A DNA stretch of 64,000 nucleotides. It comes from Bigelowiella natans CCMP2755 (Eukaryota > Protista > Cercozoa). Below, piece after piece: positions 1 through 64,000 of the stretch; position 1 is the stretch's first letter, and each line of letters opens with the position of its first letter. Both the position numbers and the translations under genes were made by a program. Below the pieces are notes generated by a model, which did no database searches, was not told where the DNA came from, and saw only the letters and a program-made list of their open reading frames with translations. Location: the NCBI GenBank assembly GCA_000320545.1, contig ADNK01001985.1, positions 29,166 through 93,165 on the forward strand, written 5' to 3'.

Positions 1-1099
1 TCCATTTGCGACAAAGGTGGGGTAGGCACCATGCGGTTGATGGGAATGCATGAGTTGAGTTAAGCTTTGCAGGTCAAAAATCCTCAGAGCGAATTGATCG
101 AACCCGCGGTGAATGGAACTTTAAATGTTATGCGGTGTGCTTTGAAGTCCGGCGTCCCTCGAATGGTAGAGTAGTAAGCAGTAGTAATAGTAGTAGTAGT
201 AGTCGAAAGCAGCTAATATCTTGTAGATTGCCATAACTTACTCAATTAGCATGCGTGTCAATGAACCTAGGTTGTGACATCCTCCACTGCAGCTATTGGA
301 CCGCCGCAAAATGATGCGGATAAGCTTCCTGCAGATAAAGCTTTCACAGAAGATGATTGGAATCGAGACTCCACCGTCGAAAATGGGCCGTACGTTCTCT
401 CTAAAATTAACTTCTTGAAGAAGCATATTAAAATGCTTCCTTGGTTCGATGTCTGGTTATAATGGCAATGGCGATCATCACCGTAAAATCAGCAAACATA
501 ACCCAAAGGTACCGATTGAGCAAAAGGCTAGCCGAGGAAGCTGCTTGGGAGTTTACCAAGAAAAATCCAATGGTTATCTCCTGCCCTATCATCCTTTATA
601 ATATATTGTATTTATTACAACAACACACGTATATAATAACTCTCAGATTTGTTTGAGTGTCATCAATCCCTCATTTGTCATTGGCCCACCGGTGTTGAAG
701 AGAGCTACTGGTGTAAGCGTCGGAACGTTTGTTTCCATGCTGGTTTGTACACCATACGAATACAGACGTGACGAACAAACCAATAGATTTAAGAGTTCAT
801 CGTCGGTGATCAAAGTCAAGGATTTTGTTGATTGCTGTTGACAGAAAGGCGAACTAAAGAAAAAGGGAGTGCGCAGCAGCTGCTTCGGTGCAGTCGACGT
901 CCGTAAGTGCATCTACCGTTACAGCTTATTGCCAAACATTCGTGCTATATATCATTTTTGCTATTTGTATGAATTCATCAGGTGACGTAGCTGAGGCGCA
1001 TATTCGAGCATTCGAAAGCAAAGAGGCAATTGGAAAGCGCTTTCTGGTCAGCAGTGAGCAAAGTTATTCGCAGCTCGACTTTGCCGATATACTTCGAGG

Positions 1100-1132
<33 letters not shown>

Positions 1133-1466
1133 GACAACTACTTACTACTGCACTTCAGATTTTACTTTTATCATGATTATAATGAGTGAGTGTAATAATA
1201 TGTAACAGGTCGCGCAGAGTTCCAACGATTTGATCTTCCAGGGCATCTTAGTAGTCCGATTCGATACCGTCCAAGATACAGTCATGCACGTGCAGAGAAC
1301 TTGCTGGGGCTCAAATTTAGGTTGTGGGATCCACCGCGTTCCCTTATTGTCTTTTTCGTTGAATTTAACATGGATCTGCCAAATGCTAAACAGGAAAATT
1401 GAGGAATCTGTTGTGGACATGGCAAACAAGCTAATATCTAGCGGCATGGTAGATTGTCCGCAATAG
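1..1466 (+). CDS. NAD-dependent epimerase/dehydratase, dihydroflavonol reductase / cinnamoyl-CoA reductase-like (5' end outside window, multi-exon)
   Basis: Spliced exons give ELIEPAVNGTLNVMRCA, VVTSSTAAI, FTEDDWN, catalytic YRLSKRLAEEAAW (YxxxK), VINPSFVIGP and VDVRDVAEAHIRAFE. GT-AG introns. Stop TAG ends at 1466. Confidence 0.9.
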
Positions 1467-1499
1467 CAGAGATGGTGTTTTTAAGGAAGAATGCAATAA

Positions 1500-2220
1500 A
1501 GTCCTACACATATGTGTCACTAGTAACAATGCGTATGATACGATGTACATACGCAACAGCGCGCATCTATGTAATGATGTGTGCGTGTGTGCGAACTGTA
1601 CAATCGCATCTATGAGACGGATGTAATGAATTAATTAAATCTTTTCAATGGTCATCCTGTGTGCTACGACAAACGTGTGCGCACAGATGCACATGCAGCG
1701 GGCACTACGGCGGCTCTGCAACAAGCACTGCCTTGATTAATTGTCACTTTTGAGCATCTGCACAGCAGTGCATGTGCGTGTGTATAATAGGTGTGTGCCT
1801 AGCTAGACACGATTAGACGAACGGCGCGGTCAGTTGTTGCATGCGCATGCATACATGAAAACACAGCTGCGCACATCGCAAACATCTAAACATGTACGCT
1901 ATACGCTGCACTAGAACGTGCAATGACAACAAGATAGCACAGTAGGTCGATCATCTGCTAGATAGTCATGCAAATGCATAGCAGCAACGTCTAGACGTAC
2001 TTGCTAATCAACAATCGTATATACCAATAACTATTTGTCACCTGCGTGCAGACTTGCATGCTAGATCGCATCGAAGCATTCTAACGGACAGTTACCAGCG
2101 CTTGCATGCGATTAGCAGGAACTACAGCATGGCGTGTGGTGGACGATTGACGTAACATGTCCAGATGCCTGATGTGTAGCACAGGCAGGCTAGCATGCAG
2201 GGCATGTAAACGGTAGAATT
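1500..2220. repeat. Degenerate repeat-derived tract rich in CTAG/GCATGC/TGCA palindromes, in a convergent spacer
   Basis: No ORF, dense short palindromes. Contains a 40-bp segment (1617-1656) that matches 49422-49461 at 35/40. Confidence 0.55.
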
Positions 2221-2375
2221 ACTGTTTCAACGACTTGTTCGAAATACATTTATCTTATAATTCTAATCACGGTATATCATCGGCTGTAACTGGCATTCTG
2301 TGCTCGAAATGGTATCTCTTGCCGTAGGTTACATCCCACGGTTGCAAGCTGTAAATGTGTGTATGTTCCCTTGGT

Positions 2376-3040
2376 CTAAAGCCGCGTAAACGACAAAGTT
2401 TTGGTGACGGAATTCATGTATTTTACTTCCGGTTTGAACCCTAAAAAAACAATGTTTGTAAGAAAAGGTTCCAACTATTCGAAATTCGTTTGCAAATACC
2501 TTCCTCACTCAGCATTTGACCAAAGTTTTCTTTGATGTACGATGGATACCACGGTTCGTTCAATCTGAAAAAATATTTATTTCACGGTTGAGTGAATCCT
2601 GCCAAGCACCTTCACACACACGCACGCGCGAAGCTCGCGCGTTAATTCATCAATGGTGCTACTTCTCAAAGTTTCCGAGACTTTCGTCCAGAGCTAGTCT
2701 ATCCCTGATGATAGTGGTGAGAGTGGTGGGGGGGGAAGAGAGAAGAGGAAAATGAGGAGGAGGGGGAGGAGGAGAAGTATGAAATAATGTTGGGAGACAG
2801 TCTTATTTGTGAGCAACAAGCAAGATCGGGGACGAAGTGCAAATAAAGGGATGCATTGTTCATTAGCAGTCACTAATACTACTTTACTCGTATAACTACT
2901 ACTACTACTACTACTACTACTAGCAATAGAGCTTTTACGGTATTATCTCGTTACCCCAGCTGAACCGAGTCTGTAAGAATAAAAGTCCCCCCTGGCTTCA
3001 GTACACGTGCGACCTCTTTCACCACCTACAAAGATCACCA

Positions 3041-3073
<33 letters not shown>

Positions 3074-3685
3074 ATTATTATTATTATTATTACGCGAATG
3101 ATATTGTTACATGCTCACCATGTCAGTCAGGCAATCGGACAACAATTCAGCCACATATCATGAAATCATGGCTATGTGCCCTCGAGGGAGGGAGGGAGGG
3201 AGGGAGGGAGGGAGGGAGGAGGGGGACGGACAGGCAGCATTGGCGTGCAAACGGTGACTACTCATCATCCGATTGATTACGTACTTTTCGACGAGCTTCA
3301 GGCGGAAGTTCGTGGAAAAGATACACGGATATCACACAATCCTGAGACGCATCTTCTACTCCAAGTGCCTGCTCACATAAAACCACATACGGTGTGTGAC
3401 CACATCATATAAAATCATCACCATCACCATCACTGTCACCACCATTCTACCCTTCTGAACATATCATTTCCCAACTCATCATCGTTACAGAATCGACTTT
3501 GCTAGGTACCATTACCTCTGCTGCACTCTGGATGAAACGGGTGGGGCTATTATTCGTCGTTGTCTGCTTACTCAAAGAAGCCCAATACTTCATGTTTTCA
3601 CGAGCTTTCTCCAAGTAGAACGGGGAGAGATCGGACACTGTAAGATCCACCTTCAAGAGAGACCATGGTGCCGATAAATAAGTAA

Positions 3686-3723
<38 letters not shown>

Positions 3724-3924
3724 TGATAATGGCTGATCATTTCTTCGCAAAATGCTACTCACGGAACATCCTACGAAACGCGCGTATCAACAACATTTCA
3801 TGGTGTCTTCTGCCCTAATGCAACTACGATGTGTCTGATGACAATGGAGGGAACACACGCACGTTGGGAAATGAGTCTTTCAGGAACGTTGCAAATCGAC
3901 CGGTACCAGCTATCAAATGTGGTC

Positions 3925-3959
<35 letters not shown>

Positions 3960-6900
3960 GAGTACAAAAGCAACGTTAACACACTGTCTATTCATGTGAC
4001 TTTTGGAACATTTTGGCGTTGACAATCCAAATAAGAGCTGCAGTCGAAGCAGCATTATCTACATCATGTTACCTGCAATCTCTAATACTTTCGGAGGAAG
4101 AGTTGTGCTTTCTGTTTGTTTGTCCATAAATTCAGCGAATGGGACCAGCGTGGTTCTTTGCATTGAATCCTTGAAAATTATACTAACATGAGGTATTGCT
4201 AGATGATGATGATGATGATGATAATGGCGATGATTCCACAACACATACACACACACACACAAACACTCACGTAAAACTCAGGTGTCATAATTTCATTTTG
4301 GTTGAGCTACCTGCTTTCCAGAGAAGATTATTTCAGTCATGTGTTCGTATATCTCCGCAGAGTTCGAAGACATCCATCCATCGGTCTGGTAAAATAAACT
4401 CATCCTTACATTTCTTTTATTCATCATCTCTGAGAAGAGCGAGGTTTATTGTTTATACACGTACAATGAAAACTGTCGGGGGGTGGGGGGGGGGAGATTC
4501 GCGATGATGAAGTTTTTAACTAACTGCTGCAAGATCTGTTTCCATTTGATTTGGCAATAATGTGTGTTTGCCATGACGATAATGATGATCATGATGATGA
4601 GTGTGGGTGGCAGTAAATTTTTCATCCCTTCTGAAATACCTGAAAATGGAACGTCTTTCGGTAGTAGTCGGGATATAGCTGCTTGTCATCAGTGATCCAC
4701 ACATCCGTATCAGCGGTTCCCTCATCAGATAACCTCTTTTTCTAATTGGGATGGGAGAGAGAGAAGGGGAGGGGGGGGGGAGTGTCAGGAACACACACAC
4801 ACACACACACACATACAATATGTGTTTGTGTGTGTGTGTGTGTGATACAGTGTAGTACTACCGTTGTTGATTCGACAATCTGTTTATGGTGGTGCAAATA
4901 GCACGCACACTCTCTAAGACATTCATCATAATCACTAGTGGTAGCAGTAGTGGTAGCAGTAGTTAGTAGCAGTAGTAAGTAGTAGTGGACGTAGTGCTAG
5001 TAGTATTACGAGAATGTTCGACATCTCTGCCATTGCCTTTTGTGTCAATGAACCCAGGAACCTGTGTATGTGTGTGTGTGTTCGTGTATGAGTAAGAGCT
5101 GCTAGACGTAGGCGATAGAAGAAAAAGAAGAACAAAATATGGGGACTAAAGAACGTAGACAGTACAGTAACGAGAGCGGTAGAAAGAGGCACCATGGCAT
5201 GACCGAACTGCTTTTCATGATGGCTAATATTAATTCAAACCGTGGATTGAACTGGCGATGTCTCGGGTTCATATCATAGGGCATCTTGAACTTTCCTTCG
5301 TGGATCTGCATCATCATGTAAGTTATTGAGGTGTCCACTCTCTTTGGAGAATGATACAACGAAAGAGAGAACTACCCATTTCAGATTCCATAGCTGTGTG
5401 TTGATAACATCGCGTTGAACGTTTCCCAGTAACCTGCCAAGAGAGAAGTAGCAGCATTTAATCACCAAGGAGAGGAAGTGAAGATGATACGATAACAAGC
5501 TACCGTAAGAAGACAACCCTAACCATTTATACTTCCCCTGTGTGTTTGATTATTGCGGTTATTTTCACGACGTAGTAGTACCCTCCGTTTGCATCCGAAG
5601 TGCTTTTCAAAAGATCGCTCGTGAAGTCCGAGGGCGCAGAGCCCTGCGTTTGGGAATACAAGGCTCCGAGTACGGCTGTTCCGACAAAGAAGCCTGTTCG
5701 CCCCAGAGAATACGCCCAATATGCTGCATCCTGGGGGGTCTTGATACTTTCGCGAATCTGTTGGGATGGATCATCATGATTTTAAGAAAACAAGATCTTA
5801 TGATGTAAACTACTCAGAAGAGATCCAGGTTAGAGTTTATAGCTAAAGCTGGACTTCTCGCAAAATCCAGGTTCGCTTGCAACCTTAGAGAAGAGCTCTT
5901 CGGTCGTATCGCTGGTTTTAGGATCAAAAGGCTGCCAAAAACTAGCTGACTCATCAAATTGAAACCATTCTTTGTCCACCACGCCCGGCCGTTCCTTTAC
6001 GATAATATTAGGTTCATATGAAGATGTTGTTGTTGTTGAGGAGGGGGGTGAGGGTGGGTATCCTAGACGCAAGTGCCGGATAATTGCATGTTTTCCAGCC
6101 TAGATCACTAAAATGCTAAATGTTACATTCTCTGGCATGAGGTTCGCTTGAATTCCAGCAGAAAGAGGATGCTTTGTCCCTTGCATCACGGTACCAGCAA
6201 TGCTTGATGGTTGACCCCCCGCCACGCCATCAACCACGCTTGATCTTGGAATATGACTATATTTGAGATTCTGTGGATTTCCCTCGCAAATGGTCCGAAC
6301 AGAGGGATTATTCAAGGGCAGCAGCCTCTTTCTCGTTCGAAAGACGACAGAAGAAGGAGCAGATTTGCGAAGAGTTTGCAAATCCCTACCCAGGCAAGGA
6401 CTCCTTCCACAGGATGACGATGTCTGTTTACGAATAAAAATATACTTCAGGCTTACAAATGTGAGTAAGTTACCAAGAAATCGCAACAACGCTTGGATTA
6501 GTGCTGCTACCCTGAAAATTGTTGGGATCATCATAAATGCCCCGAAGGTTACTACTAGCACTGCAGCCATGCTGATTTGAACCATACGATTCATGTTGAT
6601 AGTCCTGAATCGATTTTCCTGAGGATGCGAATTTGAATGATACTTCTACAGGAAAAGAAATAATTTCACCGCTGTGGATGTCACTGGTACGATTCGTATG
6701 ATTTCGGAGACGCAATTACCTTTTTCCTCGTTCTGCAACGAGTCCGCGTTGTTCTTGTCTTCTTCAGGGATAACACCCCTCCCTGTTCGTATCGACGGAA
6801 GAGGTTCGACGACGGTGCTCGGCTCTCGATCCTTTCGGGTAGATGATCTAGCTGTCTTTTGTGCAGGAAACAATGCCTATTCTTCCCTGCGACACGAAAT

Positions 6901-7032
6901 TAGAAAGAAGCGGATCCAAAAATATCCTTCACAATTCAGTGGTCTGTAATTGACGGTGATAAGAGGAAAAGATGGAGGCCAATTCTTCCTTGCGTCTTGT
7001 GCGTCGAGCGGGGATTTGTGGTCCGACGGCAT
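2376..7032 (-). CDS. Class I SAM-dependent methyltransferase (Methyltransf_11/25-like, algal/cyanobacterial type), probably plastid-targeted
   Basis: Exons give DAAYWAYSLGRTGFF, MPYDMNPRHRQFNP, LYPDYYRKTFHFQTDGW, motif I VLEIAAGTGRF, VSDLSPFYLEKAR, SVYLFHELP, TDSVQLGDR and NEPWYPSY, ending SVTKTLSFTRL* at 2376. Hydrophobic segment MNRMVQISMAAVLVVTFGAFMMI is followed by an S/R-rich transit-like region. Start is 7032, or 6594. Confidence 0.85.
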
Positions 7033-7211
7033 TGTTATTGTTGTTATTGTTGTTGTTTTGATGATGGTGATAACAACCTGGATATTTCCAAATTAAAATT
7101 TCCTAATTCTCACCCCCCCCTCCGAAGCGCATAAGCGAGAACCCGTGAGAAGGAGCTCAAGATAACAACCTATTGTTCGAAAGCGAGCAACAGTAACTTC
7201 TTGCAGCGGAC
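7033..7211. promoter_or_regulatory. Putative compact bidirectional promoter (methyltransferase / IMP4)
   Basis: About 180 bp between divergent ATGs. Inferred from geometry only. Confidence 0.5.
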
Positions 7212-8835
7212 ATGATCAGGCGCAATATCCGTTTGCGGCGAGAATACCTTTACAGGAAAAGCCTGGAAGGAAAGGAGCGCTCTGAATATGAGAAGAAGAG
7301 ACAAATTAGGAAGGTGTGATAACTAATGACCAGACAGTAATAATGCTCATCGGATGAGCAGAATACCCTGAATGATATTCACTAGGCTTTGGAAGAAGGC
7401 AAGGCCATGCCTACGGAACTGCGAAATGAGACGGATCAGCTCATGGACAACATTGGCTTCGATGATGAGCGTACAAAAGGTTTGAATCATTGACGATACC
7501 TGGACGCCCGTGATAACAAAGTTTCCGTCCATATTTCCCAGAGATGAGATCTACAATAGACGATGAGTATGCTAGCGCAGGAGTTGCAGGTATTATTTTC
7601 AGTGGTTGTGGTGCTTGTGGGAATGCTACCTCACAATCACACATATACCTATACCATTCACACCGTGGAAAATTTGTAATAACACATGTATTATTCATGC
7701 ACTTTCGTCAAATTTGGCTAAGAAATTTTGATATCGTGCGATGTCATGGCTGCAGACCCGAAGATTCTGCTGACGACATCCCACCATCCATCCTCGCGGC
7801 TTTCACAATTTGCGAAAGAGCTTAAGCTAGTGTTCCCTAATACACAGAGACTGAACCGGTCACAGCTATACATTTTCCATTCTCAGCCATACTTTTATTG
7901 TGCATGGAGACAATAAGCTTTGGCTAATGCATCTCATAAACCTTGCTCAGCGGGAAAACGCAGATAAAGGAACTAATGGATGCAGCACGAGCAAATGACG
8001 TCACGGACGTGATTATAGTCCATGAGACAAGAGGTGCACCGGATGGCATGATAATTTCCCACATGCCATACGGCCCTACAGCCTACTTTGGGTTGAGTGG
8101 AGTGATTTTAAGACATGATATACAGGTAGTAGATAATAATACACCGTCATCACCTAAGAAGACACACATGCACATAGCCTCAACCACACAAAATGATGTT
8201 GTTCACATTACACAATCCCACCTGCTACTACTACTACTACTACTACTACTACTGCAATTTCTTTTACTATTGCTAATAATAGTGCTACTACATTATTATT
8301 CTAGGATAAGGAAATAGGGCCGATGTCAGAGGCGTATCCCCATCTAGTAATGCCTCATTTCAGCTCAAATTTGGGCCTTCGAGTGAAGACCATCCTCAAG
8401 TATCTCTTCCCGGTATATGAAGAAGAAGAAGAAGAAAAATAAGAAGAAGAAAAGAAGAAGAAGAAGAAGAAGAAGAAGAAGAAGAAGAAGAGCGTGCTAT
8501 TATGCAATTCATGCATGTGGGGAAAGACTCGTATGGTCCTAGTTATGAGTCAGCATGAATAAAACGTATCATATATGTACTCACAAGGTACATCATTTTA
8601 AATATGCTGTTGGATATTGCCAAGGTTCCCAAGGCAGATTCCAGGAGAGTTATCACCTTTGCAAATGTCAATGACCAAATATCATTCCGTCACCATACGT
8701 ACAAGAAGCCCAGCCACAAAGAAGTAGATCTGCAAGAGGTATTAAACTTGCGTGAACAGCAATAGCCAACGATAATCTCTCCGACTGTCATGAGTGTGTT
8801 GAAAAGGATCATACAACAACAATTTAAAATCATAT

Positions 8836-8884
<49 letters not shown>

Positions 8885-9227
8885 TTGTATATACATGTGT
8901 GTGTGTGTGTGTGTGTGCGTGTGTATTACGGTATATGTTCTCTCACACAACACACCCAAACACAAACACAAGCAAGGCGCGCACAAAGGCTGAAGGTATG
9001 CATCATCATTTAGGCTGGACCTCGATTTGAAATGAAACTATACCAAATCAAACTGGGAACTCATGAAATGCGTGAGGCGGATGATGAATGGGTTCTAAGG
9101 TGCGTGCATAGAGATTTGCTGAGATCTTCATTAATGATATTTAACAGTACTCTTCTAATGTCTCCTTTATTCATTTCTACTATTCAGGCCGTACATGAAC
9201 ACTGCAAAGAAGCGCCGAATACTATAG
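7212..9227 (+). CDS. IMP4: U3 snoRNP protein IMP4 (Brix domain)
   Basis: [104 protein letters not shown] and [17 protein letters not shown]. Confidence 0.96.
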
Positions 9228-9471
9228 CTACTTGGAGCATGTGGATTTCCTCTTGCTAGCTTGGCTCTTACTTTGCGCCGGTATCTGCGACAACTGGAAC
9301 AGCATCTTGTACTTTGTGTCATCCCATTTTCGCGATTCAAGAGCATCGTCATGTTGTCAAATGTGCCCAATGACTGACATGTTCACCAATGTTCGCACCA
9401 TATGTACATGACAAAGTGAGTAACAATGGTCCATCAACTTGATGAAGTGATCATTGCGGCTGTGGCACTGC

Positions 9472-9780
9472 TTTAGTCGGCCAAAAAGGTTGATTGTCAC
9501 GCTATACGTACATTGTTACTGTGTCATTCTGCGCCAGGGAGAAACAGCACAGGATTGCGCCTCGATCAGCACATCTAGCTAGACACAGCGTGCATAGCAC
9601 AATGCATGGCTGCAACTTACGCGTAGCATATAGCTGCGTCAGCGATGCATGCAAGTCGATCGCCACACACATTATACATGTCGCTCTTCTTACTCTCTCG
9701 CACAATTAGTACGATGCACCGTTTGGCACTTGAAGCTCTTGCTCGTGTTAACAGATATTGCACCTCGTGTGCATACTTAC
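9472..9780 (+). repeat. Dispersed ~300 bp repeat, copy A (non-autonomous TE-like)
   Basis: Aligns end to end with the reverse complement of 15371-15649. Shared blocks include TTTAGTCGGCCAAAA, TCTGCGCCAG.GAGAAACAGCACAGGA, CACTTGAAGCTCTT and AGATATTGCACCTCG. Confidence 0.9.
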
Positions 9781-9933
9781 GTCTGACGTATTATACCTGT
9801 CTTAGAATGCACTAGAATGGATATTCATCCAGACACGAACTTACATTTACTAAACTGATCTATAAGGATCGGCCGGCTAGTATATAAGATTTGATGCCGC
9901 TTCTGCTACGGTATGCATAATCATATGCAGCAA

Positions 9934-10398
9934 CTATTGTCTCTTAGAATCCCAATGTTCGTGGTCTACTTCCTCGACCTGCAAGTACCTCTTTCCCTTG
10001 ACACTCACCCAATATACACAGCTTTTACACCTTCTCTCATTCCCCGTCATCGAGCGCTCCATGCTCCAGATCAGCCGTGCCTTCTCGAGCTGCCAACGTT
10101 TATCCGCCTCGTCACTAATCCGGGCATAGGTGTCCCCCATCTTGGCTATGAGCATGTTGACGAGGAGGACGGATAGAAGAACAACATAGATCAAAGCTAG
10201 GGAGGTAGTAAGCCTTCGGTAAGGCGCCAGTCGATACGTCTCCAGCTCAAAAGAGCCCAGCATTGCTGCAATACAGTACTCAACCTGATCTAGCAAGCCT
10301 TGATTGCCTTCGCCAACATTGACTCCCAGGAGGTGGAAGGATGTTGAAAATCCCCCAAGAAAAACGAACGCGATCATAAGGAACACTCCCTGGAAAGC

Positions 10399-10430
<32 letters not shown>

Positions 10431-11163
10431 ACGACTGGTTTGGACAACATTCGTGTTTGATGCAACGCTATCCCCAAGAAATCCCCCCCCCCCACCCCCC
10501 CCTCACTACCCCCTCATAATGCACGGGAACATACAACAATAAACGACTCAGTACTCACCATATCAGAGATGATCATGTTGTAGAGCATGATGACGTAGTG
10601 GCCGGTGAATCGAAAGCCAAGCAGCACCCAGAGGAGATTGAACCAGATCCCAAGGGACAATATCGAGAGGGCAGCATTTTCATCAATCACACTCCCACCA
10701 CTGATACGGCACCAGATTGCTATAAGAATTGAGAACATGCAAGCTAACGATGAAACGCTCTGGAGCTTTGCCACCCCGTGCCGCAGGACATGGTCCCGGA
10801 TGCTGTCGTGCATGTTCACCTCCCGTACATGCTTCCAAGTATTTCTGGAGGTGAGTGCCACCAGCAGGAGCTCAAACACAGCTCGAGCTCTTGATGAGCG
10901 TGGCAATAGAACCGCGATGAGGAAAACGATGATATATCCGATGGTACCCAGGGACTTTTTGACGAACTGGCGGCGTCCAAACGCCGCCCACTTTCTGTCT
11001 ACAAGGTCTTTGATCCGAAGAAGGGATATCAACTCAAGACGCTCTTGCAGGATCAGGTGCTCCAGAGCACCCCGTCTGCTAACACGCCATACACACAAAC
11101 ACACACACACACACAATTCACGAAACATGAATTAGGTAAAATTCGAATGAAACGTAGATGAGG

Positions 11164-11201
<38 letters not shown>

Positions 11202-12331
11202 TGATCATAATCAATTTGGCAAGCAAGCATGAGACACCACACCTACACATACACACATACACACATACACACACACACACGCTCTTACTTACACTTAACA
11301 CATAATTCACACCTTGTTGGATCTAATGGATCAAGTTCTTCCAAGTCGTATAAAGTGCATGTAACAGGTCCGTATTTCCAAAGCGTCTGCAAGAGGAGGA
11401 GGAGGAGGAAGAATAAGACGAAGACAAAGAAGAAGAAGAACTCAAATAAATTATGATAGCCCCTGCCGCGTCATCTCATCATCCAACGAAAATTAAAGAT
11501 GCAAGAAATTGAGGAGAGGCCACAGCAGCAGCGAATGATAAATGGGCTACCTGTCGGTTTGTTTCTAGGACGTGCTGAAACATTTCTTTAGATCCTACCG
11601 AAGCGGCGAGGGTCAAGCAAGATTCGCCCTTTGCGTTCCTCACCATGGACAAGTCGCTTCTTCGTTGGGGGAAGGGGGCATTGGAGGGGGTTTTGATAAT
11701 CTTTTGGCGGTTGGTCCATTCTTGCGCTAACAGGTCGTACATGTCCTTCATTCCTGCGGAATAGTTTTCCCATCAACATTGATACTGAATGCATGCGTAT
11801 AATTGTGCGTGAAGAATCGATCGATGACGTGCAGACAAGCAAGCAGACATACCGTGTATTACTGCCATGTGCATTGCTGTATTTCCGCAAAAATGATCTT
11901 GAGCCTCCATGTTAGCCTGAAGAAGGCAAACCATTGAACGATGACGACGACGATGATGACGACGGTGATTGTGATGATTATAACGGGTTCTTAGTCATGC
12001 ACAAATTGAGATGGATGTACTACAGACGAATATGCTATGTAGTGGCGTGAAGGCCTACTTACTACCTTTTTGTCGAGTAGGTAGAGCAAAATATCAGGCT
12101 GGTTCGTTGATACTGCGAAACTCAAAGGATACCCACCGTAATAGCACGGTTTGCCAGGAGAGAAGAAGTTGCCTTTAAAGGACGAGGTGGAGGGCAGTAG
12201 TTACATTCCATCACAATGTCACTACTACTACAACTGCTACAATTGTTAGAATCAAACGGTCAACCTGTGACTTCTTGGTGTAGCTGGTTTGGGCAAGCCT
12301 CAACCAACAGCTTTACCAGTTCTGAAAGAGT

Positions 12332-12369
<38 letters not shown>

Positions 12370-13316
12370 AATGCTGTTACTACTGGTGCCTATGGACTTA
12401 TTAGCAAGGCGAACACGCATGTTCCATTGCACTTACCGATGTTTTGGTTAACAATAGCGATGTGGAGACAGTTTTCACCCCGATATTCCGTCCTGGTCCA
12501 TATACATAGCAGTTAAAGGCATTGTTGGCCCTTATTATTATTATTCTTATTCTTATTATTCTTATTATTATTACTATTATCTGATTTTGCTTGCTTATGT
12601 TTGACGTATATTAGATATCAGTGCCTGCTGCCTCACCCGGTATATATGTCCTGGCAACGATGAGGATATGCTGTTATGAGCGATTTTGCTATCCTTAGGT
12701 GGTCGGGACCATTGTAAAGGCAAAGGAGGTGGAGGGGGGCCGCGCCGACTGAGTCTCTGGAACTGAATACATGCTCCTCCCCCACATCCTCGAGCAGTTT
12801 CATCAAAGCATCCTCTTTTGCATTCAGTAGCATATTGTGGATCTTAAAGCCAAAAGACAAACCGGGAATTAGGAGAATGGGCTTTTATACAAAGGGATAA
12901 GACAATATTGAATTTGATTTACCGTCCCCTCGCGGTGTGCCATTTCGCTTGCAGTCCGAGAACATATTTGCAGACCATATTCACAAACATTGCCAAATAC
13001 AAATTCGTCAGGTAATAAAAGATGCCACAGCAGCTGAAAATCAGTTATTGTCTTACGTCTGCTTTTCAACATTCGTGAGCAGTTGGTCTTGGTCACTTGT
13101 CGAGCGTTCCAAAGTCTCCACGAATCCGTCTTGGCACGGGATCTTCTCTTCTTCGTGATCTTCCGAATCAGCTGCTGGAGCCGACGAGTGCGAGGAGGAA
13201 ACCCTACTGTCTTGTCCGCTATTCCGGACGCGTTGGCGCTTCCTCCTCCGGGGCGAGGGCACACTTCGGACCGACGCCGACCGCGACCGTGTTCGGGGGC
13301 GGAGGGCGTAGCTCAT
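9934..13316 (-). CDS. Ankyrin-repeat TRP cation channel, TRPV-like
   Basis: Ankyrin repeats GAAPLHLL, GENCLHIAIV, YYGGYPLSFAVSTNQ, GNTAMHMAV and GESCLTLAA. TRPV-type WKYGPVTCTLYDLEELDP and LVDRKWAAFG. TM region with GFRFTGHYVIM. S6/TRP box LLVNMLIAKMGDTYARISDEADKRWQLEKAR. Confidence 0.88.
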
Positions 13317-13672
13317 GCCGAAAGTTGGTGATTGGCAGGAAGAAAATTATACCGAAAACATCTGTACTATTATTGGTGCGACACGAACATCGCTGTGTCG
13401 CAAGGCTTTTTCCCCGTTCGGGCACATGTCGTTGTTTGTATCGGTCAGATGTTGTTGTCGTAGGTTAGAAATAGGCTGTGTTTCGCTTTATTTTTACAGC
13501 CTACTGCTAGTTGCCTCAAAACCCAGCATCATGTCGAAGGATGAAAGGCGGTTCGCTGAGACGACAGTCTGAGTTTGATGCAATCCACGCCCAACTGATT
13601 GGTGCAATAGCTTAGAATCAATGATTTTTTCCTTCGGCTGAAGAGCTTCTTTGATCACACTATCGAAGAGCG

Positions 13673-15339
13673 ATGTCCTACGCCATTGAATGTAAGATAG
13701 GGGCAGCGCTACTTGTAGATTGTAGACTACCTAGAAGCCCATCCTATGATTGACATTTGATCTAGTCCTTCATATCAACCGTAAATACTACCATCTCACT
13801 TATTTAGGGGTTGTCTCCGATCTGCTCAAGGCCTGCATTTCCACGATCCAATTTTCGCTTGCGATTCGCCAAACGCTCAAAACAAGAAACTCAGCAAACC
13901 GCCACATATCCATGTCCTATCTAGTCTACTCTATGAGTTTTAAATAATCTAAGAACAATATGCTTCTTTTTTCTAACAGTTTATGCGCATTTTCTGCCTT
14001 CACTATTCTGGTATGGAGCCTGGTAATATCAGGGATGGGATAGGTAGAGCTTGCCTTTGTGACAAATATTTGACGTCTACTTTCATTACTTACAGACAAC
14101 ACATGATCCTTGGGCTACTGACTGGAGGGTATCTATAACGGCAAATATTGTATCAACCGTAAGTGCAACTTCTGAGGCATAAAATTGTGCAGATAAACAT
14201 ATATCTCTCAGGCTTCGCTGCTGGAGACTCTTCAATACTTGACTCTTCTAGCATCGATTGCGGCTTATACGTCAGTAAATCTGCGGCAAAAGGCACCACA
14301 GTGGGGTTCCAGATTTCTCTCTTTTGGTGATTTCGTGTTGAAATGTTTTGACTTTCAATTTATTGGGAGAAGTGAGTCCCAAACTAATAGTACTTATGTG
14401 TAGGTATGGTTCTAGTCGCTATCTCTTCGATGATTTCCCTCGTGGGTGTCCTCATTACAAGCGATCAAATTTGGCTAGTCTGCCGCCAACTAGTAATTCC
14501 AATCGTCTTCTTCGCCTCAGGTTCCAAACTATCTGTACATGGTACGCGTAGTGTGTATTTCCACTAACATACACGTTGCTACATTAGGCTCTTACTTTCT
14601 ATATTCCATATCACGGCTTTACCATCTCATAAAGACACTACAGCAACAACGTTTCCTCCGCTCTTTGAAGCAGGAGTCAAAGACTACTGGAAGCCAAGTG
14701 GATCATCCGAAATCACACAAAACCTTAACAATCGCGGCCTCTTCTTCCAACTTATACAACAATGAGTATAGCACGAATACCATATCACCCCGAGTTCAAT
14801 CATCACCTGTAAATCTAGTGCGCACATCAACCAATCAGCCTTCCAGCCGCACCACACATGGCGCAGCTATTAGAGATGAGGGCGCTAACAAACGTCCTTT
14901 CCACCACAGCTCTCCACGCTTTGCTCCACGCCAATTGCTGAAAGATGTATCAGCGGACGGTGAAATAAGACAAGCAACATCATGTAATGGTGGTGGTGGA
15001 GGAGACAATATCTCGCAGACAAAGCTTGGTGCTGCCTCGGATAATCGCAAATCCGAAGCAACGATGTTATGAAGGAGTATGATAAGCGCGCAGTCAAGAG
15101 CTAGAGCTGTTGTTGAACACCGAGTTCTACGTAAAATCTGCGTGCTTAGAGCAATTGGGTTCATCTTGATCGTCCCTCTCACATTGATATTTGCATCGTT
15201 CGCACTGATTTTCCTTCAAACCGAAGAAACACGAGAGGAGGCATGGGAGAAAAACAGGAGTTCATACGACGTTGCTGGAGACATGCTCTACTATATAATG
15301 CTATTCTGCAACGGATATGCAATTTTTTATAATCATTAG
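13673..15339 (+). CDS. Seven-transmembrane (GPCR-like topology) protein of unknown family, with an in-frame TGA in the long loop before TM6
   Basis: Manual splicing from MSYAIEWVVSDLLKAC gives 5 hydrophobic helices, a long S/R-rich loop, then KICVLRAIGFILIVPLTLIFASFALIFL and DMLYYIMLFCNGYAIFYNH*. TGA at 15070-15072 sits between two ORFs in the same frame. Confidence 0.6.
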
Positions 15340-15370
15340 AATCATCAGCTTGCTTGAATCGATAAACGAT

Positions 15371-15649
15371 GTAAGTTTGCACATGCGAGGTGCAATATCT
15401 ATTGACATGGGGAAGAGCTTCAAGTGTCAGACGGCGTATTGATTGCGCGAGAGCGCGACATGTGTAATATGTATGGCGACTGCATTGCCGACACAGCTGT
15501 GTGCTACGCATAATTTTCAGCTATGCATGCTGTGTCTAGATGTGTTGAGATGCATTCCTGTGCTGTTTCTCTCTGGCGCAGATACATCATAGTCAACAAT
15601 GTGCGTAACGTGACAATCATATAATCAACCTTTATTTTGGCCGACTAAA
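15371..15649 (-). repeat. Dispersed ~300 bp repeat, copy B (inverted relative to copy A)
   Basis: Reverse complement aligns with 9472-9780. Confidence 0.9.
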
Positions 15650-16295
15650 CTAGTAAGGCAGTCTAAGGCAAGGGCCAATGATGACTAGGGCGCGTGTGAG
15701 CATGGCAGATAGGACATGGAGGAAGAGAATGAACAGAAAGGCGCATGAGCTCATGTAAATGAGTTCCGCATGATCTTGTTGTGTACATGCAAGCGCCACA
15801 ATTTATTCTTAGTTTGCCTTCGTGCATAAAATCACTTTCGCACAATCAAAGTATTCATACCAATGGTGGTAATGCACAGTACAAGAGTAGTACGTAGTGC
15901 TCTAGGCAAACTAGAAATCTTCGACAATAGTTATGATAATTAATAAATTTGACGTTGCAATAATCATTCGACATGCTGCATTCACAGTTGCTGCGTATGT
16001 ACGTCGATATCTAGATACATGTGATGGCGATGCTAGGTTACGTCTTCAACCCTATCAGCATTATTAATACTACTTCTCTCTTCCTCTCCTCATTTGTTGT
16101 GGTGTGTTTGGAGGAGTGAAGAATACTTGCAACAAACACCAGATATTTGTATTTACATCGGTCATATTTTCTTCTCATAGAATCTGTGCTTGCTTGTGTG
16201 TGTGTGTGTGTGTGTGCGTGCGTGCGTGTGTGCCCATTGCCTAGGGAAGGTCGGTAAGACAGCCTCATTCATTTCTCTGTCTCTTCTGTGTACTT

Positions 16296-16595
16296 TTAGT
16301 CCCGGATGCTGTTCGCATTCACACCCCCAGCACCAGCAGCACTGCTACCTTTTGCTGATTGATCTATTTCTCCGCCATTTGTGCTAGTGGCGGCTGGTAT
16401 TCCGCCCGTCTTCTTGCTATCCATTGCTGCTGCTGCCGCTGCTTCTGATGCCGACTTCGCGGCCTTCTCTTTGTCTTCGGTGTTGAATTGCTAAGATGTA
16501 ACAAAGTGTGTGTGTGCGTGTGTGTACCAGATATCAAAAATGATGGGGAGGGCGGGAGGGAGGGAGGGAGAGATAAAGCAACAGTCACTCACTAT

Positions 16596-16628
<33 letters not shown>

Positions 16629-18075
16629 AACTACCTTATTGATCCAAGACTGAACACCACGGAATATTGGCGCTAATACACTATCTGGACTAACTGTTAA
16701 AGAGCCTATTCACCCAACGACACGACATACGCAACATAACGTAACACAACACCAATCAATTACCACAACAAACGATATACTCACCGTCATCATCATCATC
16801 ATAATCATCATCATTCATCATCACCGCTTTAACCATCAAACTTTCATTCTGTATCTACGGTAACTGTTTTGTTGGTTTCAGCATATATACTCACGCTATT
16901 ACTACCTAGCGACGTGGCAGCTCCAGCACCCATCGCAGCACTCATTTCCATCTTCTGCTGCTCTACTTGGTTGTATTGCCTCAACTCATCGGCGCGAGCA
17001 TTCAGACCAAGATCATCTTCCATCTGTGCCCATGCGAGCCAAGATGCCTCCTACGCAAGTTCCAAATTTGTCATCATCATAATCATCATCATCATCATCA
17101 TCATCACTGATATGTTGTTGTTCCTGCTGTCGATATTATAAGGGTTCTGACTGACCGATTTCGAGTCGGCTTTGACTGCACATGAGAAAAGGGTGCGAGC
17201 AAGATTGTAGTTCTTCTCCCTCTTCTCCAGCACCGCCCACGCTTGGAATACCTGCGGAGAGAGATATCAAGGAGGATGATCCTCAGGAACAGTGATAATA
17301 AGGACCACATAACAATCAAAATATGTTGTTCTATTTCTTCTTCTTCTTCTCAGTAACCATATGTGCTATAATACCCTCGACACATCACGCGAGTTTGGCC
17401 CTGCCCATACTCCTTGCTGAAAGAGCTTCCTCGCCATGGTGTAGTCCCCCTCTAGGTACTCGAGAACCCCCCATGCCTGCCAGGCCTGAGAAAGGGGGAG
17501 GAGGAGCAGTAGGAGGAGGAGGAGGAGGAGGAGCAGGGGAAAGATGTAAGCAAGAAGACTAACTGGCGGACGTTATTAGTACAATTTTTAGATATATTTT
17601 CTGGTTTGATAGTATTAGCACGATACAACACAAACACACACCACCACCACCATCACCATCATCGTTTTCTTCCATGATAATACGCATCACCGCCGCACTA
17701 CTACTCATGATTACTGAGAGCACAGAGAACAGAAAAACGAACCGGGATGTGCTTGGCATCAGCTTCTGTGCCCTTCTGCAGTAATTCACGGGCGCGCGTG
17801 ACGTTTCCTATCTCGTATTCTAGCAGCGCCCATGCTTGCAGGATAGCTGCGTCCCTTGGATTAAGTTTGTGCCCTAGATGATGGTGTCGTTGTAATAGTA
17901 GTAGTAGTAGTAGTAGTAGTAGTAGCAGTAGATGATGATGATGGTTATGATGATGACAATGACAACGACTACGTTCAAGATGATAATGATGACGAAGATG
18001 ATGATTGACGTGTAGATAGCTCATCAAAAGGTAGCATAATGGATATCGTCGTCGTTTTTGTTAGCGTTCGTGATT

Positions 18076-18106
<31 letters not shown>

Positions 18107-18779
18107 AAAACCATCGCATCATTACCGTCCTTGAACAGCTGTTCGGCCTTCTCGTAATTGCCCTGCTCCTTCTCCCACACTCCCCACGACAGGTATGTGT
18201 ATCGTGACTTTGGATTGACGGCAAGCGCCTTTTGGTACAGGTACCGCACAACGTCTGCATTGCCGTGTTTTCCTTCCATCTTCGCCCACGTGTGCCATAA
18301 CGCATCGCTGTTACTGACGAGCGGGGAAGCTTTCGTACCGCGCATATACCACTGTCGCGCCTCATCAATGGACCCCATTTGCTCCAAGACAAGGCCGAGC
18401 GATTGGTACAAATACGGGTTCGCAGCGTCCTCGGTGTTCCGAATACCCTTTGTGAATATATCTGCTGCGCGCCTTAAGTTTCCTTGCCGCTTCTCGAGCA
18501 AGCCCCATCCTGTGGCAAACAACAACAGAAACAACAACAAATAATGATTGCTACTACAACATAAATCGAGAGAAAGAGGAGGAGGAGGAGGAGGAGCTAC
18601 CATGCCATGCGGCGGCGTGAGACGACTTTGCGGTTACGGCGCCTTCATAAAGTTTCCTAGCTCTCCCAACATTGCTTTGCTTTGCGTGTAAGTTAGCCCA
18701 CGCCGTCCAGATATACGGGTTGCTTCCAGCAGTCATCCGTGTTGCTTCTTCGTACAGCTCCTCGCCCTCCCCATATCTA

Positions 18780-18817
<38 letters not shown>

Positions 18818-19599
18818 CAAGAAAACTAGCATGCACTAAATCTGATCTCCTTTCTTTTTACGCGAAACAGCAGCAGATTAACGCAGCAACCACGTACCGT
18901 TTCTGGTTCATGAGAAGCGTGCCGAGGCCTATGGAATAATCATTAAGTTGTGTAATTGTGAAGCCGTAGTAAGACAATGTCGGATATTCGCTGATGCTTT
19001 ATATATTAGAGGTGGAAGCATGGAAATAGCATACATACAACATTTAAACGGAAGAATAAAGTTTTTGTGATGAAATCACAATAATGGACTGTGCTCACCA
19101 CAGGGCTGACGAGGTCTTCGTGAAAACAATCACTACTCACTTAGTTCGCATCAACACTAGCATCATCATCATCGTTATCATCATCATCATCATCATCATC
19201 ATCATTACCAACGTACGCGCGTCCATCGGTAGGATTCATTGAGAGACAGCGCTTGAAGATTTTCTCTGCATTCATGCTCGCTCTTTCCTGAAAAGGGGTG
19301 AGGAGGCATTTTAGTCGGTTGGTGTTGCAGCATGTAAACAGGATACATCGCAACTAAACACCTATCTGCATTATCGAGGAGATGGTGTGTTGTAGCGTTG
19401 ATGTCATACCCGGCTATAACCGTCAGGCTGCTTTCGAAACGCTCGGCGCTCAGAACGAGCACGGTAGAGCAGAAAGTCTGTGTTGACTCTTCTGATCTGG
19501 GATGGCTAACGAATGATGCGGGAGAGGGAGGGGCGATGTGGGAGTAGGGGGGGGAGGAGAAGGAGATGATGCAGCAGTCGAAGGATCAGAGGCGTGTAT

Positions 19600-19638
<39 letters not shown>

Positions 19639-20417
19639 GTTCTTGTGTGTCCAATTGTAGTACAATGATTGCTGGTGTACTAATACGATCTACCAACACT
19701 ACTACCTTCATAGATTTACTGGTGTCCTCTATCCTCCGGTTTTCTAATTCGCGCTCCACCATCTCCACGCTATTCGTGGTTGAATGAAGCGAGAGGTGTC
19801 TTCGTTGTCCTATGGTGGTTGGATCCGGTGGTTAAGGTATTCTTTTTATTGAAATGATGCAAGCGACTATCGTTCCCTAATCATAGAGTGGTGCGCCATA
19901 ACGTGCTTGTTTTATTTGAAAATACTTTAAAAGTGTGAGTTCCTACCAGATTGCTTGTAGTCACCGAAAGTTCCCACAGCGGGAAACCGATGGGATTGCA
20001 CAAACAAATGTTGCTGCTGCCGCGACTCGATGGGGCCGTTGCGTATCAGTCTGAGCGAATTGGATAGAGTGACGGTGAAAAATGAGAGGGAGGAAGAGGA
20101 TAATAACGTATACAACATCATCACCCCTCCTTTTCCCTGTTCTTGGTCGAGAAACGGAAGATTTCACAAGTACTATTACACGGTTGGTTCGTCGTCACTT
20201 TCATCAAACGGTTTAGTGAGAACCTGTGGTGGATGCATCCATGTGATGATCGGGATGATGCCGGCGATGATCTAGACCACAATGAGATTCCCATTTCCGC
20301 CCGATCTGCTGGGTTCACCAACCCAATTGTCATCGCAGTTGCTACGATGAGGAGGAGGGAAAGTAGGGGGGGCACCCGAGCTTTTATCGGTGTGCCTACG
20401 TCCCCGAATTCCCTCAT
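16296..20417 (-). CDS. MBB1: HAT/TPR plastid RNA-binding protein, psbB mRNA maturation factor Mbb1/HCF107-like
   Basis: Tandem HAT repeats: NPTDGRAYVGLG, NPYIWTAWANL, SHAAAWHGWGLLEKRQGN, NPYLYQSL, NPKSRYTYLSW, NPRDAAILQAWALLE, ARKLFQQGVWA and SWLAWAQMEDDLG..RADELR. N-terminal signal peptide PLLSLLLIVATAMTIGLV. Confidence 0.88.
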
Positions 20418-20477
20418 ACCTTCCACTTTAAATCTGCTTTCAATTTATTTCGATCCAGCAAATAAGATTTTTTAAAC

Positions 20478-20500
20478 CCCCGCAAACCGGTTTTGCGGGG
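20478..20500. promoter_or_regulatory. GC-rich palindrome upstream of the Mbb1 start
   Basis: CCCCGCAAA-CCGGT-TTTGCGGGG, a 9-bp perfect stem about 60 bp from the ATG. Function is inferred. Confidence 0.35.
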
Positions 20501-21633
20501 AGAGGGTGTGAGGGAAGGGGGGGGCGAGGCTGCTACCACCACCCCTTCTTGTAGTTTGCACAATTTGTTGGAAAACCACAATCACCATAATGCACTCTAT
20601 CTAGGTAATGCGACATGAGAATAATCCTCAAAAAAGGCCCGATAACATCTAATTCATGTCCCGAAAAATCTTCTGAATCTGAAAACTTGGCTAACTTGTC
20701 GCAGAACGTAAAATGGGATACAATTCGCTTCGCCCCGTGCTCGTATTCCGGCTTCCTGCCCCGAGCACGTAAAGTAGGATGCATTACGTTCTCTCTTTTA
20801 AGTGCGATTTTCTGTTGTCGTAAGTCTAAAATATGTTGTATATTCATGTATTAAGCAACAGCCAAAAATCCACAAGAGGGGTTCCTTGACCATGAAGTTA
20901 CCGAAATCTGCATTCCAATATCAATTCAACCTTAAAAGTCGATTGAGATTCTGCAAGATGTCGCTCTATTTTCCATAATATTTGCTTTATTGCATGTCGT
21001 ATTGTGACACGGGCGGGATATTTCTTTTTCAAATAGATACTGGTGCCCATACCTAAACTGAGGGACTATATATGGAAATTATCGGTAGAACATCGTAATA
21101 AATCGTTACAGTATGTAAAGATTAGTGTATCCGCTTTTTCCAAATGATAAGAGAAGAGTATGTTGGAAATATAACTGAAAACATCTTAAAAATTTCGCAA
21201 CTTGCTTCACTATAATTCAAGAGGTAGTTCGGGTATTTGGGTCGGTCGGCGCCCCCCTTGTGTTTCATCCGCTTCGCGCAATCAAGGTTGGGATTAAGAG
21301 AGGATTTGGATACGAAACTATGTTCGTAATAGAATTTAAACCTGGGAGGGTGGTCACTGCTAGCTGGATGAAAATGAGGGAGGCTTGTCAGCGAAAACTT
21401 CGCGCCTGATGGGGAGAACCTACCCCCCCTACCGATTTTTTTCGAGCGTAGCAGATGAAACTTAGCGCCTGTTTCGTTTCATTCCTTCTACAAAGTGCGT
21501 GTTTGGTTATTATTTTCGAGATTTTAGTTGCTCATCGATGGTGATCTTCACCGACGTCGGGAAAACACACGCGACCGACTGTTTCCTTTGTGCACACAAT
21601 GAACAAAGAAAACGTGGAATTTCAGAGACCAAT

Positions 21634-22248
21634 ATGGATCATTTTGAAGAGAAAACGAAGAGATATTCAATGTCATCCAAATCATCTCATTTGTCATCTT
21701 GCTGCTGTTTATCAACAAATATACAGATAGGCCCCTTAGAAGCCCGTCGCCACCACCTAGCATGCTGCGGCCCTCGCCACAATCGCGATCGGCGTTAACA
21801 TCAGCGAGACGTAGGATTCATGGCTGGCGACAAAGAAATATGACCCCCCCCCTCATCATTTTCAGCCTCCTGTCGATACTGGCCTATTCAATTGCTTGGC
21901 ACTCTCCTGTGCGGATCTCTGCTGCCGCTGCTGTATCAAGGGGGAAGTTGTTTTCTATGGGAATACTTTCTAGTAATCCCAGAGCAGCAAGGATGACGTC
22001 TATGGCTAGACCTCCAGTAACACAATCGCCTTTATTTATAACGGGTGTGGATGGAAGAATATCGCCCATGCACATTCGTGCTACTACTACTACTGCTGTG
22101 TCCTCATCAACATCTGGAGCTGACGAGGAGACAATAACGACAACAGCATCACCTCCAGTAGAAACGACTACTGCGCCGTCAAAAAAACAGAATGATGAGG
22201 TAGTAGCTGATTGCCATTAGTAGTAGTCGTAGCAGTAGTAGTAGTAGT

Positions 22249-22282
<34 letters not shown>

Positions 22283-22339
22283 TGATGTTGAATATACATG
22301 TCTATGTGTTGAGGTTTTGGAAGGTCATCATGCAAATGA

Positions 22340-22384
<45 letters not shown>

Positions 22385-24429
22385 CTGGACATTATCAGCT
22401 TGAGAAAATATCGGAGGCCTTGTCTAAGGTGAAGACCACACCTGCGGCAATTGCGAGCTTGATACGGTAAGATCACATCACTCACCCTCATTGTATATGT
22501 GTGCGAAGTAGTATATGTCGGTGAGTAGTAGCACAAGTAGTAATAACAGAAGTGAAGTACTAGTGTAGCTCTAGCAACATGAAAAATCTATGGCGATGAA
22601 GTACACGCTGCATTTATCTCTACCTACAGGCGACACGAAGATGTAATGAGCCTTCTCACATCTTTGGACGAAGAGATAGAGATGGCTATCAACGCTCCCT
22701 CGAACGAAAATGACGGAAAACTGGAAGAAATACTCCGAATGAGGGTACAAACAACCACTAGAGAAGAACACAAATATGAGAAACCGAGCTAGATCATCAG
22801 TTTCGCAGCTTTGCTTTCGTCAACTGGAGGAGATTGATGACAGGCTACAGTTGTGTCATTTTGTCCGGTCTATCTCGAATTCTGAATCAATCAATGATGC
22901 CTCACATTTCATTTATTCATCTATGATCCTCCTCCCGCTCAAACCAGGCCACACTTCGCGAGGAGCTACTTCCCGTCGCCAAAACTATTGAAGAGTGGAA
23001 GAAGTTTGCCGCAGCTGCAATTGCCGAACAGACTGGTATTACTGGCATATAACGAGATCTGATATGGCGAGACCTGCGTCTTGTACTGATGATATATCTC
23101 CGAGGAGATGCAGCGACAGAAAGCGGGAGGGGGCTCACAAACTATGAAACCATATATGTTATAATATATTATACTAAAATATATCCTCTACATATGGTGT
23201 TCGTCCGTTGTAATATTCATCGTTTCCTTCTGAAATCTGTGTTTTTTCCTGGTGCGGCATGTGTGTATTTGAATCTATATTTCAGGGGTGGTTGTGGCAA
23301 CCCCATCAACAGAGTAAGAAAAACTAACGTCTGGAAGGGGGGGGGGGGGGTAAGGGTAGAGAAATATGTTCCATTCATGATGAGGTGCGTTGTTGATGTC
23401 AATGGTGTTGTTTTTCTATGAATATTTAGAGGACACTGGTATCCGGCCTACTTCTCATCGAATCTCCCGCAAGTCAGTAGTAGTACATATATACAAATAC
23501 AGAATGATACCTGTCATAGTAACGGTATTCGTGTGGGCGCTTGCATATTTATATCACTCCACACACGTATTATACCGTAAGCGTCGTAAGTTTGACATTT
23601 CTTATACAACGGTGCTGCTCGTCTATATACCGGCCGTTGGTTGCTGATTATTCTCAGGGCGAATTGGCAAGCATTGAGCTGTTCGGTAGGCCATGGGTTC
23701 TTTTCAGGGACGAGACGTAAGAAATGCAGGCTGTTTGCATGCCGTGCAGATAACGCTCTTTCTTTGCTTCACAATAAACACGATGGAATTCTCCTGACTC
23801 TTCATCTCCTATCAAATCGAAGATAGTACGACGAATGATGATAGCAATGTTGCTGCTGGCATTGGGGGTGTAGACAGAATATTACCAAAAGGGATTGATC
23901 TTTATGCGTGCAATGACAGGGGCGATGTGGGATGTATTCATGACCAATGTGCACATCGAGCCTGCCCGTTGTCCCTTGGTAGTTTTACCACTAATTTATC
24001 ATCACATCATCAGCAACAATGCAATTAGAGAGAGAAAAGAATTTGGGGGGGGGGGGGAGAAAAGAGTTTGAGGAAGAAGAGAAGGCTAAGGGGGGGCTTA
24101 TTGAAAAGTTCGAAATGCGTGCGTGCAAGCAGCTATGCTGCATATGCTTGTTCATTAGTAGACATACCGATATGGGGTATCCATCATCAGAGTTGCCAAT
24201 GCTCATGACGAACAGCATGCACGTATATGTGAAAATCATGATGTAAATATATATGGTGGGTGTGTATTATATGATATACTGATCTGATCGAGTAGGAAAG
24301 GTCGTCGGAGGTACAGTGGAGTGTCCGTATCATGGGTGGAAGTTTGACCAGAAAGGCGATTGTAAGGTGGTGCTTAACAGCAGCAGACGTGGCTAGTAGA
24401 AAGAAGCAAGTTCAACATTAAAATATGTA

Positions 24430-24479
<50 letters not shown>

Positions 24480-25396
24480 GTGTGTGTGTGTGTGTGTGTG
24501 TAAGACGGTGAAGCAACTAAACTTTGCTTTGTTCCCTCCATCTCATCCTCCTACGATCAAAGGCGATGCCTTCAACGCGTATGTGCAAAGGCATTTCAGT
24601 TGATTCCCTACCGGTAACTGCCTACCTCCCCCCCTTTGCGTCATCTACTTACTTCTTGTTCTTGTTCTTCTTCTTGATACCATGGTACCAGTGCGCGGAC
24701 TTCCATGCATATATCTGGCGCAGCTTAGCAAATTTTTATAACCATTTATGATATTCTAGCCATAAGAGTGCATTCCCCTGCCCTGATGGCGATTTTTGTT
24801 GTATTGACCTCAATGCCGCCATCATCATCATCATCATCATCATCATTACCATCATCATCATTGCCATCCTAATGATTAACATCCCTGTTGCAGATCGAGG
24901 AAAAGGATGGGCTCATATGGCTTTGGAACGATGGGGGTGCACAATCGCAAGAAGACGACGACCTCTTTAGCAAGCCTACTGCTGCGTCGATACCCAACTT
25001 GAACTTTCTTGTGGTAATAGGAGAAGCGTAATAGTCATAAAGAAAGATGAGATCATAGTACTGCTACCAGTCTTTGTGTGGAGGAGGAGCAGTAGTGTAG
25101 AACTAGTAGTATCAGCAGTGTAGACCATACATAAATTGGTGGTGTGTCTAACCTTTGCGACATAGGATGGTGAGGAGGAAGGCTTCACAGCTGAGCTTTC
25201 ACGGGAGGTCGAAAGGAATCAATGAATAAAAGAAGACGAAGAAGAAGAAGAAGAAGATGATGATGATGATGACGACGATGATAATGATGATGAGGTGGAG
25301 AAGGTTTTATGATTATTGCCTCTAAATCTATCTTCAAGCAAATTTGTTGCCTCAAGAAGAGAAAGGGGGGGGGCGGGGGGAGGGGAGCGAGAGGGA

Positions 25397-25439
<43 letters not shown>

Positions 25440-25704
25440 GAGAGGGAATCCTCCATCTCCACGACTATGGTCATCGGGACAAGAAGTTAATGTCCATAGT
25501 TTTATTTCTTCTTACACTGTTGGTCTACTATTATTTACCAGATCGCAGTAGACTATACCGTGTTGGTGGAGTCGCTACAGCACATAGCCTATGAACCCAT
25601 TCGAAAACTACCGGAGATCACGCAAAGTATGTCCTGTGAGTTGGCCTTTAAGGACAATACTTTGTGTGGTTGCGAAATCGATGATGATGATGATGATAAT
25701 GGCA

Positions 25705-25739
<35 letters not shown>

Positions 25740-25872
25740 AGCCAAGGAAAGTGTTGAGACAAGAAAATTGAAATGGGGAAGTCTTAACTTCATTTCGAAT
25801 TTGTGACGTAAAGCTTTGGTAATTTTCACCATCCTCGTTTGAAGATGTGACGAAGTATCTGTATACCCTTCC

Positions 25873-25904
<32 letters not shown>

Positions 25905-26180
25905 TAGATCTCCCATGGCCTGAGCAGCTAACTTTCCATGCCTCCCGACTTCTGGCCGGCGACCTCATCCCGTCCCATTCTCCTTCTGAAAAGCAAGAAG
26001 AAGCTTCTGCTGAGGGAGGACATCACAGAAGAATGGGAACTCTCCAGGCTGCTCCAGGGGTGTATATATCAAGTCTTGAACTGAAAGAGGGAGGCGGGGA
26101 GAAAACCGACAAACCGAGTTTTACAGGCGGGAAAGTGCATCAAATGCACTCAATTGTGCCCATCAGGCCTGGTCATATAC

Positions 26181-26237
<57 letters not shown>

Positions 26238-26482
26238 GAGAGAGAGGGAGAGGGGAATTTATCATCTCTGTCTCAATTGCATGCTTATACTCCTCTCATG
26301 CTTGATTTTCTTCCTTATTCGAAGGCTACTCTAGGCTATTATACCGCATGTCAGTCGGGAGCAGCGTCTCCGGAAGCCTCTCCAAAATCCTGCCAGCTTC
26401 CATGAATCTCTGGCAAAACATTGCGACAAATTGCTTTGATCATGGCATTCGACTTGTGGAGGAGGCTACAGAAATTTACTAG
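21634..26482 (+). CDS. CAO: Chlorophyllide a oxygenase (CAO)-like protein: Rieske cluster intact, mononuclear Fe site absent
   Basis: GHWYPAYFS, IELFGRPWVLFRDE, DQCAHRACPLSLG, ECPYHGW, MPSTRMC, EKDGLIWLW, FHASRLLAG and HQMHSIVP..GYSRLLYRMS are collinear with CAO. The Fe motif reads ESLQHIAYEPIRK. Bipartite leader (PLIIFSLLSILAYSIAW plus an S/R-rich region). Start is approximate. Confidence 0.85.
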
Positions 26483-26689
26483 CTTTTAAGCACTCCCAAA
26501 TGAGAAATTTGATAGCTGAAATAAAAACTTGACCCCACAATTATAAATACGGGAAGGCATTATATAATAATCCGGATCGACCTAGGCCTTCGAAATTAAT
26601 GCACTCACAAAATAATCGTTGTCTTAGCTCCACAAAATACTGTTCAGTCCCTTAGTCTGACAGTAGCCATAACAACTCAGGCGTAATGG

Positions 26690-27110
26690 TCATTAACACA
26701 TGATGTGCATGCCATGTGTACTCATTTAACAAATGTGGTCGAACCACTGGGCCTGCTAATTGAACACATGTGGTGTCTGAAATACACCATCGTGAATGAA
26801 TTTACCATTGCAAGACTGCTAGGCTGTGGTGATCGACACTTCTAATGATAGACTCTAGACTTCGCAACATGACCTAGCTAGCTCTAGGGTGTGTAGCTAG
26901 CTAGCTAGCTAGATGCTAGGATGGCATGCTGATTTACTCGAATTTTGGTGTCCGCTAATCTCACGTGCGTTGTCATTGCAGCTTCATTCGATTGCGTGTC
27001 AATAGAAATCGGCCCACGCACACACATGCTAGCATGCCAGCACGCACGCACAGCGTCATGTAGCGCGTACCACTACGCGGGCACAAGTCACGTGCGACAA
27101 CAAAGGGGTT
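26690..27110. repeat. CTAG/GCATGC-rich degenerate tract
   Basis: Tandem CTAG runs at about 26874-26920 and repeated GCATGC. Confidence 0.5.
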
Positions 27111-27156
27111 GTCGCGGATATAGAATATAGATAACGTAGATATTAATACAGCATAG

Positions 27157-27289
27157 GCACGTGGGTTCCGGCGGGACTCATGGCAGCACACCGGAAGTGT
27201 GCTGCCCCACGTGCGGCGGCATTCGCGAAAGCTTCGCGAATGATTACGCAGTGCACGATTTAATAAAAATATAATCTTTAATAAAAATA
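27157..27289. other. Multi-hairpin GC-rich element followed by an AT-rich direct repeat
   Basis: GCACGTGG/CCACGTGC outer stem. GGCAGCACAC-CGGAA-GTGTGCTGCC. CATTCGCGAA-AGC-TTCGCGAATG. TTTAATAAAAATA twice. Confidence 0.6.
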
Positions 27290-28124
27290 AACACAACTCT
27301 TCAAAAGGAAGCAAACGTGCCTTTCCCCCCCCCTGCCTACTTGTGCACGTAGCGCCTCGGCCTGTGAACACCTTACGCGCAACAGTCAGATTGAGCGCAT
27401 TTGCACGCTCTGTGCAGCACCAGACGAACACATCTGCGCAGAGCTGACGATGACGGAACACGCTGCACGTGACAACGCAAATGAATTGTTCAGCTTGACA
27501 AGCTCAACAAAATGACAATGTGCAATGCAACAGCTCCGTTCATTCACCATCCATTCACTCATTTCACTCACAGTTTTCATTCGAAATTGCATCATTGCAA
27601 TTGCTTCAGTCATTTGTTCGCAGGATTTCCACAAACAATGAGCACCGCAAGAGATCTGTGCTTGCTGGACGGCAGAAATCCTCTCTTGCGGGCAATCAAA
27701 AGTGTGTCAGTGTGCACGACGACGAATTCTAAGGTTCCCCACAGGGAGAACCGGGTTTTGAGGCACAATGGCTGATCTCAGCTTTCAGCTCCTTTTTGCC
27801 GAACTTCCCGTTGTCGCAATCTCTAAGTGCAGAGGATATTTGGAGATCTCTCAGGACGATTTAAAAGGACGTCTCTGGGGATCTCGAACATATCTCCAAA
27901 TTGTCTCCCACTGCCTCTCCCGCTCCTCTCCTCCCTCTTAACCTCGTTGACACTACTCACGAGCTCTTGCCACGGATTTGAAGTTGGGAACAAAAGTACT
28001 GTGTATATAAGGTACTACCCAGCAAATTTTGTTAATCTGGCGTTGGCTAGGCCAAATCCTGTGAAAATGGTGAATTGCGCTAGAATGATGTGCTCTCTCC
28101 TTAATGATGATGCAGGTATTATCA

Positions 28125-28236
28125 ATGGACTACGAAGACGAAAATCAAATAGAGCCCAAAGTGGTGGTTCTGGGCCAGACAGGGTAAGATTCTTTATTTT
28201 GTAGGCATTAACGTGCTTGCTATATCTGTCTTCCGG

Positions 28237-28276
<40 letters not shown>

Positions 28277-29417
28277 TCATTCCAAGGCCCCTCTAAATTC
28301 TAATGAGAAATTCTAATGAGGAGTCAATCGTGGTGAGAATTATGGTAATGATGAGGAGTGATGGTAGATTAGGATGAATAAAAAATATTAGCTCTATTAA
28401 AATGGTCAGGGTGGGCAAAACTAGCATGATTCACAGATATACCAAGGGCCACTTCAATGAAAATGCCCAGGTAAAGATATTAATCTAGTATACAAATAAT
28501 ATATAAACTATACATACATTTATTAAGTATTAGTACTATTTTGATATTTAAGCAATAGTATGTGTGTGTAAGCTGTTCTAGTGTGTGTTGCCTTTGTGAT
28601 ATTTCTTTTATAAATTATTTGTTACAATTGCATAAATCCAACAAAACATACCTCGTGATAAATTGAATGCACAATATATGAATGCTGAAACATGGAAAAA
28701 TATCTCCCCCCCTTCCCTCTCGTACAGACGACCATAGGCGGAGCTTACTGCAAAAAAGATGTGTCAATTAATGGATGGAACGTCTCGCTGCAAATTTGGG
28801 ACACTGCAGGGCAAGAAAGGTTGGCAATGTACACTATGCATGAACTCAAATAAGCGCAATTATTATGCTTATGTGTGTGAGACTGATTGGAGTTGTGAGT
28901 GAGTGAGTGAGTGTGTGTTTGTGTTTATAAGTATGTGTACATAAATGTATATCTATCGCTATGTTGAATAAAAATCAAAGTGCGATGCTTTTCGCTTCCT
29001 GGATCAATATTATTTCTAATATCATTACCTTTCTTAGGTTCCGATCCATGGCTCCTATGTACTACCGCAATGCAAAAGCAGCCATACTAGTCTATGATGC
29101 TTCAGAAGAAAAAACTCTGGAAATGGTCCAGGGATGGAAAGACGGTGCGGATTAGCGTTAGCACCAAAGGCAACAACATAGCAACAATATGAACTATGTA
29201 GATCATTGGAGTGTTATGATTTCGTTAATATTGGAGTGTCGTAGCTGTGGTGATGTTTGTGTGTTTATTGGTATGGTATCAACATGTAGAGCTTTGCAAG
29301 CATGCTGACAAGGACGCTATCTTTGTACTGGCTGGCAATAAATGCGACATGAGGGAACAAACTTCAGAGGCCATATCACGTGCCAAGGTTGCAGTCTGAG
29401 ATCTACCCAGTGTACAC

Positions 29418-29457
<40 letters not shown>

Positions 29458-29809
29458 ATTCTAAGTATAGAACTGTATTGTTTCTCTTAACAGAAAAAGG
29501 CTGAGGTCTTAGGAGCGAAGCTCTTCCAGACATCAGCAAGAACGGGAAAGGGGATTGAAGAGTTATTCGACTACGTAGCCCGAAACTTATTGAATATGGC
29601 ATTGCAATCAGGGACACATAAACGAACAGGTTCTTTACATACCATGTGTTACTCTTCCATTAGGTTTATAGCCATCTTGCTCGGTGATATCCCTGCGAAA
29701 CTCTGACAGAAATTCGCCTCTCCTTTTCTCACCTCCTCCTCTTCCCCTATGGTTAGACACTGTTATTCCTGGCAAGGGTACAAATAAGCAAGGCGGTTGC
29801 TGTGGGTAA
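28125..29809 (+). CDS. Rab family small GTPase (Rab5/21/22-related)
   Basis: [69 protein letters not shown] and the C-terminal prenylation motif GGCCG*. Confidence 0.93.
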
Positions 29810-29879
29810 TGAATTTAAGCAAAAGAGTGTACTCATAGAAATTAGTTGCATTGTGCATTGTTTGAATGTAAAATACTGG

Positions 29880-30720
29880 TAACACTCATAGCCGCACTCA
29901 GTGCGTTAACATGTGACAAGCAGTCAGTGAGCACGCAGGATGCATGCACATCAGACATACAGAGAAACTACAAAATGATACTACTTCGTTAATTTATTTG
30001 TATGCAAGCGATGCATCTATCATGCAGTTCGCCACGAGTAAAATGTAAACCAGTAAATGCAATAAGTCAAATGGCACAATTGCGAATGCTCGACAGAGAC
30101 ATCTAGACATGCTAGCATGTCTCTAAAGCTAGATAGCTCACGTCAAAATGTAGACGCCTAGACACATCTACTGATCTATGCATCACTAGCCAGCTAGATC
30201 TGTAGGATGTCTCCATTCTAGATTCTCGATGAATCATGCTAGTAAGCTAGTGAGGCGCTAGGTGCTAGCTAGTTAGCTAGCTAGAGATAGACACAACGCA
30301 GTGCACTTCCACACGCATCATTGCCATTTCTAGATCTAGCCATGCTAGATGATTATCTAGCATGCTGGCATGCTAGCATGCTACAGCACAATGCTTGCTC
30401 CTTGCTAGCTTGTTTGTCGCAGATCTAGAAATTTGGAGATGTCTAGATCAGAGATGTACACATGCTACGATAGCTAGCTAGCTCTACAGTTAGACAGCTA
30501 GTGCGGGAGTGACAGCACATCGCCAGCTAGCAAGCAGATGTCATGTATTGTGCAGGCATCGCGCACAGCTTCAATTTCATGCTCTAGATGCTAGCTAGCT
30601 AGATAGCTACACTACATTTAGACATGTAGCTGACTCTCGCTCCATCCATCTTGATCTAGTCTAGTAGTGTGGCGCTTACGCATGCATGTCTAGATGCATA
30701 TGCTTCTATTTAGCTACTGC
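29880..30720. repeat. CTAG/GCATGC/AGATCT-rich degenerate tract in a convergent spacer
   Basis: Very high density of CTAG, TCTAGA, GCTAGC and GCATGC. No ORF. Confidence 0.65.
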
Positions 30721-30840
30721 ATTGACTCCCACATAAATTTTGGGCATGGTCGAAGGTGTGCTTACTGAATTAATAAAAGTGAATGACCATTCGAAATTAA
30801 AATGTAGTCCGCATAAATTATGATGAAAAGCAGATAGAGG

Positions 30841-33800
30841 TCACTTTTCTCTGCCCATAATTTCTAGATTCTGTACATATGACACTGCTTTGACCCATAA
30901 CTCCATCTTTGATTTTTCACTCGTCTCTAAATCAAGCGTTCTCTCGTTGGTTTTGAAAGAAAAATAGTAGGATGAATTTGGATTTTGGAAGATATTGCGT
31001 TGGAACACTGATGTGGTTCTTCCGATGCAAATTTCCTTGATGTCGTTCAGCGATATGTAAGATGCTGCTCTCTTCAACATTGCTCGACGATGTCTTAAAG
31101 AAAGCCAGTAAATACGCCCGTTTTCAACAACGACAAATTTTCTATGTGGTGTTCCTGATCGACCATGTTTCAAGAAAATATCTCCTGTTGTCACTGCAAG
31201 TCTATACATTCGTCCCTGCTTCTCATCATAATCAAGGGGACACGTAGCTGCTGTAGATGTTAGTAATGATGATACTCCTTCACATCTCTTTGTTTGGGAC
31301 GAGAACGAAATATTCCTTATCAGAGTTCTAGTACTATCGGAACTACTATGTGACTCAGATTGATAGTTTTTTGTTTCACCAGCATCTTCTTCGTTATTTG
31401 AGTTGCCCTAAATTAATATTTATATGTAATGATTCTAAAATGCTACACGTTTAGTTTATTGATAACCTGATTTAGCTGGTTAAGATCAATTAGTTCTTCA
31501 AGCCTTCGATTCGCTTCTATCATATCTCGTGCTTGCTTCTCGATTAAGTTTGATACATCCATTGAAGCGGTCAGTGCATAAATACAGCTTTGTCGGGCAC
31601 CTTAATTCAAGTAAACGAAAAGAATCATTTTTACTCGATATACAATATGACAAATGTAAACAGCTTGGCGTGATTCTGGCTACCATAAGTCCCATAAGTC
31701 TTTTTTAGCCCTCCTTTGTCGAAACGGTGTGATAGTTTCTGCCCTTTCCTAGTGACAGAGACCTGAGAGGTAGATTTTTGCTGCGATTTCGAAGCCCAAG
31801 TTGGCAACGGTGGCGGTTTAGGTCGCTGGATAATTGTTGCAGCAGATATAGAAGAGGATATTGAAGATAAATCCGACGATGACCGAGATCCTGAGATTGT
31901 TATGGTTGTTAAAATACAGTAATAAGCGGGGAGTATTCTCAAAGCAAACCATTTGTCCGAGATTCAGAATGACTTTTAGAAGATCTTCTTCTCCTCTTCA
32001 ATGCATTTCCTATTCCGGCGAGAATTTTATTGGCCGCCTTTAAAACAGTGCTTTTCCCCTGGGATTTCTTACTAGGTGTACTATAAGTGAAGTGCTTATT
32101 TTCCATACGAACACCCGAAGATGCAGATGCAGTCGTGGCGACACTTAGATACATAGGATCATTTAATTGAGAAGCCCCACTTCCTCTGACCCCTTCGAGA
32201 GAAGACGGAGGTTCCGAATCGACCCATTGAATTGGTTTTATTGTAAGGAACACTTTCTTCTTTTGAGTCGCTTGAGCAAAGGGTGTTTTAGAAGAGCGTC
32301 CTCTGAGAGGATTTTTTTCTTCAGTTGATGGAGAAGCAGACCTTGAAAATCGAGGGGTTTTCTGTCGGTTTGTAGAAACTGGGAATGTTGATCGCCTGTG
32401 CGATCTAAGGGATCCAGGTTGCTTATTTGAATCGCCCCTACTCCGTGATTTTTTGGCATCGGAAATTGAATCCAACTGCTGTAACGACCCTGAAGAAAGC
32501 GTTCGAGGAGGTAGCTTTGGACGTCTTGCTTCGTTTGCCATTGCTGAATGTGAGCGATGAGGCAGTCGTGGTGATGTTCCTTTCAAAGATGATGCACGTT
32601 TAAGTGTCATTGATCTCTTTCTTAATCCTTTTGATACACGCGAGCGCGAATCTCTTTTCAAAGAGTATGATCTGTAACCAGTTGGTCTGGGGGGTGGAGT
32701 CGGAGGACTTTTACCCGCCAGAGAGGGTATCAGATCATCCAACCATGAAGCTCGATTTTTGTTCTCCGAAATTCTTTTGTTGACTAGTGATAATCTATTC
32801 AGGAATGCGCCTTCATCGATTTGTCCAGATACGATGAAGGAACTGGTCCGAGTTGAGGTTTGAGGGGTGGAGTCAGACATCTCTTCCAACAACTTTTAGG
32901 GATGTAGTATATTACATCATTCTTAGATTACAAAGCATCAAAGCATAGCATGTAGCATGTAGAACAAGTTTACATTACTCACCTTAGATTGATCTTGTGA
33001 CGCTGAATAATCTTTTGGAAATAGATGAAGAATAATATCTTCTACTCTCTTTGCGCACTTAAAGTGTGCCATAGTTCCTTACAACGGAATATTTTTGCAC
33101 CCTGTTCTTTATGATAAGTACACGATGAGAACGTGGCACAGTAGCAACAACCCGCCTCTCACATTTCACACATAAGCTACCCCTCTTATCCGAAAATGGA
33201 CATTACATGCCAAAAATCATATTGGTTCACGGTCCTTTAATCTCTATAAGCTATGTTCCACAGCTGCGTTATCTTCAATGTTCAATGTCCAATGCTTCCA
33301 ACCTGTTGATAATAATGGGAGGAACCTTCCACGTGTCATTTGAACAGGATTGCGTAGAAGTACCCTGCGTGTGTTGTTGATTTATCTAATGTCGTACCTG
33401 ATAATCGGCTTTGTTTCTCTGGAGGAGAGTAAGCGGTAAAACGCTTGGAATGTCTTTTTAAGTTGAGGGCAGAGGGAACAATTCACCAACAACAAACTCG
33501 GCACACCGAAGCGCATGGGGTTATAGTTCCTACGACAGCAGCGAGCCTACCCTATTCACTCTGCTCACAGTAGCTCTCATGTCATTGTTCACCACATTTT
33601 GCCGCTGTTTGCTGAAAAATTTGTGCTGTGCTTTGGCTGTTGGGGAACGCCATCAGATTCTTCTGAAAAAGGCCATCATTCAGTCATCTTGCGATAAAAT
33701 GCCTTCATTCTTCCAAACATGCACTTCAAAGCATGTTTCAATTCTACACAGATGTTGACATTTTGAGCATGCAATACATCAGGAAAATAATCTTCTAGAT

Positions 33801-34122
33801 ATTGAAAGAGAATTTCGTCACGGAGGTATTTCATGTACATTGGATTCAAACGAAAATTAGACAAATATGTTCAGATGTTCTGGGCTTCAGCTATTTACCT
33901 ACTTAAGTTGATGCACTTTGAGTTGTCGCAGATTGTGAAACGGCTGCAAAAGTGTCCTAACATGAGCGAAAGTTGCCAAGGAGGAGTGGAATGGTTGCTG
34001 GCCTGAGCCCCTGCGTAACAACGTAGTTTTGGCCCTAGGTCCTCCCTCCCATAGAGCCACATTTTTCACTTTGCATTTGAAGCATAACTTGAGAGATTCT
34101 TTGTACGTTTTCCGCAAAGTGT
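30841..34122 (-). CDS. S/R/P-rich protein with a C-terminal PLC-type PH domain; 5' exons (including a C1-like zinc finger remnant) look disrupted
   Basis: PH domain: GDIFLKHGRSGTPHRKFV, ISLNDIKEICIGRTTSVF, FSFKTNERTLDLE..MELWVKAV. A 317-codon low-complexity ORF lies upstream. Three in-frame stops in exon 33163-33302. 5' boundary uncertain. Confidence 0.6.
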
Positions 34123-34186
34123 CTATTTAACTTTGATCATGTGTTGTTCGCAATGTGCATGAAAAGGGGGTGATATTTGCCTGGAA

Positions 34187-35463
34187 ATGAATCCGTCCTT
34201 CTTGCGTCGCTTTAAGAAGACCTTCCGCAAAAACAGTGCCAAAAAAAAAATAGTTGAAGCAACGAGAAACCGCATCTGTACGTTTAAACGTGATCCGAGA
34301 AGATCCAGAGCCAGTAGCTGGGTGACCGCTGTTCAAACCAATAGCATCTCCTCGTCACTTAGCTTTCTTCGTATCCCTGATGCATTCTCACGGCAACCAT
34401 TTTCGGAGGTGCCCAGGTAAAATAATACTAAAGTTATTTTATGCCATTGAGGAACACCATTGTTGCAGAAATCGTTATTTCCCCTTCCGTTTGTAGTTGC
34501 TTATGTGTGTATGATGTACTCGTGCGGAACGCAGACAAAGAACGCCTTTCTCGACGAAGACAGCCATGAATGAGAAGAAAGAAACAAAAGACAATGAACG
34601 GTATCCAATCCAAACATCACAATTCAACATTTTCCGCATCCATGGCGCTTGAAATTCATGTGTTGGTGAAATTTAACGAGTCTTCTTTAAGGTCTGATGG
34701 CGGTGGCAAAGATTCAAACACTAATGAGTCCTCATCAACGCGGGATAGGGTAACCATTTAAAAATTCGACGCACGTTTTCATGGTCATATGTGTGAAATT
34801 ATACGTTCTGCGTGTGTTTTTAGATGAGCTTCGCAGACATGTACACTGATCATGAGGTAATTACTCCACAACTTCCTTTCTCATTCGCAACCTCGTAATT
34901 GATGCATGAAACATTATTTTCCACTCATAGCTATCAATCTACGAGCGTATTGTGGAGGCGAGCTGGCAGAGGTGGTCTTAACTCATTCGTGAGGGAAAAT
35001 CTGGAAGTTGACTTAAAAGCAGCCACCAATATCCTCTCTTTTTCAACTTTGGGTTACTTACTTTTCGAGTGCTCGGCAGATTGCATTGCTAATTTGATCG
35101 CCATGCACTTCCCCTTCCCTCTACTTTGCCGTTGGGTTGTACTTCTAGATTCGTTTTCTTGGTATCGTGTGCAGCGGCATTGGTGACAGTGGTGGTGATG
35201 AACTGGGAGGATTTACGCAAACAATTCACCGGTGAGGTGGCGGAAGTGGCCTCTAGTGCGTTGGGCGACCGGAAATTGCTGGACAAGTCTAACGGTAAGA
35301 AATGGTCCAGTAGCAGCCAGCAATTGTCCGTATAATTGTAGCAGAACACTGGGAGAACAATGTTGCAGATGGAATGCGGCAATACGACAGGAAGCTGCTG
35401 AGATGCTGCTTTTGCTGCTGCTGCTGCTGCTAGCCATTACTACTATTTACATGTGTGTGATCT

Positions 35464-35501
<38 letters not shown>

Positions 35502-37492
35502 TGTGATTAGAGCTAGCTCTGGCTGTAGCTCAGCACCTACTCTACGACGAGAAAACACAGGATGCGCTCACATCTCTGGTGTCCGAAGTCCTGCAGAACA
35601 AAAAAACACGGTATGTCCTCGTAGAGACAATCAAAGACTTAAACTTGCTTGAAAGTACATAGTTAAGTGATCAACGCCACTCATACATATCTGTCACCGC
35701 TTAGTGCTCCCTCCCCCTTCCCCTCCTACTCCTTGAAATGCTGATGTGATGCGTTGCTAAAATTGCGAATTTCCTACTGTTGGACTGTTGTCCCTGTGTC
35801 GCGCATAGGGACGAACTTGTTGTGCTTTTCTCGGACTTATTCCAGGTCTGCGTGATAGAGAGAGAGGGGGGGGGGGGGGGGGGGGGGGTTACCGGATGCA
35901 TGTGTGCGTAGTACTGCCGTTGGCTGTGGTATCATCCAGAGTATGAAAACATTAAGTGTGCGTCTTATCGTCGTTGTTTGGCATTATTCTATCGTGATGA
36001 AAGGATTATGTCTCATTTGCTGTACTTGATGCAGGACCCTATAATTCTGGAAGAGGTCACGAAACTATCGTCTGAAGTTACAAACAGGGTATGTATGCAT
36101 GTACGCATCACAACAGCTCAACAACAACGACAACGACAACAACAGCAGCAGCAGCGATTGTTATGGTTATTATAACGACGATGAGGATGGCAATGATGAT
36201 TGTCACTGTGTTTTCCCGCAATGAATCAGGTTTTGAACGACGGTGAAGTCAATACACATGCGCTGAAGATCACCGCAGAGCTATTCAATAAGGTTCGTTA
36301 GCACCATCACCGTTCATTCCCCCTCCCTCATAGTTATGATACGTTCTTCGCCGAACCATTTGTCTCTGCTGCTGCTAGAAATTATCGTTTCCTACTAAAG
36401 CAGCTGCTGCTTTTCCATTCCGAACAAAAATAGTATAGTGTTTCTGCACAGATTATTATTTGATTGCCACGATGGTGTTATCATCATCATCATCATATAC
36501 TGGCAGGTCTTAGCTGAGAAGCACTTGCAGAGCCAAGCTGGCGTGGCACTCTGGGTAGTAGTAGTAGTTGTTGTTGTTGTAGCAGTAGTCATAATAACAC
36601 GCTTACCACTGCTAGCGTAGTAGTAGAGTAGAAGAACTTTGCCATAATGTACATGAAATTGTGTGTGTGTGTGTGTGTGCGTGTGTTTGTGATTCCTTCA
36701 TTGCCATCCTCATCCTCATCATCCTCCTCCTCATCCTCATCATCCTCCTCCTCATCATCATCATCATCACGCATCCATCATCTACCCTCTCTCTCTGGCA
36801 GAACTCCATAAAGTACGCGATTGTTCCCAATTGGTTTGGTGAATACGCTGGCCAGCCACCACCACCAACACAGCAGCAGCAGCAGCAGCAGCAGCCTTCC
36901 ACAAAATCACCCGACGAGAGCAAATCAATGGGCGTGGCATCGACTAAGAACGAGCAAGGAGTAGCCGCGGAGACGGTTGTTACCGGTGAGAAGAAGAAGG
37001 AAGGACTTCCAACATTTGATGAGAACGTTGCGGTTGCAGCCAGTGCTCGAAAGAGTCGTGATGTTAATGATGATAAGGAGGAGGAGAAGGGGGATACAGC
37101 TGCTATCAACACTGATAGTAGAAATGCGTCAAAACTTGGGGAGATTAAAAATATTGACGCGTATGACGATGACGATTCTTTGTTGCTACCAGACGCCGCA
37201 GTAGCAAACGCATTCGACCGACCGTGGGAAAATGATTTCGTGGTTGATGATTATGAGCCACCACAAATTGATATTCATAAGGATACGGAAATGGCGGAGA
37301 AAGGTAGCAGTATTAGCGGTGGTAATAGCAGGCACGAGCAGGTTCCCAATCATCATCCCACTGATATCGATGGTAGTAGTAGTAGTAGTAGTAGTAGTGC
37401 GAACGCTGCGAAGAAGAAGGAGACATTGCAACGTGCAGAAGACCTCCGACTAAATCGAAAAATGCCAGAAGGAGATCGAGGAGGAGATATTG

Positions 37493-37526
<34 letters not shown>

Positions 37527-37773
37527 GTTATCATCATCCAGTGATGAGAAGCGCGGGAGCAAAGGTAAGGATGGTAATGACAGCAAGAATGGCGGCGATA
37601 AAGCCTCTGGAGGGAAGGGGTTGGATGCTGAGAGAAACACGGACATAGAAGGGAGCGACAACGACGACGGCAACGGATTAAGTGGTGGAGATGTACGAGG
37701 AGGCAATTTAAGGCCAGATGAAAGTGGTAGAGAAGGAGGGCTAAACCTTGAAAACATAGCATATTTCAAGTAA
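34187..37773 (+). CDS. Uncharacterised single-pass membrane protein, probably mitochondrial, with an acidic low-complexity tail
   Basis: R/K/S-rich presequence MNPSFLRRFKK...RQRTPFSTK. TM segment FVFLVSCAAALVTVVVM. Helical region EDLRKQFTGEVAEVASSAL...AGVALWNSIKYAIVP. The 5' exons I checked splice in phase. Confidence 0.65.
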
Positions 37774-37929
37774 AATTGCATCCTTTCGACCGGCGAACAG
37801 GAAAATAGGAGAAACGAAACATATAATAGCAGACTTGCAAAAGCTAAGAGTAGTTTCCTACAGTTATCTTAAGATTTTCCCCTTTTTTGTATTGCATTGC
37901 ATATAAGCCACAATATCTCGAATATCTCT

Positions 37930-38330
37930 AGACACATATGTATGATGCATCCAGTATATTAAAATCAAATGAAGAATTTTGCGAGTTTGTAGAGTTAATT
38001 ATATGCATGTATGTGTTCTTAACCGAGCATATGCAACTTATACTAGATGAGAATTCGCGTCTTTTTGCGCACAAGCTGCAGAAGCAATCAAGGAGAACAT
38101 ATCTGTGCTGTACTACGCGTGCATGCTGTGTTGTGTAGTGGTGTGCCCGTCTAGCCGTATGAGTCATAGTCGCTGCACCATGGCTAGCCAGCTAGACAAA
38201 GGGGATACTGACTGAGCAAGATATTAGTGGCTTATATTGTGATGACAAAACAAATGTTTGCACGCAGAGCTAGCATGCAGGCAAGTAAAGACATTGCAAA
38301 TTTTACGTTGTGTTCATGGTTACAATAATG
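37930..38330. repeat. GCATGC/CTAG-rich degenerate tract in a convergent spacer
   Basis: Same compositional signature as the other 3' spacers, but weaker. Confidence 0.4.
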
Positions 38331-38478
38331 TACATACGTTTTGCGGTGGGAGTTTTCTACGCAGTGTGAAGCCAGAAACCACCATAGTATCACATTGATT
38401 TGTCATCGATATCACTTCCTGTGGCACAGCACCAATACCCGCGCTACCCAACATGATCTTGCCTAAAGTTTATCAGTA

Positions 38479-39741
38479 TCAAACTTGACAGCTGTAGCGC
38501 TTCAACTCATTGACGAGGAGGACTTTCAAAATAACGCGTAGTTTGTCGGAGATTCCGAGAGCCTGGCATCTTTGGGTGGTGAAAAACTGTAGCAATTTTC
38601 GCGTCTTCTCATGTGCAGAATAAGGAGAATTGGGAATTGCCGTACTGTCACATCCTCCTTTTATTATTTCTTCTTTCTCTTCAGCAAAGTACGTATTAGG
38701 CCTCCTTTTGCGCCAATTCTCGATACATTTGCGCAAACGATGTAGTCGTTTTTTCCGAAGGCCAAGCTTCTTCCCATATTCAGGGGTCAGTAAGCTCAGC
38801 ATCTCACTCACAGACGGCGCAGACATATTTGGCGGTGAAGAGCGATTATTTCCTACATTTCGATTGTATTTATACTCACTCCGATATGAAACATTTTCTC
38901 TCATTTCGTGCATTGAATTCGTGATTCATGGGCATTGTGCAGAAGGGCGTCAGACAACAACACACATACACACACACAAAGGGAGAAAGAGTGAGAGTGA
39001 GAGTGAGAGAGAGAGAGAGAGAGAGGGAACAGTGAGGCTGCTACCCTTGTTCGTTGAAGAAGAGGAAGAGGATTTACATTCACTAATAGGATCAGCTTCT
39101 TGCTGCTCTTTGCGCAATGGTCGTGAGGATTCTGCTTGACTGGCGAGAGTATAATTTTCAGTCCTCCTCGCATTTTCATTCCTCCTCTGCTTTTTTGTCT
39201 TCTGTCTTCCATAGTGCACTTCTGTTGGAGTCTGTTTTATGGGAGGGGGGGTACAGCAGGATGAGCGGGATGCCATCTGCCTACGAATCATCTGCCTGAT
39301 TCCTTCCGAGATTGCTTGTTGTGAAGCTGTTGTTACTCCGTTAGGCGATAAGACCTCTCTCTTCCCATTTGACCATCTACCCCGCCCCCCATTCCTCACT
39401 GTGGCTTGCTTATCTACTAGTCTTTTTGTTGTTGTTGTTGCGATAGCTCTTTGGAAAGGTGAAGAGGAAGAACAGGAAGAAACCCGTTCCCGTCGCATCC
39501 GCACAAAACGAGGGTCCACCTCCGCCTTCCACACTAAGACGTTCGCCGTTGGTGATAAAAATATTGATGATGATGATGATGATGATGATGGTGATGCATG
39601 TCTGGTTGCAGCACTCTCAGCTCTGACGATGGGTTGCTGACGCTCTGATGGTGTACGCGCGTGAATATATGGGTAAGAATAATATCAGATGATGATAACG
39701 ATGATGATGTTGTTGTTATTGTTGAATAGCCTAAAGTAATG

Positions 39742-39772
<31 letters not shown>

Positions 39773-39827
39773 ATACGCACACATACACACAGAGAAGGGC
39801 GCGGGTGTACTACTACAACGACAAGTG

Positions 39828-39860
<33 letters not shown>

Positions 39861-40278
39861 TCATCACTACCACTACTACACTGCTGCATAGAAGTAGTAG
39901 TATCATCACTACTACTACACGGCTGCATAGACTACCCACAACCTACCCCTTCACAACTACTTACACACCTTTATACTCGACAATAATTGTATTCGCACTT
40001 GTAGTAGCATCCCCAGAAGCTCGCACTGCTGCAGCATTAAAGATTATGGGTTTCCGTATGATGGTGGCAGCCTTCCATCCATATTGCTTTCGGTTTCGCA
40101 CCCATAACGCCTCGACTGCCTCCCCACATCTTGCCCATGGCGCTGATGTATCCTCTAGTTAAAAGTAAGGGAAAAGTTAGAACAGGGGGGCATTGGGATG
40201 GACCAAGCACAAGATGAAAAACTATTTTGGTGATTGTGGTTATTACGATTATGACTATGACCTTGATTATGATTATGC

Positions 40279-40312
<34 letters not shown>

Positions 40313-42724
40313 GCAGCAACCTTCTACTCCACTGCCTCGATTGTAGTAGCGAAATGTGATGCTAAATCTGAGAATTACAACGGCAGAATACGGTGCGGTG
40401 TCACTGATTGTCGATACCATACAGGTAGCATTTTCGCTCCGTCTTAGCACCATGATCCTCAACAAACACATGGTCATTAGCGTCATCATCGCCATCGCTC
40501 GCATCACAATCACGCCGTTAACATGATCAAGACGGGGCTGCTTCTCCTACCTCTCGCCCCCAGGCGGACAGAGGGAGATTTGGTGCTTGGCTTTGAAACG
40601 ACTAGCGAAGCTGAGAACGTACCCCATTCCTTTCGTAAGGGTATATCTAAAACCAGTGCAATATTTATCATCAAGCAACAAGCAATCCAAACGGCCACCT
40701 CAAACCGTCACGCACGCACACGCCTACGCACACACACAAACATTACACATATACACCCAGCGACCAACAAATATCCACAAAGAATGTTGATAAACGAATG
40801 AACATGTAATTATCTACGATGCATTGAGCAATAAATCATCGAAGAAATCATCGTATTTTTAACCTGAAGGTGTCCGTAGGCATATGCGCTCTGTTTCCTT
40901 TAGTTCCACGATATAATAACGATGTTTAGATAATAAATGCAATTGTTCGAAGAGTTATAGGTTGATGCAGATGTGGCATTATCTTCTGAAAACATGGAAC
41001 GCAGCATGCGTAGGAGTTATTAAGTATTCTAACGCCCTAATCGTCTGCAATGCGACAGCAAATATTTATTACTTTGCAACTACAGCAGCACTGACTACAA
41101 TCGTCGTCGTCGCCATCATCATTATCGTCGTCATCATCATCATTGTAATCATACCACTTCTTTACCGGTGAGTTCTACGATGGCGTCTGGTGCTGTCAAC
41201 TGAACAGTTACAATGATCTCGCCATACCGAATATGGTCCATATGCTGTACGAATGATATGTACGTCAGTCAATCGAATCGATCGATAGCTAAGTAGGAGC
41301 AGCAGGAGTAGTAGTAGTAGTAGTAATAGTAGTAGTAGAAATAGTAGTAGTAGAAATAGTAGTAAAGGTAGTAGTTACTGTAGTACCTTCGTTTATTATT
41401 GTTACAATTATTTTCTGTTAATGATTCATACGCTGCTACTACTTTCCGTATCGATCCCTTGCATCGTGTTAGCTGCGCAAATCCTAGGACGTGATGAGAT
41501 ATCATTTCTTTCCCTAGAAAGGGCCGTATCTCTGCTTCAAGCTCTGATATCACCTATATAGCAGCGGAAGATGACGGCGATGCAAACTAAATTATGAGGA
41601 TGATGATGATGATGATGATCATATTGTGATTGTGAGATTATTGCATCTATCATTGGTGACTATCTACAGCTACTGCTGCTGCTGCTGCTGCTGCTACTAC
41701 TACAACTACATTATTCACTGTACCTTTGGCATCAATTTGAAGGAGTTGAACATACTGCCACGGTCAGTGCTTAGATAAGCCATGCGCCGTCGAATGTACT
41801 TCTCATCGTTGGGGGAGAGGTCCTGCGAAAGAGAGACATTATAAATAAAATGACGACGAACTCGTTTGATTTCTGAAAGCCTCTCTGCCAATGTTAACTG
41901 ATTTGTATGCGTACTCTAGGTCGCCAAGACATCTGATTTTCAGGAACAAACGCGACGAATTTAGCATGGAAAAACATACCAGATCAAAGTTTAGACATTT
42001 TGAAATACGAGATGATGGATGAATAGCACTTCATCACCTGGCCATCATCATCACAACTTATACAACCAACTTCTTCTTCACAGTCGACAGACACGATCAT
42101 ATGGTGCTCCTTACTGACCTGTTTGTTGGTTCCCTGCCAAGAATGCCACATCCAGAAGTCCTCGTGAGAGGATCTCGTGCTCCTTTTGCAATTTATCTCC
42201 GGGTGAGAGGCATCACACCCCACACCACACCACACATATGATGCGCGTGTGTACGCGTAAGATTGATCATGGTCGATGTCTTTACCTTTCCCTCCCAATT
42301 GATAATGCTTCCATGTCCCAGATGTACGCCATCACGCGCTCCACCGACGCATGGGGTACGACGAAACGATAGAACCCCTCCTTCCAACATTATCAAGCAA
42401 GCGCAGTCATCATCTAGTTTCGTGTGCATTGAGAAAGATTCCCACGGACACCCTTCAAGGTTGGTCCTTGTGATTTTTAAGGAAAAAACGAAGCGAAAAG
42501 GGACAAGAAAGCCGGGAGGAGATGTCACATTCGAATTCATTGGGAGCTACCGTAGCCTCCTCCACAACTCCGACCTCCCTTCGCATTCGCTTGATCTTTC
42601 GCCGACCAAACGCACGGCTGATCTCCTCGTCCGAATTCATAATACTTCTCTAAACAGATACGGACAGCGCCCTTATGCCTCGAGACTACCCCTCTTCCTT
42701 CCTCTGGCTTGTTTTCTTCATCAT
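38479..42724 (-). CDS. AlkB-family 2OG-Fe(II) dioxygenase with a long C-terminal extension
   Basis: Spliced core GSIRK-HMDHIRYGEIIVTVQL (HxD), YTLTKGMGYVLSFASRFKAKHQI (distal His) and GGERFSITFRYY (RxSxTFR). 5' exons and start are uncertain. Confidence 0.75.
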
Positions 42725-43033
42725 CTTCTTCTTCGGTGTTAAGGCGGAAGGACAAGTTCGGCTCGCTAGCTCGAATTTTACGATTCACTCAGCGCTTTTT
42801 TAATTATCTACATTCTTTAATTTGATGTTGTTTGTGTTTTCTGTCGAGAGTCTATTTATCGTCGGCATATCGACTGTGATATCCGGTCGGGTCGATGCTT
42901 CCGGCAGATGCAAGTCCTTGGACCCATGCCGCCATAAATTACGGCATCTTTTTACCCTTGAAACATCCTGGAAGAGACTTCTCTGACTAAATTAAATATT
43001 AGAAATAGTTATATCGGCCATATATGCTATTCA

Positions 43034-45332
43034 ATGAAAAATGATGTGAGTAAAATTGGCGATACTGTTATTCCATTTGCACTTCCGATGGAGGCCCCGC
43101 CGCCTCCCCCTTCGAAGCGCCCGCGAGTGCGCGCAAAACCTCCGCCGTCCCCAGGGAATAATAGAAGGAAGAAGAAGCGCCAACGCGCTCCTCAGCCGCA
43201 GATTAGAAGGAAAAAGCATGAAGCATCGTCTTCCTCCACACTCGCTCTCTCGCCAGTTGAGGTCATAAAAAGGCTATTCCACCTTCTCCCTACCCTTACT
43301 TTCTACACTATAGGTCGGAAAGGTCGTGGACGACGACTGCGATTTCCCACATGCGGTCGGTGTGCAGCAACGCTGCCTAGCGGAAATGATGATTGTGTAG
43401 CATCACCGACGACGTTGATGATAGATTAATCATTGAGTATTTAGTTGCTGCCTATGCTATAGGTTCAGTGGTCGGATGACAACTGCGTGTGTTTCATGTC
43501 CAACACACGTCTTTCAATCGTGGATGTGTCATGCCTCAGGTGCAGCTGCTGCTTGTCATTTGTTCGCTTGCGGTAGTTTGTTGCTGCTGCGTTCTTGGTG
43601 TCGTCTATTGAAGCAGCTTTATCACCTCCTCATATAAATACTATTATCATTTCATTCTTCATCGTAAACCTCCTCGTTTTCCTCTTGTTATGATGCCTGT
43701 TCTACACACTGCTGCCAACCTTTTTAGAGCCCGGATGCGCGAGGACGCTCATTGCATTTACGACATGTCTCATATTCCTAGCCAGCACAGCAAGATCACC
43801 TTCGCTTCGAGTGAGAATATAGTACCAGAATCCCCCATCTCGTGCATGATGAAAATAGAGTCGAAGCTTTCGTATTTTCAAACAGAATTTTGAATTACAG
43901 TCAAGAATCGATGCCCTTTAACAGGCGGGATGGGCGCTATGGATCCAAGCTTATTCATCCTGAAAGATGTTGACGATGCAGCTGCTAAAGAGCTTCCTTC
44001 TTTCCGCATGTACTCCCCCCCCCCCCCCCCCTTCCCTCTATCGATTGACACATGCATGCCCACATCCTCATCGCGGGATCGTCGATAGTGATATGATGTG
44101 TTCTATAGTAAATAAAAGGGATAATCCATTCCATACAATTAAAGGTGCAAATGGTCCCCGATGATGCCTCGAAGGACGTGTGAAGGCGCTCGCTCTTCTT
44201 CTTCTCCTTCTTGTCCTTCTTCTTCTTGCCTCCTCGCCGCAGTAACGACAGATGGGAACGCCTACATCTACAAACCGAGAGGTCAACACCTATCCGCCCC
44301 CAAGCCCTTACCTAACAATTCGAACTTGATTCTTTTCAGTGAAAGGGGGAGCACGTAAGATGAAGGCGTCCGTCGTCGTGAGTAGCTTGCAAGAGCAGCT
44401 AATACACTTTCTCGCGAAAAATGATGGAGTTGTTGAGTCAATATTTCTCTCAAAACGGGCCTTACCTGGCGGAGGAAGGGAACAGTCAGCGACAGCATCA
44501 ATGCACCTACAAACAGTAATTGGGAAGGGGGGGGGGAGGGAGCTAATGAGAGAAATGATAAAGAAAAGAAAAGTTAGAAGATGGTGAAGATATAACTGAG
44601 ACGCCCTCTTCGAGTGCCATCTTTATCCAATCATTGTTTTCTGTCATTTTCTTTTCTCTCTAAAACTTCTTCCCTTCCCCTTCTCTCCTCCCCCCCCCTT
44701 TCCACCATACTCTCTGCGGCTCTCTTCTGTTGATAGATCGCAGAAAAGCTGTTATCTTGCCACGGCGAAAGCCAATCTGCACTAATCTCATCATATCGAT
44801 TGGATGATGAGATTAACGCGCATATACAGGTGTTTCGAGATCATGCCTACTCTGCTATATTGTTTTCTTATAATCCTCTTCATTTGTTCTCTTTTTCTTC
44901 CTTACTACTATTACTACTACTACTACTCCGTTGCTGTTGCCTTTGCCCCTCATTTAATAGATTCTTTGCGTCTCGTGGTGCCAAACTCCATACGCTGCTG
45001 CCTCGCCACTGTCCTCTTCTTCTTCTTCTTCTTCTTCTTCGTCGTCGTCGTCATCGTCGTCTCCCTCACCGCATCACCCTGAGTTCTTTATTGCGGCTGC
45101 CACACGTGCTGGATCCCTGGCGCTATTCCCAGTTAGTGTTGGCACAGTATCGACGACTTCCAATCGAGATCAAGAGACAAATGGCGGGAGAGGCATGATG
45201 CATGAAGCGCATGATCATCATGTCGGCCATCCAATCTGGTGAGAATACAGAACGACTATACCTACTACAATAACTACTAATTTCTACTTACAATACTATC
45301 ATCGTCATCGCCAAATGCTTAAATGTTACTTC

Positions 45333-45367
<35 letters not shown>

Positions 45368-46540
45368 GGTGTGGCAAAAGGCTGGATAGGGTAGTAGCAA
45401 TGGCGAAAAGGACGAGCAAAACGCGCGCCGAGGAGCTTATAACCGACATCAAGTTCTTTAAAGTTAGATCGTCGTCAGTAGTGCCACCTTCTCCAGCTAC
45501 ATCTCCAGACGGAAAAAGCAGCAGCAGCAGCCTCCTCGTGAATCTCCTAGCCGTATCGACATCTTTGGGCAATCTCCACGTATTCCATCTCCTCTTCTGT
45601 GATGATGCGAAAAACACAGAAGATGCACAACAACAAGAAGGGGGAGGAGGAGGAGGAGGCGACAACCCACCAGTCTCAGGGAATTGGAAAGTGCTGCGGT
45701 TATGTAGCTATCAACACTCGCGCACAGCTCCTATCACCGGGATGGCGTTCAAAGCTACTGTTTGTATTGGCAGTGGAGCTCGGAATGAAGACAGAAAGGC
45801 GACGACGGGGGGGGGGGGGGATGGTAGTAGCGATGATAGTGGCAGCGATGATGATCAGGCGATTCTGCTCGCAGCGGCTTGTGGACCTGACATCCTTGTG
45901 CTACGATTGCAACTACTGCAGTCATCACCACCATCATCAACGTTATCGATGAGCATGACGACAGAATGCTACCACCGTGCTCACGAGGAGCGAATAACAG
46001 GTGTTAATTGGCTGCTGGGAGGAGGCATTTCCAGCAGCAGCACAACTACCACCTCATATAACGACAACAGTCGTTTGCACTGTCCTTCGCATCTGCTGCT
46101 GCTAACTTGTGGAAATGATGGAAGAATTTTAAAGTGGTGTTATCGACGTCGTACTAGTGACAACATGGATGGGAGCTGCCAACAGGGCACATCGTCGTCA
46201 TCGTCTTCATCATCATTATCATCATCATCCATTGCTCGTGGTGGCGGCAGAAGAGATGGGGATGAAGGCAATCACGTCTTCGAAATCACCCCCTTCAATA
46301 CAAGTAACAGCCCTGCTCCAAGCAGGAGTGACATATCATCATCACCACCACCACCATCGTCGTCGTCGTCGTCATCGTGCTCCCATAAGGCTGATCAGAT
46401 TGCTAAGATGTACCTCGATCAATACGTCGACTCCAGAGGCTTCAACGCAGTGAATATCACCAATGCGAGGAGGATGGAAGGAAGGATGGCTCCGTTGCTG
46501 GTACCGTACAGGTATGAGTAATAGTAGTTATAGAATAGTT

Positions 46541-46571
<31 letters not shown>

Positions 46572-46868
46572 TAGATTGTACCTGGCAGTTTGAATGCCTA
46601 TTTTGTACCTCGTTTCGACATATACATAACCGTACGTGCATATATGAATGGATCAGCGGAATCGGCGTATCACGAGACGGCCTACTCGCAGCAGTCGTGC
46701 ATCAGTCCCCTGTGCAGTTTGAGGTAGGTGCCATCGTTTGACTCACTACCGCTTGTGTAGACAATCATCCTCGCTGGTTGATCTATTATTTGTGCGAAGA
46801 GTGGGGCTGATGCTACAAAGACTCACTTGTGCACCCAGGAGCGCGGCCATTTTGTTATTGCGGGGATA

Positions 46869-46902
<34 letters not shown>

Positions 46903-48308
46903 GCGTATTTTCCATCATCCTTTTCTTCGTCATCGTCATCATCAACATTATTTCCTTCACTATCCCAGGTCAAGGGGACAACAGAACGACCGAATCGCCG
47001 CCTTGAGCTGCTCATATATCCCCTCCTCCTCGGCGGTCTGGATGACTCCCGCATCGTCCGCACCATAGGAGCATCGTCGTTTTCTTCTCCAAATAATAGC
47101 ACCGAGCAGAAGCTTAAGGCTAGTATAGGCTTCACGACGAACCTTGGCATTTGCCTCGAGACTCAACGCTTTCGAGATCGGCGAAGAGGGTGGAAGGGAA
47201 AAGAAGATGGAGCTGGCAGTGAGCAGCAGCTTGCACCCAATAGCCAAGCGAAGATACCACGTTCATCATCATCATCGTCGTCGTCGTCGTCGTTTCTATT
47301 ATCCCCATCGCCTAGTGCTCGCAACAGAAAAGACACGAAGTTGCTGGTTGACCTTGCTCTTCGATGCTGCAATTCGGCATTTGCATGGGCAGAAGGGGCA
47401 CTGAGAGAGGCGAAATTGGTCATCTCCAATACTGATGATAGCTGCTGCCAAAACCTCCTTGATTCTATGCTGAAAGAGCACCTGCTTGTGCAAGATAATA
47501 AGACAGTTACAGCATTACTAGATGCGTTTTCAACGTCGCGGCGGGAAAATGGTCTTGCTGCGTGCGTGTTCCTGCGCACGGCTCTTAAGGGCTCCTCTGC
47601 TGCGGCCTCACAACCACCTCCTCCTCCTCCTCCTCCTCCTCTTCCAAAGTTGAAGGAGGTACCACATCAAATAATTGCGAAAACACTCGCCTAGATCCTC
47701 TGCTGTTCATTGCTGCCTTTGTAACGATCGTGATCTAATCGAACAGACAAAATCTTCGCTTCTCGAGGGAGGACAGCAGATAGAGGAATGGGTAGGGGGG
47801 GGTGGGAGGGATAATTCTGAAAGTAATCTTCCAGCATCTCCGATTTTGATTATTTGAAGAGAAGGCAACAACAATGTAATTAGTTATTCTACCAATTGCT
47901 GCTTGTTAAATAGGGCGCGAACGACGACGAGAATTCTAAGACTAAGCATCCTTCTGCACACACGGCAAGGCTTGATTGTAAATCATCGCCTCTATCTCCA
48001 ATACGGGAAAAGGCTGCCGCGACACTACACTTCTTATACAGCCAATTTGCGAGTGAGCACGGACTTCGTGTCCTGGTGAACGTGATCGACATGTTTGAAA
48101 ACAAAAGCGAAGTAGAGACTGATAGGTGTAGGAGCCGCCTAATTGCTGAGGAGATTGGAAGCTCTGTGGCCCTCATCGCAGCTTTTGCTTGCACAGAGTA
48201 TGAATTGCTGGATTTTGTTGTTTTGTGTTGTTGTCGTCGTACGTGTTCATGTAGAATTTTGCTATCTCATCATGTGATTGTGTAGGTATATGCTTTTCTC
48301 CTCTCTTT

Positions 48309-48383
<75 letters not shown>

Positions 48384-49349
48384 AGGTACTTACGGAGATT
48401 CGCACCCTTTCCACTTGAAATCGGGGAAAGCACTTCTGTGCAACAGCAGCAGCAGCAGCAGCTCCATAATAACGATGATTCACAACTATGTTACCCCTGC
48501 TTGTCGTCAGTGGACCGAGCTGCAAGGGAGGAAAACAAGGCAGAAGAAGAAGAACAACAACAGCAACAACAACAACAACCGCGTCGAAAAGCTCGTGTTT
48601 TATCACGGTACTAAGCAGAAACTTTATTATAGATACTTGTGCAATATTGTGTGAACCCGCGGCGTCTCATGGATCATTTCGTCATAAAACGCAGCTGTGA
48701 GACACTCCTCCAGCTTCGCGTGAATGCCCAATTGGTTACTTCATTTTCATATCTACCATCCCTTGCAGCGTGCTTCGACTGGCATTACTTCTCCTCTCAC
48801 GGCGCACGTGTGCAGCTCTCGGAATGCACAAATGGACAAGCATTATCGATAGGATCCTAGCGGCAACGAAGAAGGCCTCCTCTCCCGGTATCATAACTTT
48901 TGCCGTTTGGATGTGATGTTTAATGACTATAACGCTGCTTTCGATGCCCTCTTATTCTCTTCTTCTCCTTGTTCATCGCAACGACAGCAGATCAGCAACG
49001 AGTGGCAGCAAAGGAGCTCCACAGAGCATTGCTTGATGTTCTCCCAAGAGAAGAGTGCCCGATATGCGCGGCGGCAGTTGTCTTTTCGAATCCTTTTGAG
49101 GAATTTTGCGCAAAAGGCCACAGACTGCAACGTTGCAGGGTATCGTGGAAATTGGGCCCAGTACTTCGTAGACTCCACTGCGAATCTTGTCGCGGCACTA
49201 TCCTACCCTCCTGTGTGCAAAGTAAGGCCTGGGAAGCGCTGCAACATGATATTCCGAAGAGGAGGTTTCTTGATTATAACCAGCACCAGCAGCCGTCGTT
49301 AGCAGAAGTTTGTCCCTTGTGCCGGTGTATGGCTCATCCTCTGATGTGA
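43034..49349 (+). CDS. GTF3C4: TFIIIC subunit 4 (TFIIIC90/delta)-like: WD40 propeller plus C-terminal zinc finger
   Basis: QWSDDNCVCF, CLLAAVTTDGNAYIY, AHEERITGVNW, LLTCGNDGRILKW and GIGVSRDGLLAAV. C-terminal EECPICAAAV...FCAKGHRLQRC...HCESC...VCPLC. Start is 43034 or 43088. Confidence 0.75.
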
Positions 49350-49419
49350 ATAAAACCATTTTATGTAATTGTGATAATAATATATACTACCCGCCGCGAA
49401 AATGTATTTGTATTGTGCA

Positions 49420-49760
49420 AAACGGATGTAATGAAGTGATCAAATATGTTCAATGGTCATCATAACGTAGCTAGCTATCTAGCAATGCATGGCAGCGGCT
49501 ATAGCCCTCATGATATGTAGATTTATTTGTTTCTGCAATTTTGTGTTTCATGCATTTATAAGCATCCATTCTTGACGTCGATGCTATGCGGAAGGTCCAT
49601 TTGACACTCATGGAGCCATGTTAGCATGAACCACCTAGCTAGTCGATTTGGTCTTAGTCCCAGCGGAGTTGCGCGCTGCATATAGTCGCATCACATCTGT
49701 GCATGCAGCTTTCATTTTTGCACACACATCTAGATGTATGCTAGCATGCTTGCGCCATCG
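49420..49760. repeat. CTAG/GCATG-rich degenerate tract in a convergent spacer
   Basis: Begins with a 40-bp segment similar to 1617-1656. Confidence 0.5.
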
Positions 49761-49897
49761 CTTGTTGTGCATTCTGTGAGTGTTCGTTCCCCGCCACTGC
49801 GATGAAATGCACCGCCCAGCAAATTTATTAGAAGCTGCTTCTCAACATACCGCATATAATGCATGCACAACAGCATTCTACCATAATCGTCCCGTCA

Positions 49898-51994
49898 TCA
49901 CTTTTTTGAATTGTTCTCTTGGCTAGGTTTGATTGGCTGTGCTGCTCCAGTCTTGCCTGCAATGGTAGCAATTGATTTTCGATGGGGCTGCATCCTCCTC
50001 GCCTCTTGCGTATCATCTGTAATAATAACGGACAAAACGGGTGACAATCGATCAGCCTGCCGACCAGATGGTTCGTGAGCAATGTATATGATGATGCTGC
50101 GTGATATCCGGGGAAAAATAGCTGATAATATTGCTCCCCCCATCCCCCCCCCTTGTGCACTTACATGTTCTTGATCTCTCCCGTACAGCAGGAAGGGACT
50201 TTCCATCTTCGCTGAGTGAGTCTTTTCCTTGTAGGGGCAGGACATACGACCACGGGCATGATCAAAATCAGGTTGAGCACAAACGGAGGCATGAACTGCC
50301 CACACAGAGAAATTAAAGGACGCGGAAAGCAGAAGACAAAGATTGCACCGAAGAAGGAGCATTACTAGTACCATACCTCCCGGAAGATGGATGGAGGAGC
50401 GCGAAGGCATTTCTCGAGAACCAAGTGATTGCGTGCGCCTGAATCAGAATGGATTTGATGTATTATTCTTCGATATTATTACTCACCAGTCAGTGAGTAC
50501 ACATGCGCGCCATCCTTGCACCTTCTGAGTTGTGTGACGTCCACACGCAGCGATGTTTCGACTTTCTCCAGTTTTCGCACGCGAGCCCTTTTCCAACACA
50601 GAGCAGCGATGATCGGTTTAATGACGAATAAGCACACCCGGTCAGCATGCATGGTCAGGGAAGAAGAAAGCAGATGAAAATTACGTGCAATATTTCATTC
50701 GTAACATTTAATTATGAGCATCAAAACGTGGTTGTTGTGCCGACTTGAGCTTATCGTTTTGGATCTCTATCTTCTGCCGTGCAAGGCTAGCCTGCAAGGG
50801 AGGGGAGAAGTAGCAACATAACCATTTTAAAATGAAGTTCAGGTAAGAGGAGAACAATCGAACATTGGGGATGAAATGGTTTGTGCATCTGGCGTATCAC
50901 CGAATCACCAATCAGTTGGAAAGTTGAAGGATAACAAGAGGTAGGATGTCGTTCAGGTTTGGCTGCACGCTACTACAAGAAACTTTACTTTATGCAACGC
51001 TTCTTGCAAATGCATCTCCTTCGAATGCCTTCTTGCCGGTTTTTTCTGGTCAGACCCAAACAAATATTTAATATGTATACACACACACACACACACACAT
51101 ACACACGCAGTGGCAATATTGAATGTTAGTTTTTTAGGCTGTGTGTGCGATATTATTGCGCGCACCTTCTGTGCGTTCAGCTTTCCCGTAAGCTTAGCTA
51201 CTTTCGTGAGCAGGATCTTCACAATTCAAACACAAAAGTCGGTGTACACTCAAGACGAAGAACAACTGTCATATCTCAATCTCAATTCACCACTGCTACT
51301 TCCAGATATTGCTGCTGCTATTATCATGTTAATCGTCAGTCACCTCTGCATGCTTTTTAGCACTGACGCATTCCTGGAAAAAATGATGATGCGTAGTAGG
51401 AAAAGGTGATGATGATGACAATGACAACTGCTACCGCGATCGATCACAACCTCAAGAATAATAAGTTTCAGGCTTATTATCTCAAATACTATGGCGTGAT
51501 GTCGTGTGTCCACCCCCCTCCCTCACCTTGCGCGCAGCTTTGGCTTCAGCTTCCAGAGCTGCATACTTTTTCTCCATATCTTCCAGCTAGGATAGAATCA
51601 GGGTACACAACAACAACAGGATGATGATAAGTCGCGGTCTTGTTGGCAGCAGCAGTGCTAAATAATAATGGTTTTGCTACTGAAAAGGCTGATCAGACTT
51701 TGAAGGTCTGTGGCGGAGCTCACGAAGCTCACGAGGATTTACAGATCTTCTGCCTTCATTCTCTCTCTCTCTCTCTCTCTTTCTCTCCCTGTCTCTCACA
51801 CACGCACACACACACATTTCTCTACTTTCTCTCGCCGTCTTCTTCTCATTTGACACTGGCTCGGTTAGGCACGATCTCCCACCATTCATCATTACCTTTT
51901 TGGTTGCACCGGCTTCTTCCCGGAGTTTTGCGCATTTTGCAGAGAGCTTGGCGTTCTTTCGGCAAAAGAAAAAATCGATTCCATCACGCCCAAG

Positions 51995-52026
<32 letters not shown>

Positions 52027-52728
52027 CTTCAAGCCCACCCCCCCCCCCCCCCCCCCCCTCTCTCTCTCGTTATAGGTCTTTCTCTGCGCACAGACCCACA
52101 CCTTGCAGTACAAGAGATAAAGATCTACTCAATAGTAACCGTCTGTAGATTCAGGAGGGGGCTGCTACTACTACAACTACTACTACTACTACCTTCGATT
52201 CAAATGCCAGGATTGCATCCTTGTTCTGCTTTGCTTCATCGTTGAATTGCTTTTTCATTTCTTCCATCTTGAGCACAGCTTTTGCCTCCTAAATCGGTGG
52301 CAAATGCGAGTCAATACTCAGCTAACTTACGCATACTATTGCCAAATTAGCAAATTATAGAGGATTGCTCCTTGGATAATGGCCTTGTTTCCTATAGCAT
52401 ATTCTTGCTGCGACCCAACACCCCACCCCACCCCACCCCACCCCATTTGCATTCTATCTCTAAAACCTCCGCCCCCACTCCTCATTCTGATAACAGCACA
52501 GACAGACTGTGGAAATATGAGAATCAATATTCTTTGCCGTGTAGACTGACGTTATCCTGTGTTTCATGCTGTAGGCGACGATATTTGTCCTCCATTGCCT
52601 CCTTTTCAGCCGAGAAGCGAGCCTCCAACGCACGTAACGCCTCCTGCACGTCATCGCTTTCCTACACATGAGTCGATCAAATCTTGTTGTATTTCGAGAA
52701 TGTGCTGGTGCTGCTGTGAGTTGGGGAG

Positions 52729-52776
<48 letters not shown>

Positions 52777-53681
52777 TACCTTTTGCTTGCTTGCATTTGA
52801 GGCGGCACGTAGTTTTCTCTCTTCTTCCAGCTGAGCAAGATCGTTCACATATAATTGATAACACACCGAATTGACCCACACCGCCAACACTATTACAACT
52901 ACATTCACAAGGAAAAATAAAAAAACCAGTACCTTTTTTGTAAGGCTCTCAAGCTTCTGGTCCATCTGTACACGCTCAGCAGCGGCGTCGCTCTTTAACT
53001 TGTCCGCCTCTCCCTGCGCCCTTTTGATCTGCGGAATAGACCAGAGCAGTAAACGGCAAAATAATGATAGTGGTAATAATACTAATAATAATGCTAATAA
53101 TAATGCTAATAATAACAATAACAATAACAATAGCCCCTTGAAAGGGGCGATACACATTGCAAACAACAGAAGGGTAGCCAGTAGTGGCAAACTATCTTTC
53201 TACTCGCAACCAAAAGGTTTGGATGTCTATCATCAACATGAAGCACTGTCCTTCATACCCGCTCTTCCAGATCGGCACACCGTTGGTGACACTTTGCCAT
53301 TACATCATTCAGCTTTGTCTTAAGGGCTAGCCGCTTACCCTCTTCCTCTCGCAGCTGCTGCTCGTGATGGCAACACACGCATTCACACACACACACACAA
53401 ACACACATATCCTTATCGCATATTTACCCTATAAAGGGACGAATATAAGGAGTTTGTGGATGAAACCATGCAAAGACTATTACTACCTGCTCTCGACTGG
53501 AATTCCATACTTGCTTCTGCCGGATGGCATTATCAGCAGCCTCTTGGAGCTTCGATTCAAGCTCATCTATTGCGCACCATTTCCACGATTAAACGAGGAG
53601 GGAACAGAAGGATAACGAGACAAGATAAAGAAATATAACAAAAGAATTAAGTTTATCTCCACTTTATCATACAGCATATAA

Positions 53682-53720
<39 letters not shown>

Positions 53721-53795
53721 CACAGACCGATTCTAGCTTTCCTTTCAGCGATCTGCAATGCCCACACAATATCAAAATTTTATGCGTTAGTGTGC

Positions 53796-53842
<47 letters not shown>

Positions 53843-55396
53843 CGAACGCGTATGGGTGCAGTTTTTGGTATGATTTTGTTAATCGAAAGCAGCACCGTGT
53901 GTCTTAGCTTCTCAATTGCTTTGTTTAATGCACCCTCTCTCTGCTGTGCCGCCGCTGCTGCCTCGGTCTTTATCAGAAGAATCACAAGTGAGGGAAGGAC
54001 AGAGTAAAACATTCAAAAAGGGATCACAACGGTTGATAACTACAACACTATGTTATAGAATTGTAAGGTGTCTATACCGCTACCTGTTTGCCAGAGAACG
54101 CCTCGATTTTGGCCTGATATTTCTCGCAGATTTGCTTGAGCCGCTCAACCTCCTTTGCGAGTTTTGCATTTTGCCTTTCGGTGTGGTCATATGCGGCCTA
54201 GAGAGTTAGTGTGTAAAGTTGTTGGAAGCTAGTAGAAGCTGTTTTCACAGCGGCCGGTGTTATATCCAGTATGCATATGTGTGAATAACACAACTTCTTT
54301 CGCGTCGGCAACAAACAGCACGAGATGACCGTCCAAATATTACCTTGATATCGATTGCTATTTTCTTCTCTGCCTCTCTAATTTTCATCAGCTTCCTGCG
54401 GTTATTTTCCCCCAAATAGTAATTAGTCCAATCACGGAATGCGTATATCGATGGAAATAAGAAATCTCCTGCGGAGCATCTAACCTTTGAAGTGCTTGCC
54501 GCTGATGCGCCTCCTTCTCGTAGCTTTCAGTCAACTGTCGCATCTATTTCGTGTGTCATCACTATCACCCTCATCGTCATCACCATCATCATCGTTATCA
54601 TCATCATCACCGTTATCACCTGGTCTAGTCGCTGCTCCGTCGCCTCTCTCACCCTCCCCACGCGCTCTTGAATATCGATGAGTCTCACGACAATATCTCG
54701 ATAATTGTCTTTGCCGTTGACATCACCGTTCGCGACCGTATTCATTGCAATGCTACTATTAACTTGCTGGAGGACAAGCCCTTTGCCTCCAATGCTATTT
54801 TCTCCTCCCCCCTCTGCAATTAAAGGAGGCCCCATTTCGTGGGCCGTTGTGTCATTTCCACCACGAGCTCCTCCCACCGCCTCGTCGAGTCGGTGGTGAA
54901 GAACTAAATCCAGCTGCTTCTCTAATCGCATTCGTGCTGCCTCCAATGATGCGATGAGAGGACTACTACTTGTAGCATCTTCCCCAATCGAGGTGGGAGG
55001 GGTGCGCGGCCTCTCCTCATTGCCGCTCTGGTATAATTTCTTGTCGTAGTCGTCGATGTAGTTGTCAGAGTCGCCAACCCCCTCACCATCGTGTTTCGAG
55101 GCCTGGTAATACGCTTGTCTGTTAAGCTGAATAGCCTCCAAGCGCTCCTCGAGCTCCTGCACGCGGTGCTGCATCTCTTGCAATCTGGATGATGATGATT
55201 TATCCGCAGAGTCTTGATCGAATACTGCATGTTTCGCCTGCTCCTCCTGAGATGGGAATGTCGCATCGGGACCGACCTCAAGGGCCTTCGAGCTCTTCTC
55301 GGCATCGAGCGCTTCTTCCAATTGCACAATGCGCTATTTAATTTGTGTTATGTGTTGCCATTGTTTCTTATTTAGTTACTCGGAAGAGCACAGAAG

Positions 55397-55430
<34 letters not shown>

Positions 55431-55635
55431 ATGCATCGTGGTTGTCGTCGTCGTCTTTTGGGTCGTTATCAAACCTCTGTTTCCGCCTTGCTTTCAAGTT
55501 CCAAAAATGCCAAACGGCTCTAGTGTTTAAGCGAACCATTGCGCGACAACTCAGAGGTACTACATCTCACATCGATGTCTTCGCATTTCCACTGGAGGCA
55601 GCGGGAGAAATATGATTGGACAAGACTACTACTAA

Positions 55636-55666
<31 letters not shown>

Positions 55667-56052
55667 CTGCTACTATTTCCAGCGACAGTGCCAATTGTAG
55701 TAGAATCAGCTACCTGTGCCTGCGCCTTTGCATGCTCAGACTCTCGAAGTTTCCCGCATAAATTTCGCACTTTCTAAAAGTGAGGACACAGGAAAGGAAA
55801 GGAATCGGAATCAGCATAGGCGACGTGCGCACACGAGTTCACAGGAGGTAGTTTATCGGTGTTGCTAGCATGACTTCTCCCTCCCTCCCCTTTCCCCCCC
55901 CCCCCCCCCCTCCTCCTCCTTCTAACCTGCTCTGCTTCTTCGGCCTCCTTTGCCAACATGTCAGCTCTAGCCTGAAAACAATATCAAAAGATAACTGTGC
56001 ATTCAAAAGTAGTAGTAGCAGCAGTAGTAGAGACTCTATATCCTAGGTTTCG

Positions 56053-56090
<38 letters not shown>

Positions 56091-57161
56091 TCCCGATATG
56101 ATACGATTGACAGGGCACGTTATTGTGGACTCAAGTCGCAATCAGTGGAGGTTCAAAATTTGGGAGTCTGGATCGCTCCGATTACGGTGTGACACCTCTG
56201 CTTGCAGGCGACTTCGGTCTATATCTTGCAGCTCCGATTCCACCTCATGAAGGCGCTAGTAACAATCAATCAGTAGCAGCGATGGAGATGGATCATAAGT
56301 GCCAATGATGGTGATAATGACATTAAGCTATCAGTGACACTTTTGCAACAACCACTACTACACTATTACTACTATTACTACTACTATTACTGCTACTACA
56401 ACCACAGCTTTCACAAGAACCACACCTGCGTGAGAGCATGTGCTTGCAGGTTTAGAGATCTGGCATGGGCCTGCCACATTTACGTATTACGGCATCAACT
56501 ACAAATAATCCAAAGATTGCCTTATTCGTGGTGACGCTAAACTGCACATAGAAGGCTATCACTATATTGAATGCACAAATCTTTCCCTCTTCTCTCGTCT
56601 CTCAGTTTATCATCCCGTACGTGAGACTCGGATTCTTTCTCCCGGGAGCTGTGCAGATTTCCCTCCAATTCTGTGACTTTCTGGAAAAACATCGGCAAAC
56701 AGCTATTAATGGTAGTAGTATTAGAGTGCGGTGTGGACGGAGGCGATCCTTCGGATACTGACGCAGCAAATGTTCACGTAGTGCGCGCGTATATCATCAA
56801 TCAGCAGAATGGATTTCTCCTCTCACTTCCGCCATCGCTCTCGTTTGAAGTTCCAGCGATTTTGATCGCACCTGCCCAAGCACGTACAATTGTACAAACC
56901 CGAAGAACGAGCTATCAGTGTGTGACTGCTAGCTCAGGCGCTGCATGTGCGATCGAATGAGGGAATTGCACAGCGTAAAGTGACCTGAGCCTGGGCCCTT
57001 GCTCTCTCTAAAACCTGCAGGTTTTGCTCCAATTCCTTAATGCGGTCGCGCTCCTGATTTATTTGACAGAGTGTTTTATTAAGTATCAATGATAACAATA
57101 ACAATAACAATAATAGTGGTAAAAACATCGGGTAGTAGGAGTAACTACAGCAGCAAAAGAG

Positions 57162-57232
<71 letters not shown>

Positions 57233-57643
57233 GTATGTGCGTGTTGCTTACTCTTTGCAGCAAATTCTCATAAATTTGTTTCTCTGACGCCGCAGCCCTT
57301 TGCGAGTGCTTCTCCACCTTATGCAACACCGGAAGTTCAACTTAGACATCTTTTACAGGGTATTCTACCTAAGAAAGCTTTACGATGCAATGCGAGTTCC
57401 CTCTCATTCTTCTTTATCCATAGTTTTCATAAGGCAAGCTCTGCAATCACCTGAGCTTGGTGCATGATCTGCAGCTGGATGGCGGCGGTCTTTCGACGCT
57501 CCTCTTCCACCGTGGCGAGAATCTAGCGTATTGCGAAATGTGTTGGCATTGATTGTTTTGATATCAAAGGCAGCCCACACAGCTGCATGGAACACACATA
57601 CTTGCACGCACGCACACATAAATTTATAAATATTGAATATAAT

Positions 57644-57677
<34 letters not shown>

Positions 57678-58148
57678 TGTTAATTGTGATCTTAATAACT
57701 ACCCGTTCGAGCATGTGTGAAGTAGTCGACGACTTTGTTGTGTATCGATCATTGATTTTATTCCCACCCTCACCGCTCCTCATCCTAATGATAACATAAG
57801 AGATGGAGGCGACCAGGAATCAAGAGAGCTGGGAGATCAGAAACGCTTGTAACTTAAACAACCATTTATCATCTTCTGCGATTTCTTGATTCTCGTCTTC
57901 TTCGTCCAAATTTCGATGGTTTAACATTCCTGTCCGTGGGGGGAAGGCATTGTTACTTTTCAAAGGGAGACGAAGAGATGCTAGGCCCCACCCCCCCCCC
58001 CTCCTCTCTGTGCGTGTGTGTGTATATGTATGTGTGTGTGTGTGTGCTTACTTCGAAGATGGGCCTCCATTGCCTCATGGCCTTGGATTTGCGCCTGTCA
58101 TCAGACCACAGAAAGTGAAAAATTCAAAACACATACGCACACACACAT

Positions 58149-58183
<35 letters not shown>

Positions 58184-59220
58184 TTCGCATATCGTCTCTG
58201 TTTTTCTTGCCTATTAAAGTCATGCATGCGGTTACTGTTCTTCTTCTCAGCCACCATTCCACCTGCAATCGATCGCCAACGTCCGAAAAGTACTTTACAT
58301 TCTCTGATTCTTCCGAGGGAAGGCGGGACTTTTTTGCTTGATTTAGAGCCAGCCTCTGCGAATAATAGCCGTGCTGAACAATGGTAGCATCCCCCAGGTG
58401 TTGCCCTGTTCTCCTCCCCCTCCCCCCCCTCCTTTGTTGAGCTAAAAATGAGGTTGCGGCATCTGCTGTTCGCGGTCGGCGGGAATCGAAACCCAAGTGC
58501 TCCTTCGGATGGCTCGCCTAAATCAATGTTTATGGACAAAGAGGACAGGGAGCATAGTGAGGGGATGATGAGGGGGAGATGGGTGCTTCATCTGATATAT
58601 TTGACTTACATATGTGCGTAAGTTATATGTGCATGCGTGCATTTCCATGGCTAGTTATGGTAGTAAATTACGGGTTGTTCTCGTATTCGATCCAACTCAA
58701 CCAGAAACCTTTTTGACTGCCGAAGACGGTGACAACATGGTTGATGATAAAATGGGGAGAGAAGTGAAAGCAGGCTGGTTACTAAAATGATGATACACTT
58801 CCCTACTTGCATGCGAGAAAACAATGACGTTATCAGAAATCCTTATTACGTTGACTTTCCTCTCGGAAGCTAACTTCCTCAGCCAGCGCTGGTAGTACTG
58901 GTATCTGCAAAGCAACGATTAATAACGATGGTAAGAACAACCGGAGCCGGATATTTGAACTATGGATTAAGTAGTACGCACTTTGGGGGCTCCGTTGTGC
59001 TGAAATTTGTGAAGTGACTTTGGCTCGTCTCCATACTCTGAGTTGCAGTTCTTAGAACGTAAAAAGAGGGTGGCGCAGTAAAACCAGAAACTTAGTCCTC
59101 TTCAATCATACTTGAAGTTTTCTACTCTTCTCATATGGCTGCACATGCTACATGCAACAGGGGGAGTTCTAAGTGTCTCAGTCATTCAAATCACAACCGT
59201 GATCTTCTGCCATCCGCCAT
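49898..59220 (-). CDS. Large multi-exon coiled-coil protein of unknown function
   Basis: Many E/K/Q/A-rich heptad exons: QERDRIKELEQNLQVLE, RLQEMQHRVQELEERLEAI, QIKRAQGEADKLKSDAAAERVQMDQKLESLTKK and VRKLEKVETSLRVDVTQL. Both ends are approximate. Confidence 0.7.
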
Positions 59221-59402
59221 CACTGCTGCTGGCTTATTCGCTGATACCCTTTGGACGAATCATTCCTTACGTTAGCAAATCATGAAGGCGGTCTGGTTTG
59301 AATCGTCCCTCCTCCTCCTCTTCTTCGAAGCACTAGCGCTGGGAAGTAGCAAGCTACTTGCTTACTGATCCGAATCTGGAACTGGAAGCGGGAAGGGGGG
59401 AA

Positions 59403-59457
59403 GATCTACTAGATCGGGATCTACTAGATCTACTACATGTGCTACTAGATCTACTAC
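59403..59457. repeat. Short tandem GATCTACTA repeat in a divergent promoter region
   Basis: GATCTACTA four times plus one degenerate unit. Confidence 0.7.
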
Positions 59458-59882
59458 TGCTGCTACTGTCTCGACTTAGGCAAAATCACCATAATGAAGA
59501 TTAACTTTCTCACCAGCCGGAAACATCTTGGAAAATCTGTCTGATTTGGGTTCCGAACCTGCAAGCTTTTAGGTTCCGAAACACATAGTTCGGACCAGTG
59601 TTTCTCCTCCTCGAACAGGTTCAAGAGCTTGCGCGCGCAGACGTCTCCCCCATTTAATCCTTTTGCGTTAACCGGAAACACCAGTTGCTGCCGCTTATTG
59701 TTCACGCATTTTGCAGCGTCGTCATACACTTATTTCTGGTCGATTTAAGCCACTGAGGGATTGCGCCATTGCGCGCGTCGCCGCAGTGAGAATTAAGTAT
59801 GATTTTCCGCGCATGAGACATTGCAGGCCTGTTTCCCCCCTTTTCTTAAGGTTTTCAACATTCCTATTTTTGCAGGATTGCC

Positions 59883-60576
59883 ATGAATGTCGATCGTATT
59901 TTAAGCGAAGTGAAGCGGAGTGACAAAGTTCTTTCAGGTTAATGCTGCCGCTGACGGCACGTTTAAGTGATTTATCGCTAAATCGGCAAATTTTCCATTC
60001 TATGGGAGAGATTTGGAGCCTTATTAATTATTAGACAGTGAATTTCACGTTTTTAGAGGCATAGTCGTACTTCTAATGATAACAATAATAACACAACCAA
60101 CAACACTAAAAAAGTGATGACAATCCTCATAGGCAAGGCGGAGGCCTCGAAGAGGAAGAGAGACCAGGTAGAAAATTGCCAACTAATGCGGCTGCATATT
60201 CATGCATTTTGTCTATGCTACCTTTTGTTTGTGGTATGGCGTTTGAAATCACTGATAGAGTTAGACTTCTTTCAATTGTATATTCAATAAAATGTCCCAT
60301 CCTAGCGGCAACAATTGAGTGAAATATCCGTTCTAATCATTTTACGCCTCCTTAGCTCGATGATGATGACGACGACGATAAGCCAACTCTTGACGGCAAA
60401 GGGGGGGGCAAGGATGAGCGACAGGCTAAAATGCAGAAGATTTTAGAAGAAGCTGAGGAGGTATTATTATACAATACATGAGGGGTAAACGATGAGGAGG
60501 ACGGCGAGTGATTTACAGCTTACTTCTTCTACCTTTTCATCTTAAATTTATGTTTCTCATCTCCCCCGTGTCTTCC

Positions 60577-60656
<80 letters not shown>

Positions 60657-61135
60657 ACGCACACACTTTATATTTCCATCGTATTATTTTTTCGAATATG
60701 ACTACCTGGACATCGACGATCATTAGGTTCAAGAACTCGACGCTGGTAATTGTTATTATTCAGTGTTGGAAACAGCTCGCGCACATAGAAAAAAAAGGGG
60801 GGGGGGAGGGGGGGGGGGAGGGAAGGAGTGAATGTGTATGCGTGGCAAGCCTTTTAGAGGTTAAGAATGGTGTAAAAATTGCATGCCATCGGTCCGGCTG
60901 TCGAAAGAAATATGAGGTTGTTCTCTAGCCCTAAAACAACTCCTATCCTGTTCCTTAGCGCGCCTACGGGGATTTGGTGTCACAGTTCACAAAAGCCATT
61001 GCGAAGAACATTGAGCGCAGGATGAAAATTTGTAAGCGATTTGATGCCTAACATGTAGATGATATAGTAGGAAATTGTGTGTTTCCTTGTCCTCCTGCCC
61101 TCCCCCCCTCTCCTCCTTATATACACACACATATG

Positions 61136-61173
<38 letters not shown>

Positions 61174-61243
61174 GTTATTGTTATTGTTACTGTCACTCAG
61201 TCAGAGGAGCCTGCAAAATTCCTTGACTCTGAGGTAATGGAAA

Positions 61244-61278
<35 letters not shown>

Positions 61279-61512
61279 CGATGACGATGACGATAACGAA
61301 AATTATATAGCAAATGCGCGCTATGCACTATAACATAACCACACATCACCAAATTCTTATTAGTAGTGGGGAGGGGAGGAGCAGCTGAGAAGCTTTGTCT
61401 TTGTGCATGGTTTGAAGATGAAGACTTTGTTTGATCTTATCTCACAGATGAAAGTCCATGACCTAGTGCAGGAAATGCACGCAGTTGCCGCATCTCCTGA
61501 GCTGTAATAATT

Positions 61513-61549
<37 letters not shown>

Positions 61550-61845
61550 GTGTTATCCGTAGAGACATCGATCCCAAAATTGATCATCATCATCATCATC
61601 ATCATCATTATCACCATCCAGCAACTTTTACTAATTGTACTACTACTACTACTACTATTGACAGGTTTGAAGAATTTGTGCGACTGAAGGTCGTTCCGCC
61701 GCTGCTTTCGCTGCTACCCCATGAGAACACAGGTAGAGCTTCTTCATCGCTTCATACCGTATCGATGAGTATATAAACATATAACGTGGATGATGGTGGT
61801 GAGCGATCTACATAACCAATGTTGTACTGATGAGATGTGGGTGCG

Positions 61846-61876
<31 letters not shown>

Positions 61877-62003
61877 CCCTTCCCTCCTCCTCCTCCCCCC
61901 CCTCCTCCTCCTCCTCCTCCTACCCCTCGATCATGCGCTTAGACATTTCCATAGAAGTCGTCGACCTGCTCAAAGAGTTTACGGTAAGTGTTTGCGCGCC
62001 GTA

Positions 62004-62044
<41 letters not shown>

Positions 62045-62244
62045 TATATGTGTGTGCGCGTGTGTGTATAAATCAGGAGCCAGAAGGGTACGGATACGAC
62101 CAAGACAGCCGCGACGCACTTCTTGAAGAACTAGTCACAAACGACATGATTCCGGTCATTATTGCCTTAATCTCACTCGAAATGCTAGCATTTAGACCAT
62201 CAGGAAGAGGAGGAGGGGGAGGAGTATAGTGTGAAATGGTGATA

Positions 62245-62281
<37 letters not shown>

Positions 62282-62359
62282 CGATGATGGTGTTGGTGGG
62301 TGAAGATGTGGATAAGATGATAGCATCGTACGAAAATTTGTCACCTAATGAATTTTGTG

Positions 62360-62407
<48 letters not shown>

Positions 62408-62747
62408 GCTTCTGGTGGCTAACTTGGATCGGTAGCACTATCATCACAACTTATCCCTCCTCCTCCTCCTCCTCCTCCTCCTCATCCTCATCCTCGTCCT
62501 CGTCATTCTTTTCCTCTGATACTACGACTTGATTCATCTACGACTAGTACTACAACTACTACTACTACTAGTAGTAGTAGTAGTAGTACTATTCTAATAA
62601 ACAACCACAGCAAGAACATATCAATGACTAATCAGGTTGAAGGAGGAGGAGGAGGAAGACAAACAAGCTGTACATGCAACACTCGGTAGTACTGGATGGT
62701 GTGCTAATCTTTGTTGGAGAAGTAGGAGTAGGAGGAGAAGAAGTAGC

Positions 62748-62781
<34 letters not shown>

Positions 62782-63368
62782 ATCGAATTGCTGTAATCTC
62801 ATCACCAAAGATGGTGAGTATACTGCTCGCTTCCCACTAACAAGTACTGTTTGTTGTAACAAGGTATATTCGAGAACCTGATGGAAATCGCTCCTGAAGT
62901 AGCTGTGAGAAAACTGGTGGCAGGAGACTCCAAGGTGACGATGACGACGATGATGATGCTGATGATAAATCGATATCCGAATAGAATGTTGTTGTTTACT
63001 TCGCGGTCTTTGAGTGGCGAGCAACATATACTCGCCAGAGCAAACATCGTTATTATTTGTTCTTCCTTCCCTCTCTCCTTTTGTACATGCATCATCGATC
63101 TTGATTGGTTCTCTGCTATATCTTCTGACATCTTCTTCTTTCTCATCATCTTCTTCTTCTTCACAGCTGATTGATTGGCTATTGAAGCGTTTGCGCAAGG
63201 TAAAAAACGTTGTGGCAAAGTAGTTGCTTCTAGGAAAAGAAGAAGAACAAGAAGCGCATGATGAGTTCAATCATAGGAGGGAAAGGGAGGAGGCGGGCGG
63301 GGAGGGGAGAGACTTAGTATTGCTTAGAGCTTTCTCGATGATGTAGCAAATTGGAGTTCTTCTACGTG

Positions 63369-63402
<34 letters not shown>

Positions 63403-63638
63403 TACTGTACTTTATCAAAATTAACATTTTCACATGATTACGTGCGTGGTGTTGGGCTCACACGTGTACTACTACTTCTACTACTACTACTTCTACTACT
63501 ACTACTTCTACTTCTATCACTACTCTACCACCTTTTAACCTACTACAGGGTGAATTCGATGAAAACCAGCTGTACTCCAGCGAGATCCTCTCCATGATTC
63601 TTTTGTCGCAGGATGGTGAGTGAGTGAGTTAGGAGACC

Positions 63639-63705
<67 letters not shown>

Positions 63706-64000
63706 AGTGATCGTATAAGTTTATATGGGGGATCTCGCGGGGGCACAGAGGGTTTTGTATGCATTCCCTCTCAGTCACACGCACAGGGGGGGGTGTGGCA
63801 CGAGGACAAAAGATATACGTATGAAATAGGAAGTGGGAAAGAGAGGTTATACTAATAGAGAAGTATCCACATATATCAATGTATATATATATATATGTAT
63901 ATGTGTGTGTGAGTGTTAGTGTCTCAGAGTCTGTATCGCTTCACCTAGGCCCCTTGAAAATAATTTCTCTCGACTGTAAAAGTGAAGAGGGGGGGGGGGT
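59883..64000 (+). CDS. CTNNBL1: Beta-catenin-like protein 1 (Prp19 complex spliceosomal factor); 3' end outside window
   Basis: KNIERRMK, EPAKFLDSE, LLSLLPHENTDISIEVVDLLKEFT, LLVANLDRLKE, AVHATLGIFENLMEI, WLLKRLR and FDENQLYSSEILSMIL. Confidence 0.93.

Follow-up and report, generated by a model that had tools for sequence, protein, structure and literature searches.

Chlorophyll b synthesis depends on chlorophyllide a oxygenase (CAO). In Rieske oxygenases the electron crosses between protomers, leaving the Rieske cluster of one and reaching the iron of its neighbour. PAO, TIC55 and PTC52 belong to the same superfamily as CAO, in which a PaO-type catalytic domain follows the Rieske domain. In its canonical form, that of Arabidopsis, Chlamydomonas and Prochlorothrix, CAO is the product of a single gene, for which in vitro work is available (PMC9615114). 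A division of labour has been described for Micromonas pusilla, where MpCAO2 is the Rieske subunit and MpCAO1 the iron subunit, both reportedly being needed for activity (Kunugi et al. 2013, J Biol Chem 288:19330). A two-gene CAO is already known for Bigelowiella natans as well, because a 2025 preprint lists the pair, jgi Bigna1 89482 as 'Rieske' and 85514 as 'Fe-binding', with the two halves on different scaffolds; it gives identifiers and e-values only, and heterodimeric CAOs were omitted from its tree (bioRxiv 10.1101/2025.02.10.637544).

Entry 89482 is almost certainly the very gene discussed here, which lies in a window, i.e. the whole stretch of DNA analysed, of 64,000 nucleotides of the B. 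natans genome. What we add to the preprint is a transcript-backed gene model, the residue changes, the truncation, the leaders and an approximately unbiased (AU) test of tree topologies. As in M. pusilla, and judging by anatomy, CAO appears to be shared between two polypeptides, one Rieske-only and one iron-only; unlike in M. pusilla, the host is an alga with a secondary plastid, the leaders are bipartite, and the Rieske loops of the partner, encoded on contig C3481, were deleted rather than substituted. With the one-gene enzyme the window gene shares a collinear core, CAHRACPLSLG, CPYHGW and the RLLYRMS strand, but its product has neither the iron ligands nor the bridging Asp, and some 55-70 positions at the C-terminal end of the CAO profile are missing from it. 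It differs from PAO, TIC55 and PTC52 in that its exons stand in the order of the CAO profile, while the PAO-type gene of this genome is a separate one, on contig C1791.

Gene model and transcripts

Transcript contigs from three studies give the window gene 15 coding exons and 14 coding introns, all bounded by GT..AG, in a frame devoid of internal stops (Table 1). Every splice is confirmed by these contigs, and the fully spliced form is present in the three studies. The first in-frame ATGs of the mRNA, at 21762 and 21840, open frames of 562 and 536 amino acids, respectively. The exon of the 5' UTR, with its donor GT at 21287, contains no in-frame ATG; a preliminary description of this DNA had placed the start of the gene at 21634, a position that has to be given up, as it falls in the intron between this exon (ending at 21286) and exon 1 (starting at 21727). 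The leader in exon 1 begins with a hydrophobic signal peptide (MTPPLIIFSLLSILAYSIAW..), after which comes a stretch rich in Ser, Arg, Ala and Thr that resembles a transit peptide. Exons 2-5 encode a charged linker, helical-looking by eye, upstream of the catalytic core. The 3' UTR extends past 26700. One minor transcript contig keeps the intron 23717-23919.

Table 1. Exons of the window gene, in window coordinates
Feature	Position	Strand	Content
5' UTR exon, 3' end	21257..21286	+	letters upstream of 21725 in transcript contigs of X1, X4 and X9 map here
Exon 1	21727..22199	+	first in-frame ATGs; signal peptide, then transit-peptide-like stretch
Exons 2-5	22399-22466, 22630-22744, 22948-23035, 23286-23313	+	placed by joints and GT..AG sites
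Exons 6-7	23430-23472, 23658-23716	+	first Rieske-domain strands: HWYPAYF; ELFGRPWVLFRDE
Exon 8	23920..23978	+	first Rieske ligand pair, CAHRACPLSL; 31.3 bits to CAO profile
Exon 9	24296..24366	+	second Rieske ligand pair, CPYHGW; Pfam Rieske 28.5 bits
Exons 10-12	24563-24613, 24894-25013, 25166-25207	+	end of Rieske domain (MPST.., EKDGLIWLW), linker to catalytic-domain remnant
Exon 13	25542..25626	+	decayed mononuclear-iron motif; in X4 and X9 transcripts
Exon 14	25908..26171	+	core remnant of catalytic domain (LTFHASRLLAG.., ..VHQMHSIVPIRP), charged stretch inserted
Exon 15	26325..26482	+	core strand SRLLYRMS.., decayed carboxylate motif CFDHGIRLV, stop

The Rieske centre and the iron site

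The Rieske ligands, CxH-x16-CxxH, are complete, CAHRAC starting at 23948 and CPYHGW at 24322, and the x16 spacing across the junction of exons 8 and 9 is that of canonical CAO. Exon 13 reads ..VESLQHIAYEPIRK.., and the last exon ..NCFDHGIRLVEEATEIY, with the stop at 26482. In exon 13 ESLQHIAYEPIRK replaces the ENLLDLAHAPFTH of CAO, with loss of the bridging Asp and of both His ligands: NxxDxxHxxxxH has become S..H..Y....K and the ED of the distal carboxylate motif HG, so that all five positions of the iron site and its bridge are changed. Aligned exon by exon, a profile of 33 canonical CAOs sets EnLLDLaHaP against ESLQHIAYEP and vLgEDlvLv against CFDHGIRLV, and because both motifs are aligned in this way the substitutions N>S, D>H, H>Y, H>K and ED>HG hold; exon 13 taken alone scores -0.6 bits against the profile, its placement resting on collinearity. 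Nine exons match CAO proteins in order, and also the profile, over positions 192-466 of 538, while some 180 codons of the decayed catalytic half remain in frame. The preliminary description had recognized the intact ligands near 23948 and 24322, the loss of the iron motif in the exon from 25542 with its four replaced residues, a carboxylate motif turned into CFDHGIRLV shortly before a stop, and the preservation of the flanking CAO motifs and of the spliced core frame, all of which has stood up to the transcripts and the profile, with the ligand pairs in exons 8 and 9, the end of the last exon at 26482, and exons collinear with CAO in an open frame.

All searches with the window protein were made exon by exon rather than with the joined spliced model, and no Pfam family, PaO included, was found on exons 11, 14 and 15. 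An identity as PAO, TIC55 or PTC52 was considered and rejected, the exons following the order and the motifs of the CAO profile; comparisons of individual short exons with paralogues from this genome carry little weight in this respect. Against CAO Rieske queries every canonical CAO tested outscores the Rieske exons of the window gene, and as these exons rank so low a query made of the Rieske region would miss the window protein; these scores may also reflect some functional drift of its Rieske domain.

The partner gene and a proposed two-subunit enzyme

A two-subunit CAO had been predicted from the window, and the assembly bears this out as far as gene anatomy can tell: besides the window gene it holds exactly one CAO gene, on contig C3481, which has the iron motif and is devoid of the Rieske Cys and His. 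Its product, P0268, keeps NLLDLAHAPFTH and EDTSLV (EDxxLV), in a full catalytic domain that has both the bridging Asp and the 2-His-1-carboxylate site, while its Rieske loops are deleted and the region of the Rieske Cys and His is missing. The cDNA contigs give this gene a start, a leader and a stop of its own, and its spliced product is found on three JGI transcript contigs, from three JGI samples, so that both genes are transcribed. The relatives of P0268 are chlorarachniophytes, and both proteins carry a bipartite leader, made of a signal plus a transit peptide. Whole-genome searches (Pfam Rieske, PaO and VanA_C, the exons of the partner, and two canonical CAOs) found no third or canonical CAO in the assembly of 91 Mb and 3,736 contigs, where a further gene might still sit in a gap. 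The window gene is the sole CAO-type Rieske protein that they found, the other five Rieske genes of the genome being of the b6f, bc1, ring-hydroxylase, PAO and ferredoxin-like types.

Elsewhere, a database search with a metagenomic Rieske-only homologue (P0056) as the query retrieved canonical CAOs only. A profile of another protein, P0065, with the frames of exons 1 and 14, gathered 6 proteins, the window protein not among them. Two metagenome scans, one with exon 14 and one with exon 15 aligned to the exon of the partner, gave no confirmed Rieske-only orthologue.

The window gene very probably encodes the Rieske-only subunit of a chlorophyllide a oxygenase divided between two genes, with P0268 as its partner. 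Made in the host nucleus, this subunit would be imported into the secondary plastid by way of its bipartite leader. It would keep a working [2Fe-2S] Rieske domain, and the shortened, decayed remnant of its catalytic domain would be unable to bind iron. Placed beside P0268 in a hetero-oligomer it would provide one complete electron path, making chlorophyll(ide) b, because the transfer from cluster to iron runs between neighbouring protomers. We infer here that the two proteins associate physically, that electrons run from the cluster of the one to the iron of the other, and that both genes are needed. The retained core strands, RLLYRMS and HQMH..P.RPG, fit a structural role in the CAO oligomer. 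A split CAO would be a natural demonstration that at each interface of a Rieske oxygenase a single cluster and a single iron site suffice, and it bears both on the assembly of these enzymes and on the way duplicated genes share a function.

Other readings have to be weighed against this two-gene enzyme. The window gene might be a duplicate in decay, still expressed but turning into a pseudogene, with the C3481 gene alone producing chlorophyll b from electrons supplied by another Rieske protein or by a ferredoxin; the decayed and shortened catalytic half would accord with this, as would a Rieske domain more divergent than that of any other CAO in the comparison and the intron retained in the minor contig. 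Yet all 15 coding exons are in frame, those of the decayed half included, the four cluster ligands and their spacing have been kept, and the transcripts are fully spliced in three studies. Moreover the partner lacks a Rieske cluster, the genome searches turned up no second CAO-type Rieske domain, and in Micromonas both halves are reportedly required (Kunugi et al. 2013), which makes such a decay very unlikely. It is also unlikely, if somewhat easier to conceive, that this CAO-derived Rieske protein has taken up another job, as electron donor to a different oxygenase or as a subunit with a regulatory or scaffolding part, instead of being the obligate donor of the C3481 protein. Its fast evolution, the additional charged stretch in exon 14 and a C-terminus cut short might be read in that way, but each of the two genes keeps what the other has lost, the only CAO-type Rieske domain of the genome sits in the window gene, and the catalytic fold retains its conserved core strands.

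That the split might come from a faulty gene model or assembly, the real mRNA including some other exon that carries the His motif or a single gene having been broken between contigs, is extremely unlikely. The contigs of three studies join exons 12-13-14-15, and an exon restoring the His motif, for which the preliminary description had left room, appears in none of them; there is no NLLDLAHAPFTH-like frame on the window contig. On cDNA the partner runs from a start and leader to a stop of its own, and the window gene likewise ends in a separate stop and 3' UTR. On the strength of the transcript contigs and of the absence of a NLLDLAHAPFTH-like frame we reject both the alternative exon and the assembly artefact.

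Origin of the split

The trees left out the joined spliced window protein and bear on the iron-only halves. A single origin of all of these is rejected (AU test, p 1.1e-5), indicating that iron-only CAO halves arose more than once. For the pair the preliminary description had offered transfer from a prasinophyte or a convergent division of the function. The data do not reject (p 0.19) a union of the clade of the partner with the iron-only halves of marine Mamiellales-like type; the partner clade has no stable position in the tree, its grouping with Dasycladales in FastTree being absent in IQ-TREE. CAO may have been split repeatedly and independently in green algae, the chlorarachniophyte pair being one such event, or an inheritance from an ulvophyte endosymbiont rather than a split shared with Mamiellales. 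Its Rieske half would be the furthest gone, a fast-evolving subunit dedicated to electron transfer that has shed its C-terminal segment, and for this scenario as a whole the arguments seem to us evenly balanced.

The Rieske-bearing half

The CAO (chlorophyllide a oxygenase) homologue on the plus strand of the window had been read, in a preliminary description of the sequence, as the probable half of a split chlorophyll b synthase, with an intact Rieske centre and no mononuclear-iron ligands. Both Rieske motifs are indeed found where they had been placed (CAHRAC starting at 23948, CPYHGW at 24322), with the CxH-x16-CxxH spacing of canonical CAOs, and three CAO-family proteins match the exons in order (tblastn). 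A profile of 538 positions was derived from 33 canonical CAOs, and the gene was searched exon by exon. In exon 13, ESLQHIAYEP aligns with profile EnLLDLaHaP, a segment that has no score of its own and is placed by exon order; as had been described, the motif Asn gives way there to S, the bridging Asp to H and the two His ligands to Y and K. Exon 15 reads CFDHGIRLV where the profile has vLgEDlvLv, so that the distal carboxylate is lost as well, and the protein ends six residues further on, hence lacks about 55–70 C-terminal profile positions. The early stop had also been recognized. Core strands of the catalytic fold are retained (RLLYRMS, HQMH..P.RPG). None of the canonical CAOs compared has Rieske exons as divergent as these, and searches of protein databases and metagenomes yielded no Rieske-only orthologue.

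A CAO homologue from an ENA metagenome, P0056 (597 aa), has an intact Rieske motif, and of the iron motif it keeps N, D and the first His; the second His is gone (..APFSN), as is the Asp where the protein reads EG. It has no close named relative and may represent the Rieske-only half of a GC-rich alga in a less advanced state of decay.

The iron-bearing partner and a proposed shared electron path

Scanned with Pfam, the whole assembly (91.4 Mb, 3,736 contigs) has Rieske domains at six loci. Another contig, C3481, matched PaO and VanA_C and gave no Rieske match in that scan; its minus strand encodes ..EHGLLMENLLDLAHAPFTH.. and ..LSEDTSLVLGQQ.., and upstream of these there is just HWYPVEF.. and then a short segment devoid of Cys/His loops. 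The predicted iron-only CAO paralogue therefore exists. Its spliced product, P0268, is 100% identical to the contig over the first exon and 93–99% over the other tblastn segments, which cross exon edges; cDNA contigs from three JGI samples carry it. In the cDNA leader a Met precedes a hydrophobic signal and then a segment rich in Ser and Arg, and the leader of the window protein is of the same type; such a bipartite leader is expected of a secondary-plastid protein.

A canonical one-gene CAO was sought in the 3,736 contigs with the partner exons and two canonical CAOs, and none was found: the searches returned only C3481, a PAO-type gene on contig C1791 and the Rieske exons of the window, so that the alga appears devoid of the one-gene form. 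The remaining Rieske genes belong to the b6f, bc1, ring-hydroxylase and ferredoxin-like types. The only CAO iron site of this alga and its only CAO-type Rieske cluster sit in separate genes. This two-gene organization is already known, since a preprint (10.1101/2025.02.10.637544) names B. natans among the algae with a heterodimeric CAO, its pair being Bigna1 89482 for the Rieske half and 85514 for the Fe half; the others named there are Mamiellophyceae, Chloropicon and Caulerpa.

In Rieske oxygenases the electron passes from the cluster of one protomer, through the bridging Asp, to the iron of the next, as restated for CAO (10.1101/2025.02.10.637544). We may picture a mixed oligomer where the window protein would supply the Rieske cluster and P0268 the bridging Asp and iron site, restoring one full electron path. 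We infer that the two proteins would bind each other and be active. Micromonas is reported to require both CAO halves (Kunugi et al., 2013), and its pair is active in vitro, with a trimer-like assembly proposed (Liu et al., 2022).

Iron-only forms among green algae

The closest relatives of P0268 are in Amorphochlora amoebiformis and Lotharella globosa, and these form with it and three further relatives a clade with 100/100 support (IQ-TREE), from which the genome is identified as that of a chlorarachniophyte. Iron-only homologues occur widely among the fetched proteins, in Caulerpa, Auxenochlorella, Symbiochloris, the Dasycladales Acetabularia and Neomeris, and marine metagenome forms; Bryopsis and Ostreobium have canonical CAO genes. 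Entries P0008, P0005/P0310, P0002 and P0266/P0275 comprise the Dasycladales and Symbiochloris iron-only forms and the canonical models of Ostreobium quekettii, of which there are two, where the preprint (10.1101/2025.02.10.637544) reports none.

A catalytic-domain tree was computed from 59 rows and 219 columns (IQ-TREE, site-mixture model). Its well-supported branches require three or more changes of the iron-only state, some of the iron-only rows being gene models that may simply be missing exons. No bootstrap tree unites these rows, and a single clade of all 23 is rejected by the AU test (lnL difference 112.7, p 1.1e-5). Convergent splitting of CAO among green algae is supported; the chlorarachniophyte clade is unplaced in the tree, and the data do not reject its grouping with two marine iron-only forms (p 0.19). 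P0281 and P0282, sister to Caulerpa g8266, each lack a single Rieske ligand out of four (CVCH, CHCG) and keep an intact iron site; they may have only begun to lose the Rieske site, or the sequence or model may be in error.

Gene model and transcripts

Contigs from three public transcript runs of different studies (X1, X4, X9), mapped onto 21500–26700, delineate a spliced eukaryotic gene; 30–40% of the words of the stretch are present in public runs of one organism, which matches the expectation for mRNA. All joints (11 listed, three shown by adjacent positions in the records) are GT..AG after shifts of the cut. Followed in phase exon by exon, the frame is open over 1,611 nt and encodes 536 aa when read from an ATG at 21840, or 562 aa from an upstream in-frame ATG at 21762; the 5' UTR exon contains no ATG in this frame. 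The gene start first proposed, 21634, must be abandoned, as it falls inside the first intron.

Features of the window, with matches of the exons to the CAO profile (538 positions)
Feature	Position	Strand	Basis or remark	CAO profile
5' UTR exon	ends 21286	+	transcript contigs	
Exon 1	21727-22199	+	transcript contigs	
Exon 2	22399-22466	+	transcript contigs	
Exon 3	22630-22744	+	transcript contigs	
Exon 4	22948-23035	+	transcript contigs	
Exon 5	23286-23313	+	transcript contigs	
Exon 6	23430-23472	+	transcript contigs	192-203
Exon 7	23658-23716	+	transcript contigs	206-223
Exon 8	23920-23978	+	transcript contigs	225-243
Exon 9	24296-24366	+	transcript contigs	245-267
Exon 10	24563-24613	+	transcript contigs	269-284
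Exon 11	24894-25013	+	transcript contigs	285-313
Exon 12	25166-25207	+	transcript contigs	
Exon 13	25542-25626	+	transcript contigs	326-343
Exon 14	25908-26171	+	transcript contigs	356-372, 384-421
Exon 15	26325-26482	+	transcript contigs	426-466
Intron microsatellites	22218-22379, 24430-24477, 24819-24883, 25256-25436, 25680-25739, 25874-25904, 26175-26234		window gene	
Long open frame	31942-32892	-	low-complexity-rich	
Long open frame	36661-37770	+	low-complexity-rich	
Long open frame	45400-46518	+	low-complexity-rich	

The three long open frames of the window span 317–373 aa; no Pfam family reaches its curated cut-off on them, and the last has two weak sub-threshold matches. Within the CAO homologue, microsatellites (TAG, GT, TC, CAT, GAT, GA and AT/TG units) occupy 6 of the 14 coding introns and are absent from the exons. 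A 262-base contig (23688–23949), recovered in all three runs, keeps the intron 23717–23919 between exons 7 and 8, and the transcript assemblies break there. One low-depth contig of X1 omits 23141–23511, whose CT..AC ends make it a minus-strand GT..AG intron, so that a weak, spliced antisense transcript may run across introns 4–6. X9 differs from the window at 26392 (G>A, third codon position, exon 15) and at 26567 (A>T, 3' UTR), which is probably strain variation.
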